Part shown: piece after piece, positions 1 through 45,687 of the stretch
Numbering within the stretch: the first letter of the stretch is position 1
Layout: the number at the start of each line of letters is the position of its first letter
IMG/VR virus record: IMGVR_UViG_2049941000_000247
DNA length: 45,687 nucleotides
Source: an uncultured virus (IMG/VR IMGVR_UViG_2049941000_000247)
Lineage: Duplodnaviria; Heunggongvirae; Uroviricota; Caudoviricetes
Direction: 5' to 3' (one strand)
Position numbers and translations under genes: made by a program
Notes under the pieces: generated by a model
The model's input: the letters and a program-made list of their open reading frames with translations, nothing else
The model's database searches: none
Told to the model about the DNA's origin: nothing

Positions 1-335
1 CAACATCTTCTTGACTACTTAGCCCAAGGTTTGTCTTTAGTTGTATATTTGCTTCTACGTTTTGGCGAGCTTGCTCTTGCAGATCAGACAAATTCTGCCT
101 AGCATTTTGGATTTCCTCCTCAAGTTTAGTCCATTCGTCTACGTTTAAATCTGCACCGCGCATCATCTGCGCGCGCCGTTCGAGCAAATCTGCGAGATCC
201 TTATCCGCCTTCATGACCTTCGCGTCAAAGCTTTCAAGATCAAAGTTGTCAAGGAAATCCTCATTGCCGATCATATACTTCGAGATCGCTGTCGCTAAAG
301 CAAACGCGACCTCTGTTGTAACGTTCATCGCATCT
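1..335 (-). CDS. Coiled-coil coding fragment, probably a misplaced piece of the tape measure gene
   Basis: Stop-free minus frame DAMNVTTEVAFALATAISKYMIGNEDFLDNFDLESFDAKVMKADKDLADLLERRAQMMRG...EEEIQNARQNLSDLQEQARQNVEANIQLK. TMP-like composition. Short enough to fit the 484-N gap inside the TMP (4419-4902). Confidence 0.55.
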
Positions 336-398
336 NNNNNNNNNNCCTGCTTTCTTGCGATCCAAGTAAACATTGATACACCTCCTGATATAGTGAAT

Positions 399-420
399 GG
401 GAGGGGCGCGAACCCCTCCC
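399..420. terminator. Stem-loop, possible terminator/insulator
   Basis: GGGAGGGG-CGCGAA-CCCCTCCC, perfect 8-bp stem in intergenic DNA. No strong U-tract. Confidence 0.5.
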
Positions 421-448
421 TTGCGGAATCGTACAAATATGATATTAT
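421..448 (+). promoter_or_regulatory. SigA-type promoter with extended -10 for the small peptide cassette
   Basis: TTGCGG (421-426), 16 bp, TATTAT (443-448) with TG at 440-441. Predicted start near G455. Confidence 0.55.
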
Positions 449-601
449 ATACACGGATGACCCACATCCTTTGACCTCCGAATCATAAAGACAAGCTATG
501 ACATAGCTGCGGCAATATGCCGGACGCACCGAACCCGGTCTGTGCAACCAGACGGACGCTTTATGCGAGGGTGCAATGTTCTCTATGAGGAGGTGTTCGC
601 T

Positions 602-673
602 ATGGCGAAAGTTCGTGTAACTGTCAAAGTAACGGTGAAAACCACCGTGAAACGTCGTGTGATCGTCAGATGA
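602..673 (+). CDS. 23-aa cationic peptide MAKVRVTVKVTVKTTVKRRVIVR
   Basis: Strong RBS GAGGAGGT (587-594), ATG 602, TGA 671-673, followed by hairpin CGGGATG-TGGGT-CATCCCG (680-698). Confidence 0.7.
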   Translation: MAKVRVTVKVTVKTTVKRRVIVR

Positions 674-706
674 CCGACGCGGGATGTGGGTCATCCCGAT
701 GTATTC

Positions 707-3700
707 TTACGGCTTCAACAGAGCCCTGTTGCCGCCGAGCTTTCCGCGTTTGGCAAACGCGTCGATGATGTTGTCGATGGTAATATCACTGATCTGCTTG
801 CCGAGCCGCCTGACCTCCGCCTGATCAGAAGCGCTGGCAACGCTGACGTTAATTTCAGGCGCAACAGTGATCGTGACGTTGTCACCGCCAGCAAACGCAG
901 CCTGAATCTCGTTGCCTGTAAACATATCGCGCAGCCTGGTGAGCGGACTGGAAGAAGAATTGAGCCCAAACATGCTGCTCATCTTCGTAAAGATCGTCTC
1001 ACTGTCATCAAGGATGCGGATCATCCTCTTTTGCTGTTGATCATTGAGAACCATTTCGCCGTTCTGCAGCTTAGCGAACGTCTCATCCTGTTTTGCCGTT
1101 CCAAACCCGCCGACGATCCCGCCGCTGTGATATACATCCAGATGCGCAAACTCATCGAACAGCTTCATGCGCTTGCCCATCGTAGTGACATACCAAACAC
1201 CGTTCGAATCTCGTTCTACTACTGCGGTCGGGTCGGTCTTTTTAAGCTCAGCCTCTATCTGCTTGCCAAGCGCATAGTTGTCATCAGCGAGCTTCTTCCG
1301 CGTTTCAGCGTCGGCTGTATGCCAGTCTTCTGAATTGGTCTTCATTGTGCGGGCAAGACGTTGGATTTTGTCCATATAAGCCGTGCTGTCGCCGACCTTG
1401 CCAGGCGTGACATTGTCGCTGCCCCAGCCAGATCCGGAATATGAACTGCCGCCGCTACTAAGACCGCTGCCGACGTTGCCGGNNNNNNNNNNTGCCGGAC
1501 TCCTTGGCAAGCCGAGCCGTGATTGCTTCCAGAGCGGTGAGATAATCGCCGTACTTCTCTGCGGCCTTCTGAGCCTTTGACCACGCGTCGGAAATCTCAG
1601 CGTTGGTTACATTTCCGTATTGCGTGTTCCACTTGATCAAATCGTCATAAAGCGTATCCCAACCTGTACGGATGCGTTCAATAGCTTTCTGATATAACTT
1701 CTCCTCGGATGAAATCGAATCCTCCAGCGCCTTGATCTCTTCGTCCTTCTCTTTGGAATACGCCTCGGCCATATCGTCGAGCATATCCTTTGTGGTATCA
1801 CGTGCTTTGTCGGCCTGCTTGTCAGCGAGGTCGCCCTGCATCTTGGCAAGATCCTCCTGAAGCTTGGCCTTCTCAGCCTGAGCCTCGCGGCTGTTGTCAA
1901 GGTCGAGCATGTAGATCTTCTGCTGGAGTTTCGCGATCTCATTCGTTTTGTCCTTGACGTCCTTGGTATAGGTATCCTTTTCCTTCTCAAGGTCAAGCGA
2001 CTTCTTCTGAAGATCAACAATCTCTTTATAAGCCTTCTGCTGTTCCTTCAGCGCGTCGACCTGATCCTTGATCTCCTGTTTGATCATTTCCTTGACGTAC
2101 TTCTGATAATCCGTAACNNNNNNNNNNATGTCGTCAAGCGCTTCCTTCTGTTCCTGCAGAGCCTTGTTCGCTTTGCTGCTGGCACTGCTTGTAGAGTTGG
2201 AAGCTGTAGTTGCCACCTGACCGATACCAGCAACGGCATTTTCGGCAAGCAGTCTCATGTTGTCGATATTACGCCTTGCGGCTGCATAATCGTCTCCGCT
2301 GAGACCAGCCGCGTACAGCTGTGCATACACGAGATCCCACGTCGTAGTCGTCGCAAGGGAAGTGGCATTGATCAGATTCTTCAGCGCGGTGATATCGTTG
2401 TTCTTGCTTGCCGTCGAGATCTTCTGCACATAATCCAGTGCCGTATCAACCGCAAGCTGTCTTGTCTTTGCCGCGATGATGGCATTGATGTTCTGTTCGC
2501 TGATGACGAGCTCACCGTTCTGATTGCGGAGAAGGGACATATACTGAACGCCCATCTTCGCGATCTCCTGGAACGTATCAACGGTGATGAACCCGTTCTC
2601 TGCGTATTCCTCGGAAGCCTTGATGAGCGTGTCGTAGACGCCCTGAATCTCATCAAGCGAGTTGTGTGCCTCGCTGACGATCTGCTCAAACGCGGAAGAC
2701 ATAGCGTCGGTGATATTCCTCTGATACTCCCACCACTTGTCGGACAGAGCGCTGACCTCATCGCTGAGATCGGAATAACCGCGCGCCCTGTAGTCTTCGG
2801 CTTGCCTGTGTATCTCATCCTGCATCTCTTTGTAGTAGTTGACGATATCGTTTGTATACTTGATGATGCCGGATCGGTCGCCGCGACTCTCCGCGTTATC
2901 AAGCCAGTTCTCTGTGAGCGTGACAGAATTCTCAAGGACTGACACAGCGTCTTCGTGCTCCTGTATCATCCGCTCAAACATATCTTCGCGGATATCGTTG
3001 ATCTTGTCGTGGTAGTCCCACCACTTGTTCGCCAGCTCGCTGATCTCATCGTCGGTCTCTTTATATCCGAGCGAACGGTAATACTCAGCCTTTTCATGAA
3101 GTTCGCGCTGCACCGCTTCGTATTCCGCGATCTGCTCCTCCTGAAGCCGCTGAGCCTCAGCCTTATCGCCGCGCGAATAGGCGTCTTCGATCCAGTGCTC
3201 CCTGAGCGACATGCTGTTCTCATGTGCGTCGATGATCTTGTCATACATATCCGCGTTGAGATCGATGATCTTGTCGTGATAATCCCACCACTGCTTCTGC
3301 AGATCCTGAATATAGTCGTTGTTGTCATCGAGACCAAGGTCGCGGTACTTGTTCGCCTGATCGTTGACGGCCTTCATCATCTCTTCGTAGATCGCAATCT
3401 GAGACTCTGCAGATCCGCCGGTCTTTTCAAGAAGGAAGATGCTGTGCTCATAGTTGCCTATGATCTCATCCATCTCCTTCTTCATATTTTCCAGCGTTTC
3501 CTTCAGCTCATCGTCTAACTCATCGACCGCCTCGGCTACATCTTTGACTTCTTCTGCAATTTCTTTTGCAACTGACGCAGTTGCAGAAGTGGCAGCTGAA
3601 NNNNNNNNNNCGCGAGCGCCTTGCCGCGTGTGTCGATCTTGCCGTTCTTCAGAAGTTCTTCCGTCTGTTTATGATTGAAGATAATGGCGCCCTTCGGCAG

Positions 3701-6700
3701 ATCAACAAGCTCAGCGCCGTGATCTCCGACGGTATAGTATTTCCCGGTACGCGGATCGACGACAAGCTCTGCACCTAGCTCACCAAGCAGCGCGTCGCGC
3801 TCGGAAGAGGGAAGGCCCCAATTGCCGGAGTTATGCGCGGTACCGGTATACATCACTTGGTTACGACCGGAACCAGACCTGGCCACTTTTGCATAACCAG
3901 TACTGATAGTATAGCTGATATTACCGACTTGATTGCTTAGATTTATGATGTCTCGAAGCATCGACATGGTAGAAGAATAATTGTTAAGCAGTACACTAAA
4001 CTTCTTGTCGTTAATTTTAAATTCCTCTATCTCCTTCAGACCTTCATCTACCTCTTCATCGCCTTCGAGACCAAAAGCAATAGCAATCTGATGCTTTTTG
4101 TCTTCGAACCCTTGAATACTCGCAATCAAATCAGACGCTTCCTGGTGATCTGCCGGAGTCAACCCAATTTTGAACACAAAGTCTCCACTGTCATTGTACT
4201 CGCCAAATTCAGCGAGTTTTGTTTTTGCCTCTGCGATACTGTTATCCAGATCCTCAAGCGCAAGCTGTATTTGAATCGCAGTAGGTTCAGATGTTAACTC
4301 TTGTATCTGACGCAGATACTCATCCTTTTGCAACTCAAGCTTAGCGCGCGCCTCTACCGTCAAATCACCGTTTTCAAGCTTTGCATTGATTTTTAGTATA
4401 TTAGCACGCAATTGCTGANNNNNNNNNNNNNNNNNNNNNNNNNNNNNNNNNNNNNNNNNNNNNNNNNNNNNNNNNNNNNNNNNNNNNNNNNNNNNNNNNN
4501 NNNNNNNNNNNNNNNNNNNNNNNNNNNNNNNNNNNNNNNNNNNNNNNNNNNNNNNNNNNNNNNNNNNNNNNNNNNNNNNNNNNNNNNNNNNNNNNNNNNN
4601 NNNNNNNNNNNNNNNNNNNNNNNNNNNNNNNNNNNNNNNNNNNNNNNNNNNNNNNNNNNNNNNNNNNNNNNNNNNNNNNNNNNNNNNNNNNNNNNNNNNN
4701 NNNNNNNNNNNNNNNNNNNNNNNNNNNNNNNNNNNNNNNNNNNNNNNNNNNNNNNNNNNNNNNNNNNNNNNNNNNNNNNNNNNNNNNNNNNNNNNNNNNN
4801 NNNNNNNNNNNNNNNNNNNNNNNNNNNNNNNNNNNNNNNNNNNNNNNNNNNNNNNNNNNNNNNNNNNNNNNNNNNNNNNNNNNNNNNNNNNNNNNNNNNN
4901 NNCGAAGACGTTACCTAGCCCATCGCCGAGAGACTGGTTGAGAGCGGATTGAATGAAATTCTTTACATTATCAAATGTAACTTCGGTACCTCCGCTGTCG
5001 CCTTTTGTAATATACCGGCTTAGCGTACCAGTCAGATAATCCCACCCAGCTTCATACTGATCTTCAAGATCAACAAACTGACTGTATACGTCTTCCGGAA
5101 CCAGAGCGTCAAATGCTTCTTTGAACGTCTCTGTCCCAAACTCATGCTTCTCAAACGAATTAACGAGGTCATCAAACGCGCCGGACAACTCATCAGTATA
5201 ATCCGCCGCCTCATCGATCGCCTTCGCGTTACTAAGACGTTCAAACCCATTCGCTACACCGAGCAGCTGTTGCTCAAGCAGCCGATATTGTTCGATCTGA
5301 AGTCTTGTATTGTTGAGATCGTTCAACGTTGAATCGATTTCGTCACGCAGAGCTTCATCGTACTCGTCAGTGGCGCCGACCAAATTATAAAGTTGTTTGG
5401 TCAGCTCGTGATACCTGAACTGGCTGAAACTCTTGCCGTAAGCAATATTGTTCGCCAAAGCATCTTGCGATGTAGCTATCAGTTTGTTTAACGCATCTAC
5501 ATCCTTAATAAGGTAATCTCTGTCTTTGTCGACAGCGGCAGATAATGCCTCCTCGCCGCCAACAAGCGCCGCAATACTGTCGAACATAGTATTTGACATG
5601 TGCGTGCTCTGAACAAATGATTCGCCGAGCTTATTCTGAACCTGAATCGCCGATTGCGTCGCAGCTGTCATCTCTTCAATACTCATCGTGTTGAATGCAG
5701 ACGATTGATCCTCAAGCTTTTTTGTAACATCATCAACTAGGAGGCCCTCATCAGCCAATATGAGCAACATTTCCTGAACGCTCATGCCATATAAATTTGC
5801 AGCATAAGCTAATTCATAGTACGCCTCTTCTTTTTCACTTAGCTCTGTTGAATTGCGCCCCTTACTCTCAGCTGTCTCGCCGACAAGTAAAATATCCATG
5901 ATCGACGCTTGGGTGCCGTCTTCGGATAATAACTTTAGCTGATCTACGATAAAATTACGAATGTCGGTTAACCTTTTTCTTGCTTTGGGACCCATAGTGC
6001 CATTATCGAAATCCAATTCAAATTGCACTCTCAAACGCTCTTTTTTGGACTGTTCCATAAGAGCGTCGAGCAGCTCAGCAAGATATTTCTGCACACTTGG
6101 GTCTGATGAAAAGTCCGTATCATCGAATAGCAATGCGGCAGCGTTTATTTTTGCAAGCGCATCAGCAATGGCCTTGCCTCTCTCTTCTGCGGAGTCATAG
6201 ACGCCATTGACTGCGTCGTCATATTCCTTTACAGCGTCGCGATACGCCCCCATTACATCAGCAAACTCGTCCGTTTCAGCAATTTTTGAAAGTATAACCT
6301 TATCATAAATGTTGCCAAAATCATCTATTACTTTTTGAACTTTACTTAGAGACTCGCTTAAATCTGTTCCACTCCGGAACATCTTTCCAATATCTACATC
6401 GCTGAACTCACGCTCAAGCGAGCGTATATCCTCGCCAAGACCATATATCGTTTCCTCAGCATCGCGCGCATTAGCTACGACTTCAATTTTAGCCACGGCA
6501 TTCAAGTCATCATACGACCAAATAGCACTCTCGTACTTGTCTGCTATTTCTTTTAAGCGATTGATTACTGCGGAATTAGTATTATCGATTTCCAACCTCG
6601 CCCACAATCGATCTTCTTCCATTTTGCGAACCGCTCTATCGCCCTGATCACCTATTTCAGTCAAGTATTTACCGGCCTCAGTACGTTCATATTCTCTTTG

Positions 6701-9700
6701 AAGCCTCACCAGCTCATTACGTGCATTTTCAGCGCTTATTCCGATCCAATCAATCGCCTCTGCCTGTTCCCCGTACGTCTCAACGAGTTCGCCTCTGATT
6801 GACAGTATTTGCGCCTGCGCGTCATATAACTCCTGATGCGACAGAGTACTGTCATTAAGCTTCGTCTTTAGGTCGGAGATGCGCTTCGCATAATCTTCAA
6901 ATGATGATCTACTCTTGTTGACTGATGCTTCAAAATCAGAAGCCGCCTGAGCAGCCTCGCGCCGTAACTCCTCCNNNNNNNNNNGTTTGATCCGCTGATA
7001 TACCGAAATAACAACAGTAAGCCCAGCCACTACAGCGCCTACGACGCCGGGGTGAGTGGCCAAAACTTTTGTAAATCCGGTAGCACTTTGACTTGCGTTT
7101 GTCATCGCAATAGCGAAACTCTTATATGACTGAATTATTTTTGGCAGAGAACTTGCGACGAGTGAAGCAATTACCCCGGTAACCGCAGGTAATGCACCGC
7201 CAAGATCCTTAAACAAGCCGATAAGCTGTGACAATACATGAATAACCGTAGTTCCAGAATCAACAAAGCCACCTAGCACGGCTCCGCTGAACGCATTGTC
7301 TGCTAATTCTTGTTTTGCTGCCTTGAATTGCCCTGTTTTCGCTGTGATGCTGTCCATATACTTATCATATGCCGTATTCAAAGCTCCAACGCTGCCCTCC
7401 ATGGTTGCCATAGCGTTTTCTGCTTCTTGAAACTGCTCAACGATTGAATAGAATATATTTTGTTGTCTGGTACCCGCTAATTGCTGCGCTACAGCAGCCT
7501 GCTCCATGCTGGTCAGCTCGTCCCATATCGCAGCAATATCCTGCATAATTTCGTATGTGCTTCTGTATTCGCCGTTTGCTTCCGTCAGAAGCACATTATG
7601 CTTCGTCAGATTGTTGATTATCTCTTCGTAGTTCGCCGTTTCAATAGTTTCACCAAGCTCATCAAGGTCAACATCAGTTTTGCGGATTCTTGCAGTTAAC
7701 GTACGAAGTGCCGTTGACGCCTTCGAAACATTCTGAACTGTAGTGTTTGCCGCAGTCAATAATGCAATAGATTCTTCAAGGCTATTACCAGCTGCGGCCA
7801 TTGAGCTGCCCGCATTGTTCATACCCTCGGCAATCTGCGACACGCTGATAGGGAAGTTATTGCCGACAATAACCATTTTATCCATGACGTCTTCGATATC
7901 ATTTGCTCCAACGCCAAACGCCTTCGTAATGGCAGTAACCGCATCTTGAGCACTGGATACATCAATTGCGCCAACATTCTGCAGCATTGACGTATACTTT
8001 GACAGCATAGAAGATTCTTCGAGGTTATAACCAAGCCTGGCGAATACAGTCGTAGAATCAATGAGATCCTTTGTTGATGCGCCTATCTGTTGCGCTACTT
8101 GGGCAATATCACTTGCATATTTTCTGTATTCATCGCTAGTATTGTCTGTAACCACCTTTAACTGCGTCATAGCAGTATCAAGCTCTTTTACCATTTTGAT
8201 GAGCTCTTTGATCTCCTGCCATACCTTGCGCAGGATTTGCGCAGCGCTAAGCATGTACACCATTCGGTTCTGTAAGCTCTGCACACCTGCCGTAGCTTCT
8301 GTTGTGCCGCTCTTTGCGTTAAATCCAAGTTCATTAAACTTATTGCCTAGTTCTTCGATCTTGGCTGCTATCTGCTCTGGCGTCATTGTATCCATCGCGC
8401 TCTTGAAGGTTTCAACTTCTGCGATAAAATCCTTGAGACCTGGCGCATTCGGATTTACTTTTTCGATATCCTTAAGTGACGTAAGCAAATCATTAACTGC
8501 ATTGCGTTGCTCATCGAATTTAGACGCGTTGAGATGGTCTAACTTATCTTGCCACTTCTGCGCGTTGTCGGCCAGTTTTTTAGTCTCCTCGGATGTCAAC
8601 TGAGTAGTATTGCGCATAGCAAGGATTTCATTTTGTAAATCATTAAATCTCTGCTGCGCAATTGCCAGCTTCGCGTTANNNNNNNNNNGTCTTGCGTCTA
8701 ATTTCGGATCGAGTTCTGCTATCTTATATTGTAACGACCCAATTTTATCTTGAAGACCTAGTAGCTCATCAAACCTGGATTTTGTCGCGGCCTCTTCTGC
8801 CGCTCTGTTATACTCTCCAAGCGCTATTGTCTGATGCTGCAGTAGTTGCGTAAAAGCTTTCTGAGACATCCCTGCATTGTTTGTTGAGTTCACATATCCA
8901 TTCATAGTGCCCTCAAGCGTATTCAGCACGTTCGCCTGCGCAACCATAGCCTGATTCGCTCTGTCTATCGCTTCCCACCCATTTTGTCCGCGCGTCAATC
9001 CTTCAACACCTATTACCTTTGTAGCAGCCTTATAATAGTTGTCGACCGCTTTCATTGCATCTTTGAGCGCTGTGGACTGATTACTGGCATCTTTAATATG
9101 TTCCTTGATCGCGGCGATTGGGTGATCGACACCCGTAAATGCATTGATCAACGCCTGACCAGCACTAACACCATTATTTCTGACATCATTTAATACTTCC
9201 GTAATACCTTCAAGATCTGCACGAAGCCTAACCACATATGGATCGTTATCCGGCAGCTTTGTTCTGCTAAGCTCGTTCTGAATCTGATTCTGCATGTTCA
9301 TCAAATCAAGAACGATCTTATTACTCTCTGTAGCAACGATATCCCTCGCCGCTGTCATCATATTGCGCGTCTCATTAACCATCGCCAGNNNNNNNNNNNN
9401 NNNNNNNNNNNNNNNNNNNNNNNNNNNNNNNNNNNNNNNNNNNNNNNNNNNNNNNNNNNNNNNNNNNNNNNNNNNNNNNNNNNNNNNNNNNNNNNNNNNN
9501 NNNNNNNNNNNNNNNNNNNNNNNNNNNNNNNNNNNNNNNNNNNNNNNNNNNNNNNNNNNNNNNNNNNNNNNNNNNNNNNNNNNNNNNNNNNNNTCTCCCG
9601 TTGCACGAGCATTATGGTCGAGATCGACCAATGCCTGCCCGAGAGCCTCAGCTCTGTCTCTTAAATCAGTGAGGACCTGATTACCTGCAGAGTTCAAACC

Positions 9701-10189
9701 ACCCGCAGAATCTATAATTTGAAGAATCTGCCTGTGTATATTCTCGAGCGCCGGCACTGTCGGAGTACCTGTTAGATCAAGCGCATCCTGCGCTCTCTGC
9801 AAAAGCCCTTCCTGTAGAACAGGATTTTGTGCTATAATATTTAGAGCTTCATTTAACTCCCTGATGCTCTGAGCAGCCTGTGGGTTGATACGAAGATCAT
9901 TAAAGATATCTCGCATTGTAGTCAGCCTGCTGACATCGAGCGTATTTACTGAGCCAACTAACGTATTCAGCGCATTCATATCGTTCTGATCGAGCGTAAT
10001 GTTCATTGTCATATTGCCAAGGTTTGATTTGAATTCATTGACCCTCGCATATGCTTCAGACATATTTGCATCGATTCTAATATGGTATACGGTGTTAGAA
10101 AGGTTATCAAGATATGTCCTTAACCCACCGAGATTTGTACCGCCATACGACGCTTCGTCTACACCAAANNNNNNNNNNTTGACCGACAC
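707..10189 (-). CDS. Phage tail tape measure protein (~3,000 aa; broken into ORFs 3536-10189, 1458-3485 and 707-1510 by N-gap frame errors)
   Basis: TP901-type core (VKELDTAMTQLKVVT...IGASTKDLIDSTTVFARLGY), long helical Ala/Glu/Lys/Gln-rich sequence, C-terminal YHSGG...AKLQNGEMVL motif. The frame breaks fall at 10-N gaps. Confidence 0.9.
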
Positions 10190-10201
10190 AGTCTGTTATT
10201 A

Positions 10202-10819
10202 TTAAATACCTCTTGCGGCACTTTCCATCATTTCCCCGCTGAATAACCCGCCGCTATATTCATCGCCGATTTCAATCGTAACATTGTACCTTCCGGCATA
10301 CTTATTTAGAAAACTTTCCACGGCGCTCTGTATAAAGGCGGCGCCTTGTCTGTACTGCCTGCTCGCGACCTTGCGCGTTCCGTATGTATACGAAGACCAA
10401 TACCCATACACGCGATCACTTGCTACATATCCATTATTGAATAGCGCGACGATATTATCGATCCCATCATATAGATCCGGCACAAGCGACGGCCTGCTCA
10501 TATCGTCTTCGAAATAAACATGGAACTCCACATCACCATCAAGCGAACCTGCAACAGCATATGTTAAACTGTCAAAATGGAACATTACAGACCCAGGCAA
10601 TCCGCTTGATGCCGCCTCCATCCTGATCATATCGAGAAGTTCGTTGGCTAATATCCGCATTCTCTCCTCAGACAATAACTCATATCCGCTGGATGTATGT
10701 GACTTTCCACTTTTCTTCATTGTCCTGACCGCCTGTCGCATTCGTTCCTTTCCATCGGACGTCTCGCTGAACGCCTTTACTTTCGCCTCGATCGACGACC
10801 AGTCAACAGCGCCCATCAC
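10202..10819 (-). CDS. Hypothetical tail-region protein (205 aa)
   Basis: Clean ORF coupled to the upstream gene (ATGA overlap), directly upstream of the TMP. Confidence 0.7.
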   Translation of the reverse strand: MMGAVDWSSIEAKVKAFSETSDGKERMRQAVRTMKKSGKSHTSSGYELLSEERMRILANELLDMIRMEAASSGLPGSVMFHFDSLTYAVAGSLDGDVEFHVYFEDDMSRPSLVPDLYDGIDNIVALFNNGYVASDRVYGYWSSYTYGTRKVASRQYRQGAAFIQSAVESFLNKYAGRYNVTIEIGDEYSGGLFSGEMMESAARGI

Positions 10820-11430
10820 TCATCACCATCACTCTGTGTTTCGTCGTCACTCTTATAATCGAAATACGCCTTCACGATCTTTTCCTGATCGATCCCGCCT
10901 TCGCCGATCGCCTCAACCAACTTTGCGAGACCGCCAGCGTCCACTCCATCAAACATGCCTTCGAGCTGACTCCCGAGATTGGAAATCATGCTGTACAGCT
11001 CATTAACCTGCCTCTTTACTGTGCTCTCATTGACAGCAATGATCGCATCAATCTTTTCATCGATTGCGCCGAGCAACGCGTCAAACTGCCGTTTGTCTGC
11101 ATGCTGTACGACTTCGCGAACTAACGGTTCCGCGCGAACCACGAGTTCGTATTGTTTCTCAATGTTCTTGGGCATCGCGAATCCGGCATACATCTCAAGG
11201 ATACTTCTTCTGATCAGGAATTCCTTCATCTCAGGATAATATGTACCGTTGTTATCAAACACACTTTCCGACACGATTTTCGTAAACGTCACCACATCAT
11301 TCATAGACAAACAAGGCTTCACAAAAAATGAAAGCCCATCCACCTCTACCTGGATTGGCTCATCACGATAATTCTCTTTTACATATTTCTCAAAAGCATT
11401 TACAGACACCCTGTTTTCTTTCTTTGCCAT
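10816..11430 (-). CDS. Putative tail assembly chaperone (204 aa)
   Basis: RBS AAGGAGGAAG, acidic helical protein. Function inferred from position upstream of the TMP only. Confidence 0.6.
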   Translation of the reverse strand: MAKKENRVSVNAFEKYVKENYRDEPIQVEVDGLSFFVKPCLSMNDVVTFTKIVSESVFDNNGTYYPEMKEFLIRRSILEMYAGFAMPKNIEKQYELVVRAEPLVREVVQHADKRQFDALLGAIDEKIDAIIAVNESTVKRQVNELYSMISNLGSQLEGMFDGVDAGGLAKLVEAIGEGGIDQEKIVKAYFDYKSDDETQSDGDE

Positions 11431-11475
11431 ATATCTTCCTCCTTAAACTCATATCATACCTGAAATAGGCAAGTC

Positions 11476-11504
11476 TTGTCTTCGTTCATCAAATAATGTA
11501 TAAT
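11476..11504 (+). promoter_or_regulatory. Near-consensus SigA promoter
   Basis: TTGTCT (11476-11481), 17 bp, TATAAT (11499-11504). Confidence 0.75.
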
Positions 11505-11532
11505 ACACCAACAAAAACGGAGGTGATCCGAT

Positions 11533-11754
11533 TTGAAACAGCGCACGCTTACCATGTGGCTTCGCGGCCTTTCAATAGGCTTATTCATCGGTGTAACCGT
11601 CAACTTTCCATCCTGTTTTCCATATTCTCTCGCCATTACGATCATCTGTTGGGTCATTGCCGGAATCTATCAGAAATCATGCGATTTAGATGAAGAACAG
11701 AAAAGAAAAGAGGAAGAGAAAGAACGTATGCAACGTACTTATTACAAACATTAG
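11533..11754 (+). CDS. Small membrane protein (73 aa), moron-like
   Basis: RBS GGAGGTG (11519-11525), TTG start, two hydrophobic segments then a charged tail. Opposite strand to its neighbours, with its own promoter. Confidence 0.75.
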   Translation: MKQRTLTMWLRGLSIGLFIGVTVNFPSCFPYSLAITIICWVIAGIYQKSCDLDEEQKRKEEEKERMQRTYYKH

Positions 11755-11794
11755 CTGCGGCCGTTTCCTTCCTCATTTTGCATCCTCCTGAAAC

Positions 11795-12817
11795 TCATAG
11801 ATTCCATTCCGCCTTATCAATCCCTGTTTCTATTGCGGCCATCGCCGCAAAGAACGGATAAAACTGCTGCGGTACAACAGCATTTCCTAAGCATCTGATC
11901 CTGTCCACCCTGTTTGGTACCCCATCATCCACTCTAGGAATCGGAGGTTCATGTGGCCAATCCTCCCAAGCGGGGTGACTTCCAAAAAGCTTCTCAGGAG
12001 CCCGTCGTATCCATGCCTGTCCGTCGGCTTCTCCGGTGTCCAATATCTCGTTGTGATCCCGCCCTTGTAATCTGTCTGCGTTGGTGTCGGCATGAGTTCC
12101 GTGAACTTCTGCTCGTAACCCATCAGCCATTCCAGAAGTCCGGGGTTCGTCTTGCCGCCATTCCCCTGAGACAGCTGCCTCCGCTCCTCTTCTGTTATCA
12201 TTCCGATCTCCGCCATGCGTTGGAGCGTCTTGAAGTTCTCCGTTCCGCCGCACAGACCAGCACCTGTGGATGGNNNNNNNNNNNNNNNNNNNNNNNNNNN
12301 NNNNNNNNNNNNNNNNNNNNNNNNNNNNNACAATAGCGACCCGTTCCCTTTTGTGCGGGGCGTCGACGCCGCAAGCCGGAATAACAAACGGTTGGACTTC
12401 GTAACCTTCGTTTTCCAAGTCAGCACACACCGTGTCGAGTGCCAGATTGATGATCCCAGGCACATTTTCACCAAGCACCCAAGAGGGCTTGAGTTCTGAT
12501 ATGACTCTAAGCATTTCAGGCCAGAGGTAACGGTCATCGTCAACGCCTCTTTGCTTCCCGGCAAGGGAAAACGGCTGGCACGGGAATCCGCCAGAAACGA
12601 GGTCGACTGTTTTGAGCCCTGTCTTCTTATAAAAATCATCTCCTGTAAGTGTCCTTATATCTCTACATCTTGGAACATCTGGCCAGTGCTTTTCAAGAAT
12701 CTTGAATGGATAATCAGCCCACTCGCACTGCCACACAGTAACAAATCCGGCCATCTCTGCAGCGATATCCAATCCGCCTATGCCGGAAAACAATGAAAGA
12801 TGTGTAAGCGCCCTCAT
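11795..12817 (-). CDS. DNA (cytosine-5)-methyltransferase, large (alpha) polypeptide
   Basis: Motifs I FSGIGG, IV GGFPCQPFS, VI ENVPG, VIII PHKRERV, X RIRCLGNAVVPQ. No motif IX in this frame. Internal N gap. Confidence 0.92.
   Translation of the reverse strand: MRALTHLSLFSGIGGLDIAAEMAGFVTVWQCEWADYPFKILEKHWPDVPRCRDIRTLTGDDFYKKTGLKTVDLVSGGFPCQPFSLAGKQRGVDDDRYLWPEMLRVISELKPSWVLGENVPGIINLALDTVCADLENEGYEVQPFVIPACGVDAPHKRERVAIXXXXXXXXXXXXXXXXXXXXIHRCWSVRRNGELQDAPTHGGDRNDNRRGAEAAVSGEWRQDEPRTSGMADGLRAEVHGTHADTNADRLQGRDHNEILDTGEADGQAWIRRAPEKLFGSHPAWEDWPHEPPIPRVDDGVPNRVDRIRCLGNAVVPQQFYPFFAAMAAIETGIDKAEWNL
11887..12639 (-). CDS. Overlapping-frame small (beta) polypeptide of the methyltransferase carrying motif IX (true start uncertain)
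   Basis: Alternative frame open for ~250 codons inside the MTase gene. Contains NPGLLEWLMGY and NLRFLEWMMGYQTGWT (motif IX-like) and PTPTQTDYKG. Confidence 0.75.
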   Translation of the reverse strand: MIFIRRQGSKQSTSFLADSRASRFPLPGSKEALTMTVTSGLKCLESYQNSSPLGCLVKMCLGSSIWHSTRCVLTWKTKVTKSNRLLFRLAASTPRTKGNGSLLXXXXXXXXXXXXXXXXXXXPSTGAGLCGGTENFKTLQRMAEIGMITEEERRQLSQGNGGKTNPGLLEWLMGYEQKFTELMPTPTQTDYKGGITTRYWTPEKPTDRHGYDGLLRSFLEVTPLGRIGHMNLRFLEWMMGYQTGWTGSDA

Positions 12818-13266
12818 TATTTATTACCATTCTTTCCTGTCGACGCCATCTTTTCATCGCGTCGTCTCTTTTTATAATCATCGTAATCGCCCCATCCGCC
12901 GTACTTCTTCGCATAGGCGACCCATTTATAATCCACATCCGGATACCGATACCAAAACAGCTTGCGTTTCAAAACAGCCGTTGTATCAGGGCAACCTTTG
13001 ATATCAATCACCTCAACGTGGCCATCTTTGTATTTGATATAGAAATCGGCTACATAAACGATTGCGCGCACAGTAATACCGTTATGTTTGAACTTTGGTT
13101 GCAACTCGTATGGTTTCTGTAACTCATACTCCACCACATCGCCGCTCTCCACTAAGGGGCAAAGCACATCGCGGTAATACTTCATCTCAAGAGCCGAATC
13201 AAACACGATACCGGCATATGTACGTTTGTCGTCATTTTTGTCTACATTGAATTTTGTTCTTGTCAA
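12817..13266 (-). CDS. DUF1064-like PD-(D/E)xK nuclease
   Basis: GIVFDSALE...LQKPYELQP...YVADF...VIDIKG pattern. Confidence 0.8.
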   Translation of the reverse strand: MTRTKFNVDKNDDKRTYAGIVFDSALEMKYYRDVLCPLVESGDVVEYELQKPYELQPKFKHNGITVRAIVYVADFYIKYKDGHVEVIDIKGCPDTTAVLKRKLFWYRYPDVDYKWVAYAKKYGGWGDYDDYKKRRRDEKMASTGKNGNK

Positions 13267-13280
13267 TCAATCACCCCAGT

Positions 13281-13309
13281 AAAAAAGGCTGCGCCGAATG
13301 GCGCAGCCT
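13281..13309 (-). terminator. Rho-independent terminator
   Basis: Minus strand AGGCTGCGCC-ATTC-GGCGCAGCCT followed by a T run. Confidence 0.8.
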
Positions 13310-13315
13310 CTTCTT

Positions 13316-13492
13316 CTATTTTTTCTCTTCTGTATCTGCTTTTCTCGCGGCTTCCACAGCTGCGAAATACTCCGCGGCGTGTTCTGGGCAGCAGGCAACG
13401 TCCTGCCACCTGAATATGTCTTTACTCCTCCACGTTTTGCAGTACGGGTATTCTTTCCCGCAGATTTTGCATACCCTGATAGCTTTTTCCAT
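13316..13492 (-). CDS. Small Zn-binding protein (58 aa, MEKAIRVCKICGKEY...CCPEH)
   Basis: CxxC, C, CCxxH pattern. ATG just downstream of the tail tube stop. Confidence 0.75.
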   Translation of the reverse strand: MEKAIRVCKICGKEYPYCKTWRSKDIFRWQDVACCPEHAAEYFAAVEAARKADTEEKK

Positions 13493-13499
13493 ACTTTGA

Positions 13500-15017
13500 T
13501 CAGGCGTCCTCCGTATCAACGCCGAACACGGTATACGTCCACAACTGACCTTCTGTACCGCACGCACCTGCGAGGGCTTCCGCTTCAAAGTTGTGGATCG
13601 TCTGATTATCACCCATGTCGAACGTGAACTCGCCGTTGAAGTCAGCCTTGGGAATGAAGAACTGCACGCGATAAATGTTTGCGCACTTATCTTCCGCCAG
13701 AGCGTCGATGTACAGCGTAGCCTTGCCGGAGAAGAAATCACTGTAGTTGATAAGCTGGTCGGCATGCACACGCCTGTTGTAGAACGCGACCACCTCACCG
13801 CCGTCGGCGATATCATTCGGATTGAAATAGATCCTGTCGTTCTCCTCATCGTAGTAGAAGTTACCTCGCACCACAGGAATGCCAAGATCAGACTGAACGA
13901 GCGCGTCGCCAAGCGTTCCGTCTCCGTTACGCGGATGCACACCGGTCAGTTCGCTGCCGACAGTGCCGACAGCCTTGTATGAAAGCTGCGCATACCGTTC
14001 GCCTGCGTCTTCGAGATACGGCGTTACGACAAAGTTGTCATATGTTCCTTCGCCCAGATAGATACAGATAGAACATGTCGATGTTGATGTGATAGTCACA
14101 ATAATATCATCGGCATATGCAGACCAACTTTTGCCGCCGCCGCTCAAGCATACATTTACGGTATTATTGGCACCGACGCCTTTCAGCCTGTAATTTCCAG
14201 GCTGGAGTTCGAGCCCCGTACAAACAGTAAAACCGCCCGGTTTATTGTCCGCAACGCCATCGATCGTAACGGTACCATCCTCGTTATCAGTATAGGTCAG
14301 CCCTTCATTTAATGAATCTGTTTTCGTCGTATCTGTAAACGGATACGTGATGATGTTCGTACCGGCGCCAGGAGCATATGTCTGAGCAGACAGATAATCC
14401 GTCCACATGACCTCGAAACCAATATCATTCTCTTTTTCGACTTTAACGTAAGCCGATGTTGCGCCGTATGCCATCTCAACAAACAAATATTCCGCGTCAC
14501 TGCCAGTAGTAATCGTCTTCCGCGAAGAATCAGATTCTCTATCGGTATACCCATATACGCTGACTCCGTCCGCAGGTGTAGTTTTTGTCCAGCCAATGTT
14601 AAATGTAAGGATATACCCCGGTGCAGGCCCGACATGATATGTGGTATTCGGCTCACATTCCGCGTAAATTATGTTCGTAGTATACGAATTGGATACATCT
14701 ATTTCTCCATTTACTATTTGAGCCTTATTGATCATGGTAAACTCGGGTTCGTACACCTGTATCTCAATACCGTCGTTGAACTGACCGCCTGTCTGCATTT
14801 CAAGCAGACCACCGGAAACCATTCCGTCTGCGCCGCTGATCGTCACAGCTTTATTGCGCTTCAGTGAATTGAGCTTCCTGCCTCCTTTGCCGGTCATGTC
14901 CACTTTATCCTGCGTCTGTGCGATCGAAACACTCTGAAGCTCATCAAGCGTAAACTTGTATGCGCCGCTTACAACGTCGAAAGCGTTGATTGTCTCAAGG
15001 CTAGTAATAGTGAGGTC
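13500..15017 (-). CDS. Major tail (tube) protein paralog 2 with two inserted domains (start lies in gap)
   Basis: N-terminal ~80 aa and C-terminal part nearly identical to the 15727 paralog, plus two ~115-130-aa insertions. Confidence 0.8.
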   Translation of the reverse strand, partial: DLTITSLETINAFDVVSGAYKFTLDELQSVSIAQTQDKVDMTGKGGRKLNSLKRNKAVTISGADGMVSGGLLEMQTGGQFNDGIEIQVYEPEFTMINKAQIVNGEIDVSNSYTTNIIYAECEPNTTYHVGPAPGYILTFNIGWTKTTPADGVSVYGYTDRESDSSRKTITTGSDAEYLFVEMAYGATSAYVKVEKENDIGFEVMWTDYLSAQTYAPGAGTNIITYPFTDTTKTDSLNEGLTYTDNEDGTVTIDGVADNKPGGFTVCTGLELQPGNYRLKGVGANNTVNVCLSGGGKSWSAYADDIIVTITSTSTCSICIYLGEGTYDNFVVTPYLEDAGERYAQLSYKAVGTVGSELTGVHPRNGDGTLGDALVQSDLGIPVVRGNFYYDEENDRIYFNPNDIADGGEVVAFYNRRVHADQLINYSDFFSGKATLYIDALAEDKCANIYRVQFFIPKADFNGEFTFDMGDNQTIHNFEAEALAGACGTEGQLWTYTVFGVDTEDA

Positions 15018-15105
15018 NNNNNNNNNNNNNNNNNNNNNNNNNNNNNNNNNNNNNNNNNNNNNNNNNNNNNNNNNNNNNNNNNNNNNNNNNNNNNNNNNNN
15101 NNNNN

Positions 15106-15727
15106 NGTTCGCGCACTTGTCCTCGGCCAGAGCATCGATATACAGCGTAGCCTTGCCGGAGAACTTATCGCTCTCATTGACAAGAGTATCCGCAACGATC
15201 TTGCGCTCATAGAACACAATGATCTCGGTCTTATCAGCCACGTCAGTATGGAAGGTGAGCTTCTTAGTGGCCGGGGCATACGCAAACTTGCCGGCCGCAG
15301 CTCCAGAATCCTGAGTCAGGTGAGTGCCGAGCGTACCGTCGCTGTTGCGGATGTAAAGGTCAACGATCTCTTCGCCTGCAGTGCCGACAGCCTTATAAGT
15401 AGTAGTGGCCTCATGAGAAGAATTGACGGTCAGATAATCCGTCCACATCACATAGGTGTTGCCATTGGTGAAGGCGCTGCCGGTCTGCATCTCAAGCAGG
15501 CCGCCGGACACCATGCCGTTGGCGCCGCTGATGGTGACAGCCTTATTCCTCTTCAGGCTGTTCAGTTTACGACCACCCTTACCAGTCATGTCGACCTTAT
15601 CCTGAGTCTGGGCGATGGAAGCATTCTGGAGCTCGTCCAGAGTAAACTTGTACGCGCCGCTTACAACGTCGAAAGCGGTAATGGTTTCCAGACTGGTAAT
15701 AGTCAGATCAGGGAAAGACAAAGCCAT
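15106..15727 (-). CDS. Major tail (tube) protein paralog 1 (3' end in gap; C-terminus appears at 20995-21157)
   Basis: RBS AGGAGGT, GC3-rich codons like the capsid gene, position after the connectors. Confidence 0.8.
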
Positions 15728-15803
15728 TGTACATACCTCCTAGTAGTTAATTACTTGCCAAACATACAAAAATCGCCTGGGCTCCACCCAGACGAAGCTT
15801 GGC

Positions 15804-16523
15804 TTATTTATGCGTCAGCCAGTTCAAATCTTCCTGGCTCAACTTCTTTGCATCGATCGTGCCGGCGTATACGCCGTGCATCCTGTTGTCATAGTCGATC
15901 TTGTTTACGATCTGCGTGATGCTCTCATTGAATTGATAGATCGTCAGATCCAGGACCGATTCATAGTCATACTTGAACTGCTCTGTATTAACGAGCGCGA
16001 CGATAAACTGTTCAAGCTGCGATACCTGAGCCTTGCTCTGTCTGCGCTTAGCCTTCGTTTTCGCCCGTTCAAGCAGGTACTCTTTTGCCTCTGTGTTGGC
16101 AGGCTTTCGCTTGTCAACCTTCATATGGTGTATCATTCTCACAGTTCGTGCGATCTTACCCTGTATGCCTCGGTCGATCATCATTCCGCTCTGCCCGTCA
16201 TACAGTACGAGCATCCCGTTCTTAGGATTCGCCCCTACCTGAAAGCCGGACAGATCGAGATCACCGAACAGCAGATGCGTATCCTGCGTCTTCAATCCCT
16301 GGAACAGCATAAGGAACAGGTCATAATCGTTGATCTGTGTAAAATCAACGCCTATTTCGTCAAGCTGTACCATCATGTCGATCGGCATCGCGGTCATGCA
16401 GGAAACCAAACCGTAGTACTCGTCTTCGCCGAATTCAAGGATCTCGCCGAGCGTAGGGACAACGATAGAAATATTGTCGTTGATCTTGCACCGGCGCTTG
16501 TAAAGCATGCTGATCGTGCTCAT
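15804..16523 (-). CDS. Hypothetical virion morphogenesis protein (239 aa)
   Basis: Clean ORF, ATGA-coupled, between the connectors and the tail tube gene. Confidence 0.7.
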   Translation of the reverse strand: MSTISMLYKRRCKINDNISIVVPTLGEILEFGEDEYYGLVSCMTAMPIDMMVQLDEIGVDFTQINDYDLFLMLFQGLKTQDTHLLFGDLDLSGFQVGANPKNGMLVLYDGQSGMMIDRGIQGKIARTVRMIHHMKVDKRKPANTEAKEYLLERAKTKAKRRQSKAQVSQLEQFIVALVNTEQFKYDYESVLDLTIYQFNESITQIVNKIDYDNRMHGVYAGTIDAKKLSQEDLNWLTHK

Positions 16524-17023
16524 GCGTCAGTTTTCCTGTTGGATGGTATAGGCTTCTTCGGATCGTAGACCTTATTGAACTCAACAGCGCGGAACGTAAG
16601 CACCTTCCCCTGATAATCGGTCATAGGCGCGAAACGCTTCGCCGCGTAAATATTGAGCTCACCGAGCCCGTACCTCCTGCTCCCGTTGATCACTTCGCAG
16701 ATAGCGGAGCACAGCTTGTCTGTCCTCACACCGCCCTCAGGCAGCCTGAGCAGACTCTTGTGCGTAAATACCCATATGTATAAGATCGGCTCAAGGAATG
16801 TCTTGTTCAGAGACTTGTTCTGAATATCTACGTCAAAGCAGATATAGGTTTTGCCGATCTCGACTGTTTCAGGGATGTACTCAAACGGAAAGACCTGAGA
16901 GTAAGCGAGATCCGCCGCATCTTCCAAATCGATATCACTGTCGATCAGATGCACGATCTCCTCATTGGTAAGCAGGTCGCCCATAAGCTGGTTCTTGTAG
17001 TCAAAGAAATCGTTAAGCTGCAA
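16520..17023 (-). CDS. Putative tail terminator/completion protein (167 aa)
   Basis: Size and position in the connector cluster. Function is inference. Confidence 0.6.
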   Translation of the reverse strand: MQLNDFFDYKNQLMGDLLTNEEIVHLIDSDIDLEDAADLAYSQVFPFEYIPETVEIGKTYICFDVDIQNKSLNKTFLEPILYIWVFTHKSLLRLPEGGVRTDKLCSAICEVINGSRRYGLGELNIYAAKRFAPMTDYQGKVLTFRAVEFNKVYDPKKPIPSNRKTDA

Positions 17024-17808
17024 TTACAACCACACCTTCTTTCCCGCTTCCTGTTCCTGAGGAACATCTGGCGTGTTTCCGTCATTCACGCTTTCGCTGC
17101 CATCCTGCTCAGCGTCAACGGGAAAGTGCAGATAATAGTCAGCAATACCCAACTCCTGATTGTCATCATCTGTCGTATTGACTTCCTGAAGCACGAATTT
17201 GAAAACTCCTTCTCCGTTATGGCTCCAACCCAATTTCAGAGGCTTGGAAAGAGTGTATGCCAATTTCAGCGGAGAATCCTCATCGTCGATGAGAAAGCGA
17301 TTCTTTCTTCCGAATTTTACTGTCTCTATGTTGCGCGCAATGGATAAGTAGATACGAGAATCACCACGCGCTGTGATGAAGTACCTATCCTCGTCATTCC
17401 GANNNNNNNNNNTCGCCAGTCAAATATTTTGTCCCATCCTCTACCACGCACCACTGCTCACAGATCCTGTTATCATCCGACACCCACCTAAGCAGATGAT
17501 TGCACTGGATCATTTTTGCACGTGTGTACACCGTGGTATTGGCGTCCTTTTCCGCGACGAGCCAATAGTTATCCATCCACCGCACCAGGCTTCCGCATTT
17601 CAGCTCCTCGCCGGGCATGGAATAAATGTATTTCTCATCGAGATTGTCAGAATTGATGATGGCGACTTCCTGCGGCACGGTCACCGCAAGAATGTCGTCC
17701 GTAAGATTGTATCCGTGAGCGGCATCGAAGATCAGCGCCTGGTGATNNNNNNNNNNTCGTTCCGCCCATCGTTTCTATCCTGTCCTGATAGATATCCCAA
17801 GCGCCCAT
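17024..17808 (-). CDS. Putative head closure/connector protein (broken by two 10-N gaps)
   Basis: ATG 17808 (MGAWDIYQDR). Segments ...CGSLVRWMDNYWLV...CNHLLRW and RFLIDD...YTLSK follow on across the gaps. Confidence 0.65.
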
Positions 17809-17809
17809 C

Positions 17810-18148
17810 TCAACACCCCCTCTTCTCGTAGAGGTATTTCAGCCGCTTGCATATGCGTATCGCCCTGAATGCCTCTCTGCGAACAGACGCAAATTTGCAC
17901 TCCGGGTGATCCACCAGATACTGCAATATGGCAAGCAGCGTCATATACTCATCGTCCACGCAGAGCTCAGGAATGAATTCTCTGCACCCAAGCAGCTCCA
18001 TCTGCAGGCTCTGCATATAGACAGGAAGCGTCTCCTCTTCGCTCTCCCGTATCGGGATGATCTTGAAAAACCGATCTACGAGAGAGTCGAAATAATTACG
18101 AAGAAGCTTCGTGTCAACGGGGACGCCGACGACCGTTTCAACATTCAT
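17810..18148 (-). CDS. Hypothetical protein (112 aa)
   Basis: Clean, translationally coupled ORF in the head-tail cluster. Confidence 0.7.
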   Translation of the reverse strand: MNVETVVGVPVDTKLLRNYFDSLVDRFFKIIPIRESEEETLPVYMQSLQMELLGCREFIPELCVDDEYMTLLAILQYLVDHPECKFASVRREAFRAIRICKRLKYLYEKRGC

Positions 18149-18772
18149 ATGTGAAGAGTAGTCAGGTCCCCGTGATTATAGCTGTACTCGCGGATCATCT
18201 GAGTATAGTCGCGCTGTACCTTTGCGTATGCGTTCCCGATACGCATAAGAAGCTCAGCAGGGGAGTAGGTAGTAAAATCTCTTGTATTCATTAAATTTTC
18301 CAGCATTTCCTGACGGTACAGATACGGTTTCATCCACTGGATAAGCATCCCTTNNNNNNNNNNNNNNNNNNNNNNNNNNNNNNNNNNNNNNNNNNNNNNN
18401 NNNNNNNNNNNNNNNNNNNNNNNNNNNNNNNNNNNNNNNNNNNNNNNNNNNNNNNNNNNNNNNNNNNNNNNNNNNNNNNNNNNNNNNNNNNNNNNNNNNN
18501 NNNNNNNNNNNNNNNNNNNNNNNNNNNNNNNNNNNNNNNNNNNNNNNNNNNNNNNNNNNNNNNNNNNNNNNNNNNNNNNNNNNNNNNNNNNNNNNNNNNN
18601 NNNNNNNNNNNNNNNNNNNNNNNNNNNNNNNNNNNNNNNNNNNNNNNNNNATCGCCCGTTTCATATATCCGTCGATCAACTCCGTTCTGTGATCCTCTTC
18701 AAGCTGGATAAATTCATACTCTGAGATCTTACTGAGAAAGGCGCCGGTAAAAACGTCATAAGAAACGCCCAT
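18145..18772 (-). CDS. Putative head-tail adaptor protein (central gap)
   Basis: RBS AAGGAGG, then ATG MGVSYDVFTGAFLSKISEYEF. C-terminal part ...RDFTTYSPAELLMRI...YSY. Confidence 0.65.
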
Positions 18773-18782
18773 ATCGGCCTCC

Positions 18783-19304
18783 TTATTTTTCCACAAGCTC
18801 AACTCCGAGCGCTTCCTCAAGCGCCTGGATCACCTTGCGCGAATCGATCTCTCCGCTGGAAATCAGCTCAGTGGCGCGATAGACCAAAGACCGCCGCTGC
18901 CCATTCGAAAGATCACCGATGATATTCTTGATCTGCGCAGGTGTCTTGGAGAAGATGTTATCAAAGTCCTCGATCTTCACGGCGTGCTTGTAATACTTCC
19001 GCATGCCGAGATAGTCGATGATCCACGGCTCATCAAACATAAACCAATTGTTGATAAAGAACGACTTCTTTGAGTTCTTCGCGTTGCGAAGCTCACGGAG
19101 CTGCATCTCCTGCTCATCGCCGAAGTCACTCCACACAAACTTCTCTCCGCTTCTTGAGCTCTTATAAATGAGCTTCCCATGGAAACCGTTGCGCACGATC
19201 ACATACTGCTCCGGATCAATCTCCTTCGGAGAGATCACCTCTTTGGCCGCAGCCTCATCTTCCACAAGTTCATCCGCTGTGGATTTAGGTTTTGTATTTG
19301 CCAT
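18783..19304 (-). CDS. Hypothetical protein downstream of the major capsid gene (173 aa)
   Basis: RBS AAAGGA, clean ORF ending IDSRKVIQALEEALGVEL. Confidence 0.75.
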   Translation of the reverse strand: MANTKPKSTADELVEDEAAAKEVISPKEIDPEQYVIVRNGFHGKLIYKSSRSGEKFVWSDFGDEQEMQLRELRNAKNSKKSFFINNWFMFDEPWIIDYLGMRKYYKHAVKIEDFDNIFSKTPAQIKNIIGDLSNGQRRSLVYRATELISSGEIDSRKVIQALEEALGVELVEK

Positions 19305-19355
19305 AATTCATCCTTTCATTCGAAGCTTTTCAGCTTATAAGTATTATGTGTTTGA

Positions 19356-20372
19356 TCAGTCGGTCTCGATCTCGTAACGGCCGATGCCGGTATTCTGAGC
19401 AAGCACGATGCCAAGACCCCAGCGGCTCGCATAGAAGTACTCCTGGGTCAGGTCAGCATTGCGCAGAGGATCGCCCATGATCACAATGGGATTGCCCTCA
19501 TAGACCAGCTTGAGCGGGCGGTCGTCCCCGGCCACGATAGTCAGCAGATTGTCGTTGAGCACAAACTCAGTAGTGCCGACCTTATGGCGCTGCGGAGTCA
19601 CAACGACAGGAGAGCCGTAGAACTTGCCATAGAAGCCAAGATTGTACAGGTCTTCCTTGGCAGAATCAGCCATGATGCTGGGAGCCAGATTCCGGATAGC
19701 CTTCTTGGTGCCGATGATGGTAGCAGACTTGCCGCCAGCAGCAGCCTCAACATGGGCGATCAGGTCAAGCAGGTCGTCCTCATCGTAGTCGCCGGCAGCG
19801 GGGAAGAAGGTGGTGCCGCCCATCTGATCGGCGGTGGCGGTGATCCACAGAGAATAGACGTCGTTCAGGATCTGATTTCTGAAGGACTTCGCCACGCTGG
19901 CGATCATCTCATTGAAATCGACGCGTCCGGCCAGCACGCGATTGAGCTCCTCATAAATCCGGACAGCCTTCAGGACAGTGGGGATAGAGGTCTCAGTGGT
20001 GCCGCCAAGACGCTGACGGCGGATGCTCTGGGTGCCCTCCGCGATCTCAGCCACAGCAAACAGATCGCTGTCCTTTACGACGAACCGGTTCTCGTCGCCG
20101 AGAGCCATATTGCGGGTGTCGACAAGAGCGTTGAAATAGTCGTTCTCAGTCAGCTCATCCCAGACAGTCTTGTCAAGGATCTCCTCAATAATCGTGAACA
20201 GACCCTGGCACTTGCCGTCGCGAATGTCACGATAGTTCAGAGTAGTACTGCCGTTGTTGGCCTCGATCAGAGCCTGACGCAGAGTATCCTGAGCCTGGGA
20301 GGCAGAATACTTCTCAACATTGCCCTTGAACCCATCAACGGCGAGCTTCACAATATCTTTCATTTCAGCCAT
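19356..20372 (-). CDS. Major capsid protein (338 aa)
   Basis: Strong RBS AAGGAGGT, strongly biased codons, typical size, position after the protease and decoration genes. Confidence 0.85.
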   Translation of the reverse strand: MAEMKDIVKLAVDGFKGNVEKYSASQAQDTLRQALIEANNGSTTLNYRDIRDGKCQGLFTIIEEILDKTVWDELTENDYFNALVDTRNMALGDENRFVVKDSDLFAVAEIAEGTQSIRRQRLGGTTETSIPTVLKAVRIYEELNRVLAGRVDFNEMIASVAKSFRNQILNDVYSLWITATADQMGGTTFFPAAGDYDEDDLLDLIAHVEAAAGGKSATIIGTKKAIRNLAPSIMADSAKEDLYNLGFYGKFYGSPVVVTPQRHKVGTTEFVLNDNLLTIVAGDDRPLKLVYEGNPIVIMGDPLRNADLTQEYFYASRWGLGIVLAQNTGIGRYEIETD

Positions 20373-20399
20373 TGCTGTATACCTCCTTTATAGAATCAG

Positions 20400-20933
20400 T
20401 TACGCTACGCAGATAACGTAGTAGGTGTACTTGCCAGCCTTCTCGATCGCAATGATCTTGCCGACAGTGGTAGTGCTGGCGGTAGCGGAAGACACAACCT
20501 TCATCTTGATCTTGTTGTTCTGAAGCTCGATCAGATCGCCGACAGAGATCTCGCTCAGCGCGGTCTCAAACGCATCGGCAGTCAGGGAGAAGGTATCAGC
20601 GTGATGGAAGCGATAGCCGCGAGCGATCCTCCCAGCCTCGTTGATAAACTCATCAAGGTCGCGCTTCCTCTCGTCATACATAAGCTCGGGGGTAGCGATC
20701 AGGCAGAGATCGCCGAGAGCGTCGCCCTTCGCAGGGGCAGTGCCCTTATAAACCTCACGCTGGCCGTCCATCAGATCACCGATCTTCAGAACGCAGCCGT
20801 TCTCAATAGCCGTCTCAACATCGACGGGCTCAGCACCGGAGCTGTCAGTCACGATATACTTGATGGAAACGAGACCGCCGCCCCTGACATCAGTCGCGTA
20901 CATGTTGTCGGTACGCACAACGCCGTAAGCCAT
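20400..20933 (-). CDS. Capsid decoration/cement-like protein (177 aa)
   Basis: RBS AGGAGG, beta-rich sequence, between scaffold and capsid genes. Confidence 0.7.
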   Translation of the reverse strand: MAYGVVRTDNMYATDVRGGGLVSIKYIVTDSSGAEPVDVETAIENGCVLKIGDLMDGQREVYKGTAPAKGDALGDLCLIATPELMYDERKRDLDEFINEAGRIARGYRFHHADTFSLTADAFETALSEISVGDLIELQNNKIKMKVVSSATASTTTVGKIIAIEKAGKYTYYVICVA

Positions 20934-20994
20934 AGTTCATTCCTCCTATTTTTGGATAAAATAAATGGCCGCCATATATGGCGGNNNNNNNNNN

Positions 20995-21157
20995 AGTATT
21001 CACACCAAACACAGTGAAGGTCCAAAGCTGGCCGGCGGTGCCGCAAGCACCGGCAAGCGCCTCAGCTTCGAAGTTATGGACGGTCTGGTTGTCGCCCATG
21101 TCAAAGGTAAACTCGCCGTTGAAGTCAGCCTTGGGCACATAGAACTGCACGCGGTAC
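20995..21157 (-). other. Misplaced contig: C-terminus of tail tube paralog 1
   Basis: YRVQFYVPKADFNGEFTFDMGDNQTVHNFEAEALAGACGTAGQLWTFTVFGVNT continues paralog 1, which breaks off at EDKCAN. Flanked by N gaps on both sides. Confidence 0.8.
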
Positions 21158-22044
21158 NNNNNNNNNNNNNNNNNNNNNNNNNNNNNNNNNNNNNNNNNNN
21201 NNNNNNNNNNNNNNNNNNNNNNNNNNNNNNNNNNNNNNNNNNNNNNNNNNNNNNNNNNNNNNNNNNNNNNNNNNNNNNNNNNNNNNNNNNNNNNNNNNNN
21301 NNNNNNNNNNNNNNNNNNNNNNNNNNNNNNNNNNNNNNNNNNNNNNNNNNNNNNNNNNNNNNNNNNNNNNNNNNNNNNNNNNNNNNNNNNNNNNNNNNNN
21401 NNNNNNNNNNNNNNNNNNNNNNNNNNNNNNNNNNNNNNNNNNNNNNNNNNNNNNNNNNNNNNNNNNNNNNNNNNNNNNNNNNNNNNNNNNNNNNNNNNNN
21501 NNNNNNNNNNNNNNNNNNNNNNNNNNNNNNNNNNNNNNNNNNNNNNNNNNNNNNNNNNNNNNNNNNNNNNNNNNNNNNNNNNNNNNNNNNNNNNNNNNNN
21601 NNNNNNNNNNNNNNNNNNNNNNNNNNNNNNNNNNNNNNNNNNNNNNNNNNNNNNNNNNNNNNNNNNNNNNNNNNNNNNNNNNNNNNNNNNNNNNNNNNNN
21701 NNNNNNNNNNNNNNNNNNNNNNNNNNNNNNNNNNNNNNNNNNNNNNNNNNNNNNNNNNNNNNNNNNNNNNNNNNNNNNNNNNNNNNNNNNNNNNNNNNNN
21801 NNNNNNNNNNNNNNNNNNNNNNNNNNNNNNNNNNNNNNNNNNNNNNNNNNNNNNNNNNNNNNNNNNNNNNNNNNNNNNNNNNNNNNNNNNNNNNNNNNNN
21901 NNNNNNNNNNNNNNNNNNNNNNNNNNNNNNNNNNNNNNNNNNNNNNNNNNNNNNNNNNNNNNNNNNNNNNNNNNNNNNNNNNNNNNNNNNNNNNNNNNNN
22001 NNNNNNNNNNNNNNNNNNNNNNNNNNNNNNNNNNNNNNNNNNNN

Positions 22045-23369
22045 AAGGCTCATCCGCATCGTCGTCAGAATTTCTCTCCACAACGACCTTCGGAGTCTTA
22101 TTATCAAGCGCGAACGCAGCGACGACCTGGTTCCTCCCTCTGATCGCGAAACACTTCTCCTCAAGCGTATCCACGTCATATTCGCTGCCGTGCTCACGCA
22201 GAGTCTCAAACGCCTCAATACCATTAAGGTCTGCAAACCTGGAAAACACGTCGTTCCTTGCAGCTTCAGCAGCGGCATTCTCCGTGTCAGCCTTAAACTG
22301 ACGCAAAGCATTCAGCTCGGCATCAAGCGCAGCCGCAGCCTCATTGAGTTCATTGCANNNNNNNNNNCACGTATTTCATACGCTTCTTGCTTTCGTAGTC
22401 GATCGCAATACTGTCGCCGTCGATCGTAAATGCGAAACCATAGAGCAGCCAATCCTGGTGATCCCAGCAATACACTTCGTTGAGCTCAAGATCAAAATCA
22501 GCCATGCAGTATCTGGGCATCTCTCCCCATTCATACTGGATACGCTGTTCCTCGAGCATACGATAAAGCTCTTCGACGATATTGCCATTCAGAGCAAAAC
22601 GGTCTTCCGCAGTCTCTTCTGCGACCACGTCGACAGTCTCCTCGATCGGCTCAACGATCTCATTGATATTCTCCAATACCTCTTCTCCTCCTTCCGCCGA
22701 TAATTCTTGTGGGTGTATATTGTCATCCTCCGAAGAGGTACTGACCAACTGAAAACTTTCCTTTAGATCCCGCATCATCTCGGACATCTGCTGCTTGAAC
22801 TCATGATGTGAAAACATCTCAAGCGCAGATCCTTCGAAGCATGGGGTCACGCCGATCAGCGCAAAGGCAGTAAACTCAAAATCATCGATATGATAAACGC
22901 CGTTCACGTTCTTCCCGCTCTTTACGGTTATTTCCATAGAGTGGGATACGATCCCGTCACGTCTGATCTTCTGATAAGCCTCCTGCCTTTTCCAGATCAG
23001 CACTTCCGCGCACAGATACTCGTGCTCATTGCCATATTCATCCTCCGCCGTTTCAAACCAATACTTCGCAGACTCCGGTATACACCCGACGGGTGTGGTG
23101 AGATTCACGAGCCTCATCGACCCGTCATCGTCGCGTACGACTTCTACATCATGCCCGCCGAGCGAATCGCTGTTCCTGTCGTAATTGCATACGATCGGGC
23201 AGTTATACATGGTTTGAATACACCGTTCAAAAGCTTCCTTAGAAATGTAGCTCCCGTTTCTGTTCGCACCGGTGTAGGCGATGCGCAAAACTCCGGTATC
23301 AAAAGACGAATTGATCTCGCACAAGCCGGTTAGAGATGATGCATATGTCAGACGTAAGACCTGATCCAT
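22045..23369 (-). CDS. Prohead protease/scaffold protein (3' end in gap)
   Basis: RBS GGAGG, ATG 23369. Motifs GANRNGSYI, HSMEI, FTAFALIGVTPCFE. Acidic coiled-coil scaffold C-terminus. Confidence 0.85.
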
Positions 23370-23416
23370 CCTAACCTCCTCACAGAAACGCCCGCGCGGA
23401 AGCGCNNNNNNNNNNA

Positions 23417-23585
23417 GCGTATTTGACATCACATAGCTCATATCGCCGAAATCGTAATCCTCACGGTCATCCGCTGCAAAGATAAACAGCGACCCGTCAT
23501 CGTCGCTCTTCAAGAGCATGAATCCGTCATTCAGCAATCTGTCTCTGTCTTTTGCGTCAAATACATAAATGAATTGGCTGTTCAT
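23417..23585 (-). CDS. Small hypothetical protein (~58 aa; end in gap)
   Basis: MNSQFIYVFDAKDRDRLLNDGF..., directly after the portal stop. Confidence 0.6.
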
Positions 23586-23589
23586 AGTA

Positions 23590-24039
23590 TCAGCCCCAAT
23601 CGTCGCTGTCTTCTCTTGACTGTTCGCCGCTGTCCGTCAGATCGCCTATATCCTTTTCAGGAGCGCCACCTTCGTCTGTAGCGCCTTCTCCGTCAAGATC
23701 GCCGGAGCTCATCTGAGTAGAACTCTGGATCGGACGGAACATATCCTGCAAACCAAGCACCTGCCCCTCAAGGAAACTCATCGAATCAAGCTCTTCCTGA
23801 CCGATTCCCTGCGACGCAGCATAAGCAGAAATAGTAGGCAGACCGTATGACGCCGCCTTCAGATAAGCGTCGCCGACCTCCTTGCGGTTAAACGGAGATA
23901 CGTCAAGGAAGTTGACCCTGAAGTTCTTTCCGTACGGAAGCGACTGGATGTACCTGTTCACCATATCCTCGATGCTCTTGACGATGCCATACGTCATAGA
24001 TTGGTCAACCTTGATAGCTAACAAGAGAGCGTTTGCCGA
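23590..24039 (-). CDS. Portal protein, exon 2
   Basis: Begins TCG GCA AAC (SANALLLAIKVDQ) right after the intron terminal G. Ends with a GGAPEK...DSGEQSRE portal-type tail. Confidence 0.88.
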   Translation of the reverse strand, partial: SANALLLAIKVDQSMTYGIVKSIEDMVNRYIQSLPYGKNFRVNFLDVSPFNRKEVGDAYLKAASYGLPTISAYAASQGIGQEELDSMSFLEGQVLGLQDMFRPIQSSTQMSSGDLDGEGATDEGGAPEKDIGDLTDSGEQSREDSDDWG

Positions 24040-25047
24040 CTTTGTTATTTGACTAAAATACTTATTTTCAGATTATTTGGATTGCCTCTTCGGCACTGAT
24101 CCCGAGTTTGTAAATTCTTGCGTACAGCGTGTGATATTTGATACCAGTAAGCTTCGCCCAGTCCGATAACGTATGCGATTCGCCATGAGCGTCAATGATT
24201 ACAGTGTTCGTACGGTTGTTGGCCTGTACACGTGCATCCTCCCATCTGCAATTGTACGGAGAATACTCACCATCAACATCGATCCTATCAATGGATAATG
24301 AATCATCGTATCCGTTCGCCAGAGCCCAATCACGGAACGCAACATAGTCATTTAGCCATTCGTCGCACACAGATATACCACGGCCCCCATAACGCTGATA
24401 ACCTGGTATGTTCTTGTTATAACATCGTCCCTTCATATTGCACCAGATACGATAAAGTCTCGTATGCCGATCCCCATGCTTAACAGTGCGATCTAATATG
24501 CTTTCCATATTCAAACATCCGCAGCTTTTCGAGTTTCCCTTTTTAAGATTGGACGACATGACAATAACCTCGTTACCGCAATCACATCTACATTTCCATT
24601 GCGATTTTCTTTTTCCGGACGGCAGCACGTGGAATCCTGCGAATTCGACAACGGTCAGTCTTCCGTATTTATTACCAATCAAATTCTCCAATTTGGGCAA
24701 GCACTTCACATCCTTTTATTCTGTTTCTGAAAATAAGTAAACCGGTCGCTACACCGTGTCGGCGCATTAGCGCCCTATCGCTTTCGCGACAGAATAGACT
24801 ATATCTTCGTCCCATAAGGACGCCCACCACTTCCACCGCGCTTGCGATGTACTCCCGTAAAGGGATAGTCGTTGGACGTTCCCCTGTTCGGGGCTTCGCT
24901 GCTGATTGCCCAATCCACATGATTCTCTAACTGTCACGCTCCCGCTTATTTCATCGGCACGTTGTAGTTCATGCGGCTCTAAGGGTGTTCCAGCAATTCA
25001 ATGGGTTATTGTTCGAGCGCGTTACCGCGCAAGCGGCCTAAGCATTA
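24040..25047 (-). ncRNA. Group I intron in the portal gene
   Basis: P1 GGCU|UAA-UGC-UUAGGCC with U.G at the splice site. Core motifs AATTGCTGGAA, GGCAATCAGCAG, CAACGACTA, AAGATATAGTCT. Terminal G 24040. Removal restores ...NNDKA-SANALL... in frame. Confidence 0.93.
24068..24709 (-). CDS. Intron-encoded HNH-type homing endonuclease (213 aa)
   Basis: GNKYGRLTV, WKCRCDCG, RLYRIWCNMKGRC, YGGRGI, SIDRIDVDGEYSPYNCRW. Lies 3' of the intron core. Confidence 0.88.
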   Translation of the reverse strand: MKCLPKLENLIGNKYGRLTVVEFAGFHVLPSGKRKSQWKCRCDCGNEVIVMSSNLKKGNSKSCGCLNMESILDRTVKHGDRHTRLYRIWCNMKGRCYNKNIPGYQRYGGRGISVCDEWLNDYVAFRDWALANGYDDSLSIDRIDVDGEYSPYNCRWEDARVQANNRTNTVIIDAHGESHTLSDWAKLTGIKYHTLYARIYKLGISAEEAIQII

Positions 25048-26138
25048 AGCCTTATCATTATTGAACAGCAGAGACGACACACCGGCTGCCGTAAACAGAC
25101 TCTGTTCCGCATCTGCGATCGTATTCGTATCGCCCACGTTCGACCTCTCGAAGCTGATCTTGTTGAGATCCATCGGAGTCATCACGCCGCCGACTTCCTC
25201 CGGAAGCACGGCGTCGAGATTATTAAAGAAGTCCGTAGCCTTTTTCAGATCGATGCCCCACGCGCCGTCTTCCGTCATCGGGAGCTTCATCCATACGAGC
25301 GCATAGTTTTCAAGCGCCGTCCTCGCCAGCTTCATCAACCGATAATCGTCGATATCGAAAATCTCTCTCAGTATCCCGGCGAACGGCGGCACGGAATATG
25401 CAAGCACGTCAGAATTGCATTTGATAGCAAACGAGGTTGGTGAGTCAAGCTCTATCCACCTTCGCGCATATTTGTCTCGCTTGTAAATCTCATACTTTCG
25501 CGCAAACTCCTCCGGATAGTTCGGAAGACGCTCCGGATGCCTGTCGAAAAATGAAAAATCGAAGGACACGTTCGGCACATTTCCTTCGATGCTGGATATG
25601 GCGCAGTAATCGCTGGGGAGCTGCTGGATCGTAATGTTGTCAGGAGTTACCCACATGCTGCCGTAAAAGCAGTCCTCCCTCAAACACACCGTAAGTATTT
25701 TCGGGAACTGAGTCTTGATGCTCATGGCGGACAGCACATTGAGTACCTTCCTGTAGTTGTTGTTCACGATCCTCACGTTCGCCTTTTTCGGATCGATCCG
25801 ATACGGCTCCACGATGTAGGACAAATCAGACAGCCCTACAAAATACTGGATCAATCGTCTGAAGTGCGGACTGGCATTATAGATATATCGAACCGCACGC
25901 CGCAGCATCTTCTCATACCGCTCAGGATTGGCCAGATACTTGATGATATCCTCTTTCTTGAATTTCAGAAATCCCGGAGCGTAGTATCCGTACCTCCCGT
26001 ATTTATTCAGATCACGCGTGATCAAATGATTCAACAGAGCAAAGTTCTGCGATATCNNNNNNNNNNGATCATGCCGACAGGAAGATTATCAGATACGCCT
26101 GTATCAATACCATCCTGAATTTTTACTTCTTCCGCCAA
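25048..26138 (-). CDS. Portal protein, exon 1
   Basis: Probable TTG start at 26138 (MAEEVKIQ...), follows the terminase. ORF stops at the TAA that begins the intron. Confidence 0.85.
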
Positions 26139-27868
26139 TCGAATTCACCGCCTTTCCCGGCAGAGATGGTGGCCTGATAATAAACAGCTTCGCAGAATCA
26201 GCGCCCGCGTTCCCGCGCCGCGTCATCTTGCTCTCAAGCTGAGTCGCCACATAATAGTTATAAGAAAGACTGGAGTATCTGTCCTTCCGCATATCCGAAA
26301 GCTCAAATACACGGACCTTTCCTCCAGACTCCTCGTGTTGTAGTTTCACAAGTTCGCTGATAAGCAGCGTCGTATCATAGTAAGCCTTCGCAAGCTCCAT
26401 CTGCTCGGGCGGATTAAGACTGTTATAACCCTTCAGCTCGCCAAGCAGCTTCTCTCCGTCATATTCCGTCACAAGAAGCCGTATGCGGCCGCTTCTGAAT
26501 CCCTCGCGAAGGAGGAACGCTGCGTCAGAGTTGAATTGTGCGCTTGCTTTTACCGCCCATATGACCCTGTCTGCCGTAGGAGACGTACATCTCTTTGCCA
26601 TTTCTTCATTGTTGCAGCATGAAAGAGCCGGGTAGACCTCGCCTGTATCTGGATCTGAGATATCTCTGGCAAGAGCGTCGTACACTCCAAGACCAAGTCC
26701 ACTGCAGTCAAGTACGATATAGTCGCACACATACTCGTCATACATCTTCCTGATCGCAAGTGCCTGGTCGTCCGTGCGCATGCCCTCATACGCGTCGGCA
26801 AACACGATATTGTTCACATACCGTCCCGCTTTCGTCGGCATCATCTGATTGATGAATACTGCAGTCGCGTCGTTGTTGTTCTTCCTGCTGGACATCAGCG
26901 CGATATCCGCAGACAAAATTCGAAGCTCTCCGTTTTGCTTTGGAGGTATACGAACAAACTGACTGTTTACTTTTGACGATAAACGATCAGGCAGCATCGG
27001 ATACTTGATGTGCCTGTTCTTCGCTATAGAGTCATATTCAAAGAACGCGCCGTCCGCAGAGCCGAAGAACTCAGCCTCCATCTCCATTGAAAACTTCACA
27101 TCGGAGAAATTCTGCTCCTGTTTTTCGTCCGCAACGACCTCTGGGTCAAGCAGCCCTTCTTCTATGGAAAGCTGGTATGGGAACCCGCACACAAACTGCC
27201 TGCGACCAAGCTCCGTCATGGATCGGCAGGCGTCCACGCCTTTCGCGTATGACCNNNNNNNNNNACATCGTCAGGTTCTTCTCTTTGTTGTATTCCGCTC
27301 TGCGCTGTTCCTCCGTCAACTCAGAATACTTCGGCATCCGACGCAGTGTCAGGAACTTACGAAGCACTGTGTCGATCGTATCCTTACGAATAAGCCTGAA
27401 CTCATCGAGAAGAAGCACATGACACCGATTGCCGCGCGCAGAGTCGGAAGCCGTTACAACCTTGATCGCGCTCGAATTTTTGAAAACGACCTGTGCGTTC
27501 GTACCGTTGATCTTCGTCTGCTTCTCGTCGATCTCCGCACGCAACTCTGCTGAGTTTGGTATCAATTCGAGCATTATCTTTTCGAGGACATTTTGCGCCT
27601 GTCCCCTTGTCCCTGACGCGATACATACCTTCGTACCAGGATACAGTATCGAACGACACACGCAGTATACAGCGCTCAAATACGTCTTGCCCAGTCCTCT
27701 AGCTGCAATCCATACGAATGTGGTACTCCAGAACATCATGGACAGTACGATGCGCTGAAACAGCTTCAGCCTTATATGCAAATAATCCTCAACAAACTTG
27801 TCTATATTTTCCCTGTAAAAGGCGCCCCAGTACGCAGCGCCCTCCATGATTTTATCCGCCCGTGTCAC
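26104..27868 (-). CDS. Terminase large subunit (split by a 10-N gap at 27255-27264)
   Basis: Walker A ARGLGKT, Walker B LLLDEF, nuclease motifs LSADIA...NNDAT, IVLDCSGLG, RKDRYSS. Confidence 0.93.
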
Positions 27869-28868
27869 TGACCTCAGTCCCTGGCGGCTCGTCCATCATG
27901 ACCTCCGCAAAAAATGCTTCGTCATCGTCGCCGTCGTACTCCGGCTTATCCACGCGAAGCCTCGCGATCTCATCCTCATACATTCTGGAATACCCATTCT
28001 TTAATCCAAGCATCTTACAGAGATGACCCATCCATGTGAACACGTATCGCCTGACCCTGTTCACATCCTTCAGATCTTCGTCGATCTCAGGAAGAGGCCG
28101 CATATTTTCATAACGGTACAGCCATACGCCGAGAGGCGTATCCGCTACGGAAGAATCAACATCATCCTGCTTCTTCTGTATCTTCGTCAGGCTTCCTATC
28201 AACCCGTTCAGCGCAGTCACGCTTTTATCGACAGATTTACCCTTTGCCCGCGCCCTGTTGATATCCGTTTCCAGCATGCATATCTGCCTGATCAGCGCGT
28301 CCGTACGTGCGTCAGACTCTGCGTCAGAAGGAAGATTCGCGACCCACGATTCACGACGCTGCTCAAGGTCTCTGTACATCTCAGACGTATACCCAGATCC
28401 CCAGAACAGCTTCACCTCATCCGGCACATCGTCAGCCTCGTCGACAACTGGTTCAGGATCCGGCTCATCCTTTGACTGCTCTGCAACATTCGGTTCGAAC
28501 ATCCACAACGTACCCTCATTGGATAACGTATCATCGTAGCTTTTCCCTGCTCTGTTTACAGTGTTCACTCTGCTGAGATAATGCGTCATGACAGTCTGAG
28601 CAGTACTCTGGCTCAGCATGGAGTCATACAGGCCAGGGTCCCAGAATAAATCTAGCTTCCTGCACATCTGCCTGACAGCAAGCTTTGCGTCGTTGCATTG
28701 TGATAGATACGCGCTGTACATATCTTCCACACACGTCTTGCATACCGTCAGATACCCGGCACCCTTATACATAGCGGCGTAGCTGACGGAAAAATTCCCA
28801 CGACGCTTCCCGAACATCCTGCCGCATCTTGCGCACACTACCTTATCAGACGATATTTCAAGCGCCAT
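27852..28868 (-). CDS. Zn-finger protein, putative terminase small subunit (338 aa)
   Basis: CARC...CKTC at the N-terminus, immediately upstream of and overlapping TerL. Confidence 0.65.
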   Translation of the reverse strand: MALEISSDKVVCARCGRMFGKRRGNFSVSYAAMYKGAGYLTVCKTCVEDMYSAYLSQCNDAKLAVRQMCRKLDLFWDPGLYDSMLSQSTAQTVMTHYLSRVNTVNRAGKSYDDTLSNEGTLWMFEPNVAEQSKDEPDPEPVVDEADDVPDEVKLFWGSGYTSEMYRDLEQRRESWVANLPSDAESDARTDALIRQICMLETDINRARAKGKSVDKSVTALNGLIGSLTKIQKKQDDVDSSVADTPLGVWLYRYENMRPLPEIDEDLKDVNRVRRYVFTWMGHLCKMLGLKNGYSRMYEDEIARLRVDKPEYDGDDDEAFFAEVMMDEPPGTEVSDTGG

Positions 28869-29337
28869 CGTTCTTCACCCACTCAGGAACCTCGTCGTCA
28901 TCATCATCGTCGTCGAAATCATCGATCGGCGTTTCCATAGCATTCAGACTGTACACACGGGCACATGTCTTCAGACCTTTCCCTGGCATGAATTTTGGAA
29001 CAAATCTTGCTTCAATCTCAATGTCATCGCCGTTAAGAAAATCCTTCGTTCGCCGCGCCTTCCTGTATCTCAGTCCGAGCGTCCCAAACCCATGGATAGA
29101 AATATCGTCACCATTCGTCAATGCGCGCTCTATCACTTCGATACACGCGTCGACCATTTTGTTTACATCGTCAACTGTATAAAGTAACTTCTTGTCTGTT
29201 TTCTTGATCGAAAAATCCTTGCTGTTTCCATCATCGTCCGACACATGCAGCACGTGTTTCGGAATGGAAACAGGCTTACGCGCGCCGCTCACCCTTAATG
29301 CCTCGGCAACGGCGCGTACAAAATCCCTTCTATACAT
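28858..29337 (-). CDS. HU/IHF-like DNA-binding protein with an insertion and an acidic tail
   Basis: ALTNGDDISIHGFGTL...RKAR...IEIEARFVPKFMPGKGLK signature. Confidence 0.85.
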   Translation of the reverse strand: MYRRDFVRAVAEALRVSGARKPVSIPKHVLHVSDDDGNSKDFSIKKTDKKLLYTVDDVNKMVDACIEVIERALTNGDDISIHGFGTLGLRYRKARRTKDFLNGDDIEIEARFVPKFMPGKGLKTCARVYSLNAMETPIDDFDDDDDDDEVPEWVKNDGA

Positions 29338-29436
29338 AACATCTCCTTTTATTCCTGACAGTACAAAAGCGGGACATTAAGTCCCGNNNNNNNNNNGTCC
29401 GCTTCGCCGAGAGGCGTGCCGGGTTCCATACTATTT

Positions 29437-30564
29437 TTATTTACATTGGAGCCTGTACTCCGCATCTACACCGACGCCAGGCTCAACAATCAGCAAAAGC
29501 TGAAAAGGATCGGAATAAAGACGTTTCTCGTTTGCGTAGTCATCTGTACCGCACAACGATCCACACATCATCGCCCTTACGCCAAGTTCTCCAAACAATT
29601 CATCATGATGCTTGTCGCCAAGCAAAACGTATTCGACATTTCTCCCATGCTTCCTGAACAAAGAAGGAAATAACTTCGGCGATGCCTTTACTGAGTCAAG
29701 ATCCCCATGCGTTGCGCATATATCATGACCTGCGGCCTCGATAAGCAAAAACTCATTGCCTGAGTCTTTTGCAATATGTACAGTATCGTTATCCTTCAGC
29801 CTCTGTTCAAGCCACCACGGAATCAAACGCTCAATATTATCACGGTGAATGTTGTCTTTCTTGTTCTGTACAGTCCTGCCGTGGTTCCCGTATGTCATAT
29901 AAACGTCAGTACGCTCAACATACTGGGAAAGACGGTTGATCGACTGTGCAAGGATCTCAGACACCTGCATGATCTGATCGCACACCAGCTCTTCCGATGC
30001 GACCCTGGCACTCGTATGGATGGCACCATGGAACAAATCGCCAAGCACAACGACATGAAGCCTGCGGCACCCATGCAGCATCAGCCTGCCAATCGTTTTG
30101 TCTACAATCTGCTCCACACGCCGACGGCATACTTCCGTATCATATGTATTGAATATATTATCCGCGACAAGCCCGTAATGCCAGTCGCTTAATACGAGTA
30201 CGGCTTCTCCATCGCCATCCGGGACATATTCGCCATCCGTATCCCGATACATTTTGCCTACAGTCTCCTCAAGCTTTTCAGCAGACTTTGCAAGCGTATC
30301 ATACAGATTTTCAAGTCTGCCGTCATACGTCAGAAGCTTCTTATACTCACGTCTCTGGTCAAAAAACCTCTGCCGCTCCTTTTGAAGCTCGACCATCTGT
30401 CTATCGATCCCGGCAGATACGTCTTCGTCCTCTATCGCTTCCATCCTGCTCTGATCAAGCAGTTCAAGCGTACGCCTGCTGCCATACAGCATCCTCCTGG
30501 CCACATCGCTTGCGTACGGCTGGCCATATACAAGCTCGGCAAGTTCCGAATAATCCATAATCAC
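29437..30564 (-). CDS. Calcineurin-like metallophosphoesterase (start may be further upstream, in the gap)
   Basis: SDWHYG, LGDLFHG, YGNHG, ATHGD, LGDKHH motifs. Confidence 0.88.
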   Translation of the reverse strand: MIMDYSELAELVYGQPYASDVARRMLYGSRRTLELLDQSRMEAIEDEDVSAGIDRQMVELQKERQRFFDQRREYKKLLTYDGRLENLYDTLAKSAEKLEETVGKMYRDTDGEYVPDGDGEAVLVLSDWHYGLVADNIFNTYDTEVCRRRVEQIVDKTIGRLMLHGCRRLHVVVLGDLFHGAIHTSARVASEELVCDQIMQVSEILAQSINRLSQYVERTDVYMTYGNHGRTVQNKKDNIHRDNIERLIPWWLEQRLKDNDTVHIAKDSGNEFLLIEAAGHDICATHGDLDSVKASPKLFPSLFRKHGRNVEYVLLGDKHHDELFGELGVRAMMCGSLCGTDDYANEKRLYSDPFQLLLIVEPGVGVDAEYRLQCK

Positions 30565-30584
30565 GCGTGATCAANNNNNNNNNN

Positions 30585-30779
30585 AGTATACCGGTCACCC
30601 CTCTTCCGTTTGTTCGGCACGTATTCACCGCGCAGCTCCTTCAGATACCGCATTACCGGCCTGCTCTCCACACAATAGTACCGATGACGCTTTGACTTCT
30701 GTTTCATCGTGCGTACGATATACGTGTCGGGGAACCTCTGAACGATCGCTTCCTTTTCTTCCTTTGTAATTAAAACCAT
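30585..30779 (-). CDS. Small basic hypothetical protein (end in gap)
   Basis: RBS GGAAGG, MVLITKEEKEAIVQRFP...KSKRHRYY. Confidence 0.65.
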
Positions 30780-30897
30780 CTATAACCTTCCTTTTTATCC
30801 GATTGGGAATTTCTATTCCCTTCCATTATACAAATTCTGCACAAAACGCCGGAAGCCCCGAAATCACTGGGTTCCCGGCGTTTAGGTTTTTCCAACA

Positions 30898-31597
30898 TTA
30901 CATGGACTTTTTACTGGATACCGACCTCAGTTTCATCACTGAATTGACGTTATTCCGCATTGTTACCTCTGCCGCGCACTGTCTGCAATACTTTTGATTC
31001 CTGCTTTTCGCAGAATCATTGTACTTCGTCGTGATCCCGCAATTCTGACATTCAAAGTACGGGCCGCCATAGTGTTTCAAATATTGGTATCCAAGATTCC
31101 TGAAGTCTGTCACAAGCATCTCGGCCGGTCCGCTGTCTCCGAACAGCACACACACATTCGTGTTGTCTACCTTCTTTGAAAACCCGATCATCCCGCGCTC
31201 TTTCAGCGAACTGTACATCGCGCTCTGCCTCTTGATGCTCGTCACAATGTTTGCCATCTTCATAATCTCGCTGTCTTTCGTATTGACCCAGTGGCCGTCA
31301 TTCTTACCAACAGCATCCCAATACTTCGACAGACAAAGCAGAGTAAAGGCAAGGCGCTTCATCTGGCTCGTCTCCAGCGATCCGATCCGTGCGAGCTCAG
31401 AAGACGAAATACCAATCCCATCGATACACACAGCATCACGTCTTGAAGCCGTGTCTATTGCGCCATTGATCGCATTCGCCCATTTTGGTATAGACACGAT
31501 CGGATCGCACTGGAACATAAACAACTCTAGCAGTTTTTTCGTCCTCTTCTTCGTATATCCTTCGTCCATATAATACCGAGCGACACGCGTCAGCGTT
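30898..31597 (-). CDS. Putative DNA-binding protein with a C-terminal Zn finger (start in gap)
   Basis: KRLAFTLLCLSKY, wHTH-like EIMKMANI...LKERGMI, CQNC...CRQC. Confidence 0.7.
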
Positions 31598-31614
31598 NNN
31601 NNNNNNNNNNNNNN

Positions 31615-32455
31615 CCACATCCTTTGTCATCATCGAAAATCTGTTGCCGGCGTATTCTATATCCCCATCCTGATCCAAGACAGGGAAGGAGATTTTTCTC
31701 CCGCTCTTCATAAGAAGATTTTCGATGATCTGGTCGCCGCACATATCCCACGCAAACTGTTTCGATGAGCTGCGTGTATAACAAAGATCCAGAACGATAT
31801 TACACAGTGCGTTCTCATCCGGACACACAGACGCGCACCCTCGCTCAAAATCATCGCGCAGCATACCCAAATAGATATTGACGTCGGCCTTATCGATCTT
31901 TTCACGCTCGGCAAACATCGTATAGCTTGTCATCCGATTCCCGTATTCATCGTATAAACGCTTTATCGCGCTGAACTGACCGTTCGTATATTCCACGTCT
32001 CCGCGAAGCATCGAATAATCGAATTGTGATGCCTTCGGAGCAGAAAGACTTCCATCGAATGTCTCTTCGATCTTCCTGCAGATTCTGTTCATCACGCAGT
32101 CATTCATACCGACAGGCATATAGATGTCGTAATATTTCAGGAACAGCGCCTGATCCTCGGTCCTTTTATGATCCGGTATATTTTTAAGTTCTGCGACCGT
32201 CATACCAAACTCTCTGAGACAATTCTTGTCCGTATTCCTGATGTATGTATTGTACTGCTTCATCAGAGAGGGGTAGACGTACCGCATAAAATACGGCTTA
32301 CGTCCGACAACGATCCGCCTGTAAAGGTCCCTCTGAGACTCATCATCGATCACACCGGCAGCCCATCTGTCATGCCAAGNNNNNNNNNNNNNNNNNNNNN
32401 NNNNNNNNNNNNNNNNNNNNGCATAGGCTTACAGACGATTCCCTTCGCTTTATCT
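31615..32455 (-). CDS. yonO: Single-subunit RNA polymerase, exon 2 (internal and terminal gaps)
   Basis: After the terminal G the sequence reads A GAT AAA GCG AAG GGA (I-DKAKGIVCKPM), then KPYFMRYVYP...KQFAWDMCG. Confidence 0.85.
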
Positions 32456-33521
32456 CCTTTATACCCTCGGTTTCCCGATATTTGATAGGGGAGTAGACTA
32501 TATCTTCACCCAACATCCGTTGGGGCACGGCACTTCCCATCAAGCATTTCATCTTGAAGGTATGAGCTTCATCATCTCATTAAGATGGTATGCTCTAGTC
32601 GTTAGACCTTCCTCTACCTTACGGTAAAGGCTTGGCACCCGGTTAGCATATGTGTGATATGTCAATCTATTCCAGACCAGCGTCGCCTATGGACAATGGA
32701 TGATATGTAAGCAGGAGACGTATTGTATTCTTCGGCAAGCTCCTTCAATGTTGCGCCACCCGCTTTCTTTCTGCGGATAGCTCTAATATCATCTGGCGTA
32801 AATTTAGCACCGTTCGGACGCTCTTTCTGTATACGTGAAAAATTAGCCTTAGCCTCTTCACTCCATTTATACCCAGAGGCAGCTTCTGACGTCATTTTTC
32901 CCCACCTTTTACGGTCGTCTTCTGTCCACGATTCAAATCGCTTACTCTGGGACTGGGACATTCTCTTCTTTGTCTCGTCAGAAAGTTTTCGTCCAGTCAT
33001 ATGCTCACGGTTCTTTTCTCCAATCTTCTTTTTCGTCTCCTCTGACAGATGCTTACCTAAATTGTACCCGACAGAGCCACCGTCATGAAGATTATAGCTC
33101 AGCCCGCTGGTACGATACTCTGCGATATACTTGATTTCAAGATCATCAAGCGTAGCTACATCATCAACAACCTGGATGACCGCAAATTCAAAAGAATCAG
33201 ATCCATACTCATTCCAATCACTTTGTAGTCCGGGATTAGAATGCGTGCCGCTATTAAGCAATGATCTATGGCTATCCCATCTGTCTCCGAAATTCATACT
33301 TGTCTTACCGATGTAACTCATACCAGTTACTTTGTTTGTAATCCTATAGATTCCGAACAGCTTATATACGCTTTCCATTATTACACCTCCATTCATCGTA
33401 GATTATATCACACACTTAGCCTTTCCGCGTTAGCAGCGTCACACATTATGACGCCACACCCTGTATTTACAGGTTCACCGTGTTTATCATCGCACATTAC
33501 TGTGCGAGGCGACTATTACTA
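32456..33521 (-). ncRNA. Group I intron in the RNA polymerase gene
   Basis: P1 GCGAU|UA-GUAA-UAGUCGC with U.G at the splice site. P7 elements TCTAACGACTA and GAAGATATAGTCT. Terminal G 32456. Splicing joins AT|A to give QQNAI-DKAKG. Confidence 0.9.
32662..33378 (-). CDS. Intron-encoded GIY-YIG homing endonuclease with NUMOD3-like repeats and a C-terminal HTH
   Basis: GIYRITN...SYIGKT...RWDSH, GKHLSEETKKKI and GRKLSDETKKRM. RBS GGAGGT before ATG 33378. Confidence 0.92.
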   Translation of the reverse strand: MESVYKLFGIYRITNKVTGMSYIGKTSMNFGDRWDSHRSLLNSGTHSNPGLQSDWNEYGSDSFEFAVIQVVDDVATLDDLEIKYIAEYRTSGLSYNLHDGGSVGYNLGKHLSEETKKKIGEKNREHMTGRKLSDETKKRMSQSQSKRFESWTEDDRKRWGKMTSEAASGYKWSEEAKANFSRIQKERPNGAKFTPDDIRAIRRKKAGGATLKELAEEYNTSPAYISSIVHRRRWSGID

Positions 33522-35431
33522 ATCGCGTTTTGCTGGTACAGCTGCCCACACTGTATCCTGTAAGATAGTATTCTGTATTCTTCCGAGTCAACAGGATACC
33601 CAGCCTGTATCTCAAACATACTGGTGATCCAGTTCGTCGTCTGTCCTATTTCATTTCCGAAGCTCGCAATGTTCGACCTGATACAATCCTCATCTGTCGG
33701 TACACATTTGCCCGCCTTCCGCTGTACGCACATTAAAGCTGGAAGCTCAACCATCTTTGCCACAAGCACTTGATTGTCTGTTAACATGCACAGATCGCCG
33801 TCAAAATCGCATCCGTTGAGCGCCATCGTCGCCGTGTCCCATGAGTTGAATACAGTAGACGCGTTGAGATACCGATACCAATATCTCACGCTGTCATTTC
33901 TGGCCGGACGCACAGAACGGATATTATTGTGGCATGTCATCGGAGCCCTGAAGCAGGCAAGCCTTTCCGCATCTCCGTCGGCCCAATATTCGTTGTAAAT
34001 TTCACCCGCTTTTAGAAGCCCTGTTACCGGAAGACCGAAAATACTCTGGCATAGAAGATACGGATCGCCTGACACGATAGAGTAATTTCCATGTACCTTC
34101 AGCACACCGCGCTTCGCCTCATTGATCCTGTTGCGGATTTGATTATAGATACACCGCTGCACGTACGGATCGTTCATCATATCCGGATCGATCATGATCG
34201 CCTTCACGTAGTCGGAAGGCAGCCTGTCTACGTTGCTCTCATTCAGACCGCACCCATTCAGGAATATGGCAGTCTTTCTCCAGTCACCGCCAAGCACGTC
34301 CTGTATCTCTGACACAGTCGGCTCTATCAATCGGTCGATATCTGAATCGTCCAGTGAGTAGGACTGGATGAACTGATAGTTCAGCCGCCTCTCGTTCTCC
34401 AGCTCTTTCGGAGCAGTTTTGGATACGCCGAATGTGTATCCGTTTGATATGGACTTCTCCAAATAATCCTCGCAGTTCTCGTAGCTGTCCCAGAGCTTAA
34501 CCATCGACGTAGTAAGCACGAGCTCCACGTTTCGAATGTCTACCTCATTACCCCAGGCATCTTTGACGATATACGACCCTGCCACCTTTTCCGCAAAATC
34601 AATAAAGTCGAACGTGAATGCCACGCCTTTTTCAAAAGCAAACCTCGTATTCATCGCGCAAGCTGTATAGTCAAGACACAGCTCTTCGCTCCACCTTACA
34701 GAGAGCGACGGCAGCATGAGACCAAACCCATCTGACGCATTCAGCTTGATCGGATAGTTCTTCTTCAGCTCCATCTCAGGCTCGCCGTCGCCTTCATCAG
34801 TAAGATACACTACGTCTGACAGGAACTCCGTTTCCGCGTCCGGCACAACAAGGACGCCGAGAGGGAAGGATACAGGATTTGACGCGCTGCACGTAAGCGC
34901 CTTATACGCCTCCAGCTTTGCCGGTACAAGCTCCTTCTGCATATCGCGCCCATTGTCGATACGCCGTCTCAGCTCATCCGCAAGACGCTCACTGACAAAA
35001 ACGATCGTGGAATTCTTGATGCCGCCGTTTGTGCCGAGCAGACGTTTATACCGTATACCGTTGATACTGAAACCACGGCAAGCCGTGTAGTAATCCTTTT
35101 TCCTGTCGATGATAAGACACATATAATCCGGCTTGAACTGGAGCTCGTCCAACTCCGCGTACAGCTTCCTGATCTCTCTGATATTTCCGGCGCTGTTCGG
35201 CTCTCCGCGCAATCGTTTGATACGAAAGCGTATATCACGCGCAGCCATGTCCGCGTCTGTGATATTGTTGAGCTCGTCGATCCAACGCAATATCTGACTG
35301 TCCGCTATGGATATGATCTCGTCGTTCCTTCGTGCTTCGCTCAGCGGGAGCGTCAATTTCCACCCTTCTGAGCGCAATCTGGAACTGTGTATCTTAAATA
35401 TGTATTTCTGACAAGTAAGTTGTTTCCCTAT
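33522..35431 (-). CDS. yonO: YonO-type single-subunit (RdRP-like) DNA-dependent RNA polymerase, exon 1
   Basis: Catalytic NGCDFDGD, plus DGFGLM, FRAPMT, LNYQFIQ. Located at the head of the late cluster as in SPbeta. Start probably ATA 35431. Confidence 0.9.
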
Positions 35432-35448
35432 TCAACCACCTTCCCGCA

Positions 35449-35637
35449 TTACTCATACTCTTCGATATACTGAAACCACTGCTCATAAAAATCATGGCGC
35501 TCAGTCTCAATGATCTCATCGATCCGCTCGTCATCCATTTCTCTTTCGATCCCCTCATCTATCGTAAAGTAATATGAACATACCGCGCCCTTTTTGCTTT
35601 TACATTCGTAATAGCACGTCTCGCAGCTCTTACGCAC
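35449..35637 (-). CDS. Small Cys-containing hypothetical protein (62 aa)
   Basis: RBS GGAGGGA, CxxC...C...C pattern, overlaps the stop of the upstream gene. Confidence 0.65.
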   Translation of the reverse strand: MRKSCETCYYECKSKKGAVCSYYFTIDEGIEREMDDERIDEIIETERHDFYEQWFQYIEEYE

Positions 35638-36855
35638 AGGCTATCCCTCCCTCTCTCACGGTATCCATCCAACCGGTGAGCATGGATCTCATCCGTTCGC
35701 TTGGGAGATACAGATATATTTCATTTCCGTCGCGGATAGCGGACCTCCATATCCACTGTACCATCGTAGATAAGGCGTATATGTCTTCATCCACATCCAC
35801 CCCATTGTTCTTATAAAACGTCTTCTGGCCGACGTTCATATAAATATTGACAGCATATACGAGCCTGTCGCATTGTCTGTAATTGTTTGTCGCACGCGCG
35901 TTAAAATTAAGGAACGACCTCGAGTACCCCTTACCGGAAAGAGCTGGGCGGTACTTTTTGTATGTACTCCACAAATTCCTGCGAGACGGTATCGTCCGGC
36001 ACACATTGTTAAAATAATTGCTGATATTTTTCTGCAGACGCACAACATCATTCGGATTTTTATCAAACCATGTTTTTGAAAGATCTGTCCTTTCAGCACC
36101 AATGCCGTTCATGCGTCCATTGTCAAAAATATGGATCTTTTCTTTAAGCCAGTACACGTACTCAGGCGGAGCCGCAGGCGCATCGCAGAACCTATACGTT
36201 CCTCTTCCGTCCCTGGCCACTCCAATATACGTAAATGGGATATCGTGCATCTGAAACATGTTATACAGGCTCTGGCCTTTGAAAAGGTACGTCATGATAT
36301 AGACGTCCTTGAATGAAGTAATAAGGTCTGGCGACATATTCCAATAGAACAGCACCTCTCCGCCATTCTGTACAACCTCGGCAAGGTCTCTCGACCGGAT
36401 CATGGAAAAGAACTCCCTGAGCGCACTGCCGTGATACGTGCCTGACGAGAAGGAATAGATGCCGTCGCTGCACGTCACTCTTCCAGAGTCAACCGCGAGC
36501 GCAAGGTCATCACGATGGATCTTAAAATCATCCAGGTTATCAATATCCTCATCAACGAACAGCGTATACCCATACTCACGGATATCATCCAGCATCTCCG
36601 CCGTGTAGTACTTAAATCCCTGATGTGTGGTCGCGATACTGCGACCCTCTTTTATGAGCGCTGCGGCGTGCGATGTTTTCTTAAAGTCATACTCTCTGAT
36701 CTTATTGCTCGGCTCCACGAGACCCATACCTGGGCAGGCACAGGCGATCCGCTTCGCTTCGTCCAAATACGGGGTGACGTACACGATCCTATCGTTTGGA
36801 TGTTCTCTGAGATATGTGATCGTCGCCTCGCTCTTCCCGCTGCCCATGATGGCGT
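35630..36855 (-). CDS. P-loop SF2 helicase-like protein (start in gap)
   Basis: AIMGSGKS Walker A, LFVDE Walker B, C-terminal QWIWRSAIRDG. Confidence 0.8.
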
Positions 36856-36943
36856 NNNNNNNNNNNNNNNNNNNNNNNNNNNNNNNNNNNNNNNNNNNNN
36901 NNNNNNNNNNNNNNNNNNNNNNNCGAATTCCTGTTACTTTGAT

Positions 36944-37249
36944 CTATGTAATAACCTCCCTTTTTCTATTTTCCTTAAATCGCTCATAAGCGACGCTCTT
37001 CAACAGTTCATACAACTCATCGTCATCCGGAGTGATCACATCGTAGTTAAACGGAAACTGCCTCCGAATGCCCCACTGGCCATCCTGAATGCTGAATACG
37101 GCGACCGTAACACCAACCATCGACTGTTCCATATATCTGTCTGTCAATTCTCCGGCTGTGTCGCCGACGATATCGAACCAATAATCTCCGTATAACGCAT
37201 CAGTCTTCTTGAATATAAAATCCTCGCGTTTCATCATCGCCCCCCTCAC
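36944..37249 (-). CDS. Hypothetical protein (~100 aa)
   Basis: Coupled ORF with plausible composition. Confidence 0.6.
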   Translation of the reverse strand: MRGAMMKREDFIFKKTDALYGDYWFDIVGDTAGELTDRYMEQSMVGVTVAVFSIQDGQWGIRRQFPFNYDVITPDDDELYELLKSVAYERFKENRKREVIT

Positions 37250-37536
37250 CCTTCATAGCTGTCATACGGCCAGCCGGCCGCCTGCTTCCGCTCCATTTCT
37301 TCCAGCCATGCGCGGCCTTCATCTGCCAGCGCGAACCTGTCGTCCTCATCTATATAACCCTCATCCGCCTTGCGGATCGCCTCCTGAAGCTCATGCATGT
37401 CCATCTTCTGTTCGACCTTATTGAGTTTACCGTTCTCGTATACCGTAAACGTCATCAAGGCTTCCACCGCGTTCTCTGGCACATAGATCATCGCGCGTAC
37501 GCTCGTAAGTTCGACCATCACTCTATCTTCGTTCAA
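37246..37536 (-). CDS. Hypothetical protein (96 aa)
   Basis: RBS AAGGAGGT, TTG start. Confidence 0.7.
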   Translation of the reverse strand: MNEDRVMVELTSVRAMIYVPENAVEALMTFTVYENGKLNKVEQKMDMHELQEAIRKADEGYIDEDDRFALADEGRAWLEEMERKQAAGWPYDSYEG

Positions 37537-37549
37537 TCAATCACCTCCT

Positions 37550-38239
37550 TTACATGGCAGCATATTCGGATTCGCCGATGCTGCTGTTGATAAGGTAGTT
37601 ATACTTCACGCTTCCGAGATTCAGCATCTTATACGCGTCCTCTATCTCCTCCTGGGTTATCCCGATATAATCCAGCGTCTGAGCGGGGGAGGAGTGTCCG
37701 AGCATCTTCTGGAGCAGGAGAAGCTTCCTGCTGTCGTTATGGCTCATCAGCATCTGGTGGTAGCAGAACGTCTTCCGAAGCGTATGCGTCGACATCTTGA
37801 TATTAAGATCAAGCTCTTTCCCCCATCCGGATACTATTTTGTGCATCGTCCTGAGACAGAGCGGCTTGTTTCCGGTAAAATCTCGATTGCTTGATATACT
37901 CATGAACATATAGTCGCTCAGGCTCACACCGGGAGTGTTCTCCAAAAACAGCGTGACTGCCTCGATCACAGCGGTATTGATCGTGATGTAACGGTTCTTC
38001 TTCCTCTTTCGCGTATTGCGCGTCTTCTTCTCAAAGACGGGGAAGCTGTCCTTGAACGTCAGGTTGTCATTAATGAGGTTTGAAAACCGAAGCATCCGCA
38101 GATCGCTGGCACGAAGTCCAAAGTTGATACCGACTATGAAGAGCATATTGTCCCTCCACCGCTTATTGTCGATCAGGTACTTTGAGATCCGCATGATGTC
38201 TTCCATCTTCTTGATCGGTTCCGCCGCGTGCTCAGGCGC
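37550..38239 (-). CDS. Tyrosine recombinase/integrase family protein (5' end in gap)
   Basis: Catalytic residues GLRASDL (R), EKKT (K), THTLRKT (HxxR), LGHS (H), TLDYI (Y). Confidence 0.92.
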   Translation of the reverse strand, partial: APEHAAEPIKKMEDIMRISKYLIDNKRWRDNMLFIVGINFGLRASDLRMLRFSNLINDNLTFKDSFPVFEKKTRNTRKRKKNRYITINTAVIEAVTLFLENTPGVSLSDYMFMSISSNRDFTGNKPLCLRTMHKIVSGWGKELDLNIKMSTHTLRKTFCYHQMLMSHNDSRKLLLLQKMLGHSSPAQTLDYIGITQEEIEDAYKMLNLGSVKYNYLINSSIGESEYAAM

Positions 38240-39155
38240 NNNNNNNNNNNNNNNNNNNNNNNNNNNNNNNNNNNNNNNNNNNNNNNNNNNNNNNNNNNNN
38301 NNNNNNNNNNNNNNNNNNNNNNNNNNNNNNNNNNNNNNNNNNNNNNNNNNNNNNNNNNNNNNNNNNNNNNNNNNNNNNNNNNNNNNNNNNNNNNNNNNNN
38401 NNNNNNNNNNNNNNNNNNNNNNNNNNNNNNNNNNNNNNNNNNNNNNNNNNNNNNNNNNNNNNNNNNNNNNNNNNNNNNNNNNNNNNNNNNNNNNNNNNNN
38501 NNNNNNNNNNNNNNNNNNNNNNNNNNNNNNNNNNNNNNNNNNNNNNNNNNNNNNNNNNNNNNNNNNNNNNNNNNNNNNNNNNNNNNNNNNNNNNNNNNNN
38601 NNNNNNNNNNNNNNNNNNNNNNNNNNNNNNNNNNNNNNNNNNNNNNNNNNNNNNNNNNNNNNNNNNNNNNNNNNNNNNNNNNNNNNNNNNNNNNNNNNNN
38701 NNNNNNNNNNNNNNNNNNNNNNNNNNNNNNNNNNNNNNNNNNNNNNNNNNNNNNNNNNNNNNNNNNNNNNNNNNNNNNNNNNNNNNNNNNNNNNNNNNNN
38801 NNNNNNNNNNNNNNNNNNNNNNNNNNNNNNNNNNNNNGTCAATAGTCTTATAAAAAATAAAACAATCTTTTTTGGCACATTTTGAAATCGTTGTTACAAT
38901 GCATCGTTTCTGGCGGGGCTATGGAAGATTCATCGAAGTGAATACAGCTATGCCAGAAGATGTGCTTGATAAAAGATGCAATTGCTATCAGGGGTCTGAA
39001 GGGCTGGGTTGGATGGCTGAAAATGTGGTAAAAACGGGGGATGGGAGATGAAACGACTTACGGCGTTCCTGGCTTTTACCTGGTGGTAAATACCATTACC
39101 ACGGGGCCGGAAGAGTGAAAAGCGGCCACGGAGTGAGCCACGTTCACCACGGGCA

Positions 39156-39209
39156 CCGGCCACCACGGCGGCCGCCCCGGCCACCACGGCGGCCGCCCCG
39201 GCCACCACG
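39156..39209. repeat. 21-bp tandem repeat CCGGCCACCACGGCGGCCGCC, ~2.5 copies
   Basis: Exact copies at 39156-39176 and 39177-39197, partial copy at 39198-39209. Confidence 0.9.
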
Positions 39210-40818
39210 TCCCCGGCCACCGGCATGGATCCATAACGGAACGTAATATTAAGTATTACAAAATGTGATACACGCAGCACTTGACTTTCCCGTCCCATGG
39301 TGGTACACTTGCACCGTGCTTTGATGGAACGGCCACCGGCCACCACCGGCCACGGCTCCGGCTCCGGCCACCGCCCCGGCCGCCGTCATGCGGCACACCG
39401 TACTTTGAAAACGGAATACACCACCGGCAAGGCCACCGTCTTTTTGGTGAAACTGAGTAGCCACGGCCGCCCCNNNNNNNNNNNNNNNNNNNNNNNNNNN
39501 NNNNNNNNNNNNNNNNNNNNNNNNNNNNNNNNNNNNNNNNNNNNNNNNNNNNNNNNNNNNNNNNNNNNNNNNNNNNNNNNNNNNNNNNNNNNNNNNNNNN
39601 NNNNNNNNNNNNNNNNNNNNNNNNNNNNNNNNNNNNNNNNNNNNNNNNNNNNNNNNNNNNNNNNNNNNNNNNNNNNNNNNNNNNNNNNNNNNNNNNNNNN
39701 NNNNNNNNNNNNNNNNNNNNNNNNNNNNNNNNNNNNNNNNNNNNNNNNNNNNNNNNNNNNNNNNNNNNNNNNNNNNNNNNNNNNNNNNNNNNNNNNNNNN
39801 NNNNNNNNNNNNNNNNNNNNNNNNNNNNNNNNNNNNNNNNNNNNNNNNNNNNNNNNNNNNNNNNNNNNNNNNNNNNNNNNNNNNNNNNNNNNNNNNNNNN
39901 NNNNNNNNNNNNNNNNNNNNNNNNNNNNNNNNNNNNNNNNNNNNNNNNNNNNNNNNNNNNNNNNNNNNNNNNNNNNNNNNNNNNNNNNNNNNNNNNNNNN
40001 NNNNGCCGGATTGACGGACGGCGAAAAGGCCACGTTCAAAGTATGCAAAACGCACGTCCGTGCGTGGATTGCGACCGGCGCGTTTGCCCGGCTCCGGATC
40101 AACTATGCCACCGCAGAAAAGTCCATAGACGGAAAGGCGTGGAGCTCAATCCAAAAGCTTGCTGAGCTTGATATGTCCGACATTCTGAANNNNNNNNNNN
40201 NNNNNNNNNNNNNNNNNNNNNNNNNNNNNNNNNNNNNNNNNNNNNNNNNNNNNNNNNNNNNNNNNNNNNNNNNNNNNNNNNNNNNNNNNNNNNNNNNNNN
40301 NNNNNNNNNNNNNNNNNNNNNNNNNNNNNNNNNNNNNNNNNNNNNNNNNNNNNNNNNNNNNNNNNNNNNNNNNNNNNNNNNNNNNNNNNNNNNNNNNNNN
40401 NNNNNNNNNNNNNNNNNNNNNNNNNNNNNNNNNNNNNNNNNNNNNNNNNNNNNNNNNNNNNNNNNNNNNNNNNNNNNNNNNNNNNNNNNNNNNNNNNNNN
40501 NNNNNNNNNNNNNNNNNNNNNNNNNNNNNNNNNNNNNNNNNNNNNNNNNNNNNNNNNNNNNNNNNNNNNNNNNNNNNNNNNNNNNNNNNNNNNNNNNNNN
40601 NNNNNNNNNNNNNNNNNNNNNNNNNNNNNNNNNNNNNNNNNNNNNNNNNNNNNNNNNNNNNNNNNNNNNNNNNNNNNNNNNNNNNNNNNNNNNNNNNNNN
40701 NNNNNNNNNNNNNNNNNNNNNNNNNNNNNNNNNNNNNNNNNNNNNNNNNNNNNNNNNNNNNNNNNNNNNNNNNNNNNNNNNNNNNNNNNNNNNNNNNNNN
40801 NNNGACTGAGGTACATAC

Positions 40819-41019
40819 ATGACCAGAGTGATAGCAAAAGGTATCGGTATGTCAAATGACATTCTTGATAGTATAGTTGCTGACTTCTATGAGTGTATCG
40901 GTACGGAGCCCGTATGCGTTTACAGGATGGGCACATTTTACTTCATCGCGGAAACAGAAGACGGCAACGTGTACACGATAAACTGGAAAAAATCCTGGCG
41001 GCCTGTACGCATGAAATAA
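40819..41019 (+). CDS. Hypothetical early protein (66 aa)
   Basis: RBS GAGGT, ATG, followed by a terminator. Confidence 0.7.
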   Translation: MTRVIAKGIGMSNDILDSIVADFYECIGTEPVCVYRMGTFYFIAETEDGNVYTINWKKSWRPVRMK

Positions 41020-41034
41020 AAATCACTTCAAGCA

Positions 41035-41068
41035 AAGCGCCTGCCTTGTTCGGTGGGCGCTATTTTTA
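41035..41068 (+). terminator. Rho-independent terminator
   Basis: AGCGCCTGCC-TTGTTC-GGTGGGCGCT followed by ATTTTT. Confidence 0.7.
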
Positions 41069-41093
41069 TGCCCAAAAACGAAAGGAGAACAAT

Positions 41094-41255
41094 ATGGAAC
41101 ATGTTCACGAAATGATCGCCGAGATCATGGATGCTATCACCGATCTCCAGGCAGAGCTTTTCCCGCTCATCGACGAGGAAGAGCTTGACGGCGAGATTCT
41201 CGACTATCTCGATGATGCGTATGATTCGCTCTGCGACATCGCTGAGTCCATCTGA
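41094..41255 (+). CDS. Very acidic small protein (53 aa)
   Basis: RBS AAAGGAG. 18 Asp/Glu and no Lys/Arg. Confidence 0.75.
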   Translation: MEHVHEMIAEIMDAITDLQAELFPLIDEEELDGEILDYLDDAYDSLCDIAESI

Positions 41256-42022
41256 CAATTTATTATCAGGAATGNNNNNNNNNNNNNNNNNNNNNNNNNN
41301 NNNNNNNNNNNNNNNNNNNNNNNNNNNNNNNNNNNNNNNNNNNNNNNNNNNNNNNNNNNNNNNNNNNNNNNNNNNNNNNNNNNNNNNNNNNNNNNNNNNN
41401 NNNNNNNNNNNNNNNNNNNNNNNNNNNNNNNNNNNNNNNNNNNNNNNNNNNNNNNNNNNNNNNNNNNNNNNNNNNNNNNNNNNNNNNNNNNNNNNNNNNN
41501 NNNNNNNNNNNNNNNNNNNNNNNNNNNNNNNNNNNNNNNNNNNNNNNNNNNNNNNNNNNNNNNNNNNNNNNNNNNNNNNNNNNNNNNNNNNNNNNNNNNN
41601 NNNNNNNNNNNNNNNNNNNNNNNNNNNNNNNNNNNNNNNNNNNNNNNNNNNNNNNNNNNNNNNNNNNNNNNNNNNNNNNNNNNNNNNNNNNNNNNNNNNN
41701 NNNNNNNNNNNNNNNNNNNNNNNNNNNNNNNNNNNNNNNNNNNNNNNNNNNNNNNNNNNNNNNNNNNNNNNNNNNNNNNNNNNNNNNNNNNNNNNNNNNN
41801 NNNNNNNNNNNNNNNNNNNNNNNNNNNNNNNNNNNNNNNNNNNNNNNNNNNNNNNNNNNNNNNNNNNNNNNNNNNNNNNNNNNNNNNNNNNNNNNNNNNN
41901 NNNNNNNNNNNNNNNNNNNNNNNNNNNNNNNNNNNNNNNNNNNNNNNNNNNNNNNNNNNNNNNNNNNNNNNNNNNNNNNNNNNNNNNNNNNNNNNNNNNN
42001 NNNNNNNNNNNNNNNNNNNNNN

Positions 42023-42287
42023 TTTTTCCGCAAGGTCTGCGAAAAGGTCAGCGATCATCTGGACTTCATCCGGTATCTCTGGCCTGCAAAGTGGGCTTCC
42101 ACGCGTTTCAAGTTCCTGAATTTCCTGAGTGCCAATCATCTCATGACAGGCGTGAACGCTGTAAACGGCGCGGTTTGGCGACTCATGTCACATAGCAATA
42201 TCTATGAGAGTTCGGTGGCCGTAGGCGACACGCTCACGCCAGAGCAGATGGATCGGGTTTTGCATCTCATCTGCAAAGATATCGACT
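42023..42287 (+). CDS. 'DHLxxIRYLWP' family paralog 1 (partial, gaps at both ends)
   Basis: FFRKVCEKVSDHLDFIRYLWPAKWASTRFKFLNFLSA...EQMDRVLHLICKDID aligns with the 44418 and 45103 ORFs. Confidence 0.75.
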
Positions 42288-42316
42288 NNNNNNNNNNGTT
42301 TCTAAGGAGGGGTTCT

Positions 42317-42529
42317 ATGTCAACAATAAACTGCAAGCCACGGGTTTTCGACGTTCATTCGACCGTCGTGGAATCCGGGGAATCTTTCGCGGTTTCCCCC
42401 TACATCGAGAGGGAAGCAGTGGTTTTTGACCTTGGCGGGGTTTCCTATGCCGAGGTTGACCTGCCTGAGTACGGGGTTTCCGCCCTGTTTTACGGCGGGG
42501 AATTCGCGGATCAGTTCCGCGAGGTATGA
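42317..42529 (+). CDS. Hypothetical protein (70 aa)
   Basis: RBS AAGGAGG, ATG 42317. Confidence 0.7.
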   Translation: MSTINCKPRVFDVHSTVVESGESFAVSPYIEREAVVFDLGGVSYAEVDLPEYGVSALFYGGEFADQFREV

Positions 42530-42795
42530 CCATGACGTTTCATGGCTTTCAATCTATAGCTGAATACGAAACAGCCTGTCTTTCCGTCGGGTTTCGTACA
42601 TCCCGTGTTTTATACGACGGACCTGAGCAGGCTTTTCTGCTTAGCACATGTAATCCTGGGAAATCTGAACACGGCGTAGATACGTGGCATTTGTTTTCCC
42701 TGGATGAATCCCACGAGATAATCGAGGGCGGCGGTATTTTTAACGGTATAGACGAGAAACGAATCGAGTCTGCTGGGTTTACGAAAAAGGAGTGA
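42526..42795 (+). CDS. Hypothetical protein (~89 aa)
   Basis: ATGA-coupled, GAGGT upstream. Confidence 0.65.
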   Translation: MTMTFHGFQSIAEYETACLSVGFRTSRVLYDGPEQAFLLSTCNPGKSEHGVDTWHLFSLDESHEIIEGGGIFNGIDEKRIESAGFTKKE

Positions 42796-43161
42796 TCGCA
42801 TGCGTGAGCGTATCATAATCACCGTGGCAAGAACATCGCGCCCGGCAATGCCGGGTTTTACCCGCGCCACGGTGTGGTAATTGACCGGGAAATCGATGAC
42901 GAAATCGTCGTTGTCGTGGAAGACGACGCGGGTTTTCTGTGGGCTTTCTGCGCCGAGGACGTGTTTGTCGGNNNNNNNNNNAATCGCGACCGAGCCGGTC
43001 GGGTATGATAACTGCGACACGGTCACGGTAAAGACCGACGACCGTGGTCTGGTTTCCTTCGTCGGCTACGGCTACGAAGGTGGTGAACGGGTTATCCTGT
43101 TCATGTACAGGAACGGCACATACGACCGTTCCGACGACACGGTGTCAGGTGTATGGGTGCG

Positions 43162-43302
43162 ATGACGAGTCCGCGCTATCCCTGCAGATCCTGCGTTTAC
43201 TTCAGGGTATGCGGGAATTCTAACCGCAGGGAATTCTGCGCCGGGCGTAAGACGAAGCGGCAGCAGAAACGTGAAAAGAAGGAGGAGCGCAAATGTACAT
43301 GA
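43162..43302 (+). CDS. Small Cys-rich basic protein (46 aa, MTSPRYPCRSCVYFRVCG...C)
   Basis: ATGA overlap with the upstream ORF. CxxC-x5-C-x8-C pattern. Confidence 0.55.
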   Translation: MTSPRYPCRSCVYFRVCGNSNRREFCAGRKTKRQQKREKKEERKCT

Positions 43303-43455
43303 GCATGACCATGGGTAATCTGGTTGATACCAGGCGCGAGGTTTTTCTTCAGATGATCGAAAGCCTGGTCAGATTTCACACGCCTGATTTCCGCTGGCGT
43401 GTATACAACGCCTGATTTCCGCTCAAATATGATATGATGTGAAGGAGGCTACCGT

Positions 43456-43650
43456 GTGAAATACTGTGTGACCATCGTCAGGACTGGCTGCATTTTCGTC
43501 GAGGCTGATAGCGAAGCAAAGGCGATAGATATTGCCGACCATCAACTTACGGACACGATTTCCTGGTCTGATGACTGGAGCCCAACTGATGCAGAACCGG
43601 ATGATTCTATCCCAGACAACATGTGTATCAGAGAACGGGCTTTTGAATAA
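43456..43650 (+). CDS. Small acidic protein, possibly DpnD/PcfM-like (64 aa)
   Basis: RBS AAGGAGG. YxVTI...VEADSEAKAI pattern. Family call is tentative. Confidence 0.65.
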   Translation: MKYCVTIVRTGCIFVEADSEAKAIDIADHQLTDTISWSDDWSPTDAEPDDSIPDNMCIRERAFE

Positions 43651-43693
43651 GGGATGACCACAACCTGATTTCCCCGTATATCCTCATTTTCCT

Positions 43694-43809
43694 ACGGTAG
43701 TTACCGTGGGATTTTTGAGGTCAACGCCTTCGGCAGGGTAACTATACTGCCTGACATATCATCATAAAATTATAACGGCAATTACCGTTGGTTTTTCGGT
43801 ACTTGCCGT
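43694..43809. promoter_or_regulatory. Three related 14-bp palindromes (putative operators)
   Basis: ACGGTAGTTACCGT (43694), ACGGCAATTACCGT (43775), TCGGTACTTGCCGT (43796). Confidence 0.6.
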
Positions 43810-43814
43810 TTTTC

Positions 43815-44400
43815 AAAACCGGACGTGGCGCGGGAATTACGCAGCGTACTTACCCATGTGATCCCGTGGCGTAAATAGTTTGCAGGTGACGCCCTAACGT
43901 CCACGTAAACCGCAGGTCAGGACGCGGAAACGAAGATGATCGCAAAACCTCCCACAGGCCACAGGCCGAACGGGGCTCGATAGGATTTTTCAGATACATC
44001 GGATACGCCTTCCGCTGCAATGGCCGGGAAGTTATGACGGTCTTTCCGGACAGATATGAGGGGAAAAGAATATGGGCGGTGATTCTTTTGTTAGATGTTT
44101 TCTTGCGCCGCCGCAAGCGAGGTTCGAAGGACTGGGTGCACAGCACCACCGGCATTTTGCCACCAGCGGCAGTCCGGGTGCGGTACAATTCCGCAGGGCG
44201 GGTTTTGACTTCCCACCCGCCTAACGCTCAGACCGCACGGGTTTTATGCGCATGAAGCTCTTGCGGCGTGCGGGCGCATACGATAATGCGCAAGTCAGGG
44301 AAATGCAGACCTGGCGGACGGGATATTGGAAGTGCATCCTTACCGGTGGGAGGGTTAACGATGCCGGGCGCAGTTATGCGCAAGGGTAAAACCGGGACCG
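43815..44400 (+). ncRNA. Candidate large structured non-coding RNA (boundaries and strand approximate)
   Basis: No RBS-led ORF in ~770 bp. At least nine local stems plus a long-range helix CCTCCCAC (43948-43955) / GTGGGAGG (44346-44353). Confidence 0.55.
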
Positions 44401-44417
44401 TCTAAAAGAAAGGGGCG

Positions 44418-44729
44418 ATGCGAATGATCAAGAAATTGGCTTCATACATCGACGACCACCTCGACTACATCCGGTATCTGTGGCCGGATAAGAACGTCTC
44501 CGCAAGATTCAAGTTCCTGAACTGGGTTTCTGCGGACTGGCTGCGCATACGCATCAACGACGTTCGGTCAGCCGTTTATCGTGTGCATATGTATTCTGAT
44601 ATGTACAAGCGCAGCATCGAACCGGACGGTGTTCCGCTCAACGAAGAGGAGCTCCGCAGGATTTTGGACAATGTCTGCCGACATCTTGAGCGTGTCGACA
44701 TGTGTGCGGAAGAACTTTTCAGGATATAA
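44418..44729 (+). CDS. 'DHLxxIRYLWP' family paralog 2 (103 aa)
   Basis: IDDHLDYIRYLWPDKNVSARFKFLN. RBS AAAGGGG. Confidence 0.8.
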   Translation: MRMIKKLASYIDDHLDYIRYLWPDKNVSARFKFLNWVSADWLRIRINDVRSAVYRVHMYSDMYKRSIEPDGVPLNEEELRRILDNVCRHLERVDMCAEELFRI

Positions 44730-44741
44730 GGAGGAAACAGA

Positions 44742-44897
44742 ATGAATACGCTCATGGATATCATCTACGCCGTCGGTCTTGCCGGCGGCTTTGCTTTCGT
44801 CCTGTTCGTATGCGACGGGGTTTTCGATCTCTGCTATGCGAAGATTCCCCGGTTTCACAACGCGGTGGATCGGTTCTTCGATTCGCTGGAGGACTGA
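44742..44897 (+). CDS. Small membrane protein (51 aa)
   Basis: RBS AAGGAGG. MNTLMDIIYAVGLAGGFAFVLFVCDGVF..., one hydrophobic segment. Confidence 0.7.
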   Translation: MNTLMDIIYAVGLAGGFAFVLFVCDGVFDLCYAKIPRFHNAVDRFFDSLED

Positions 44898-44900
44898 GCC

Positions 44901-45089
44901 ATGTCTGGTAAAACTACATACGCCTACGAGCGTGACGATAACCTGGGTTTTTACAAAGTCACGTTCATCAACGAACGGGGAGTCAGGCTGACGCGCAGCT
45001 TTGATTCCCCGTATTTCACTCGCCAGTTTGTAAACAAACTGAGACGTAGCAAGAAGTGCAAGCTGGTTTCCTATCCAAGTTACTTTTAA
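44901..45089 (+). CDS. Hypothetical basic protein (62 aa)
   Basis: RBS GGAGG, clean ORF. Confidence 0.7.
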   Translation: MSGKTTYAYERDDNLGFYKVTFINERGVRLTRSFDSPYFTRQFVNKLRRSKKCKLVSYPSYF

Positions 45090-45102
45090 GGAGGCGGTTG
45101 CC

Positions 45103-45426
45103 ATGACCGGGTTTTTCCGCAAAGTCTGTAACAAGATCGACGACCACCTGAATTGTGTTAGGTATCTCTGGCCTGACAAGAATGTCTCAGTACGTTTCAA
45201 GTTCCTGAATCTCCTGAGCGCAGACCGGCTACGCGTCAAAGTGAATAATGTTTCCGCTGAGGTACGAAGAGCGGTTTATCTCATCAGAATGTATGCCGGT
45301 GTCTACGAGCGTTCCGTGGCTTCTAAAGACCCGCTCAATCCGGAGCAAATGGATAAGGTTTTGCAGCTCATCTGCAAAGACCTCGACTATCTGGAAAGAA
45401 AGACGGACGACCTGTACAAAATCTAA
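45103..45426 (+). CDS. 'DHLxxIRYLWP' family paralog 3 (107 aa)
   Basis: IDDHLNCVRYLWPDKNVSVRFKFLN. RBS AAGGAGG. Confidence 0.8.
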   Translation: MTGFFRKVCNKIDDHLNCVRYLWPDKNVSVRFKFLNLLSADRLRVKVNNVSAEVRRAVYLIRMYAGVYERSVASKDPLNPEQMDKVLQLICKDLDYLERKTDDLYKI

Positions 45427-45687
45427 GGAGGCNNNNNNNNNNTGGGATTTTTTCAAAGATCAGGTAAAGACGCTGGTTCATTCCTACATCCCCATCGCAC
45501 AGGCCGACGGCGGTGTGACGATCCTGATGGGTGTCGAATACTCCGGTATGCCGAACATCATCGTCATGGTCGAAGGCGATGTGGTCATGGAGGAGCTGGC
45601 AACAGGCAAGGAGGATCTTGCGGACACGCTTGAGTATATCTACAGCGTCTACGCGAGTGACCGTGGGTATGCCACGGGCTTGTCCGA

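Follow-up and report, generated by a model that had tools for sequence, protein, structure and literature searches.

A group I intron encoding a GIY-YIG endonuclease interrupts the YonO-family RNA polymerase gene of an uncultured virus

The analyzed DNA, herein referred to as the window, is the whole 45,687-nucleotide record of an uncultured virus (IMG/VR IMGVR_UViG_2049941000_000247). Its YonO-family RNA polymerase gene lies on the minus strand and is interrupted by a group I intron of 1,066 nt (33521..32456). Exon 1 (33522..35431) comprises 636 codons plus the letters AT and begins with an ATA codon behind a Shine-Dalgarno-like run; a non-AUG start is conserved, with ATA, ATT, ATC, CTG, or TTG found in 46 of the 51 cases of a start codon survey. 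Membership in the YonO family, proposed in a preliminary description of this DNA, was borne out by a match of exon 1 to the Pfam RdRP family (PF05183, E 4.7e-11) and by its 26% identity to SPbeta YonO in a tblastn comparison with yonO-annotated genes. As also described there, the exon contains the catalytic motif DFDGD (33808..33794; D542, D544, and D546) and reaches QQNA-AT at its end. This motif is invariant in 103 homologues, as is the element at 33941..33949 (minus strand), which motif and spacing suggest to be equivalent to R962/P964 of QDE-1, residues whose role is treated in PMC9508822. Exon 2 (31615..32455, minus strand) has about 270 codons. D638 and K641 stand at its start and are both invariant in the 103 homologues. 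PHROG 35857 spans both exons.

An apparent frameshift in exon 2 coincides with a run of 41 N (32380..32420). Just 6 letters fill this place in the contigs of runs X1, X5, and X7, so a real frameshift was rejected and the run is considered an over-long assembly gap; the 6-letter length agrees with the spacing in homologues. The last codons of the gene enter a further run of 17 N (31598-31614). A single-chain enzyme of the YonO type is indicated by the DxDGD and R-x-P motifs, by homology to SPbeta YonO, and by a two-barrel RdRP-like fold, the latter checked on an intronless homologue (L049, 75% identical). The gene is located upstream of the HU, terminase, portal, and tail genes, and this order, together with the analogy to SPbeta YonO (PMC5467207), suggests that the polymerase may transcribe late genes. 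The window also encodes an integrase, an indication of a temperate phage. The portal gene of this phage carries another intron.

The intron starts at 33521, directly after U33522, ends with G32456, and splits the codon for Ile637 in phase 2 (AT/A). These borders, which had been proposed from the sequence, proved exact to the base. Nine candidate 3' G positions between 32444 and 32469 were tried, and the homologue junction CGQLYQQNAIDKAKGIVCKPM was obtained solely with G32456; intronless homologues read QQNAIDKAKG without interruption, contiguous across NAI-DKAKG as the preliminary description had anticipated. In a close relative (contig 22 of run X7), only 111 letters lie between the counterparts of window positions 32379 and 33592; thus, exactly 1,066 nt are absent and this relative is intronless at the junction. 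Alleles with the intron were found in three studies (X1, X5, and X6). The GC content is 44% in the intron vs. 50% in exon 1. As noted earlier, the frame of unspliced RNA continues for seven intron codons up to a stop, and its product loses about 270 of about 905 residues (the last 30%), including the invariant D638 and K641. Exon 2 has no in-frame start codon at the junction. As read from these frames, a full-length polymerase would require splicing. Among the sequencing runs listed by a search, none from RNA contained the locus.

A group I core was found on the minus strand of the intron. The P1 hairpin (33509..33526), capped by a GNRA loop, pairs the last five exon bases perfectly with an internal guide and places U33522 opposite G at the 5' splice site; this U.G was found in all 19 aligned rows with letters. 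Positions 33435..33482 hold the 5' strand of P3 and, behind it, two additional hairpins that precede P4 (P3.1 and P3.2). Next come the 5' strand of P4 and the 5' arm of a P5 extension that encloses an ORF (33405..33430). The 3' half of the core (32492..32660) contains the 3' arm of the P5 extension, the 3' strand of P4, P6/P6a, P7.1, P7.2, the 3' strand of P3, P8, and the S element; the R element includes P7 (32603-32596). The P9 region (32456..32491) forms a GNRA hairpin and ends with the terminal G, and a 20-mer from it is identical in at least 114 viral stretches.

The core helices covary across 20 related introns. Compensatory changes accompany pairing in P3 (115 of 120 cells), P3.1 (119/120), P4 (118/119), P6 (60/60), and P7 (100/100), and 135 of the 148 cells of P6a are paired. 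The pairing of P1-P4, P6, and P7 was reached by none of 3000 row shuffles; the rows share ancestry and the shuffles keep this kinship, the window served as template for the structure, and of 34 introns the 10 lacking anchors were left out. Inspected by eye, P8 forms a perfect hairpin of 6 bp and the pairing of P10 looks weak; the 38 of 80 paired cells counted for P8 come from a mis-registered alignment and carry no information. Profiles made from the halves of related introns, with the window row left out, match 33518-33407 (E 3e-22) and 32658-32456 (E 1.8e-44). Rfam model RF00028 gave no match to the window intron, in which a 717-nt ORF divides the core, at the gathering threshold or at E<=1. 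An ORF-less intron at the same site (L252) scored 34.1 bits (E 4.1e-7), below the gathering threshold of 50, and its Rfam alignment treats the stretch of extra hairpins as an insertion. The covarying P3/P4/P6/P7 core with its G-binding pair, the U.G of P1, and the frame-restoring terminal G identify a group I intron, as originally suggested. With two hairpins predicted between P7 and P3 (P7.1 and P7.2), it is tentatively classed as IA2-like, IA2 being termed heterogeneous in PMC11878797.

The ORF in the P5 loop (32662..33378, minus strand) looks intact and encodes 238 aa with GIY-YIG and NUMOD3 domains and a C-terminal helix-turn-helix-like region. It scores above the TIGR01453 cutoff and has PHROG 314 as its best PHROG match, in agreement with the initial reading as a GIY-YIG endonuclease. 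Residues Y11, Y22, R33, H46, E81, and N96 are invariant in eight aligned sequences; the roles of these Tyr, Arg, His, Glu, and Asn residues we take to be those known from I-TevI. A ribosome-binding-like run precedes the ORF (33390-33384). An extended -10-like run (33412-33402) was rejected as a nuclease promoter; it doubles as a P5 arm and occurs at that place in only one of 18 long introns. Among 34 nuclease relatives, 10 are located at the window site and 6 at the site 4 nt downstream of it (16 in all), and five others adjoin distant polymerase genes; the resolved junctions exclude these five loci (L093-L096 and L098).

The sole unpaired P4 cell belongs to the window intron itself: its third P4 pair is a G.G mismatch at a position that is paired in each of the remaining 19 rows, and the two bases are identical in runs X1 and X5, from two studies. 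The mismatch is one sign that the element could be degenerate, splicing poorly in a defective prophage or leaving the polymerase to be made as two chains. Such a prophage would fit the integrase, and for two chains there is a parallel in the polymerases of jumbo phages, which are split into subunits with a proposed intron origin according to PMC7598289. Decay is, nevertheless, very improbable: apart from the P4 pair, no core helix is damaged, the two exons and the nuclease are intact as well, alleles with the intron recur in three studies, exon 2 has no start codon at the junction, and the split would part Ile637 from Asp638 within a single modeled helix.

The survey of occupancy called for by the preliminary description shows that scattered relatives have an intron at the window site too and that intronless relatives are the majority. 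No split was found in 61 of 73 viral homologue loci and in 72 of 78 genome loci. Introns at the same site carry a GIY-YIG ORF (L281), an unrelated ORF (L269), or none (L252), and ORF-less introns persist at neighbouring sites as well. On the host-gene tree, a quick version of 105 rows with many open forks, occupancy requires 8 changes for 8 rows vs. a mean of 7.8 with shuffled labels, and at least five changes are forced by starred branches. In total, at least nine intron sites were found in YonO genes, nine of them firm, and all fall within three motifs; the nine are occupied sporadically, and the introns in them belong to two or more structural types. The score of a tenth site (L138, 641.0) was too low for it to be counted.

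The sites in DxDGD and IDxxK rank 16-99 of 908 windows in conservation. Introns merely tracking conservation were rejected as an account: site 504 stands at rank 187 and site 636 at rank 616, and peaks of equal conservation at 237, 272, 310, 354, and 680 hold no intron in the sample. The pattern of sites, a small sample, appears to fit active-site motifs better than conservation alone.

The model of the intronless homologue L049 resembles QDE-1 and RDR2 (PDB 7y7s and 7w82; Z 23-26). In this fold comparison, the window site maps onto the trigger helix of QDE-1 (V1115/D1116/K1119), with D638 and K641 corresponding to D1116 and K1119; the mapping is based on the end point of the structural alignment, where the fragment model ends on QDE-1 residue 1122, and on motif spacing, with no printed residue alignment behind it. 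Ile637 and Asp638, which the intron separates, lie inside one helix of the model. Sequence searches of the PDB with exon 1 or a 31-row profile gave no matches, a fragment profile gave chance matches only (best E 0.069), and a 103-row profile matched RDR2 and QDE-1 and left the trigger region unaligned. A bridge helix was dropped as the identity of the insertion motif after the comparison with QDE-1. For YonO, no homology to the multisubunit trigger loop was found in PMC5467207. The three motifs that hold the nine sites correspond to the NTP-contacting elements of QDE-1, and this points to an Ile-Asp-x-x-Lys trigger helix in YonO; from the model, we consider it likely that the intron hot spots mark a rigid trigger helix of the QDE-1 type.

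The best reading of the window intron is an ordinary selfish homing element. Very probably, it is a mobile IA2-like intron with two extra P3-P4 hairpins, inserted in an essential polymerase codon and homing by means of its GIY-YIG nuclease, with splicing that is obligatory and probably unregulated. By comparison with related introns, the ribozyme halves would fold around the looped-out ORF after transcription; as expected for the class, guanosine would be bound in P7 and the RNA cut at the U.G pair of P1. Joining AT to A would restore the Ile-Asp-x-x-Lys of the trigger helix. The nuclease family and the distribution of the introns suggest that, when relatives co-infect, the protein cleaves their intronless alleles close to this site and that repair copies the intron in. 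The site would persist because the encoded NTP-contacting residues are not free to change and the intron can be lost viably only if it is removed exactly.

Cleavage could have an additional effect, to the benefit of the phage, on co-infecting intronless relatives too diverged for homing, in which it would break the polymerase gene and block late transcription. The target motif is invariant while its flanks diverge to 22-75% protein identity, intronless relatives are in the majority, and PMC11620839 offers a precedent in PhiPA3 gp210 acting against PhiKZ. According to the same paper, however, the PhiPA3 effect needs genomes separated by a phage nucleus, of which there is no sign here, and ORF-less introns persist at the same and neighbouring sites, as the ordinary homing cycle predicts. 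We regard this additional role as unlikely.

The preliminary description proposed that a ribozyme gates late transcription. This holds trivially, in that splicing must occur; as a statement on regulation it finds no support. A regulated gate, in which GTP, Mg2+, translation, or a host chaperone sets splicing efficiency and thereby the onset of late transcription, could draw on the loss of D638/K641 and the last 30% of the protein from unspliced RNA, on the P4 G.G, which is stable across two studies and might render folding conditional, and on the ORF-less intron kept by phi3T. The conserved presence expected of a switch was not found: the large majority of loci are unsplit (counts above), a close relative is intronless, near-identical phages dispense with the element, and introns of at least two structural types are scattered over nine sites. 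The portal gene of the same phage has an intron too, and the conserved non-AUG start is a more general candidate for limiting the polymerase level. A regulated gate is thus highly doubtful. Equally hard to credit is a wider reading in which the trigger-helix intron is a conditional switch, with a G.G-weakened ribozyme answering to guanosine, Mg2+, or a host chaperone, while its nuclease disables the same motif in co-infecting intronless rivals. If it were true, late genes would be turned on only under conditions that permit splicing. The selfish homing intron remains the preferred reading.

Annotation of such loci as two truncated genes, as had been predicted, was seen in c-st, CB473P3, CB457P1, phi3T, and Goe14; unannotated introns split the YonO genes of these five cultured phages, including the model phage phi3T. 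Since the subtype escapes the Rfam model and the introns are unannotated, such polymerases are counted as broken. The window element is a well-supported case of a familiar selfish intron in a gene family where annotators miss such introns. The preliminary description knew of no intron described in this enzyme family; the novelty is narrower than it implied. No yonO intron was described in the literature searched, of which coverage was partial and in which intron tables in the supplements of PMC11835236, PMC12350094, and PMC11878797 could list some. For phage RNA polymerase genes in general, introns that encode homing nucleases have already been published. PhiPA3 has a group I intron with the HNH endonuclease gp210 in a virion RNA polymerase beta-subunit gene (PMC11620839), and phage 201phi2-1 has an intron with a homing nuclease in an RNA polymerase gene (gp273/274; PMC2919709). 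Like the window intron, these are group I introns with homing nucleases, inserted where the gene of a two-barrel phage RNA polymerase encodes conserved residues. In contrast, the window has a single-subunit YonO/RdRP-like host gene in a Clostridia-type gut phage, a GIY-YIG nuclease, an insertion site within the trigger helix by the mapping above, and no indication of a phage nucleus.

The T4 td intron with I-TevI is an IA-type phage intron with a GIY-YIG/NUMOD3 nuclease. Bacillus prophage nrd introns have similar extra hairpins between P3 and P4; no account of these was found in the literature search. Comparable elements are the Bastillevirinae introns with PHROG 314 nucleases (PMC11878797) and the nrdF intron of the B. 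cereus group with I-BthII (PMC2248736). The window intron shares with the td, Bastillevirinae, and nrdF introns the R and S elements and a GIY-YIG ORF looped out of the core, as well as, by prediction, P7.1 and P7.2, and differs from them in the ORF location in the P5 loop, the two extra P3-P4 hairpins, and the RNA polymerase host gene. QDE-1 and RDR2 share with the YonO homologue the two-barrel fold and the corresponding DxDGD, R-x-P, and I/V-D-x-x-K motifs; unlike the window polymerase, they are eukaryotic RNA-silencing enzymes, with 12-18% identity.

The yonO genes of phi3T (KY030782) and Goe14 (OL580764) contain unannotated introns of the same subtype in the same motif, one of 400 nt without an ORF and one of 1,290 nt with a GIY-YIG/NUMOD3 ORF, both inserted directly behind the Asp codon, at a site that lies 4 nt downstream from that of the window. 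With the intronless SPbeta, they form a Bacillus subtilis trio in which homing, interference, and gating become directly testable. SPbeta YonO belongs to the same enzyme family as the window polymerase, and in both phages an HU gene lies downstream of the polymerase gene.

The YonO-family RNA polymerase gene is encoded on the minus strand of the window. Its exon 1 (35431..33522) matches the Pfam RdRP profile (E 4.7e-11), has 26% identity to yonO of SPbeta and its relatives, contains DFDGD at 33808..33794, and ends with QQNA and two bases of an Ile codon; the gene was correctly located in the preliminary description. The 1,066-nt group I intron that follows (33521..32456) is preceded by a U forming the U.G pair of a perfect P1 hairpin. 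Only one of nine candidate 3' splice G residues, G32456, yields the junction of the intronless homologues, QQNAIDKAKGIVCKPM, which are contiguous across the site with the same join, so that the proposed intron length and junction hold exactly. Reading of the unspliced frame also bore out the proposed stop codon, which is reached after seven intron codons.

A single PHROG family covers both exons. A run of 41 N inside exon 2 disrupts the frame of the window; contigs of three sequencing runs have six letters there, and the frame break is therefore an assembly gap. The window may itself derive from one of these three runs. There are 32 N runs in the window, so apparent gene breaks at such runs are likely assembly gaps; the terminase gene shifts frame at a 10-N run (27255-27264). 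The polymerase start (35431 in the window, also in loci L001-L073 from the homologue searches) is apparently a non-AUG codon with a strong Shine-Dalgarno run upstream. Among 51 distinct upstream contexts, the aligned start codon is ATA in 27, ATT in 7, ATC in 5, CTG in 5, ATG in 3, TTG in 2, and other in 2, possibly a conserved translation brake.

The Rfam search of the window's intron gave no match, because a 717-nt ORF divides the core and because P3 and P4 are separated by two additional hairpins. At the same site, an intron without an ORF matches RF00028 with E 4.1e-7, under the gathering score. In total, 34 distinct inserts were gathered from polymerase genes; 24 with the anchors of the subtype were aligned, 10 were left out, and removal of 4 near-duplicates left 20 rows. 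Standard pairs fill 84/95 cells in P1, 122/131 in P2, 115/120 in P3, 119/120 in P3.1, 118/119 in P4, 60/60 in P6, 135/148 in P6a, 100/100 in P7, and 58/61 in P9, with both-sided changes, P7 included. The observed pairing values were matched in none of 3000 row shuffles; since this control ignores relatedness and the structure was drawn from the window itself, the covariation points to the ribozyme core with support that is strong but not formal. Half-intron profiles built without the window match it with E 3e-22 and E 1.8e-44, which together with the covarying helices upholds the group I assignment. Judged from the hairpins after P7, the predicted fold is IA2-like. At least 114 viral stretches (L113-L226) also contain the intron's 20-base P9 end. 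Most of them showed no polymerase match, which makes it probable that the subtype is found in further genes.

The sole unpaired P4 cell (1/119) is the window's own G.G, found also in runs X1 and X5 and hence not an assembly error. This mismatch would count against perfect ribozyme function. It is the sole observation fitting a dead locus or a polymerase made as two chains, which we consider most unlikely.

The intron ORF encodes 238 aa with a GIY-YIG match, as proposed earlier, and a NUMOD3 match. Its expected catalytic-type residues, whose roles we presume from I-TevI, are invariant in 8 sequences. Relatives of this nuclease were found in 34 loci: 10 at the window's site, two of which were seen from the 5' side alone; 6 placed 4 nt downstream, two of them seen from the 3' side alone; 5 adjoining distant polymerase genes; and 13 without a polymerase match. 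Some introns at the window's site carry the GIY-YIG ORF, whereas others have an unrelated ORF or no ORF at all.

In run X7, contig 22 aligns with the two exons at 40 differences in 765 letters and 22 in 853. Between window positions 32379 and 33592 it has 111 letters, consisting of the gap, 35 exon-2 bases and 70 exon-1 bases with nothing between. This contig is an intronless allele of a close relative and direct evidence for insertion. The intron itself is covered by runs X5 and X6, both from other studies.

Searches with exon 1 gave 73 viral loci (best 80 of 242 stretches); a split is present in 12 of these and never falls at the window's site. Splits are found in 6 of the 78 genome loci, 4 of them at this site, and the search patterns used may bias both counts. 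Occupancy of the site is scattered among relatives. On a quick 105-gene host tree, 8 changes are needed to explain the 8 carriers of an intron at this site (mean for shuffled labels, 7.8), and well-supported branches force at least 5 of them. The nearest polymerase relatives are in bins labelled Ruminococcus or Clostridia. Nine intron sites are firm: one after R-x-P-M-T, four within NGxDxDGD, and four within L-Y-Q-Q-N-x-I-D-x-x-K, the motif of the window's site. Two introns in one polymerase gene, in the DxDGD motif and the window-site motif, were observed in L020, L079/L080, L138, L184, and L286. In c-st and the Enterocloster phages CB473P3 and CB457P1 (L074, L075, L076), the annotation breaks the YonO-like gene into 2-4 hypothetical ORFs; an intron-like insert occurs once in c-st, in the DxDGD motif, and twice in each of the other two. 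The expectation that split genes would be annotated as fragments proved right for yonO-like genes of five cultured phages.

SPbeta yonO has no intron. Unannotated introns of the window's subtype were found in yonO of phi3T (KY030782; 400 nt, no ORF, L305:4483-4882) and Goe14 (OL580764; 1,290 nt with a GIY-YIG ORF, L306:4483-5772), both inserted after the Asp codon of the motif, 4 nt downstream of the window's site. Both genes are 98-99.8% identical to SPbeta upstream of the intron and only 81% downstream, a drop that suggests a recombination break there.

The anatomy, junction, intronless allele, scattered occupancy, and changing cargo are established by the sequence comparisons. The locus very probably holds a selfish homing intron that has become fixed in an essential codon. 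Such an intron would splice in a guanosine-dependent manner, and its nuclease would cleave intronless alleles, into which the intron would home. Interference with co-infecting rivals is a doubtful, if conceivable, addition to homing. The polymerase itself may serve late genes; the earlier proposal that the ribozyme gates late transcription, taken in the sense of regulated splicing, found no positive evidence, fits badly with the intronless close relatives, and is highly improbable.

The modelled intronless homologue (pLDDT 88) aligns with the eukaryotic silencing polymerases RDR2 (PDB 7w82; Z 26.5, rmsd 8.4, 612 aligned) and QDE-1 (PDB 7y7s; Z 23.8, rmsd 4.4, 631 aligned). A modelled 203-residue fragment ending three residues past K641 aligns with QDE-1 at Z 12.9 (rmsd 3.2, 157 aligned), its last residue falling on 1122 in 5/7 rows and on 1121 in 2/7. 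Read back without gaps, the model puts I637, D638, and K641 on QDE-1 V1115, D1116, and K1119, trigger-loop subdomain residues that contact the NTP base, 3'-OH, and gamma-phosphate (PMC9508822, available part). D638 and K641 are among 18 columns invariant in 103 homologues. The intron would thus split the codon directly before the predicted 3'-OH-binding Asp, and the unspliced product should be inactive. According to the available part of PMC5467207, homology between YonO and the multisubunit-enzyme trigger loop was not detectable; in the literature searched, only one further paper came up for YonO together with a trigger loop.

The window's intron is real and correctly located, and its kind is already known. 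According to the available parts of the reports, RNA polymerase genes with an intron and homing nuclease occur in PhiPA3 (PMC11620839) and 201phi2-1 (PMC2919709), and group I introns, with splicing in RNA reads, often split genes of gut phages (PMC12880540) and split genes of crAss-like phages (10.1101/2020.07.20.212944). No description of a yonO intron was found in searches of mostly open-access literature, main texts only, in the available parts of PMC5467207, PMC8270828, PMC11035940, PMC9756591, PMC11878797, PMC11835236, and 10.1101/2021.11.22.469490, or by term searches of those of PMC2248736, PMC7598289, and PMC5449584. What the analysis usefully adds is the mapping of the site to the trigger helix, the sister allele that lacks the intron, and a test set made up of SPbeta, phi3T, and Goe14.

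A second group I intron (RF00028, 88.9 bits) lies on the minus strand in the portal gene (25047..24040, about 1,008 nt, boundaries by eye), with an HNH ORF (24709..24068) in its 3' part; all three portal homologues compared are contiguous across its site. The window also encodes a tyrosine integrase (37550..38878) and a C5 DNA methyltransferase (11795..12817); the phage is probably temperate.

What the first reader, a model, noticed from the sequence alone, without database searches (positions are those of the whole stretch)
43815..44400. Candidate ~600-nt highly structured non-coding RNA in the phage early region
Seen: ~770 bp with no RBS-led ORF in an otherwise densely packed region. Stems: GGACGT/ACGTCC (43821/43897), CGGGA/TCCCG (43831/43862), CCGGGAAG/CTTTCCGG (44024/44042), AAAAGAAT/ATTCTTTT (44064/44082), CTTGCG/CGCAAG (44102/44112), GGACTG/CAGTCC (44129/44170) enclosing two sub-hairpins, TGCGG/CCGCA (44179/44191), GGCGGGT/ACCCGCC (44197/44215), TATGCGC/GCGCATA (44245/44274), GCGCA/TGCGC (44368/44377). 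A long-range CCTCCCAC/GTGGGAGG helix encloses ~390 nt, with AGGAT/ATCCT nested inside it. No group I core motifs. Known: Bacillota phages carry large ornate RNAs (ROOL, GOLLD) of this size class. Inference: a divergent member of such a class or a new class.
Basis: partly seen in the sequence, partly recalled or inferred. Interest (0 to 1): 0.8.

Follow-up and report, generated by a model that had tools for sequence, protein, structure and literature searches.

The report
Phage RNA built around RAGATH-36
The second half of this gene-free gap in a cattle-gut phage encodes a real, about 290-base folded RNA of a little-known phage family whose database model covers only its middle; the first half shows no sign of being part of it.

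Summary
Only the 3' part is a supported RNA. Window 44115-44403 (+) matches Rfam RAGATH-36 over the full model, but below its threshold (50.7 vs 70 bits, E 5.8e-9).

Relatives from phage, metagenome and Clostridia genome contigs show that the Rfam motif is only the core of a larger RNA, roughly 230-430 nt. The extra parts are:
- a 5' AAGCGAGGUUCGA motif;
- a variable hairpin, P1;
- a roughly 110-145-nt 3' domain.

A model of that 3' domain, built without the window, hits 44287-44408 as the window's only match (58 bits, E 5.5e-10). Its helices covary strongly: 21 of 23 pairs change on both sides, and 0 of 500 shuffles reach the observed score.

In 12 of 45 relatives a tRNA gene starts within 3 nt of the RNA's 3' end. 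Cattle-gut RNA-library contigs cover 44217-44398.

The 5' half (43815-44114) folds no better than shuffles (z +0.60), has no family counterpart and carries the indels seen in close relatives.

It is not ROOL or GOLLD. Its function is unknown; a processed, trans-acting, tRNA-linked RNA is my best guess.

The parts
44115..44127 (+). 5' motif AAGCGAGGUUCGA (called A1 here). It contains a tRNA-T-loop-like GGUUCGA. AAGCG could pair with CGCUC at 44225-44229 to close a four-way junction; this helix P0 is hypothetical because both sides are nearly invariant.
   Evidence: The motif lies upstream of the Rfam model start in relatives. It is present in 27 of 28 relatives that were found without using it in the search and that carry the 3' motif (my count on the table). 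Information content rises from about 0.2 to about 2 bits exactly at position -2 (54 representatives); positions 3-10 are fixed by my selection.
44129..44175 (+). P1, a variable hairpin (GGACTG ... CAGTCC enclosing two small hairpins). It is unusually long in the window, where the segment is 51 nt; relatives range from 14 to 99 nt.
   Evidence: In 50 of 50 distinct relatives the segment between A1 and P2 folds into a hairpin that closes within 1 nt of its start and 2-3 nt of its end, despite unrelated sequences. Median z is -2.7. The window's own z is only -1.1.
44176..44294 (+). RAGATH-36 core. It comprises P2 (TGCGG 44179-83, 7-nt loop UACAAUU, CCGCA 44191-95), P3 (44196-44221), UAACGCUCAG (44222-31), P4 (CCGCA 44233-37 with UGCGG 44262-66), and P5 (GCGCA 44274-78, loop UACGAUAA, UGCGC 44287-91).
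   Evidence: cmscan gives RF03104 at 50.7 bits (gathering 70), E 5.8e-9, model positions 1-128 of 128. Across relatives the outer 3 bp of P2 pair in 75 of 75, with 10 variants. P3 closes in 59 of 60. For P4, cognate pairs beat permuted ones in 2000 of 2000 trials.
44294..44315 (+). Hairpin with the conserved loop GAAAUGC (GTCAGG / loop 44300-09 / CCTGGC). The loop's AUGC (44303-06) may pair with GCAU (44334-37) as a pseudoknot.
   Evidence: In model R1 this helix has 7 pairs, 6 of them with changes on both sides, and 94.5% of cells paired. The pseudoknot has 95.1% of cells paired, one A-U to G-C switch in 3 rows and 9 mismatches at that pair. It is tentative.
44317..44321 (+). 5' strand of the long-range helix X (GACGG), which pairs with 44398-44402.
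   Evidence: Cognate duplex energy is -8.95 against -5.55 kcal/mol for permuted partners, with 0 of 5000 permutations as low.
44330..44341 (+). Conserved single-stranded motif AAGUGCAUCCUU (called A5 here).
   Evidence: Invariant or nearly invariant columns in alignments A1 and A2. It anchors the nhmmer hit.
44342..44353 (+). 5' strand of helix Y (CCGGU 44343-47) followed by the conserved GGAG motif (GGGAGG 44348-53).
   Evidence: All 4 core Y pairs show changes on both sides, with 96.0% of cells paired.
44368..44381 (+). Variable hairpin of the 3' domain (GCGCA, loop GUUA, UGCGC).
   Evidence: It occupies the place of helix 5 of model R1. In the window three of that helix's five model pairs are marked non-standard or absent.
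44382..44397 (+). Conserved motif AAGGGUAAAA (called A6 here) followed by the 3' strand of helix Y (ACCGG 44391-95).
44398..44403 (+). 3' strand of helix X (CCGUC 44398-44402) and the inferred 3' end of the RNA. A ribosome-binding-like AAAGAAAGGGG and the ORF start at 44418 follow.
   Evidence: In relatives a tRNA gene starts -3 to +1 nt from this point in 12 of 45. RNA-library contigs stop at 44395 and 44398, the second running into adapter-like letters, while DNA contigs continue.
43810..44114 (+). Unassigned spacer. I do not count it as part of the RNA.
   Evidence: It folds no better than shuffles and has no Rfam or family match. Two DNA runs from other studies keep 43810-44500 with 14 substitutions and 6 indel events, and diverge completely upstream of 43810. 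Five of the 6 indel events fall in 43851-43986.
43690..43797 (+). Two terminator-like hairpins with U tracts (43690-43711 and 43773-43790), downstream of ORF 43456-43650 and upstream of the spacer.
   Evidence: The scan found 11 terminator-like sites in 42000-45687 against 3.4 expected. This is a consensus match only.

Best explanation
Window 44115-44403 (+) is a gene for a structured non-coding RNA of about 289 nt. It is a divergent member of a family of Clostridia phages and prophages whose central third is Rfam's RAGATH-36.

Shown:
- A 5' domain in which a conserved AAGCGAGGUUCGA motif, a variable hairpin (P1), a tRNA-T-arm-like hairpin (P2: 5-bp stem, 7-nt loop UAYRAUU) and a third hairpin (P3) precede UAACGCU, followed by P4 and P5.
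- A 3' domain made of a hairpin with the loop GAAAUGC, a long-range helix X enclosing AAGUGCAUCCUU, and helix Y with GGAG and GGUAAAA. The RNA ends at the 3' strand of X.

Inferred:
- It is transcribed with its neighbours and cut out as a stable RNA. Where a tRNA gene abuts its 3' end, RNase P cleavage of that tRNA's leader would create the end. In the window some other cut, about 15 nt before the next start codon, would do so.
- It acts in trans on tRNA or the translation machinery, perhaps by presenting its two T-loop-like elements. I give this last step about 0.3.

For: Identity:
- RF03104 matches over its full length, E 5.8e-9.
- An nhmmer profile of the 3' domain, built from 23 relatives without the window, hits 44288-44394 at E 8.8e-8.
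- Covariance model R1, built from the same seeds, gives 58 bits and E 5.5e-10, the only hit in 45.7 kb on either strand.

Structure of the 3' domain:
- R1 finds the domain in 67 places in 85 sources.
- On 56 distinct rows, 89.8% of cells pair against 67.7% shuffled. 21 of 23 pairs change on both sides. Covariation is 0.523 against 0.178, with 0 of 500 shuffles as high and slid controls at 0.065-0.104.
- An alignment-free test on 31 distinct combinations supports helices X and Y, with 0 of 5000 permutations reaching the observed mean.
- The top mutual-information column pairs are the proposed pairs.

Structure of the 5' domain:
- P1 closes in 50 of 50.
- P2 pairs in 75 of 75, P3 closes in 59 of 60, and P4 beats permuted partners in 2000 of 2000 trials.

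Strand: many G-U pairs occur in the helices, and both models hit + only.

Borders:
- Conservation starts 2 nt before GCGAGG.
- tRNA genes start -3 to +1 nt from the end of X in 12 of 45 relatives, and 4 more loci that are cut short begin the same tRNA-like letters.

Expression hint: contigs from two cattle-gut metatranscriptome runs of one study cover 44217-44395 and 44247-44398. One carries the family-typical P2, CACGG/CCGUG, where the window has UGCGG/CCGCA; that is two compensatory pairs.

Host range: 12 of 20 genome hits are family members. Eleven lie in Clostridia assemblies and one in a bin labelled Saccharibacteria.
Against: - The Rfam score is below the curated threshold (50.7 vs 70 bits).
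- The window has no tRNA gene and no twister or hammerhead above noise, so the typical neighbourhood is missing.
- Alignment A3 was fitted to the model, so its pair counts lean towards the structure.
- In the window, one Y pair and three pairs of the inner hairpin are marked non-standard.
- P0 and the loop pseudoknot rest on almost invariant letters.
- The RNA-library evidence is contigs only. They cannot show strand, ends or level, DNA carry-over is possible, and both runs come from one study.
- The contig end at 44398 would leave most of the 3' strand of X outside the fragment.
- No promoter-like site was found on the + strand in 42000-45687.
- Nothing tested here bears directly on function.
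Confidence: 0.82

Rival explanations
1. The whole 43815-44400 stretch is one large ornate RNA of about 600 nt. The 5' 300 nt would be a lineage-specific extension of the family RNA.
For: In two DNA runs from other studies the conserved block starts at 43810, so the spacer and the RNA are inherited together. Some relatives do carry 5' extensions: the L012 type repeats the AAUGC / AAAGUGCAUCCUU / helix module between a tRNA and the 5' motif. The hypervariable patch 43875-43883 lies in the loop of a possible hairpin, GGCGU/ACGCC.
Against: 43815-44114 folds no better than shuffles on either strand. Models R1 and Rfam find nothing there. In relatives, reading frames or unrelated sequence run up to within 0-100 nt of the 5' motif, and conservation vanishes 3 nt upstream of it. 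Five of the six indel events between close relatives fall there and none falls inside the RNA.
Confidence: 0.08
2. It is a self-assembling scaffold RNA of the ROOL/GOLLD kind: copies join through loop-loop contacts into a multimer, and the multimer is the functional form.
For: The setting is the same: phages and prophages, often beside tRNA genes, with rumen and gut origin (PMC5737381 passages; bioRxiv 10.1101/2024.12.08.627333 passages). In the long-form relatives the 8-nt loop of the inner 3'-domain hairpin has a self-complementary core that switches between CAUG and CGCG (columns 109-112 of A2).
Against: There is no sequence or structure match to ROOL or GOLLD, and the RNA is half their size or less. 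The self-complementary loop is not general, and the window's loop is GUUA. No test of assembly is possible with these tools.
Confidence: 0.12
3. It is a cis-acting leader of the downstream gene (44418-44729): a riboswitch-like or mRNA-stabilising 5' structure.
For: The RNA ends about 15 nt before the start codon, directly before a ribosome-binding-like stretch. In 29 of 45 relatives an A-rich spacer rather than a tRNA gene follows the RNA, and in most of the 29 a ribosome-binding-like sequence and start codon follow that.
Against: The genes that follow are unrelated to one another: lipoprotein-like proteins, a small YEFR...FSAD protein, and others. In 12-16 of 45 relatives what follows is a tRNA gene, which a translational leader cannot regulate. 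No terminator or anti-terminator alternative is evident. RNA-library contigs stop at the RNA's end instead of running into the ORF (a weak hint).
Confidence: 0.1
4. It is a self-cleaving or otherwise catalytic RNA, as the search strategy that found the RAGATH motifs intended.
For: Sub-threshold twister-P1 matches lie within about 1.3 kb in 4 of 18 related loci. The conserved core is complex, with invariant single-stranded nucleotides.
Against: There is no match to any known ribozyme class (Hammerhead_II 15.1 bits, E 7, which is noise). The ends of the RNA coincide with tRNA processing sites rather than with an internal conserved cleavage site. Nothing here tests catalysis.
Confidence: 0.05

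Closest known systems
RAGATH-36 RNA (Rfam RF03104)
   Same: The window aligns to all 128 model positions, with the conserved CGGUAYRAUUCCG hairpin, the following hairpin, AACGCU, the long stem and the terminal hairpin with a UACGA-type loop. Relatives that score 73-130 bits share the window's flanking motifs.
   Different: The window scores 50.7 bits, below the gathering score of 70. The family as modelled stops at 128 positions. The RNA described here adds a 13-nt 5' motif, hairpin P1 and a 3' domain of about 110-145 nt, so the Rfam entry is a fragment of the real unit. I could not read the original description: the supplement of PMC5737381 was unreadable, and 'RAGATH-36' occurs in no searchable full text. 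The authors may therefore have noted an extension.
ROOL and GOLLD large phage RNAs
   Same: They are encoded in phages and prophages, often next to tRNA genes. ROOL was first found in cow rumen. Both have several pseudoknots and no known function (PMC5737381 passages; 10.1101/2024.12.08.627333 passages).
   Different: No covariance-model match at any threshold used. This RNA is about 230-430 nt, against about 580 and over 800 nt. The motifs are unrelated. Multimer formation was not tested.
tRNA T-arm and double T-loop modules that dock the tRNA elbow (RNase P, T-box stem I, ribosomal L1 stalk)
   Same: P2 has a 5-bp stem and a 7-nt loop UAYRAUU, which is T-arm geometry. The 5' motif holds GGUUCGA, the commonest T-loop wording. 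Both sit at one junction. That these read as T-loops is my recollection of the motif. That double T-loop modules dock tRNA elbows comes from PMC3664808 (title, abstract start and one passage).
   Different: ARAGORN finds no tRNA or tmRNA in the window. The helix order is not that of a tRNA, and there is no acceptor stem or CCA end. No RNase P or T-box model matches. Whether the two elements interlock is untested.

Membership tests
RAGATH-36 (RF03104) | Score at or above Rfam's gathering threshold (70 bits) | tested here: not met
   50.7 bits, E 5.8e-9 in a 1.2-kb scan. It is not listed at the gathering threshold over the whole window.
RAGATH-36 (RF03104) | Full set of model helices and conserved linkers, in order | tested here: met
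   Alignment covers model positions 1-128 of 128, with four pair positions marked non-standard.
RAGATH-36 (RF03104) | Flanking elements shared by high-scoring members: 5' AAGCGAGGUUCGA, hairpin P1, and the 3' domain with helices X and Y | tested here: met
   These features were defined here, not by Rfam.
RAGATH-36 (RF03104) | Phage setting near tRNA genes or twister ribozymes | tested here: inconclusive
   The window is phage-like: a 626-aa protein is 42-43% identical to Enterocloster phages and Clostridium phage c-st. It has no tRNA and no twister. Parts of the window are masked with N.
ROOL / GOLLD | Match to the Rfam covariance models | tested here: not met
   No hit up to E 10 in 43400-44600. 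None at gathering threshold in the window. None up to E 0.001 in 18 related loci.
ROOL / GOLLD | Length of about 580 nt or more, with many multistem junctions | tested here: not met
   The supported RNA is 289 nt. The extra 300 nt are not structured beyond chance.
ROOL / GOLLD | Homo-oligomeric cage | not testable with these tools
   No RNA 3D or assembly tool is available here.
tRNA / tmRNA | Cloverleaf or tRNA-like domain recognised by ARAGORN | tested here: not met
   0 genes in the window.
Group I / group II introns, OLE, raiA, HEARO, known self-cleaving ribozymes | Match to the Rfam models | tested here: not met
   None up to E 10 in 43400-44600 except Hammerhead_II at 15.1 bits, E 7. The window's only gathering-level hit is a group I intron elsewhere, at 24775-25057.

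The most novel reading that the evidence does not exclude
RAGATH-36 as catalogued is only the middle third of a two-domain, pseudoknotted phage RNA of 230-430 nt. This RNA is embedded head-to-tail in tRNA arrays and released by the tRNA-processing machinery. It would use two tRNA-type T-loops at one junction to dock on tRNA elbows or on tRNA-binding factors. That would make it a phage-encoded tRNA-directed riboregulator, decoy or ribozyme, and a third tRNA-island RNA class beside ROOL and GOLLD.
Probability: 0.15. Interest if true: 0.85.

Novelty: new variant of a known kind. Interest (0 to 1): 0.55.

Why it matters
RAGATH-36 is one of many orphan motifs from comparative genomics with no function and, as far as my searches reach, no discussion in searchable full text. 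This work shows that the catalogued 128-nt motif is the core of a much larger RNA, and that changes what should be cloned, probed or imaged.

The larger RNA has sharply defined ends, a covarying 3' domain and a direct junction to tRNA genes. This places a third structured RNA class in the phage tRNA islands where ROOL and GOLLD live. The family is widespread in gut and rumen Clostridia phages.

The extended model also recovers divergent members, such as this window's copy, that the Rfam threshold misses.

Tried and rejected
- **Cultured phages.** blastn of the gap and of a canonical relative against 50,697 phage records gave no match. No isolate is known from that collection at that sensitivity.
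- **Whole genome of the window.** None is held.
- **Close relatives through the flanking 103-aa protein.** One weak locus was found in viral contigs. blastn of 43200-44800 against all loci fetched up to (L001-L180) matched only 44173-44237. The later genome loci L181-L200 were compared by motif search only; none stood out as a near relative of the window. So there is no comparative data for 43651-44114, apart from the near-identical contigs.
- **Pattern scans.** The metagenome pattern scan was noisy. Only 45 of 119 matches carried a second family motif, and the rest were treated as chance. Likewise 8 of 20 genome hits were treated as chance.
- **Pseudoknot UCC (in GCAUCC) with GGA (in GGAG).** 2 of 3 CCC variants have GGGG, but the G and A variants at that position do not fit. 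I dropped it in favour of the tentative loop AUGC / GCAU pairing.
- **CCUU pairing with the GAGG before GGUAAAA.** Only the invariant CC-GG part fits (by eye). Rejected.
- **Neighbouring proteins.** Among 14 neighbouring proteins tested (8 from the window, 6 from relatives), none matched Pfam or PHROGs except an HU-type protein in L079.
- **A linked small protein.** The window's 64-aa ORF aligns only weakly (22% identity) with the small YEFR...FSAD protein common downstream of relatives. I make no claim from it.
- **Promoter.** No promoter-like site on the + strand in 42000-45687.
- **RNA coverage.** RNA-library contigs show no cover on 43600-44216 or 44406-44500.
- **Mis-extracted sequences.** Automatic motif extraction mis-placed anchors in 4 sequences (L018, L129, L031, L125). 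These were left out, so 45 of 49 were used.
Full report
**What is in the sequence**

The window looks like part of a large Bacillota phage. A 626-aa protein is 42-43% identical to proteins of about 100-kb Enterocloster phages and Clostridium phage c-st. The run index places this DNA in cattle-gut metagenomes. Genes up to about 41 kb lie on the minus strand. From 42143 onward, small genes lie on the plus strand.

Between the stop of ORF 43456-43650 and the start of ORF 44418-44729 there are 767 bases with only short, unsupported ORFs. Five of these ORFs (47-112 aa) have no meaningful Pfam or PHROGs match.

**Is it more than chance?**

Taken whole, the gap folds better than shuffles: z -3.08 on +, -2.43 on -, with only 20 shuffles each. 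The signal comes from one half.
- 44115-44403 gives z -2.22, with 4 of 200 shuffles folding as well.
- 43815-44114 gives z +0.60 on +, with 144 of 200 shuffles as good, and +0.46 on -.

**What it matches**

At Rfam's gathering thresholds the window has one hit, a group I intron at 24775-25057. A permissive scan of 43400-44600 gives RAGATH-36 (RF03104) at 44176-44294, + strand. It scores 50.7 bits against a threshold of 70, E 5.8e-9, and covers model positions 1-128. Everything else in that scan is noise. Nothing from ROOL, GOLLD, OLE, raiA, HEARO, group II introns, RNase P or T-box appears. ARAGORN finds no tRNA or tmRNA.

**Relatives**

Motif scans gave the following:
- 18 and 43 loci in viral contigs.
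- 119 matches in metagenome contigs, of which 45 carry a second family motif.
- 20 matches in genomes, of which 12 are family members. Eleven are in Clostridia assemblies (Oscillospiraceae, Lachnospiraceae, Herbinix, Acutalibacteraceae and others) and one is in a bin labelled Saccharibacteria.

In the first 18 loci Rfam finds RAGATH-36 in 16, at 40-130 bits. It sits among tRNA genes and, in 4 loci, near sub-threshold twister-P1 matches. After removing duplicates I kept 76 distinct sequences, including the window. None is a near relative of the window's gap. Among the loci fetched up to (L001-L180), only 44173-44237 aligns by blastn.

**The family RNA is larger than the Rfam motif**

Laying the loci side by side shows conserved sequence on both sides of the model.

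*Upstream.* The motif AAGCGAGGUUCGA comes first, then a hairpin of unrelated sequence and 14-99 nt. This hairpin closes in 50 of 50 distinct cases, with median z -2.7. Conservation begins abruptly 2 nt before GCGAGG. Of 28 members found without using this motif in the search, and that carry the 3' motif, 27 have it (my count). In several relatives, reading frames or unrelated sequence run up to or into the motif. So the RNA starts there.

*Downstream.* The elements follow in this order:
- a hairpin with the loop GAAAUGC;
- the 5' strand of helix X;
- AAGUGCAUCCUU;
- the 5' strand of helix Y;
- GGAG;
- a variable hairpin;
- GGUAAAA;
- the 3' strand of Y;
- the 3' strand of X.

**Tests of the 3' domain**

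- An nhmmer profile from 23 relatives (alignment A2, window left out) finds the window at 44288-44394, E 8.8e-8.
- Covariance model R1, built from the same seeds with my structure, gives one hit in the window: 44287-44408, 58 bits, E 5.5e-10.
- R1 gives 67 hits in 85 sources.
- On the resulting alignment (56 distinct rows, 23 pairs), 89.8% of cells pair against 67.7% in shuffles. 21 pairs change on both sides. The covariation score is 0.523 against 0.178, with 0 of 500 shuffles as high. Sliding the partners by 1-3 columns drops it to 0.065-0.104.

That alignment was fitted to the model, so I also ran a test that needs no alignment. Using segments taken at fixed offsets from the motifs, cognate duplexes are more stable than permuted ones:
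- Y: -7.70 against -4.69 kcal/mol.
- X: -8.95 against -5.55 kcal/mol.
- This used 31 distinct combinations from 45 of 49 sequences, and 0 of 5000 permutations reached the observed mean.

The highest mutual-information column pairs are the proposed base pairs.

**Tests of the core**

- The outer 3 pairs of P2 form in 75 of 75 sequences, with 10 variants.
- P3 closes in 59 of 60.
- P4 beats permuted partners in 2000 of 2000 trials.

**Tentative tertiary contacts**

A tertiary contact between the GAAAUGC loop (AUGC) and GCAU of AAGUGCAUCCUU is possible. 95.1% of cells pair and one A-U to G-C switch occurs in 3 rows, but there are 9 mismatches at that pair. I call it tentative. The closing helix AAGCG/CGCUU is hypothetical, because neither side varies enough to test it.

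**Ends and neighbours**

The 3' strand of X is the last conserved element. In 12 of 45 relatives a tRNA gene (Glu, Gln, Lys, Ile or Ser) begins -3 to +1 nt from it. Four further loci that are cut short begin the same tRNA-like letters. In the other 29, an A-rich spacer follows, and in most of these a ribosome-binding-like site and a start codon come next. The window is of this second kind.

In the L012-type relatives a tRNA gene ends just before a 5' extension that repeats the AAUGC / AAAGUGCAUCCUU / helix module.

An RNA bounded by tRNA genes would be released by tRNA processing. RNase P would make its 3' end. This rests on established knowledge of RNase P and is an inference here.

**Evidence from sequencing runs**

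Two DNA runs from other studies hold 43810-44500 with 14 substitutions and 6 indel events, and they are unrelated upstream of 43810.
- Five of the indel events lie in 43851-43986.
- One lies at 44404.
- None lies inside 44115-44403, which has three substitutions (44271, 44360, 44362).

Two metatranscriptome runs of one study each give one short contig.
- One contig covers 44217-44395, preceded by 34 letters of the family-typical P2/P3. Its P2 reads CACGG/CCGUG where the window has UGCGG/CCGCA, which is two compensatory pairs.
- The other covers 44247-44398 and then runs into 20 letters that I recognise, from memory, as the start of an Illumina adapter. This suggests many fragments ended there.

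These are contigs from RNA libraries. They show presence, not strand, level or true ends, and DNA carry-over cannot be excluded.

**The 5' half**

Two terminator-like hairpins with U tracts follow the upstream ORF, at 43690-43711 and 43773-43790. From 43810 to 44114 I find:
- no family match;
- no folding excess;
- no promoter-like site;
- single-base and two-base indels between close relatives.

This argues against a coding frame, and nothing argues for structure. It is inherited together with the RNA, so it may hold signals I cannot see. A lineage-specific 5' extension is not excluded; I give it 0.08.

**What it most likely does**

Shown: a conserved, covarying, two-domain RNA with defined borders, on the + strand, in Clostridia phages and prophages, often fused to tRNA genes.

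Inferred: it is a stable, processed, trans-acting RNA. Two elements read like tRNA T-loops (the reading is my recollection of the motif). P2 has the 5-bp stem and 7-nt loop of a T-arm, and the 5' motif contains GGUUCGA. Paired T-loop modules dock the tRNA elbow in RNase P, T-box leaders and the L1 stalk (PMC3664808: title, abstract start and one passage). Together with the tRNA-island setting, this makes a tRNA-directed role my preferred guess, at about 0.3. Nothing here tests it.

Rivals are an assembly-forming RNA like ROOL or GOLLD, a cis leader of the next gene, and a ribozyme. I weigh them in their own section.

**Comparison and novelty**

By sequence and structure this is a RAGATH-36 relative that fails the curated score. 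I file it as a divergent member of that family in an extended sense defined here. It is not ROOL or GOLLD, but it shares their setting (PMC5737381 passages; 10.1101/2024.12.08.627333 passages).

'RAGATH-36' occurs in no searchable full text. The main text of the paper that, by my recollection, introduced the RAGATH motifs does not contain the word RAGATH. Its supplement could not be read. I therefore cannot say whether the extension was noted there.

No cultured phage in the INPHARED copy matches by blastn.

**Verdict**

A real RNA gene of about 289 nt lies at 44115-44403. The finding's main value is that it exposes the true extent of an orphan phage RNA family.

Noticed in passing
window 24775-25057 (-): Group I intron, 88.9 bits (gathering 50), E 1.6e-21. 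It lies between minus-strand ORFs 24068-24709 and 25045-26034, so it probably splits a phage gene.
   Followed up: no
window 42023-42132, 44424-44533, 45112-45221: Three paralogous genes of about 105 aa (61-74% DNA identity over 110 nt) flank the RNA. None has a Pfam or PHROGs match.
   Followed up: partly
window 43380-43395, 43408-43423, 43661-43682: ACGCCTGATTTCCGCT occurs twice, 28 nt apart, and a similar CCTGATTTCCCCGTAT follows the upstream ORF. In the related DNA contigs, similar letters (TGATTGATCCCCGTAT) sit directly before the point where they join the window at 43810. This may be a phage promoter, an operator, or a recombination hot spot.
   Followed up: no
window 43810: Sharp mosaic border. 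Contigs from two other studies keep 43810-44500 with 14 substitutions and 6 indel events, and are unrelated upstream. The spacer, the RNA and the next gene therefore move as one module.
   Followed up: partly
L008, L009, L010, L018, L021, L087 and similar loci: inner hairpin of the 3' domain: The 8-nt loop reads GGUCAUGN, GGUCGCGG or AGUCGCGC. Its self-complementary core switches between CAUG and CGCG while the stem covaries (columns 103-116 of A2). This could be a loop-loop dimer contact. The window's loop is GUUA.
   Followed up: partly
L005, L007, L012-L014, L016, L017 (about 115 nt upstream of the 5' motif): A tRNA gene, or in L012/L013 other sequence ending in the same ..GGCACCA letters, is followed at once by a small extra module (hairpin, AAUGC, AAAGUGCAUCCUU, a 5-bp helix around GGAGG...GGUUAA), and then by the normal RNA. 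This amounts to a duplication of the 3'-domain core at the 5' end.
   Followed up: partly
L077, L079, L170, L078, L198, and the upstream copies in L004/L087: These are truncated or internally deleted copies. Some have the 5' domain only, followed by ORFs. Others have the 5' domain joined directly to the last helices before a tRNA. Two MAG contigs carry two copies 1-2 kb apart.
   Followed up: no
L003, L021, L057, L079, L121, L131, L198 (downstream of the RNA or of its tRNA): A small protein with the pattern YEFRxVxGHxEVxLxGxFxFSAD recurs just downstream. It has no Pfam or PHROGs family. In L079 and L131 an HU-type DNA-binding protein follows. The window's 64-aa ORF 43456-43650 aligns only weakly with it.
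   Followed up: partly
L020, L021 and similar loci: An upstream ORF ending ...WFTLKRGSMP reads through the RNA's 5' motif and stops in the loop of P1. Its third-position variation upstream is typical of coding sequence. This is a gene-RNA overlap.
   Followed up: no
window, several stretches (for example about 38000-42000, 42287-42298, 45434-45444): Runs of N mask parts of the window. Any tRNA, twister or related element inside them would be invisible.
   Followed up: no
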